Below are positions 1-11,374 of a stretch of 11,374 nucleotides of DNA, piece after piece. The position numbers and the translations under genes are program-made. The stretch is from Candidatus Iainarchaeum sp. (GTDB lineage: Archaea > Iainarchaeota > Iainarchaeia > Iainarchaeales > CSSED10-239). The stretch covers positions 1-11,374 of the forward strand of contig JAQUVR010000013.1 of the NCBI GenBank assembly GCA_028693335.1, in the 5' to 3' direction. Below the pieces are notes generated by a model. It saw only the letters and a list, made by a program, of their open reading frames with translations, did no database searches and was not told where the DNA came from. Numbering within the stretch: the first letter of the stretch is position 1; every line of letters begins with the position of its first letter.

Positions 1-218
1 TATTAGTTGATGAAGTTTATCTAAGATCTGTTCTTAAAAAAATAAAAGATAAAAAACTAAAAGACAATTTGTTAAAAATATTAGAATCTAATTTAAGACA
101 AAAAAGAATAGTTAAGACAAAAGATCTGGGAATAAAGGATGTTTATAATATAACAGTTAAAGGCAATCACAATTATTTTGTTTTTACTACAGGTTATGTT
201 CCAATATTAGTAAATAAT
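1..218 (+). other. C-terminal portion of an intein within ppsA (blocks F and G). The splice junction lies between Asn (216-218) and the +1 Cys (219-221).
   Basis: The sequence ...DVYNITVKGNHNYFVFTTGYVPILVNN|CHAAI matches intein block F (vYdltVe.nHnFv) and block G (hydrophobic-x-x-N followed by a C/S/T nucleophile). The text after the junction resumes the universal PpsA motif (GGxT)CHAAI. Confidence 0.78.
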
Positions 219-1439
219 TGTCATGCTGCAATAATCGCTAGAGAACATGGAATCCCTTGTATTGTTGGATCTATGGATGCTACTGAAAAACTAAAAACAG
301 GACAAACAGTTACCATTGATTGTTCTGGTGGAGATAATGCTTATGTTTATGATGGCAAAGTATCTTTTGAAAAAGAGATAACTGATATTTCAAAAATGCC
401 AGAGACTAAAACACAAATAACATTAAATGTTGGAAACCCAGAGCAAGCATTTGATCTTAGCTTTTTACCTAACGATGGTGTTGGTCTAGCTAGAGAAGAG
501 TTTATTATTAATTCATGGATAAAAATTCATCCACTTGCATTAATTAACTATAATAGACTTACAGATAAACAAGTTAAATGGAAAATAGATGAATTAACAC
601 CAAACTATAAAGACAAATCACAATACTTTGTAGATGTTCTTGCACAAGGAATTGCAAGAATTGCTGCTGCATTCTATCCAAAAAAAGTTATTTTGAGATT
701 ATCTGATTTTAAATCAGATGAGTATGCAAACCTTATTGGAGGAAAAGAATATGAGCCAATTGAAAGTAATCCAATGATCGGTTGGCGTGGTGCTTCAAGG
801 TATTATCAAGGAAATTATAGGGAAGGATTTAAACTAGAGTGTAAGGCAATTAAAAAAGTAAGAGATGAATTTGGTTTAAAAAATTTAGAAATAATGATAC
901 CTTTTTGTAGAACACTAGATGAGGCAAAAGCAGTAATTTCTGAAATGAAAAAAAATGGGTTAGAAAAAGGAAAGGATGGGTTATATGTTCATTGTATGTG
1001 TGAGATCCCTTCAAATGTTATTTTAGCAGATGAATTTTTAGATATCTTTGATGGATTTAGTATTGGAAGTAATGATCTTACTCAATTAATTTTAGGACTT
1101 GATAGAAACTCAGAACTTTTAACAAACATTTATGATGAAAGAAATCCAGCAGTAAAAAAAATGATTAAAGAAGTAATTGAAATTGCAAATAAGAAAAAGA
1201 AATATATAGGAATTTGTGGTCAAGCACCATCAGATTATCCTGACTTTGCTTTGTTTTTAGTTGAAAATGGAATTAAATCTATTAGTCTAAATCCAGATAC
1301 TGTTGTAAAAACAAAGCTTGCAATTGCTGAGCTAGAAAAGAAATCAACCACAAGATCTACCTCTTTAATTAGATCTGCAAAAGCATTAATGAAAAGACCA
1401 CCAAGTTCAATTATAAAAAAGAAAACAAATAAGAAATAG
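1..1439 (+). CDS. ppsA: Phosphoenolpyruvate synthase (PpsA), 5'-truncated at the window edge. Contains the intein C-terminus (to nt 218) and then the C-extein.
   Basis: The frame starting at nt 3 has no stop back to the window edge, so the TTG at 69 in the ORF track is not a real start. From nt 219 the protein reads CHAAIIAREHGIPCIVG (phospho-His motif). It continues with GVGLAREEFII, AAFYPKKVILRLSDFKSDEYANLIGG, PMIGWRGASRY, EIMIPFCRT, MCEIPSN, GFSIGSNDLTQL, YIGICGQAPSD and ISLNPDTV. These are collinear with the E. coli PpsA phospho-His and PEP-utilizer C-terminal domains as I recall them. Confidence 0.92.
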   Translation, partial: LVDEVYLRSVLKKIKDKKLKDNLLKILESNLRQKRIVKTKDLGIKDVYNITVKGNHNYFVFTTGYVPILVNNCHAAIIAREHGIPCIVGSMDATEKLKTGQTVTIDCSGGDNAYVYDGKVSFEKEITDISKMPETKTQITLNVGNPEQAFDLSFLPNDGVGLAREEFIINSWIKIHPLALINYNRLTDKQVKWKIDELTPNYKDKSQYFVDVLAQGIARIAAAFYPKKVILRLSDFKSDEYANLIGGKEYEPIESNPMIGWRGASRYYQGNYREGFKLECKAIKKVRDEFGLKNLEIMIPFCRTLDEAKAVISEMKKNGLEKGKDGLYVHCMCEIPSNVILADEFLDIFDGFSIGSNDLTQLILGLDRNSELLTNIYDERNPAVKKMIKEVIEIANKKKKYIGICGQAPSDYPDFALFLVENGIKSISLNPDTVVKTKLAIAELEKKSTTRSTSLIRSAKALMKRPPSSIIKKKTNKK

Positions 1440-1464
1440 TGTTTTACACCATTTCTTGGACACC

Positions 1465-1488
1465 TCTTTTTTTCCTTTTTTATTTGTT
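1465..1488 (+). terminator. Oligo-T tract downstream of ppsA, a putative archaeal intrinsic terminator
   Basis: A T7 run (1467-1473) and a T6 run (1476-1481) lie about 30 nt after the ppsA stop. Archaeal RNA polymerase is known to terminate at oligo-T tracts. Confidence 0.4.
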
Positions 1489-1492
1489 TAGA

Positions 1493-1508
1493 ATAATATT
1501 ATAAACTT
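1493..1508 (+). promoter_or_regulatory. Putative TATA box for the pilin-like gene array
   Basis: ATATTATAAA (1496-1505) is centred about 30 nt upstream of the ATG at 1531. No Shine-Dalgarno sequence is present, which fits a leaderless or near-leaderless archaeal transcript. TATA-like strings are common in AT-rich DNA, so this is weak evidence. Confidence 0.35.
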
Positions 1509-1530
1509 TTAGATCTTTTATTTTCTTATT

Positions 1531-1623
1531 ATGCTTAATAAAAGATCTCTCTCCCCATTGATCGCAACGATCTTACTAATTGTAGTATCAGTAATATTAA
1601 TAACTGTGATTTTAACTTGGGGC
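1531..1623 (+). other. Class III signal peptide and hydrophobic pilin helix coding segment (gene A1)
   Basis: MLNKRS|LSPLIATILLIVVSVILITVILTWG. The predicted prepilin-peptidase site follows the basic residues and Ser. Confidence 0.7.
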
Positions 1624-2829
1624 TCTACTTTTGCAAAAGAACATTTGTCTTCTCAAACAATAACCATAAACAAATCTGATTTGACTGGGTTAATTATAAG
1701 TAGACCTATCTCAAATAATCAATTATTTTTAAATAATCAATCTTCTATAGATTTAAATATTATTGGTTATAATATAATTTTACCGACGAATCATTATCTA
1801 TTTGATGATTTTTCAAATAAAACATTTTATTTAGATTCTCCGTTTTATTTATCTAAAAATTCACAAGAATTATTAGTTGTTGAATGTTTTCCATCAAATA
1901 ATTTTTTCATAAATCTTTTAACTTCTGAAAATAATTTTATTAAGGTTTCAGTTACTACTAACATTACTTTAAATCCAGAAACTAGTAATTTTATTCAAAG
2001 AGTGAAAAATGATGGTGGTGTTATAGTTGATGTTTGTGCAATAGATAATAGAATAACATTTTTAAAAGCAAATGGACTCTGGGAAAAATTAAGAGGAGAA
2101 CATTCTTTAAATTTTGGAATAAAATTTAATTCTTCTAATCCAAATTTAGTTGAAAAAATTTATTCTATAAAAGGAGAAGATGATTTTTTACAAACAAATC
2201 CAGATCTTCAGGGGGAATTTTTAGAAAATGGTTTAAATCAAAAGGCAATTTTAAAAATTACAAATAAAAATCAAGTATATGATATTATTAATGATGGTAA
2301 AAAATGGATTAGACATGTAAATAAAATGGAACACTCTGTGGTAGTTAAATATCATTCTTTCCCATTAGATCAGATTTTTTATACTATTAATTTATATTTA
2401 TATAGCAATAGTCAATCAGATTATCCTAGTGTGTATTTTGGATTAAATGTTGCTGGTTGGAGTTCAGCAGATAATGCCTCAAAACCAGGATTTTATGTTA
2501 AAAAAAATACTGTTGAAAGAGATTGGCAACAATCAAGTACATTAATCCCAAATGATTTTATGGTTTTTGATTCTTTTTGGGATGTTGAAAATAGATCAAT
2601 TAAACAACACTTAAATAATAACTTGGTGCACATTAGAACGGTTTTAACTTCTGGGTATACTGCAGATTATGATGTTACTGCTGCACAAGTTATTAAAAAC
2701 TATTCTGCTCCCACCTTTGAAATTCCAACAAAAGAATATGCCCATTTTTCTTTCTGGAATTTAGTTATGTCTGATGAACAAAGATTAAAAAATTATAATT
2801 GGCATAAAAATTATTATGAATTAGAATAA
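1531..2829 (+). CDS. Type IV pilin-like (class III signal peptide) surface protein, paralog type A copy 1. The C-terminal domain is unassigned, possibly a divergent LamG/ConA-like jelly roll.
   Basis: The N-terminus MLNKRS|LSPLIATILLIVVSVILITVILTWG matches the archaeal Pilin_N (DUF1628-type) pattern. A shared post-leader module (DLTGLIISRPIS...VVECFP...DVCAID) follows. The C-terminus HFSFWNLVMSDEQRLKNYNW resembles the terminal strand and helix of LamG domains (compare FKIYDRALTSEEILKLYN in the gene at 6940). Confidence 0.85.
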   Translation: MLNKRSLSPLIATILLIVVSVILITVILTWGSTFAKEHLSSQTITINKSDLTGLIISRPISNNQLFLNNQSSIDLNIIGYNIILPTNHYLFDDFSNKTFYLDSPFYLSKNSQELLVVECFPSNNFFINLLTSENNFIKVSVTTNITLNPETSNFIQRVKNDGGVIVDVCAIDNRITFLKANGLWEKLRGEHSLNFGIKFNSSNPNLVEKIYSIKGEDDFLQTNPDLQGEFLENGLNQKAILKITNKNQVYDIINDGKKWIRHVNKMEHSVVVKYHSFPLDQIFYTINLYLYSNSQSDYPSVYFGLNVAGWSSADNASKPGFYVKKNTVERDWQQSSTLIPNDFMVFDSFWDVENRSIKQHLNNNLVHIRTVLTSGYTADYDVTAAQVIKNYSAPTFEIPTKEYAHFSFWNLVMSDEQRLKNYNWHKNYYELE

Positions 2830-2830
2830 G

Positions 2831-2932
2831 ATGAGTGATTTGAAAAATAAAAAAAGTTTGTCCCCATTGATCGCAACAATATTATTAATAGTTGTATCAG
2901 TAATATTAATTAGTGTGATCTTAACCTGGGGA
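2831..2932 (+). other. Class III signal peptide and hydrophobic pilin helix coding segment (gene B1)
   Basis: MSDLKNKKS|LSPLIATILLIVVSVILISVILTWG. Confidence 0.7.
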
Positions 2933-4234
2933 TCAAGCTTTGCTAAAAACAACACAGAAAAAGCAAATACTTTTTTAGAGTCCTCAAAACAGATTCCAAA
3001 AAGTGGTGTTTTTTGGCTAGATTCTTTAATAGGAGATAAAGTTATTCTAAAAAATAATCTGAGTTCTTCAGTAGAGATTAAAGGATATAAAATCTTAAAA
3101 ACTGATTTTAATTCAGATTATTTTTGGTTAAATAGTTATAGATCTTTAGAGAATAATCTGATTTTTAATGCATCTTCACTAAACTCTATTCCTTTAGTGT
3201 GTGTTCCAGAAAGTAAGTTTTTTTTAGAGCTAATAGATGTTAATGATCAGCCCTACTCTATAGAGATTAACCCAAGAGGTAACAGCTCTTACACAAAATG
3301 TAATGCTTTTAATGTTCCGTTGTGGGAGTTTGAAGAGGTGAGTGGATCTTATACTATAAATACATTCACAAAAGAACAAGGTGATTTGATTACTAATGGC
3401 GGATTTGATATAGACACAGCATGGATTAAAGAAACAAATTGGTCTGTTTTCGATGGAACTGCAAATGCAAATAATGCTAACGGTTCAGCAATAAGACAAA
3501 ATAATATATTAATGGTAAATAAAAAATATTTGGTTATTTTTGAAGTTAAAAATTATGTTTCTGGATTTGTTAGGTTTTATACCGGAACTGGTGCAGATGG
3601 AACTAGTAGAAATTCAAATGGTTTATATTATCAAACAGTTTATGCAGCTACCACAAATTTACAATTTATTGGTGCTAGTTTTACGGGGTCAATAGACAAT
3701 GTTTCAGTAACTGAAGTAGATCCTTTAGAAACAATAACAGACGGAACAAAGTATCTTGAAATTATATCTTATACTGGCACAAGTTTAATTTCTTCTGAAA
3801 ATAAACAAGTTTATGGGGTTTGGGAATTTGATTTTTATTATACAGATATATTTGGATATATACTATTTATAAATGATGATTTAAATAATGGTTTATCTAA
3901 TACCACAGGATATACCCTTGTATATAATTGTACTGGCAATAATGATTTTACTTTACGCAGATATGTTTCAGGAAGTGTTTCTGCTGGTTTATTTACTTCT
4001 TCACAAAATGTTCTTTCTAAAAATACGTGGTATAGATTTAAAATTATTAGATATTTAAATAATACTTTTGATATTTATTTAATGGGTGGGCAATATGGAG
4101 ATAATTGGATAAAAATAAATTCTACAGCAATTACGGATTCAAGTCCAATAATAACTTCAAATGCTTTTTCTATTTATAATCCAAGAGTTGGAGATAGAAT
4201 TGCAAATCTAAAAATAACTCCGGAGATCGAGTAA
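2831..4234 (+). CDS. Type IV pilin-like surface protein, paralog type B copy 1, with a CBM-like jelly-roll domain and a ConA/LamG-like domain
   Basis: The N-terminus is MSDLKNKKS|LSPLIATILLIVVSVILISVILTWG, followed by the shared module (...IPLVCVPESKFF...YTKCNAF). The middle region runs from LITNGGFDIDTAWIKETNW to FTGSIDNVSVTEV, a pattern typical of CBM4/9-like or galactose-binding-like domains. The distal region (WEFDFYY...GYTLVY...NTWYRFKIIRY..FDIYLMG) looks like a concanavalin A-like lectin or glucanase fold. The start lies 1 nt after the upstream stop. Confidence 0.85.
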   Translation: MSDLKNKKSLSPLIATILLIVVSVILISVILTWGSSFAKNNTEKANTFLESSKQIPKSGVFWLDSLIGDKVILKNNLSSSVEIKGYKILKTDFNSDYFWLNSYRSLENNLIFNASSLNSIPLVCVPESKFFLELIDVNDQPYSIEINPRGNSSYTKCNAFNVPLWEFEEVSGSYTINTFTKEQGDLITNGGFDIDTAWIKETNWSVFDGTANANNANGSAIRQNNILMVNKKYLVIFEVKNYVSGFVRFYTGTGADGTSRNSNGLYYQTVYAATTNLQFIGASFTGSIDNVSVTEVDPLETITDGTKYLEIISYTGTSLISSENKQVYGVWEFDFYYTDIFGYILFINDDLNNGLSNTTGYTLVYNCTGNNDFTLRRYVSGSVSAGLFTSSQNVLSKNTWYRFKIIRYLNNTFDIYLMGGQYGDNWIKINSTAITDSSPIITSNAFSIYNPRVGDRIANLKITPEIE

Positions 4235-4236
4235 TA

Positions 4237-4326
4237 ATGTTTAAAAGATCTCTCTCCTCATTGATCGCAACTATTTTATTAATAGTTGTAAGTGTGATAT
4301 TGATCACTGTTGTTTTAACATGGGGC
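4237..4326 (+). other. Class III signal peptide and hydrophobic pilin helix coding segment (gene A2)
   Basis: MFKRS|LSSLIATILLIVVSVILITVVLTWG. The otherwise invariant Pro of LSP is Ser here. Confidence 0.65.
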
Positions 4327-5532
4327 TCAGACTTTGCAAGAGAACATTTGTCTTCTCAAACAACAACCATAAACAAATCTGATTTGACTGGGTTAATTAT
4401 AAGTAGACCTATCTCAAATAATCAATTATTTTTAAATAATCAATCTTCTATAGATTTAAATATTATTGGTTATAATATAATTTTACCGACGAATCATTAT
4501 CTATTTGATGATTTTTCAAATAAAACATTTTATTTAGATTCTCCGTTTTATTTATCTAAAAATTCACAAGAATTATTAGTTGTTGAATGTTTTCCATCAA
4601 ATAATTTTTTCATAAATCTTTTAACTTCTGAAAATAATTTTATTAAGGTTTCAGTTACTACTAACATTACTTTAAATCCAGAAACTAGTAATTTTATTCA
4701 AAGAGTGAAAAATGATGGTGGTGTTATAGTTGATGTTTGTGCAATAGATAATAGAATAACATTTTTAAAAGCAAATGGACTCTGGGAAAAATTAAGAGGA
4801 GAACATTCTTTAAATTTTGGAATAAAATTTAATTCTTCTAATCCAAATTTAGTTGAAAAAATTTATTCTATAAAAGGAGAAGATGATTTTTTACAAACAA
4901 ATCCAGATCTTCAGGGGGAATTTTTAGAAAATGGTTTAAATCAAAAGGCAATTTTAAAAATTACAAATAAAAATCAAGTATATGATATTATTAATGATGG
5001 TAAAAAATGGATTAGACATGTAAATAAAATGGAACACTCTGTGGTAGTTAAATATCATTCTTTCCCATTAGATCAGATTTTTTATACTATTAATTTATAT
5101 TTATATAGCAATAGTCAATCAGATTATCCTAGTGTGTATTTTGGATTAAATGTTGCTGGTTGGAGTTCAGCAGATAATGCCTCAAAACCAGGATTTTATG
5201 TTAAAAAAAATACTGTTGAAAGAGATTGGCAACAATCAAGTACATTAATCCCAAATGATTTTATGGTTTTTGATTCTTTTTGGGATGTTGAAAATAGATC
5301 AATTAAACAACACTTAAATAATAACTTGGTGCACATTAGAACGGTTTTAACTTCTGGGTATACTGCAGATTATGATGTTACTGCTGCACAAGTTATTAAA
5401 AACTATTCTGCTCCCACCTTTGAAATTCCAACAAAAGAATATGCCCATTTTTCTTTCTGGAATTTAGTTATGTCTGATGAACAAAGATTAAAAAATTATA
5501 ATTGGCATAAAAATTATTATGAATTAGAATAA
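4237..5532 (+). CDS. Type IV pilin-like surface protein, paralog type A copy 2, with a chimeric 5' end
   Basis: From the EHLSSQT motif onward the protein matches the gene at 1531 with one substitution (I to T). The first 105 nt instead match the 5' end of the gene at 6940, with 3 mismatches. Confidence 0.85.
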   Translation: MFKRSLSSLIATILLIVVSVILITVVLTWGSDFAREHLSSQTTTINKSDLTGLIISRPISNNQLFLNNQSSIDLNIIGYNIILPTNHYLFDDFSNKTFYLDSPFYLSKNSQELLVVECFPSNNFFINLLTSENNFIKVSVTTNITLNPETSNFIQRVKNDGGVIVDVCAIDNRITFLKANGLWEKLRGEHSLNFGIKFNSSNPNLVEKIYSIKGEDDFLQTNPDLQGEFLENGLNQKAILKITNKNQVYDIINDGKKWIRHVNKMEHSVVVKYHSFPLDQIFYTINLYLYSNSQSDYPSVYFGLNVAGWSSADNASKPGFYVKKNTVERDWQQSSTLIPNDFMVFDSFWDVENRSIKQHLNNNLVHIRTVLTSGYTADYDVTAAQVIKNYSAPTFEIPTKEYAHFSFWNLVMSDEQRLKNYNWHKNYYELE

Positions 5533-5533
5533 G

Positions 5534-5635
5534 ATGAGTGATTTGAAAAATAAAAAAAGTTTGTCCCCATTGATCGCAACAATATTATTAATAGTTGTAT
5601 CAGTAATATTAATTAGTGTGATCTTAACCTGGGGA
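5534..5635 (+). other. Class III signal peptide and hydrophobic pilin helix coding segment (gene B2)
   Basis: Identical to the B1 leader. Confidence 0.7.
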
Positions 5636-6937
5636 TCAAGCTTTGCTAAAAACAACACAGAAAAAGCAAATACTTTTTTAGAGTCCTCAAAACAGATTCC
5701 AAAAAGTGGTGTTTTTTGGCTAGATTCTTTAATAGGAGATAAAGTTATTCTAAAAAATAATCTGAGTTCTTCAGTAGAGATTAAAGGATATAAAATCTTA
5801 AAAACTGATTTTAATTCAGATTATTTTTGGTTAAATAGTTATAGATCTTTAGAGAATAATCTGATTTTTAATGCATCTTCACTAAACTCTATTCCTTTAG
5901 TGTGTGTTCCAGAAAGTAAGTTTTTTTTAGAGCTAATAGATGTTAATGATCAGCCCTACTCTATAGAGATTAACCCAAGAGGTAACAGCTCTTACACAAA
6001 ATGTAATGCTTTTAATGTTCCGTTGTGGGAGTTTGAAGAGGTGAGTGGATCTTATACTATAAATACATTCACAAAAGAACAAGGTGATTTGATTACTAAT
6101 GGCGGATTTGATATAGACACAGCATGGATTAAAGAAACAAATTGGTCTGTTTTCGATGGAACTGCAAATGCAAATAATGCTAACGGTTCAGCAATAAGAC
6201 AAAATAATATATTAATGGTAAATAAAAAATATTTGGTTATTTTTGAAGTTAAAAATTATGTTTCTGGATTTGTTAGGTTTTATACCGGAACTGGTGCAGA
6301 TGGAACTAGTAGAAATTCAAATGGTTTATATTATCAAACAGTTTATGCAGCTACCACAAATTTACAATTTATTGGTGCTAGTTTTACGGGGTCAATAGAC
6401 AATGTTTCAGTAACTGAAGTAGATCCTTTAGAAACAATAACAGACGGAACAAAGTATCTTGAAATTATATCTTATACTGGCACAAGTTTAATTTCTTCTG
6501 AAAATAAACAAGTTTATGGGGTTTGGGAATTTGATTTTTATTATACAGATATATTTGGATATATACTATTTATAAATGATGATTTAAATAATGGTTTATC
6601 TAATACCACAGGATATACCCTTGTATATAATTGTACTGGCAATAATGATTTTACTTTACGCAGATATGTTTCAGGAAGTGTTTCTGCTGGTTTATTTACT
6701 TCTTCACAAAATGTTCTTTCTAAAAATACGTGGTATAGATTTAAAATTATTAGATATTTAAATAATACTTTTGATATTTATTTAATGGGTGGGCAATATG
6801 GAGATAATTGGATAAAAATAAATTCTACAGCAATTACGGATTCAAGTCCAATAATAACTTCAAATGCTTTTTCTATTTATAATCCAAGAGCTGGAGATAG
6901 AATTGCAAATCTAAAAATAACTCCGGAGATCGAGTAA
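5534..6937 (+). CDS. Type IV pilin-like surface protein, paralog type B copy 2
   Basis: The 467-aa protein matches the gene at 2831 except V453A (gtt at 4187-4189 versus gct at 6890-6892). Confidence 0.85.
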   Translation: MSDLKNKKSLSPLIATILLIVVSVILISVILTWGSSFAKNNTEKANTFLESSKQIPKSGVFWLDSLIGDKVILKNNLSSSVEIKGYKILKTDFNSDYFWLNSYRSLENNLIFNASSLNSIPLVCVPESKFFLELIDVNDQPYSIEINPRGNSSYTKCNAFNVPLWEFEEVSGSYTINTFTKEQGDLITNGGFDIDTAWIKETNWSVFDGTANANNANGSAIRQNNILMVNKKYLVIFEVKNYVSGFVRFYTGTGADGTSRNSNGLYYQTVYAATTNLQFIGASFTGSIDNVSVTEVDPLETITDGTKYLEIISYTGTSLISSENKQVYGVWEFDFYYTDIFGYILFINDDLNNGLSNTTGYTLVYNCTGNNDFTLRRYVSGSVSAGLFTSSQNVLSKNTWYRFKIIRYLNNTFDIYLMGGQYGDNWIKINSTAITDSSPIITSNAFSIYNPRAGDRIANLKITPEIE

Positions 6938-6939
6938 TA

Positions 6940-7029
6940 ATGTTTAAAAAATCTCTCTCCCCATTGATCGCAACTATTTTATTAATAGTTGTAAGTGTGA
7001 TATTGATTACTGTTGTTTTAACATGGGGC
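6940..7029 (+). other. Class III signal peptide and hydrophobic pilin helix coding segment (gene C)
   Basis: MFKKS|LSPLIATILLIVVSVILITVVLTWG. Confidence 0.7.
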
Positions 7030-8013
7030 TCAGACTTTGCAAGAGATAAACTATCCACCGCAAAAACCATATCCACTCAAACTACAGATCTAACTGGTTT
7101 AGTTTCTTCAAGATCAATTTCTTCTCAAAATATTTTAATATCTAATAATTCTTCAAAAGATCTTAATGTTACGGGATATAAGATCATCTCTTCTATAGAT
7201 CATTATCTTTATGATTATTTTGAAAATAAAATATATAATTTAGATCAACCATTAATCATTAATTCAAATTCAGCACAAAGTTTACAAATAGATTGTTATC
7301 CAGAAAATACATTTTTTATAGATCTTTTAACAGATCAAAACATTTATGTAAGAACACAAGTTCTTGTAGGATCTATAAATGATATAGATCCTTTGAGTTG
7401 TGGATTAATTAGCTATTGGAAATTTGATGGAGATACAAAAGATAATTTTAAAAAACACGATTTAACAGTAGTAGGAAACACTCAATATGTTGATGGTGTT
7501 TTAGATCAAGCATTAAGTTTTACTAATTCTAGTTATGCTAGAAATAATTCTTTTTATTTATCTGCAGACCCTAACTTTACTATATCTACATGGGTGAAAA
7601 AAACAGACCTTATTAATCAAAGGGGGGTCTGGGGCATAGGTAGTGGAAGTTATGAAACTATGTCTGGATATAATAGTGTTGGAGAATATATTGGAGTTGA
7701 TTTCTGGGCCAGAGCCACTTTTTATATTCAAGAAGAATATCCTATAGATGAATGGATCTATGTAACCTGGGTTAAAAAAGCCGCAACTTTTTCAATAGAT
7801 TCTTTTGAAATATATTTAAATGGACATAAAAAAAACCTGTTTAGAAGTAGGGGTTCTATACATTCTGTAACAACAACAAACGGAATAACAATTGGGGGAA
7901 TATATCCTAGTAGCACATTTTCAGCAACAGCGGTTTTAGATGATTTTAAAATTTATGATAGGGCTTTAACTTCTGAAGAAATTTTAAAATTATATAATTT
8001 CTATAATAGTTAA
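6940..8013 (+). CDS. Type IV pilin-like surface protein with a C-terminal LamG (Laminin_G_3 / ConA-like lectin) domain, paralog type C
   Basis: The N-terminus is MFKKS|LSPLIATILLIVVSVILITVVLTWG, followed by the shared module with Cys119 and Cys154. From about nt 7402 the LamG hallmarks appear: LISYWKFDGDTKD...HDLTVVGNTQYVDGVLDQALSF, FTISTWVK, EWIYVTWV, FEIYLNG and LDDFKIYDRALTSEEILKLYN. Confidence 0.88.
   Translation: MFKKSLSPLIATILLIVVSVILITVVLTWGSDFARDKLSTAKTISTQTTDLTGLVSSRSISSQNILISNNSSKDLNVTGYKIISSIDHYLYDYFENKIYNLDQPLIINSNSAQSLQIDCYPENTFFIDLLTDQNIYVRTQVLVGSINDIDPLSCGLISYWKFDGDTKDNFKKHDLTVVGNTQYVDGVLDQALSFTNSSYARNNSFYLSADPNFTISTWVKKTDLINQRGVWGIGSGSYETMSGYNSVGEYIGVDFWARATFYIQEEYPIDEWIYVTWVKKAATFSIDSFEIYLNGHKKNLFRSRGSIHSVTTTNGITIGGIYPSSTFSATAVLDDFKIYDRALTSEEILKLYNFYNS
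7115..7263 (+). repeat. Near-identical 149-nt tract shared by paralogs C and D (copy in C)
   Basis: Aligns with 8200-8348 at an offset of 1085 nt with a single mismatch (7173 g versus 8258 t). The flanking coding sequence is visibly more diverged. Confidence 0.8.
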
Positions 8014-8027
8014 TAAACTAGATAAAC

Positions 8028-8120
8028 ATGTATAAAAAAAAATCTCTCTCCCCATTGATCGCAACTATTTTGTTAATAGTTGTAAGTGTGATATTAATCA
8101 CTGTTGTTTTAACCTGGGGA
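8028..8120 (+). other. Class III signal peptide and hydrophobic pilin helix coding segment (gene D)
   Basis: MYKKKS|LSPLIATILLIVVSVILITVVLTWG. Confidence 0.7.
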
Positions 8121-9122
8121 TCTAGTTTTACAAAAGAAAAACTATCTACAACCCAAGTAATTCAAAATAAAGATTTTACTGGATTAATTACAAGTAGACC
8201 AATTTCTTCTCAAAATATTTTAATATCTAATAATTCTTCAAAAGATCTTAATGTTACTGGATATAAGATCATCTCTTCTATAGATCATTATCTTTATGAT
8301 TATTTTGAAAATAAAATATATAATTTAGATCAACCATTAATCATTAATCCAAATTCTGCACAAACTTTGCAAATAGATTGTTATCCAGAAAGCTCTTTTT
8401 TTATAGATCTAATAACAGATCAAAATATATATGTAAGAACACAAATATCTGCGAGATCTATAAATGATGTAGATTCATTAAAATGTGGGTTAGTTCTAGA
8501 TTTTGATTCTATTAATGGTGTTTTAAATGAAAACACCGGAAAATCTTTTACGCCATATAATATAGACATTTTAGATCTGGGTAATGGTTATACTTCTGCA
8601 AGTTTTAATGGTACAAATAGTTATATTAGTTTTGGAAATCCAGAAAGTTTAATATTTGGAGAAAAACCATTTAGTGTTGTTATTTTATTTAAAACAAACT
8701 CTGTTTCTACTTCTCAAGCAATAGTTTCAAAAGGATATTTGTTTGGAGGCACTCCGTTAGATAATAAATCCTGGTCAATTGGTTTATTAGGTTCTAGTTC
8801 AAGAATCTATTTTGACACATATAAAACCGGACAAAGAAGGGCATTAGTTTCAATAAATTTAATAACTACTAATTGGCAGTATTTAGTAACTACCAGAGAT
8901 CAAGAATTAGGAAAAATTTATTTTAATAATTCTTTAGATATTTCTGGGCCTGTAGTAAATCCAATAGAAGATTCTTTTTATAATCTAATGATTGGAAGAA
9001 TAGCAATATCATCAATTTATTATTTTAATGGTTTAATACCTATTGTAAAAATATATGATCGTGTGTTAACAGAAGAGGAGATCTCAAATCTTTATAATAA
9101 AACAAAAGTAGTTTTTAATTAA
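8028..9122 (+). CDS. Type IV pilin-like surface protein with a C-terminal LamG-like domain, paralog type D
   Basis: The N-terminus is MYKKKS|LSPLIATILLIVVSVILITVVLTWG. The N-terminal half is very similar to gene C. The C-terminal half (from about nt 8487) is divergent but LamG-like: SASFNGTNSYISFG, PFSVVILFK, NWQYLVTT, GKIYFNN and IVKIYDRVLTEEEISNLYN. Confidence 0.85.
   Translation: MYKKKSLSPLIATILLIVVSVILITVVLTWGSSFTKEKLSTTQVIQNKDFTGLITSRPISSQNILISNNSSKDLNVTGYKIISSIDHYLYDYFENKIYNLDQPLIINPNSAQTLQIDCYPESSFFIDLITDQNIYVRTQISARSINDVDSLKCGLVLDFDSINGVLNENTGKSFTPYNIDILDLGNGYTSASFNGTNSYISFGNPESLIFGEKPFSVVILFKTNSVSTSQAIVSKGYLFGGTPLDNKSWSIGLLGSSSRIYFDTYKTGQRRALVSINLITTNWQYLVTTRDQELGKIYFNNSLDISGPVVNPIEDSFYNLMIGRIAISSIYYFNGLIPIVKIYDRVLTEEEISNLYNKTKVVFN
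8200..8348 (+). repeat. Near-identical 149-nt tract shared by paralogs C and D (copy in D)
   Basis: See the 7115-7263 entry. Confidence 0.8.
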
Positions 9123-9124
9123 TC

Positions 9125-9862
9125 TTATTTACAAAGATCAGTTATCTCTTTTAACAACCTTTCAAACTCTTTAAAAGTTAATTGTTGATCTTTGTCAGAT
9201 CTTGCAACTTTTGGATTATTATGAACCTCTATAATTAATCCATCTGCTCCAAGTAATAACGCTGCCTTAGAAATATCAACAACATATCTAGAATTTCCTG
9301 TTGAGTGTGATGGATCAAATAAAACTTTTTTGTGATTTTCTTTAAGCTCTAATATTGAGGATAGATCACTAGTAAATTTCATATCAGAATCTATTTGTTC
9401 AAAAGTTCTTATTCCTCTAAGACAATACCAAATGTTTTTATTTCCAAACTGTTCAATATATTCTCCAGCTTTTAAAAATTCAGAAATGGTTGAAGAAAAA
9501 CCTCTTTTTAGTAATATTTGTTTTTTATCTTTTTTTGTAATTTTTCCAATTTCTTTTAACAATTCAAAATTTGTCATGTTTCTAGATCCAATTTGAATAA
9601 CATCAATTTTATCATAGTTATTTTTAAGTTGATCAATTGATAATACTTCAGTAACTGTTTTTTGATTATTTTTTTTTGCAGAATTATAAAGAAGTTCAAC
9701 ACCAAGCTCTCTAAGCCCTTGAAAACTTTTAGGGTCTGTTCTTGGTTTAAAACAGCCACCTCTTAGATATTTAATATTTTTTTTTGCTAAAAAATTTGAA
9801 ATCTTTTCTATTTGTTTTTTAGATTCAACAGAACAGGGCCCAGCAATTATTATTTTTTTCAT
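9125..9862 (-). CDS. aroF: 3-deoxy-7-phosphoheptulonate (DAHP) synthase, type I-beta, compact form without a regulatory domain
   Basis: Motifs IIAGPCSVES, LRGGCFKPRTDPKSFQG, TEV, IQIGSRNMTNFELLKEIG, LLKRG, RGIRTF, FDPSHSTG and GADGLIIEVHNNPKVARSD..QQL are collinear with the Pyrococcus and Thermotoga type I-beta DAHP synthases as I recall them. The KPRT motif favours DAHPS over KDO8P synthase. The symbol follows the convention for the Bacillus-type family and is tentative. Confidence 0.85.
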   Translation of the reverse strand: MKKIIIAGPCSVESKKQIEKISNFLAKKNIKYLRGGCFKPRTDPKSFQGLRELGVELLYNSAKKNNQKTVTEVLSIDQLKNNYDKIDVIQIGSRNMTNFELLKEIGKITKKDKKQILLKRGFSSTISEFLKAGEYIEQFGNKNIWYCLRGIRTFEQIDSDMKFTSDLSSILELKENHKKVLFDPSHSTGNSRYVVDISKAALLLGADGLIIEVHNNPKVARSDKDQQLTFKEFERLLKEITDLCK

Positions 9863-9950
9863 ATTTTCTCTTAAACAATTTATTTTATAAATATAAGTAA
9901 CTAATAATATACTTAGTACTAATAATAATTAAAAAGGGGGTTATTAATAT
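9863..9950. promoter_or_regulatory. Divergent intergenic region with TATA-like sequences for aroF (-) and lemA (+), plus a G-rich ribosome-binding site for lemA
   Basis: TTTTATAAATATAAG (9884-9898) is centred about 28 nt upstream of the aroF start codon on the minus strand. GGGGG at 9936-9940 lies 10 nt upstream of the lemA ATG and is one of very few G runs in the window. Confidence 0.35.
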
Positions 9951-10505
9951 ATGGCTATATTATACATACTTTTGATAATTTTAGCAGTGATATTATTTGT
10001 TAGCTTTTTAATTTACAATGGCTTAATTGCAGCAAGAAATAAGGTAAAAAATGCATGGAGTCAAATAGATGTTCAATTAAAAAAAAGATACGATCTTGTT
10101 CCAAATTTAGTTGAAACAGTAAAAGGCTACTTAAAACACGAACAAGGTACATTAACAAAAATCACTGAACTAAGAACACAAGCAATGCAAACTAAAGACA
10201 GAAAAGAAACAATGAAAGCAAATGAACAAATGTCTAAAGCAATTGGTGGACTATTAAATGTTGTTGTAGAAAACTATCCAGATCTAAAAGCAAGTCAAAA
10301 CTTTTTAATGCTTCAAGAGGAATTATCAGGGATTGAAAACAAGATTGCTTATTCCAGACAATATTATAATGACACAGTAATGGATTATAACAACAAAACA
10401 GAAATGTTTCCAACAAACCTGTTTGCAAAAATGTTTAATTTTCAAAAACAAGAGTTTTTAGAAGCAACAACTGAAGAAAGAAAAAATGTTAAAGTTTCTT
10501 TCTAA
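9951..10505 (+). CDS. lemA: LemA family membrane protein
   Basis: It has a single N-terminal TM helix (ILYILLIILAVILFVSFLIY). It then shows NGLIAARNKVKNAWSQIDVQLKKRYDLVPNLVETVKGY..HEQ, ENYPDLKASQNF..LQEEL...ENKIAYSRQYYND and FPTNLFAKMFNF, the canonical LemA (PF04011) pattern. Confidence 0.9.
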   Translation: MAILYILLIILAVILFVSFLIYNGLIAARNKVKNAWSQIDVQLKKRYDLVPNLVETVKGYLKHEQGTLTKITELRTQAMQTKDRKETMKANEQMSKAIGGLLNVVVENYPDLKASQNFLMLQEELSGIENKIAYSRQYYNDTVMDYNNKTEMFPTNLFAKMFNFQKQEFLEATTEERKNVKVSF

Positions 10506-10545
10506 TTTTTCTTTTTTTAAATCTATTTTTTTTGATATTTTTAAC
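10506..10545 (+). terminator. Oligo-T tracts downstream of lemA, a putative archaeal terminator
   Basis: T5 (10506-10510), T7 (10512-18) and T8 (10526-33) runs lie immediately after the stop codon. Confidence 0.4.
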
Positions 10546-10614
10546 AGTGTATTTATGACTCTGGTTAATTTAAAATAGTTAATATTTATAATACTTTTAT
10601 TTTAATAATAAATA

Positions 10615-10632
10615 TATATTTATATATAAACT
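10615..10632 (+). promoter_or_regulatory. Putative TATA box for the downstream membrane-protein gene
   Basis: TTTATATATAAA (10619-10630) is centred about 26 nt upstream of the ATG at 10651, which would give a leaderless transcript. The AT-rich background makes this weak. Confidence 0.3.
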
Positions 10633-10650
10633 TAAAACAGATGACTGGAT

Positions 10651-11374
10651 ATGAAAGCAGAAAAAAAAATAAATACTAATAAGGAATCTAATAAAGATAA
10701 AAATATTTTTTCTAAAATATATGGCTCTTTAGAAAAGGGCTATAATAATTTTAGTGATTGGTTAACTGAAAAAGGAATACCAATAAATAAACTAAACCAA
10801 GCACTAGAAAAAAAAGGAATTCCTCCTTTTGCATTAATGGGGTCTATTCTGCTTTTAATTATCATTATTATTCTGTTTTTAATATTTGGTTTTTCTGCAA
10901 AAATGGAGTTAACAACCAATTTTTATGATCCAAATGGCGTCATATTAAATTCTGTTTTATTTTCTATTCGTGATAGTGATGGAATAGATGTATTTACTCC
11001 AAAAGAGCCAATCAATAATGGTCAAAAGCTAAAAGTACCATTATCCTTAGGAAAAACATATACTGTTGTTGCAACAAAAGAAGGATATGATATGCTAAGT
11101 AAGTCATACACTCCAACAGAAAAAAAAGACACAATTACTTTTAATTTTTATTCTCAATTACAAATGGGTCAATTAATAGTTAGACCAATAGATAGTTATA
11201 CAAATAAAGTTATTCCACAAGTAAAAGGAACAATAAGATATACAGACAAAGGAAGATCTGTAGAAAACATTGTTACATCCAATGGAAATTCTGATCTGTT
11301 ATTTGATGCTCCATTATCTACAAGACTACAAATCACTTTAGAAGCAGATGGTTATCAAACAACAACATTTGATT
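10651..11374 (+). CDS. Membrane-anchored protein with repeated PEGA/CarboxypepD_reg-like beta-sandwich modules, 3'-truncated by the window edge and absent from the supplied ORF track
   Basis: I translated this by hand from the ATG at 10651: MKAEKKINTNKESNKDKNIFSKIYGSLEKGYNNFSDWLTEKGIPINKLNQALEKKGIPPFALMGSILLLIIIIILFLIFGFSAK... The frame stays open to nt 11373 (241 codons). It has one TM helix, then two modules of about 75 aa ending in GKTYTVVATKEGYD and LQITLEADGYQTTTF, which is typical of PEGA/Big-like domains. Confidence 0.7.
   Translation, partial: MKAEKKINTNKESNKDKNIFSKIYGSLEKGYNNFSDWLTEKGIPINKLNQALEKKGIPPFALMGSILLLIIIIILFLIFGFSAKMELTTNFYDPNGVILNSVLFSIRDSDGIDVFTPKEPINNGQKLKVPLSLGKTYTVVATKEGYDMLSKSYTPTEKKDTITFNFYSQLQMGQLIVRPIDSYTNKVIPQVKGTIRYTDKGRSVENIVTSNGNSDLLFDAPLSTRLQITLEADGYQTTTFD

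Follow-up and report, generated by a model that had tools for sequence, protein, structure and literature searches.

The six consecutive forward-strand genes at positions 1531-9122 of the window (the whole stretch of 11,374 nt that was analysed) probably encode archaeal modular type IV pilins that serve as minor or tip-located adhesins. Each protein would be a complete small pilin, in which a class III signal peptide precedes a hydrophobic alpha-1 helix and an Ig-like beta-sandwich, extended at its C-terminus by one or two grafted ligand-binding jelly rolls. Read in this way, the array would be the counterpart, in a tiny DPANN archaeon, of the lectin-carrying modular pilins of bacteria. An earlier note on this DNA had described an array of pilin-leader proteins with lectin-like heads, an observation that is confirmed overall, while its interpretation as a whole is partly supported.

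The gene array and its shared N-terminal module

The ORF listing gives six open reading frames on the forward strand, with the same coordinates as in the earlier note:

1531..2829, forward strand: gene A, 432 aa (ORF)
2831..4234, forward strand: gene B, 467 aa (ORF)
4237..5532, forward strand: gene A2, 431 aa, a chimera (ORF and DNA comparison)
5534..6937, forward strand: gene B2, 467 aa, duplicate of B (one V-to-A difference, SNP 4188/6891)
6940..8013, forward strand: gene C, 357 aa, pilin module and Laminin_G_3 head
8028..9122, forward strand: gene C2, 364 aa, pilin module and Laminin_G_3 head

The genes are separated by 1, 2, 1, 2 and 14 nt, in order, and because these gaps are so short the six are almost certainly co-transcribed. 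The six reading frames, the 1-14 nt spacing and the shared N-terminal part are thus as previously described, but the genes fall into only four types and are not six independent paralogs, A/A2 and B/B2 being near-identical copies. Between gene types, the C-terminal parts are 24-28% identical.

All six proteins begin with a leader of 5-9 residues that has a net charge of +2 or +3 and ends in K/R-S (MLNKRS in gene A, MSDLKNKKS in gene B). A near-invariant hydrophobic helix, LSPLIATILLIVVSVIL, follows the K/R-S directly, and the sequence from there on reads LSPLIATILLIVVSVILI(T/S)V(I/V)LTWGS, within a run of 26-29 uncharged residues. The shared module extends to about residue 145 and includes a beta-sandwich of roughly 100 aa. 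Chance can be ruled out for the shared N-terminus because its first 30 residues are essentially invariant among about 55 homologues from other metagenomes.

Profile searches support the identification of this N-terminus as that of an archaeal type IV pilin. The profile of the N-terminal module (A4) matched solved archaeal type IV pilins, with 8fk7 at an E-value of 2.5e-8 over both the helix and the beta domain, and with further matches to 8rey (1.2e-4), 9myg, 5kyh (Iho670), 8fj5, 8gi2 and 3j1r. In the alignment, the L of LSPLIAT (L/V-SP-x-IAT) falls exactly on the residue with which the mature chains of 8rey, 5kyh and 3j1r begin. The same profile matched small pilins of related genomes (147-169 aa) at E-values of 1e-10 to 1e-24, in some cases with an alignment spanning about 130 positions. 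The AF2 models have the long N-terminal helix that had been predicted, followed by a confident beta-sandwich (pLDDT ~85-90; in the gene A model, helix 8-42 and sandwich 55-142, pLDDT ~90), and the B model matched the Pyrobaculum calidifontis pilin 8fk7 in Foldseek. The earlier note's assignment of a pilin N-terminus therefore stands at the level of profiles, by the matches to 8fk7 and 8rey, but not at that of single sequences: all six window proteins scored below the curated cut-offs of both Pilin_N (PF07790: 13.8-18.9 bits, cut-off 25.2) and TIGR02537 (12.5-18.2 bits, cut-off 20). They also differ from other archaeal pilins in having Ser at position -1, where Gly or Ala is usual.

These sub-threshold Pfam and TIGRFAM scores, together with the lack of filament machinery in the window, are what would be expected if the proteins were not pilins at all but type II membrane-anchored surface lectins, held by a Sec signal-anchor and with no link to type IV filaments. 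We consider this very unlikely, as the profile homology to solved pilins reaches past the helix into the beta-domain, canonical small pilins whose genes adjoin T2SSF genes have the same helix, and the invariance of the helix in about 55 homologues goes beyond the needs of a membrane anchor.

Head domains

Four domains located in the C-terminal parts are as follows:

7525..7983, forward strand: Laminin_G_3 domain of C (PF13385, 3.7e-12, aa 196-348)
8607..9086, forward strand: Laminin_G_3 domain of C2 (PF13385, 1.3e-16, aa 194-353)
1978..2190, forward strand: 'RVxxDGG'/'RVKNDGG' adaptor domain of A, helical, aa 150-220; phrog_28256 at 1e-11
4681-4893, forward strand: adaptor domain of A2, as in A

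The earlier note had taken all of the heads to be lectin-type jelly rolls, two of them clear LamG domains. The two LamG heads are borne out by the significant PF13385 matches in C and C2, whereas for A and B the jelly roll comes from models of medium to low confidence. A profile of the LamG heads retrieved sequence matches to 4qvs, BoNT/X, neurexin and the pilin PilC (7oa8, 3.5e-4). NCBIfam NF052521 (TafC) also matched, at 1e-6 to 2e-8, over the LamG part only and scoring 28-34 bits where the cut-off is 410, and membership of the window proteins in the TafC family was rejected. Haloarcula TafC, a Tat-fimbriae subunit, does resemble them as an archaeal fimbrial subunit with a LamG-type C-terminal domain. 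However, TafC is a Tat substrate (PMC11821415), whereas the window proteins lack a twin-arginine leader.

Past its adaptor, the A head is predicted to be a probable divergent LamG-like jelly roll, in a model of low confidence (pLDDT 25-75). The best PDB match of protein A in the fold search was Streptococcus sanguinis PilC (7oa8, E-value 2.4e-7), with further matches to BoNT Hc, trans-sialidase lectin and CBM40 domains. The adaptor domain has weak homologues (P0135-P0161), and PF13385 lies downstream of it in 5 of 26 such proteins; the whole A head is common to one homologue only, P0002. In the B model (pLDDT 53-88), a CBM-like beta domain in the middle (~aa 190-296) is followed by a C-terminal jelly roll (~aa 319-463), and the fold matches are to galectins (TMt 0.6-0.72), calreticulin and neurexin LNS domains. 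Homologues of B yield weak CBM_4_9 and Laminin_G matches, and phrog_30593 matches B itself at aa 187-258 (6.7e-8). Viral ConA-like proteins are among the fold matches to the heads. Sequence searches gave no significant LamG or CBM family match for either the A or the B head, and their hhalign comparisons with the LamG heads were not significant (P 0.003-0.09). The A and B heads, then, appear lectin-like at fold level only, on models with pLDDT of 25-88, which is weaker than had been claimed. Across the family, the heads carried include LamG, B-type, RCC1, FGE-sulfatase, Glug and PKD/cadherin domains.

Heads of this kind might also serve uptake and not adhesion. In a bindosome-like or pseudopilus display, the class III signal peptide and the type IV machinery would do no more than anchor the proteins in a short, cell-proximal structure, where the heads would trap carbohydrates, soluble or polymeric, as nutrients. 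Bas-assembled archaeal substrate-binding proteins are known to carry class III signal peptides, and the sugar-binding proteins of Sulfolobus work in this way. As in the Sulfolobales bindosome, a class III signal peptide and a pilin-like helix are fused here to a ligand-binding part, and the combination of a conserved N-terminus with diverse binding-type C-termini fits the description of SPIII binding proteins in a preprint reporting thousands of candidates (10.64898/2026.04.22.720090, 2026). We nevertheless find this reading rather unlikely. Those proteins have periplasmic SBP folds and are encoded in ABC-transporter loci, whereas the heads here are LamG, galectin or CBM-type jelly rolls and no ABC transporter adjoins the array, either in the window or in a syntenic relative; moreover, the array proteins keep a full pilin beta-domain homologous to that of filament-forming pilins. 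As adhesins, which is the role we favour, the bulky heads would be carried by the pilus tip, or be thinly spread over the length of the fibre, and would bind surface ligands, glycans among them, through which the cell could adhere to polymers, to a host or to other cells.

Duplication and recombination in the array

A tandem duplication of A-B and the chimeric nature of A2, both overlooked in the earlier note, were evident from comparison of the DNA:

1638..4340, no strand assigned: first copy of the tandem repeat (period 2703 bp), differing from the second at 5 of 2703 nt
4341..7043, no strand assigned: second copy of the tandem repeat, with its two ends in the conserved 5' pilin-helix coding region of A2 and C
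4237..4343, forward strand: C-derived 5' segment of A2, 3 mismatches against the 5' end of C
7117..7300 (C) and ~8205-8390 (C2), forward strand: gene-conversion-like tract, codons 60-120 (repeat D3)

The 2703-bp copies are 99.8% identical. A2 consists of approximately the first 35 codons of C joined to the body of A, with the crossover at about 4341-4343; from 4341 onward it matches A except for a single SNP at 4364, which gives one substitution. As judged from the sequence, the ends of the repeat are the signature of unequal crossing-over at the 5' ends of A and C, an event that would have both duplicated A-B and formed the chimera A2, with the conserved 5' module doubling as a recombination substrate. 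The C and C2 genes are 93-100% identical in codons 60-120 and 63% identical in the flanking codons 40-60, and mosaic tracts are present in this pair and in the A-type gene of one relative. From the duplication and the C5'/A chimera it therefore follows that the heads have been reshuffled by recombination in the conserved 5' module, and the repeated re-assortment of heads and carrier modules is shown at sequence level.

It is possible, although on balance unlikely, that the count of six is partly an assembly artefact, the true order being A-B-C-C2 and the assembler having run through a graph loop that arose from a strain variant whose A has a C-like 5' end. The 99.8% identity extends over 2.7 kb, which is longer than short reads span; the assembly is probably a short-read SPAdes assembly, as sister MAGs of the same batch carry SPAdes NODE names; and in independent assemblies of this population from short reads, the contigs break within the array. 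On the other hand, the contig joins the 3' end of B to A2-specific SNPs (4247, 4258) within 11-22 nt, the B copies differ by one SNP, and the B-to-A junction is independently present in a contig from another sample, where an A-type gene comes directly after a B-type gene. Whether the duplication is true or not, the reads must contain the chimeric C5'::A3' junction.

The array invites comparison with Neisseria pilE/pilS, in which the conserved 5' pilin-coding region is the homology tract for exchanging variable 3' parts. The likeness is a functional analogy only, in the use of a conserved 5' region as a recombination tract: the array is made up of complete genes, each with a start and a signal peptide of its own, and silent cassettes are absent. 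Neither a guanine-quadruplex nor dedicated machinery is known for it. The evidence in the array is of evolutionary shuffling, not of programmed variation.

Relatives and closest known systems

Relatives with the same locus but different head content are all Iainarchaeota. The locus recurs in related genomes: in GCA_030154545.1, the order ppsA, array, DAHP synthase, LemA and giant protein is found again, with other heads. Arrays of 2-6 modular-pilin genes are common in relatives. The window, as the earlier note stated, contains no prepilin peptidase, ATPase or platform gene, and it also has no small pilin. Among relatives, one family member lies 0.8 kb from a T2SSE ATPase, one lies 6 kb from a Peptidase_A24 (prepilin peptidase) gene, and a family pair lies 4.4 kb from a Fer4-T2SSE ATPase and two T2SSF genes; two T2SSF genes also adjoin three small pilins. 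These small pilins, of about 150 aa, have almost the same helix as the window proteins, and a conserved set of three to five directly adjoins the platform genes. A plausible sequence of events is that an A24 (PibD/EppA-type) prepilin peptidase cuts the basic 5-9 residue leader after its Ser, and that the invariant helix then admits the proteins to a pilus whose assembly relies on a FlaI/PilB-like ATPase and on a two-gene PilC/TadBC-like platform, such as are seen in relatives only, with the ~150-aa pilins probably forming the shaft.

The large proteins could instead be major subunits, building a thick lectin-coated filament or one filament per paralog, as proposed for Haloferax PilA. The complete pilin module in each protein, the lack of a small pilin in the window and the relatives' arrays of 2-6 such genes would all agree with this, but we regard it as quite improbable: the three to five small pilins by the platform in relatives are a more natural shaft, heads of 200-320 aa on all subunits would crowd a type IV filament, and modular pilins are minor and tip-located in the one characterised precedent (PMC9934059).

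The carrier module of the array proteins is closest to archaeal pilins such as those of the P. calidifontis flagellar-like pilus (8fk7) and Iho670 (5kyh), with profile-level homology in the leader, in the SP-x-IAT-ILL helix and in the beta-sandwich. Archaeal pilins are mostly single-module proteins of 130-300 aa, whereas the window proteins have 357-467 aa and lectin-type domains, and single-sequence scores under the family cut-offs. The six Haloferax volcanii pilins PilA1-6, which reportedly share one conserved hydrophobic domain, offer a similar case of several paralogs.

For the whole architecture, the nearest known protein is S. sanguinis PilC, a glycan-binding pilin with Ig-like and ConA-like lectin modules that is part of a tip complex (PMC9934059); modular pilins are widespread in bacteria (PMC8179133). 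The earlier note's view that fusions of pilin and LamG domains are functionally uncharacterised must be revised, as PilC is a structurally and functionally characterised pilin/ConA-like-LamG example. PilC/PilB (7oa7/7oa8) resemble the array proteins in their class III signal peptide, short pilin moiety and Ig-like part and, in PilC, a ConA-like/LamG module, and both follow the idea of an effector module grafted onto a carrier pilin. The two kinds of carrier are not orthologous, because the N-terminus of PilC is bacterial (IPR012902, N-methylation type) and the window helix is of the archaeal Pilin_N type. PilC has been shown to bind glycans and to be located at the tip, whereas for the array proteins both are predicted. 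Finally, S. sanguinis has one lectin pilin, whereas the array has four head types, a recent duplication and chimeras.

Layout and surroundings of the array

The earlier note had described six genes with pilin-type leaders and swappable lectin-like heads (the C-terminal domains) as a candidate adhesin or surface-filament system, and the ORF listing returns these six plus-strand genes at exactly the same positions:

1531-2829, + strand: gene A, ORF of 432 aa
2831-4234, + strand: gene B, ORF of 467 aa
4237-5532, + strand: gene A2, ORF of 431 aa
5534-6937, + strand: gene B2, ORF of 467 aa
6940-8013, + strand: gene C, ORF of 357 aa
8028-9122, + strand: gene C2, ORF of 364 aa

The intergenic gaps are 1, 2, 1, 2, and 14 nt, so co-transcription of the array genes is very likely. 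They carry the locus tags PHU47_01110-01135 and encode proteins MDD3244728-733 of a MAG named 'Candidatus ainarchaeum sp.' at NCBI. G+C content is 25-29% throughout the window, and the array shows no compositional break. A PEP synthase gene (ppsA) lies 5' of the array; 3' of it are a DAHP-synthase-family gene (minus strand), LemA, and the beginning of a giant protein with a membrane anchor. Rfam and tRNA scans of the window gave no matches, and a scan for sigma-70 promoters and terminators, which is uninformative for an archaeon, gave fewer matches than shuffled sequence. A 67-aa antisense ORF at 6873-7076, inside the B2/C junction, was without support and was taken as spurious. The final codons of B and B2 (…ccGGAGatcgagtaa; window 4210-4236 and 6913-6939) place a GGAG 13 nt before the next ATG, which may act as a Shine-Dalgarno-like signal for translational coupling.

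The ppsA ORF (window 3-218, +, continuing to 1439) runs off the left contig end. Its first ~72 residues resemble an intein's C-terminal end (…VYNITVKGNHNYFVFTTGYVPILVNN|CHAAIIAREHGIPC) and sit immediately ahead of the Cys in CHAAI, the conserved phosphohistidine motif, with Asn as the penultimate residue in place of the usual His. The syntenic ppsA product of the related genome GCA_030154545.1 is 835 aa long with no intein domain listed. The giant surface protein (window 10651-11374, +) runs off the right contig end and also adjoins the array in a relative; it exceeds 2036 aa in a second contig of the same population (L001 2225-8332) and 2856 aa in the relative (L005 12631-21101), and it has an N-terminal TM helix, CarboxypepD_reg-like Ig repeats, and a weak CLIPPER_2 match.

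The pilin module and the heads

The leaders of the six proteins are 5-9 aa long, carry a net charge of +2 or +3, and end in K/R-S. The sequence LSPLIATILLIVVSVILI(T/S)V(I/V)LTWGS follows, with 26-29 uncharged residues and a mean Kyte-Doolittle hydropathy of 2.6, so that the motif K/R-S|LSPLIAT conforms to the class III signal-peptide pattern ([KR]-[GAS] and at least 20 hydrophobic residues). Position -1 is Ser in the window proteins and Ala or Gly at the homologous site in the small pilins of related Iainarchaeota genomes. The Pilin_N (PF07790) hits expected in the earlier note did not reach the curated threshold, with scores of 13.8-18.9 bits against a cut-off of 25.2 and no match for A2, and TIGR02537 (NCBIfam) scored 12.5-18.2 bits on the window proteins, below its cut-off of 20. 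Such single-sequence matches to pilin libraries are suggestive and below threshold. Among B-type homologues, PF07790 was found at E<0.1 in 14/16 (best E 4.1e-5).

A profile of this N-terminal module (A4), built from 25 diverse homologues (residues 1-150 of each), matched 8fk7 (8fk7_A), the flagellar-like type IV pilus of Pyrobaculum calidifontis, at E 2.5e-8 over positions 3-116, a range that includes helix and beta domain alike. It also matched 8rey (8rey_M) at E 1.2e-4 and, more weakly, 9myg, Iho670 (5kyh), 8fj5, Natrinema PilA2 (8gi2), and 3j1r. The mature solved chains of 8rey, 5kyh, and 3j1r start at the A4 position of the Leu in LSPLIAT, and cleavage is thus predicted between Ser and Leu. 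In the AlphaFold2 models, A and B each have a long N-terminal helix and, at residues ~55-146, a sandwich of seven strands, with pLDDT ~85-90, and Foldseek matched the B model to 8fk7 (E 1.6e-4, TMt 0.46). The profile matches, the models, and the Foldseek result identify what had been noted as a common module of about 100 aa as the globular domain of a pilin, and the six proteins are complete pilins with an added C-terminal part. At the profile level, and below curated Pfam/TIGRFAM cut-offs, the module belongs to the archaeal pilin superfamily rather than the bacterial one; no N_methyl-type Pfam domain (bacterial class III motif, IPR012902) was found in the window proteins at E<=1.

The reading of all heads as lectin-like jelly rolls stood for C and C2, is probable for the last domain of B, and is plausible but unproven for A. 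Laminin_G_3 (PF13385, cut-off 27.6 bits) was found in C (E 3.7e-12, 47.1 bits) and in C2 (E 1.3e-16, 61.6 bits). By sequence, a profile dominated by LamG heads matched S-layer protein LamG-type domains (4qvs), BoNT/X, arabinanase domain 4, neurexins, NanA CBM40, and pentraxins, as well as PilC of Streptococcus sanguinis (7oa8, E 3.5e-4). A match to the Tat-fimbrial protein TafC (NF052521), at 28-34 bits against 410, covered the C-terminal LamG part alone and came with no twin-arginine leader, and was rejected; a twin-arginine motif was sought in the six leaders and was absent. A Pfam scan of the A/A2 and B/B2 heads gave no significant LamG or ConA-like lectin match, and alignment of the A or B heads to the LamG heads with hhalign was not significant, so A and B are not filed as LamG by sequence.

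B consists of the pilin module and two further beta domains, of which the C-terminal one was modelled at pLDDT 76-88 and retrieved galectins (TMt 0.6-0.72), calreticulin, neurexin LNS pairs, and Vip3 CBM-like domains in Foldseek; by sequence, B-type homologues gave weak CBM_4_9, Laminin_G, and SO2946-like matches. For the A head, a HMMER scan of 1.84 billion representatives retrieved a single full-length relative (P0002, 78% identity) and ~28 weak matches limited to the first ~100 residues of the head. The A head was modelled with low confidence (pLDDT 25-75). In PDB, the A model as a whole matched S. sanguinis PilC best (E 2.4e-7) and, after it, BoNT Hc, trans-sialidase lectin, and CBM40 domains; ConA-like proteins were matched in a viral structure library. 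Together, fold searches of the A and B models (pLDDT 25-88) gave ConA-like, galectin, and BoNT-Hc matches at E 1e-7 to 1e-4.

Several head segments also matched phage protein families. The first segment of the A head is a helical 'RVxxDGG' domain (window 1978-2190; A2: 4681-4893) that matched phrog_28256 (1e-11), and the middle domain of B (window 3389-3604) matched phrog_30593 (6.7e-8); both families are of phage proteins of unknown function. The LamG domain of C2 matched the phage virion structural protein family phrog_8510 (8e-11). The 'RVxxDGG' domain precedes LamG elsewhere (PF13385 in 5/26, including P0015, a homologue with the same pilin module), and a profile of 'RVxxDGG' proteins searched against PDB yielded noise only.

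Recombination within the array

The array contains a tandem repeat and a chimeric gene, both absent from the earlier note. The repeat is 2703 bp long (1638-4340 vs 4341-7043) with five mismatches. A2 is the chimera: its first 107 nt are the 5' end of C with 3 mismatches, and from ~4341 on it is gene A with one SNP. Repeat and chimera are exactly what would be expected had C and A crossed over unequally in their conserved 5' regions, an event that would convert A-B-C-C2 into A-B-(C5'::A3')-B-C-C2. Two further mosaics point the same way: C and C2 are 93-100% identical at the DNA level in codons 60-120 and 63% in codons 40-60, and the A-type gene of another sample (contig L011) resembles C2 over codons 20-60. 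In L011, this A-type gene comes directly after a B-type gene, which provides independent support for the B-to-A junction.

An assembly artefact has to be weighed as regards the gene count. Sister MAGs have SPAdes contig names, and four ENA/Logan contigs from independent short-read assemblies of the same population (L001-L004, with an identical LemA gene) all end inside C2, 700-850 nt from the stop. These ends coincide with the near-identical C/C2 tract, marking the array as an assembly breaker, and because short-read contigs break inside the array and the contig names are those of SPAdes, the copy number could reflect loop traversal. Such an artefact would concern the gene count only, as the chimeric junction itself must exist in the reads, whatever the copy number. 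What we regard as most informative about the locus is this duplication, a very recent one that comes with a chimeric gene and shows head shuffling via the conserved pilin 5' module.

Related loci, assembly machinery, and proposed function

Approximately 55 homologous proteins were retrieved, which have a near-invariant helix and sandwich in common and differ in their heads: LamG (the commonest), the B-type double domain, RCC1 propeller, FGE-sulfatase, Glug, PKD/cadherin-like, and repeat propeller. Related loci in GTDB species representatives all belong to Iainarchaeota/Diapherotrites-type DPANN, including the complete Ca. Forterrea multitransposorum genome, and among the genomes searched the family is limited to Iainarchaeota. 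The same locus, for which the earlier note had proposed a search in related genomes, was found in GCA_030154545.1, with ppsA, a B-type gene, three LamG genes, DAHP synthase, LemA, and the giant protein; several other loci have arrays of two to four such genes. In GCA_030154545.1, on the closest long contig (L005 1400-3594 / L006 10001-12195), two more family genes, one of 275 aa without a head domain and one of 364 aa, lie upstream of ppsA, so that the array straddles ppsA there.

No prepilin peptidase, ATPase, or platform protein is encoded in the 11,374-bp window, which makes up the entire contig. The ATPase clusters checked contained no accession in the MDD32447xx-MDD3245104 (PHU47) series, and as the MAG is fragmentary, absence cannot be read from it. 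Peptidase, ATPase, and platform components are all present in related Iainarchaeota, some of them 1-6 kb from family members: a 770-aa T2SSE ATPase is encoded 0.8 kb from a family member in one relative, and in a relative, 6 kb separate a Peptidase_A24 gene from a B-type homologue. One example of an A24 peptidase in the lineage is a 283-aa protein of contig L008. Relatives also encode sets of three to five small pilins of 147-169 aa with a MKKA|ISPLIATILLIVV helix, which match the profile of the N-terminal module at 1e-10 to 1e-24. In contig L034, three of these lie immediately 3' of two T2SSF platform genes. These small pilins are candidates for the shaft subunits of pili that would carry the modular pilins. 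The order of two T2SSF genes followed by three to five small pilins was seen in L034 (7655-11005), L031, L033, L037, L038, L023, L025, and L042, and the small pilins beside T2SSF contain Cys and share the ISPLIATILLIVV helix.

The mechanism that we consider most likely, with moderate confidence, is that modular pilins are processed and assembled into a pilus, and that their heads bind ligands. An A24 prepilin peptidase would take off the leader, and the invariant helix, common to the small pilins, would let the large proteins be taken by the same ATPase and platform machinery. The large proteins would then join the pilus; a place as minor or tip subunits is the most plausible, since a head of 200-320 aa is hard to fit on every subunit. 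The heads, in turn, would bind glycans or other surface ligands. Less likely alternatives are filaments made wholly of the large subunits and a plain membrane anchor. A further alternative is a bindosome-like, cell-proximal display for carbohydrate capture, and class III signal peptides are found on archaeal binding proteins of the Sulfolobus bindosome (10.64898/2026.04.22.720090). We disfavor this display, as the head folds do not fit and no ABC transporter is nearby: unlike the Sulfolobus-type bindosome, the array has no SBP-fold C-terminal domain and no ABC transporter linkage. No SBP Pfam domains were found in the window proteins, and the flanks both here and in GCA_030154545.1 are ppsA, DAHP synthase, LemA, and the giant surface protein.

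Among characterised systems, the modular pilin PilC of S. sanguinis comes closest. In PilC, a class III signal peptide and a short pilin moiety are followed by an Ig-like module and then by a ConA-like lectin module resembling galectin-7; the protein binds sialylated and other glycans and has been modelled in a tip complex (PMC9934059). Like the modular pilins of Raynaud/Pelicic, the proteins described here join a pilin module to a C-terminal domain not specific to type IV filaments (Laminin_G_3 in C and C2), and the wider family adds RCC1, FGE-sulfatase, Glug, and PKD heads. By analogy, the six proteins may work like modular pilins. Unlike the published set, their N-terminus is of archaeal type, without the IPR012902/N_methyl motif; the survey that introduced the term 'modular pilins' covered bacteria via IPR012902, with archaea not mentioned (PMC8179133). 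Our literature search found no description of pilin-LamG fusions or such arrays in archaea, DPANN, or Iainarchaeota, and LamG or lectin pilins are not mentioned in Makarova 2016 or the 2026 TFF preprint. The earlier note's structural reading holds and the feature is real and coherent, but its claim that Pilin_N plus LamG fusions are functionally uncharacterised was overstated given the bacterial PilC (PMC9934059): this is an archaeal version of the modular-pilin principle and not categorically new.

A more tentative reading, which we regard as doubtful, is that the array serves DPANN archaea as a cassette system for pilus-tip lectins, driven by recombination. The carrier module would be both assembly handle and homology tract, and heads, some of them common to phage structural proteins, would be duplicated, exchanged, and recombined over short periods, so setting or changing the host or ligand specificity of an episymbiont. 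If so, the system would be analogous in function to phage receptor-binding-protein shuffling or pilin antigenic variation and, unlike these, made of complete expressed genes.

Little is known about how DPANN archaea recognise partners or surfaces and keep hold of them, and reports on these archaea often give the pilins as 'not annotated' (e.g. PMC9563170). The array genes are concrete candidates in this regard, with one conserved pilin carrier displaying many different heads and with direct sequence evidence of head duplication and exchange, and they extend to archaea a principle experimentally founded in a Gram-positive bacterium. As soluble domains, the heads also lend themselves to expression and glycan-array screening with no need to culture the organism.

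Two features of the ATPases are also recorded here. In contig L014 (7090-8790), a 566-aa T2SSE protein with an N-terminal 4Fe-4S dicluster ferredoxin (Fer4) domain, an unusual fusion, is followed by two T2SSF genes, 4.4 kb from a pair of modular pilin genes. Five FlaI/PilB-like ATPases of related archaea (P0218, P0219, P0240, P0246, and P0273) are 1260-1290 aa long and contain inteins, with Pfam LAGLIDADG_3 and Intein_splicing domains.

Follow-up and report, generated by a model that had tools for sequence, protein, structure and literature searches.

How a multigene array gains a new member that carries the N-terminus of one paralogue and the body of another is a question raised by a locus in which two adjacent genes (A and B) are followed by a second, nearly identical pair (A' and B'), where A' begins like the next gene, C. 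The window analyzed here, i.e., the whole stretch of DNA examined (11.4 kb), is an entire contig of a MAG assigned to the Iainarchaeota (DPANN; genes PHU47_01110-01135, "Candidatus ainarchaeum sp."). The source organism is a tiny symbiotic-type archaeon. DPANN archaea are believed to have an attached lifestyle on host cells; little is understood about the adhesins on their surface.

The array and its proteins

The locus is composed of a PEP synthase gene, a six-gene array and a DAHP synthase gene. The array genes are co-oriented and tightly packed in an operon-like arrangement, with spacers of 1-14 nt, and according to the ORF list each of the six begins with a start codon and carries a complete leader (Table 1). 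The MAG is fragmented and of short-read style, and this contig spans only 11.4 kb. A tRNA scan and an Rfam scan of the window returned no matches, and a promoter and terminator scan showed no enrichment with models that are bacterial and not applicable to an archaeon. A minus-strand ORF at 6873-7076 was taken as spurious.

Table 1. Features of the array, in window coordinates
Feature	Position	Strand	Description
Gene A	1531..2829	+	432 aa; pilin-like leader, stalk, orphan head; array begins here, after PEP synthase; ORF list
Leader La (A-type)	1531..1640	+	Positional orthologue of the first post-PEP synthase leader in L002 and L003
Leader core	1545..1568	+	ATCTCTCTCCCCATTGATCGCAAC, 24 nt; longest exact A/C leader match; rare codons
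Further leader cores	2861-2877, 4255-4271, 5564-5580, 6951-6974, 8043-8065	+	Same core
Repeat copy 1	1638..4343	+	Self-comparison, offset 2703
Gene B	2831..4234	+	467 aa, V453; pilin-like leader Lb, stalk, beta-sandwich head
Junction (loop-closing) segment	4188..4364	+	177 nt; contains all five inter-copy differences, four of them derived relative to L003
Gene A'	4237..5532	+	431 aa; chimera of C-type leader and A body; ORF intact
Leader Lc' of A'	4237..4340	+	C-type, with K4R, P8S and one synonymous change
Crossover point as resolved	4341..4343	+	AGA common to A, A' and C; 3' end of leader homology
Repeat copy 2	4341..7046	+	Self-comparison, offset 2703; five mismatches to copy 1
Gene B'	5534..6937	+	467 aa, A453
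Gene C	6940..8013	+	357 aa; pilin-like leader Lc, stalk, LamG head; PF13385 E = 3.7e-12
C cassette	6949..8065	+	Leader core to next leader core; 99.73% identical to L002 1421-2537, different locus
C-stalk patch	7115..7263	+	149 nt; single mismatch to D stalk 8200-8348, dense mismatches on either side
Gene D	8028..9122	+	364 aa; pilin-like leader Ld, stalk, LamG head; PF13385 E = 1.3e-16

All six genes encode modular archaeal type IV pilin-like proteins, in which a nearly invariant N-terminus is joined to a stalk and a variable head. The nearly invariant N-terminus consists of a class III signal peptide (K/R-S|LSPLIAT) and a hydrophobic helix of ~35 aa, and the pattern M..K(K/R)S|LSPLIATILLIVVSVILITVVLTWGS is found in 6/6 array genes. 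What the initial annotation called a "leader", a term retained here, is the archaeal class III signal peptide together with the pilin N-terminal helix. TIGR02537 is matched by each of the four paralogue types at 15.5-18.2 bits (A, 18.2), below its cutoff of 20, and PF07790 at 17.4-18.9 bits, below its cutoff of 25.2; UpsA matches were also obtained. Structure models place the N-terminal helix at residues 9-40 and 12-53. The AlphaFold model of B is of moderate confidence, with a pLDDT of ~80-85 in the N-terminal part, and its top PDB match is 8fk7_A, an archaeal type IV pilus (E = 2.3e-5, TMt = 0.47), followed by galectin and ConA-like folds.

The stalk is a beta structure of ~110 aa, and the heads are variable and ConA/LamG-like. 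PF13385 is matched by the heads of C (47.1 bits) and D (61.6 bits) above the gathering cutoff of 27.6, and the head of B displays galectin/ConA-like similarity at the fold level only. The A head gave no domain match, its model (pLDDT < 50) is too poor for a fold search, and a search of 1.84 billion representative proteins gave it just one full-length relative. The array proteins are presumably surface or pilus-displayed adhesins. The genes on this 11.4-kb contig include no prepilin peptidase and no assembly ATPase or platform component.

The repeat and its chimeric joint

Self-comparison of the window revealed two direct copies, arranged head to tail with no intervening sequence (2706 aligned nt, i.e., 2.001 copies with a period of 2703), which bears out the near-perfect tandem duplication described in the initial annotation. 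The differences between copies, earlier put at about five, number exactly five (complete list in copy-1 positions: 1661, 4188, 4247, 4258 and 4305; identity 99.8%). Outside the repeat, identity at the same offset is 20-45%, i.e., background, and a chance origin is impossible for 2.7 kb at 99.8% identity. The offset of exactly 2703 nt claimed for the genes holds for the repeat but not for the start codons of A and A', which, owing to one additional codon in A, are separated by 2706 nt; codon 2 of A is where the 2703 register begins. The two duplicated ORFs are both intact and in frame.

A codon check agrees with the one substitution in A and V453A in B that had been reported. At 1661/4364, ATA is replaced by ACA, yielding I44 in A and T43 in A', and at 4188/6891, GTT is replaced by GCT (V453A, B vs B'). 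The other three differences distinguish the leader of A' from that of C, i.e., K4R (4247), P8S (4258) and a synonymous ATC/ATT change (4305). All five are located at most 23 nt from the 5' edge of the repeat or at most 156 nt from its 3' edge, and the interior at 1662-4187 (2526 nt) is 100% identical to 4365-6890. Under a uniform spread, such clustering at the edges has a probability of p ~1e-6 to 2e-5.

The A' gene is composed of a C-type leader to position 4340, the common AGA and the A body from position 4344, joined in frame; the AGA triplets at 1638-1640, 4341-4343 and 7044-7046 are equivalent. The leader of A' differs from that of C at 3/105 nt and from that of A at 24/107 aligned positions (77.6% identity), so that the earlier observation of a C-like rather than A-like 5' end is upheld, with the switch placed inside the common AGA. 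Between the A and C leaders, 83 of 107 nt are identical, the longest exact block being 24 nt, and the crossover as resolved is found ~70 nt 3' of this sole long block at an identity of only 3 nt. Because the linked variants 4247G, 4258T, 4305C and 4364C all reside within 118 nt, between the 3' end of B and the A body, a real B-Lc'-A molecule must exist. Since none of the intergenic sequence found upstream of A is present 5' of A', a simple whole-gene tandem duplication with later leader conversion is ruled out.

Leader-bounded mosaicism among relatives

In related genomes the leader on the PEP synthase side is constant and the body that it carries differs: A in the present contig, B in both L003 and L002, and, in L029, a LamG type, which makes for a different first gene after PEP synthase. 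In L003, the PEP synthase gene is followed by La fused to a B body and then by Lc; this B body is 99.07% identical to that of the present array, compared with 94.5% for PEP synthase. In L002, the first leader after PEP synthase is likewise joined directly to a B-type body, and the C cassette is present at a different locus, where the flanks are 87-95% identical vs 99.73% for the cassette, the boundaries of which lie inside leader cores. The B and C cassettes are, in other words, 99.1-99.7% identical between genomes with flanks that are ~94% identical, and the boundaries fall in leaders. Near-identical cassettes are common to genomes whose adjoining housekeeping genes differ by 5-7%.

The A head is otherwise found only in L001, behind B, and both L003 and L002 are without A altogether. 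In L001, a B-like gene is followed by an A-like gene that carries a D-like leader, and this B-to-A adjacency is only 84% identical at the nucleotide level and 79% at the amino-acid level. The L001 gene after A has a C/A-type rather than a B-type leader, and the L001 B-like gene is ~50% identical to B. L004 has a lone B-like gene in unrelated surroundings, an uninformative case.

The independent events in L003 (La::B), L002 (the C cassette) and L001 (the D-like leader on A) lend support to the earlier proposal that the leader serves as portable homology. The comparison with sister genomes suggested at that time did not yield an un-duplicated A-B-C-D array: the closest relatives have B right after PEP synthase, L001 has A behind B, L003, L002 and L029 display other arrangements, and none was found in JGI and GTDB scans. 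Exact-protein look-ups of A, A' and P0001 returned no other contig, and scans of JGI metagenomes with a 26-mer of the novel joint and with an A-head profile found nothing.

Origin and age of the duplication

The above observations are probably best explained by unequal homologous recombination between the A leader and a C-type leader, which duplicated A-B, in a lineage where leader homology is used repeatedly for head cassettes. The parent would have been an A-B-C-D array in which B was followed by a gene with a C-type leader. The paralogous leaders of A and of this post-B gene would have recombined, unequally but homologously, with resolution where the 107-nt leader homology ends on its 3' side, and the product would be an in-frame chimeric A' (C-type leader and A body) and a second B, both copies residing in one genome. 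The same homology may have been reused repeatedly in the lineage, such that head cassettes were swapped, deleted, imported and duplicated; leader homology reused for head-cassette exchange would therefore make the array a hypervariable cassette region between conserved flanks. The initial annotation had proposed the same A/C leader recombination, and with respect to the joint, which is exactly the expected in-register chimera, the proposal stands; the expected parent, however, is absent from the relatives, and the leaders share only 3 nt at the crossover.

The timing is a separate matter. The three differences in 105 positions between Lc' and Lc, with none in the 2526-nt interior, are not predicted by one recent event followed by random mutation, and the earlier notion of a "very recent event" is weakened by the confinement of all five differences to one 177-nt junction segment at the repeat edges. 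Because the differences cluster at these edges, the data suggest that the joint is older than an identity of 99.8% implies, the interior having been homogenized by gene conversion or by the assembler. Edge effects of gene conversion would give this pattern, as would a short-read assembler that traversed a loop and collapsed its interior; a simple recent duplication fits it less well.

The first of these possibilities corresponds to an old, real duplication, in which the A-B-A-B arrangement or the B-to-A joint predates divergence from the relatives and gene conversion (concerted evolution) keeps the copies alike. This reading, which is a timing variant of the recombination explanation rather than an exclusive rival, has a smaller though appreciable chance of being correct. 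Conversion is poor at the edges of homology, and divergence would therefore be left only there, where the differences are in fact clustered; four changes that are derived vs L003 are located within 118 nt of the joint, B is adjacent to A in L001, and the C/D stalk patch of 149 nt, a probable gene-conversion tract, indicates that paralogue conversion occurs in the array. However, orthology of the L001 arrangement is unproven because of the C/A-type leader after A and the low identity of the B-like gene, A is missing from L003 and L002, and collapse by an assembler yields an identical edge pattern.

The second possibility is that of an assembly artefact, in which a single A-B unit and a co-existing strain with another cassette order (B then A, the order of L001 and perhaps of L003), or else a graph loop, led to a collapsed interior being written twice; the two-copy state, or its copy number and the 99.8% identity, would then be a property of no single genome. 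Because a 2.5-kb exact repeat within one contig is obtained only via loop traversal by the assembler, the copy number (two or more) and the identity of the interior lack independent support. Unique sequence is within a k-mer or a read of each of the five differences, and no difference occurs in the 2526-nt interior (p as given above); the contig is short in a fragmented MAG, and no other assembly contains the exact A and A' proteins. A graph of mixed strains is plausible because the relatives prove that genomes with B after PEP synthase (L003, L002) and with B-to-A order (L001) exist. An artefact is nevertheless unlikely, considering that the linked variants of the joint demand a real B-Lc'-A molecule, that a mixed-strain walk needs loss of the other edges (La to the B body, and the 3' end of A to another leader), that the usual outcome of assembly at such repeats is collapse or a break rather than expansion, and that both copies are intact and in frame. 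The case also illustrates how short-read assembly can make a tandem repeat seem more recent and more exact than it may be.

Import of the second A-B unit, as a fragment from a sibling strain or an excised circle (Lc'::A-Lb::B-Lc) integrated via leaders instead of by unequal crossover within a chromosome or between sister chromosomes, is improbable: cassettes have moved between lineages (C 99.73% and B 99.07% identical vs ~94% for flanks) and the junction-specific variants could be donor alleles, but a diverged donor would be expected to leave differences across the whole unit, unless the assembler collapsed the interior, and the product is structurally the same as that of an unequal crossover. 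A DGR or antigenic variation from silent cassettes was dismissed, as the window contains no TR/VR-type repeats or truncated donors.

Comparison with known systems

Tandem duplication by unequal homologous recombination at dispersed short homologies is the textbook route by which multigene families expand and contract. The present locus resembles this scheme in the head-to-tail arrangement with no spacer, in the in-register chimeric joint of the unit ends, in the paralogy of the inferred endpoints (77.6% over 107 nt, with a 24-nt exact block) and in a candidate reciprocal-type deletion form (La::B) in a relative; it differs in that the homology is very short and diverged, with 3 identical nt at the crossover. 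The mechanism of duplication is an ordinary way of gene-family growth and the setting is modestly interesting; what goes beyond ordinary growth is that a shared leader is reused in related genomes to swap heads. The locus displays, at nucleotide resolution, how a pilin-anchored lectin family shifts its copy number and head repertoire via recombination in the segment that encodes the signal peptide and helix. If this holds at the population level, uncultured episymbionts would have a concrete, testable means of rapidly diversifying their attachment specificity.

In Neisseria pilE/pilS gene conversion and in Mycoplasma vlp/vsp-type lipoproteins, cassettes vary through conserved 5' segments. The likeness to the present array is that a conserved N-terminal coding segment mediates recombination of the distal part, which results in mosaic genes. 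In contrast to pilE/pilS, 6/6 copies in the array are complete genes with a start codon, and silent donors truncated at the 5' end are absent. What is seen here is also duplication, replacement and exchange on evolutionary time scales, with no sign of programmed, high-frequency switching.

With archaeal type IV pilins and class III signal peptide proteins (PF07790 Pilin_N, TIGR02537 arch_flag_Nterm, UpsA), the array proteins share the leader motif and the hydrophobic helix, and the predicted fold of the N-terminal part of B resembles that of the Pyrobaculum calidifontis pilus (8fk7). They are, however, much larger (357-467 aa) and carry lectin heads, and their HMM scores fall just below the curated cutoffs. 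Modular type IV pilins are also found in Streptococcus sanguinis, where PilB contains a vWA module and PilC a ConA-like lectin module (PMC8179133). A role in adhesion is predicted in both cases, but the N-terminus here is archaeal-type (TIGR02537/PF07790-like) and not IPR012902, there is an extra conserved beta stalk, and the six genes reside in one DPANN array known from sequence alone.

The leader core

A more speculative extension, considered doubtful, is that the leader is not just passively conserved protein-coding sequence and that its ~24-nt core (AG)ATCTCTCTCCCCATTGATCGCAAC, which is conserved at the nucleotide level in rare codons across paralogues and related genomes, may act as a dedicated recombination anchor. 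The array would then belong to a DPANN cassette-exchange system for host-attachment adhesins, which duplicates, deletes and relocates lectin heads and imports them from lineages that have diverged by 5-7%. In a scan of GTDB genomes, the 17-nt leader core matched 72 stretches, approximately the number expected by chance, and multiple real matches were found in one archaeal MAG only (CAZPGO01). Within their codon families, the core codons CTC, TCC, TTG and ATC have shares of 0-9%.

The Array and Its Products

The window, 11,374 nt, is an entire contig from a MAG deposited at NCBI under the name "Candidatus ainarchaeum sp." (locus tags PHU47_01110 to 01135); the organism is a member of the Iainarchaeota, within the DPANN/Nanobdellati group. 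It carries an array of six genes, here named A, B, A', B', C and D, which are all found on the + strand with gaps of 1-14 nt and are flanked by the genes of PEP synthase (PEPs; the contig begins within its intein), DAHP synthase (DAHPS) and LemA (see the table).

The N-terminus of all six array proteins, M..K(K/R)S-LSPLIATILLIVVSVILITVVLTWGS, is by its sequence an archaeal class III signal peptide followed by a hydrophobic pilin helix; the conserved 5' segment encoding it is referred to as the leader. The archaellin/type IV pilin N-terminal domain TIGR02537 scored 15.5-18.2 bits in all four paralogue types (cutoff 20), and weak PF07790 and UpsA matches were also obtained. An alignment of the array proteins revealed a common three-part plan, i.e., a leader of ~35 aa, a beta stalk of ~110 aa and a variable head. 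For B, an AlphaFold model was obtained with a mean pLDDT of 64 (~80-85 in the N-terminal helix, the stalk and the C-terminal domain); its top PDB match is 8fk7, an archaeal type IV pilus from Pyrobaculum, and galectin, glucanase and laminin-G folds come next. LamG domains (PF13385) are clear in C and D. In bacteria, "modular pilins" that carry a ConA-like lectin module are known (PMC8179133), and a 2026 preprint mentions a variety of archaeal pilins and of class III signal peptide proteins equipped with binding domains, DPANN-containing systems among them.

Features of the window and related loci
Feature or locus	Position in window, or source	Strand	Remarks
PEP synthase intein tail	3-218; PEP synthase continues 219-1439		intein end ...ILVNN/CHAAIIAREHG
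Gene A	1531-2829	+	ORF list
A head	1972-2826	+	nearly orphan
Gene B	2831-4234	+	ORF list
Gene A'	4237-5532	+	ORF list
Gene B'	5534-6937	+	ORF list
Gene C	6940-8013	+	ORF list
Gene D	8028-9122	+	ORF list
Leader core (ATCTCTC)TCCCCATTGATCGCAAC	1545-1568, 2861-2877, 4255-4271, 5564-5580, 6951-6974, 8043-8065	+	
L001	Logan assembly of SRR25909830		2.3 kb
L002	GCA_030154545.1		
L003	ENA assembly ERZ16299754		5.2 kb
L029	CAZPGO01		GTDB species representative

The Repeat and Its Chimeric Joint

A position-by-position self-comparison at an offset of 2703 showed that 1638-4343 equals 4341-7046 except for mismatches at 1661, 4188, 4247, 4258 and 4305, at a background identity of 20-45% in the rest of the window; the central 2526 nt (1662-4187) are repeated exactly. 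The A' sequence is C-like to 4340, the AGA at 4341-4343 is common to A and C, and the sequence is A-like from 4344. The initial annotation had described both the repeat and this joint accurately to within 1-2 nt. At the protein level, I44 in A corresponds to T43 in A', and V453 in B to A453 in B'. The A' leader has only 83/107 positions in common with that of A; its differences from the C leader are K4R, P8S and a single synonymous change. The Pro to Ser change, at 4258, affects an otherwise invariant LSP position, +3 from the predicted cleavage site, and may reflect relaxed constraint on an extra copy or else a strain or assembly variant. As resolved, the crossover lies in 3 nt of identity, ~70 nt 3' of the sole long exact block (24 nt), a position that would agree with branch migration having stalled where the homology ends, yet is atypical for a crossover.

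The mismatches are found 23 nt from the left edge of the repeat and 39-156 nt from its right edge; the probability of such clustering is ~1e-6 under a uniform spread and ~2e-5 if edge zones of 156 nt are set symmetrically at both ends. The related locus L003 has the state of the second copy at each of the four sites near the right edge, which places derived states in 4188-4305, and T43 of A' is probably derived, judging from the Ile found there in the paralogues. Taken together, these assignments would place all changes within the 177-nt segment 4188-4364 around the joint, where the copies diverge by 2.8%, as compared to 0% in the remaining 2526 nt. The joint unites, within 177 nt, the 3' end of B, a leader bearing three private variants and an A body bearing one, and real molecules of this structure must exist.

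Comparison with Related Loci

In L003 a PEP synthase gene is followed by the same intergenic region and then by the positional orthologue of the A leader, but this first leader runs straight into a B body, the switch lying at the same codon position as in the A' joint. This B body is 99.07% identical to that of B' (L003 3835-5220 vs window 5651-7036; 94.5% for the adjacent PEP synthase), and the leader after B has 100% identity to the C leader. The L002 locus is syntenic, with the order PEPs, B-like gene, three LamG genes, DAHPS and LemA; L002 has no A gene. A segment of L002 (1421-2537) is 99.73% identical to 6949-8065 of the window, i.e., the C gene from its own leader core to that of the next gene, but in L002 it is found at a different locus, upstream of PEPs, and carries a premature stop (TGG to TAG at L002 2226); the flanking orthologues are 87-95% identical (LemA 98%). 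In L001 a B-like gene is immediately followed by an A-like gene (79% aa identity), of which the first ~57 residues are D-like, and the gene thereafter has a C/A-type leader. The first leader after PEPs in L029 bears yet another gene, of a 362-aa LamG type. The window itself contains what looks like a gene-conversion tract between paralogues: over 149 nt the stalks of C (7115-7263) and D (8200-8348) differ at one position, and mismatches are dense on either side (21 in the 55 nt before it).

Across these relatives taken together, sequence comparison indicates that the flanks and the first leader are fixed and that exchange affects the bodies downstream of the leaders. The earlier proposal that the leader acts as "portable homology" is thus well supported, with three or more independent events at leader boundaries in addition to the A' joint. 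The A-B-C-D parent proposed at the same time was sought in the relatives and found in none: the closest of these have B first, and the sole other A is located behind a B.

Probable Origin of the Repeat and Possible Role of the Assembly

The repeat and the chimeric joint are best explained, with reasonable though not full confidence, by leader-mediated unequal homologous recombination, which would have taken place within a hypervariable array of modular archaeal pilin-like lectin genes. The recombination mechanism is textbook and the gene class is already known; what the comparison with relatives adds is evidence that leader-bounded cassettes have been exchanged between lineages. The near-identity for which a very recent event had been one of the proposed readings holds in the assembled sequence (99.8%, with 2526 nt exact), but a simple recent event does not agree with differences that are clustered at the edges.

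This edge pattern is predicted exactly by gene conversion between the copies, which is inefficient at homology edges, in which case the joint would be older than it appears. It is predicted equally exactly by short-read assembly, where the interior would be one consensus written twice: an assembler phases only those variants that a k-mer or read can link to unique sequence, and pops interior bubbles, so that differences are retained at the edges only. A 2.5-kb exact repeat can only be written twice in one contig by traversal of a loop in the assembly graph, and both the presence of two copies in one genome and the copy number (2 or more) are therefore assembly-based. Near-identity and copy number may thus be owed partly to the assembler. 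A walk across a mixed-strain assembly graph, which could have produced the A-B-A-B contig from the genomes with B first and with B then A that exist among the relatives, is a plausible though less probable source of the contig.

Conservation of the Leader Core

A comparison of thirteen different leaders (window and L001-L003) showed little or no variation in the codons CTC, TCC, CCA, TTG, ATC and GCA, next to codons that vary synonymously. In the other genes of the window CTC, TCC, TTG and ATC are rare (0.00, 0.03, 0.07 and 0.09 of their codon families, respectively). The string TTG ATC GCA AC is also kept in leaders whose ascertainment did not depend on the 17-mer (in the related locus L004 and some in L029, L075 and L076). 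Both boundaries of the C cassette fall at the leader core, which contains GATC, often as AGATCT. Candidate reasons for the conservation are nucleotide selection, translation and frequent conversion.

The A Head, the Intein and a Distant Paralogue

The A head has no Pfam match and its structure model is unreliable. A single full-length relative (P0002, Logan SRR25909830; 78% identical to the head) was found among 1.84 billion representative proteins, and the first ~70 residues of the A head (NFIQRVKNDGGVIVD...) match the phage family phrog_28256, of unknown function (E = 1.5e-11). This phrog_28256-like module also precedes LamG domains in other proteins.

The PEP synthase orthologues of L002 and L003 (835 aa) are without an intein at the site used in the window, and that of L029 (1356 aa) has an intein elsewhere (...DLP/S...THN/SASFAGQ). 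A separate 4207-nt contig of the same MAG encodes a B-type paralogue (P0039, PHU47_03060; 41% identity to B), i.e., the pilin-like family extends beyond the array.
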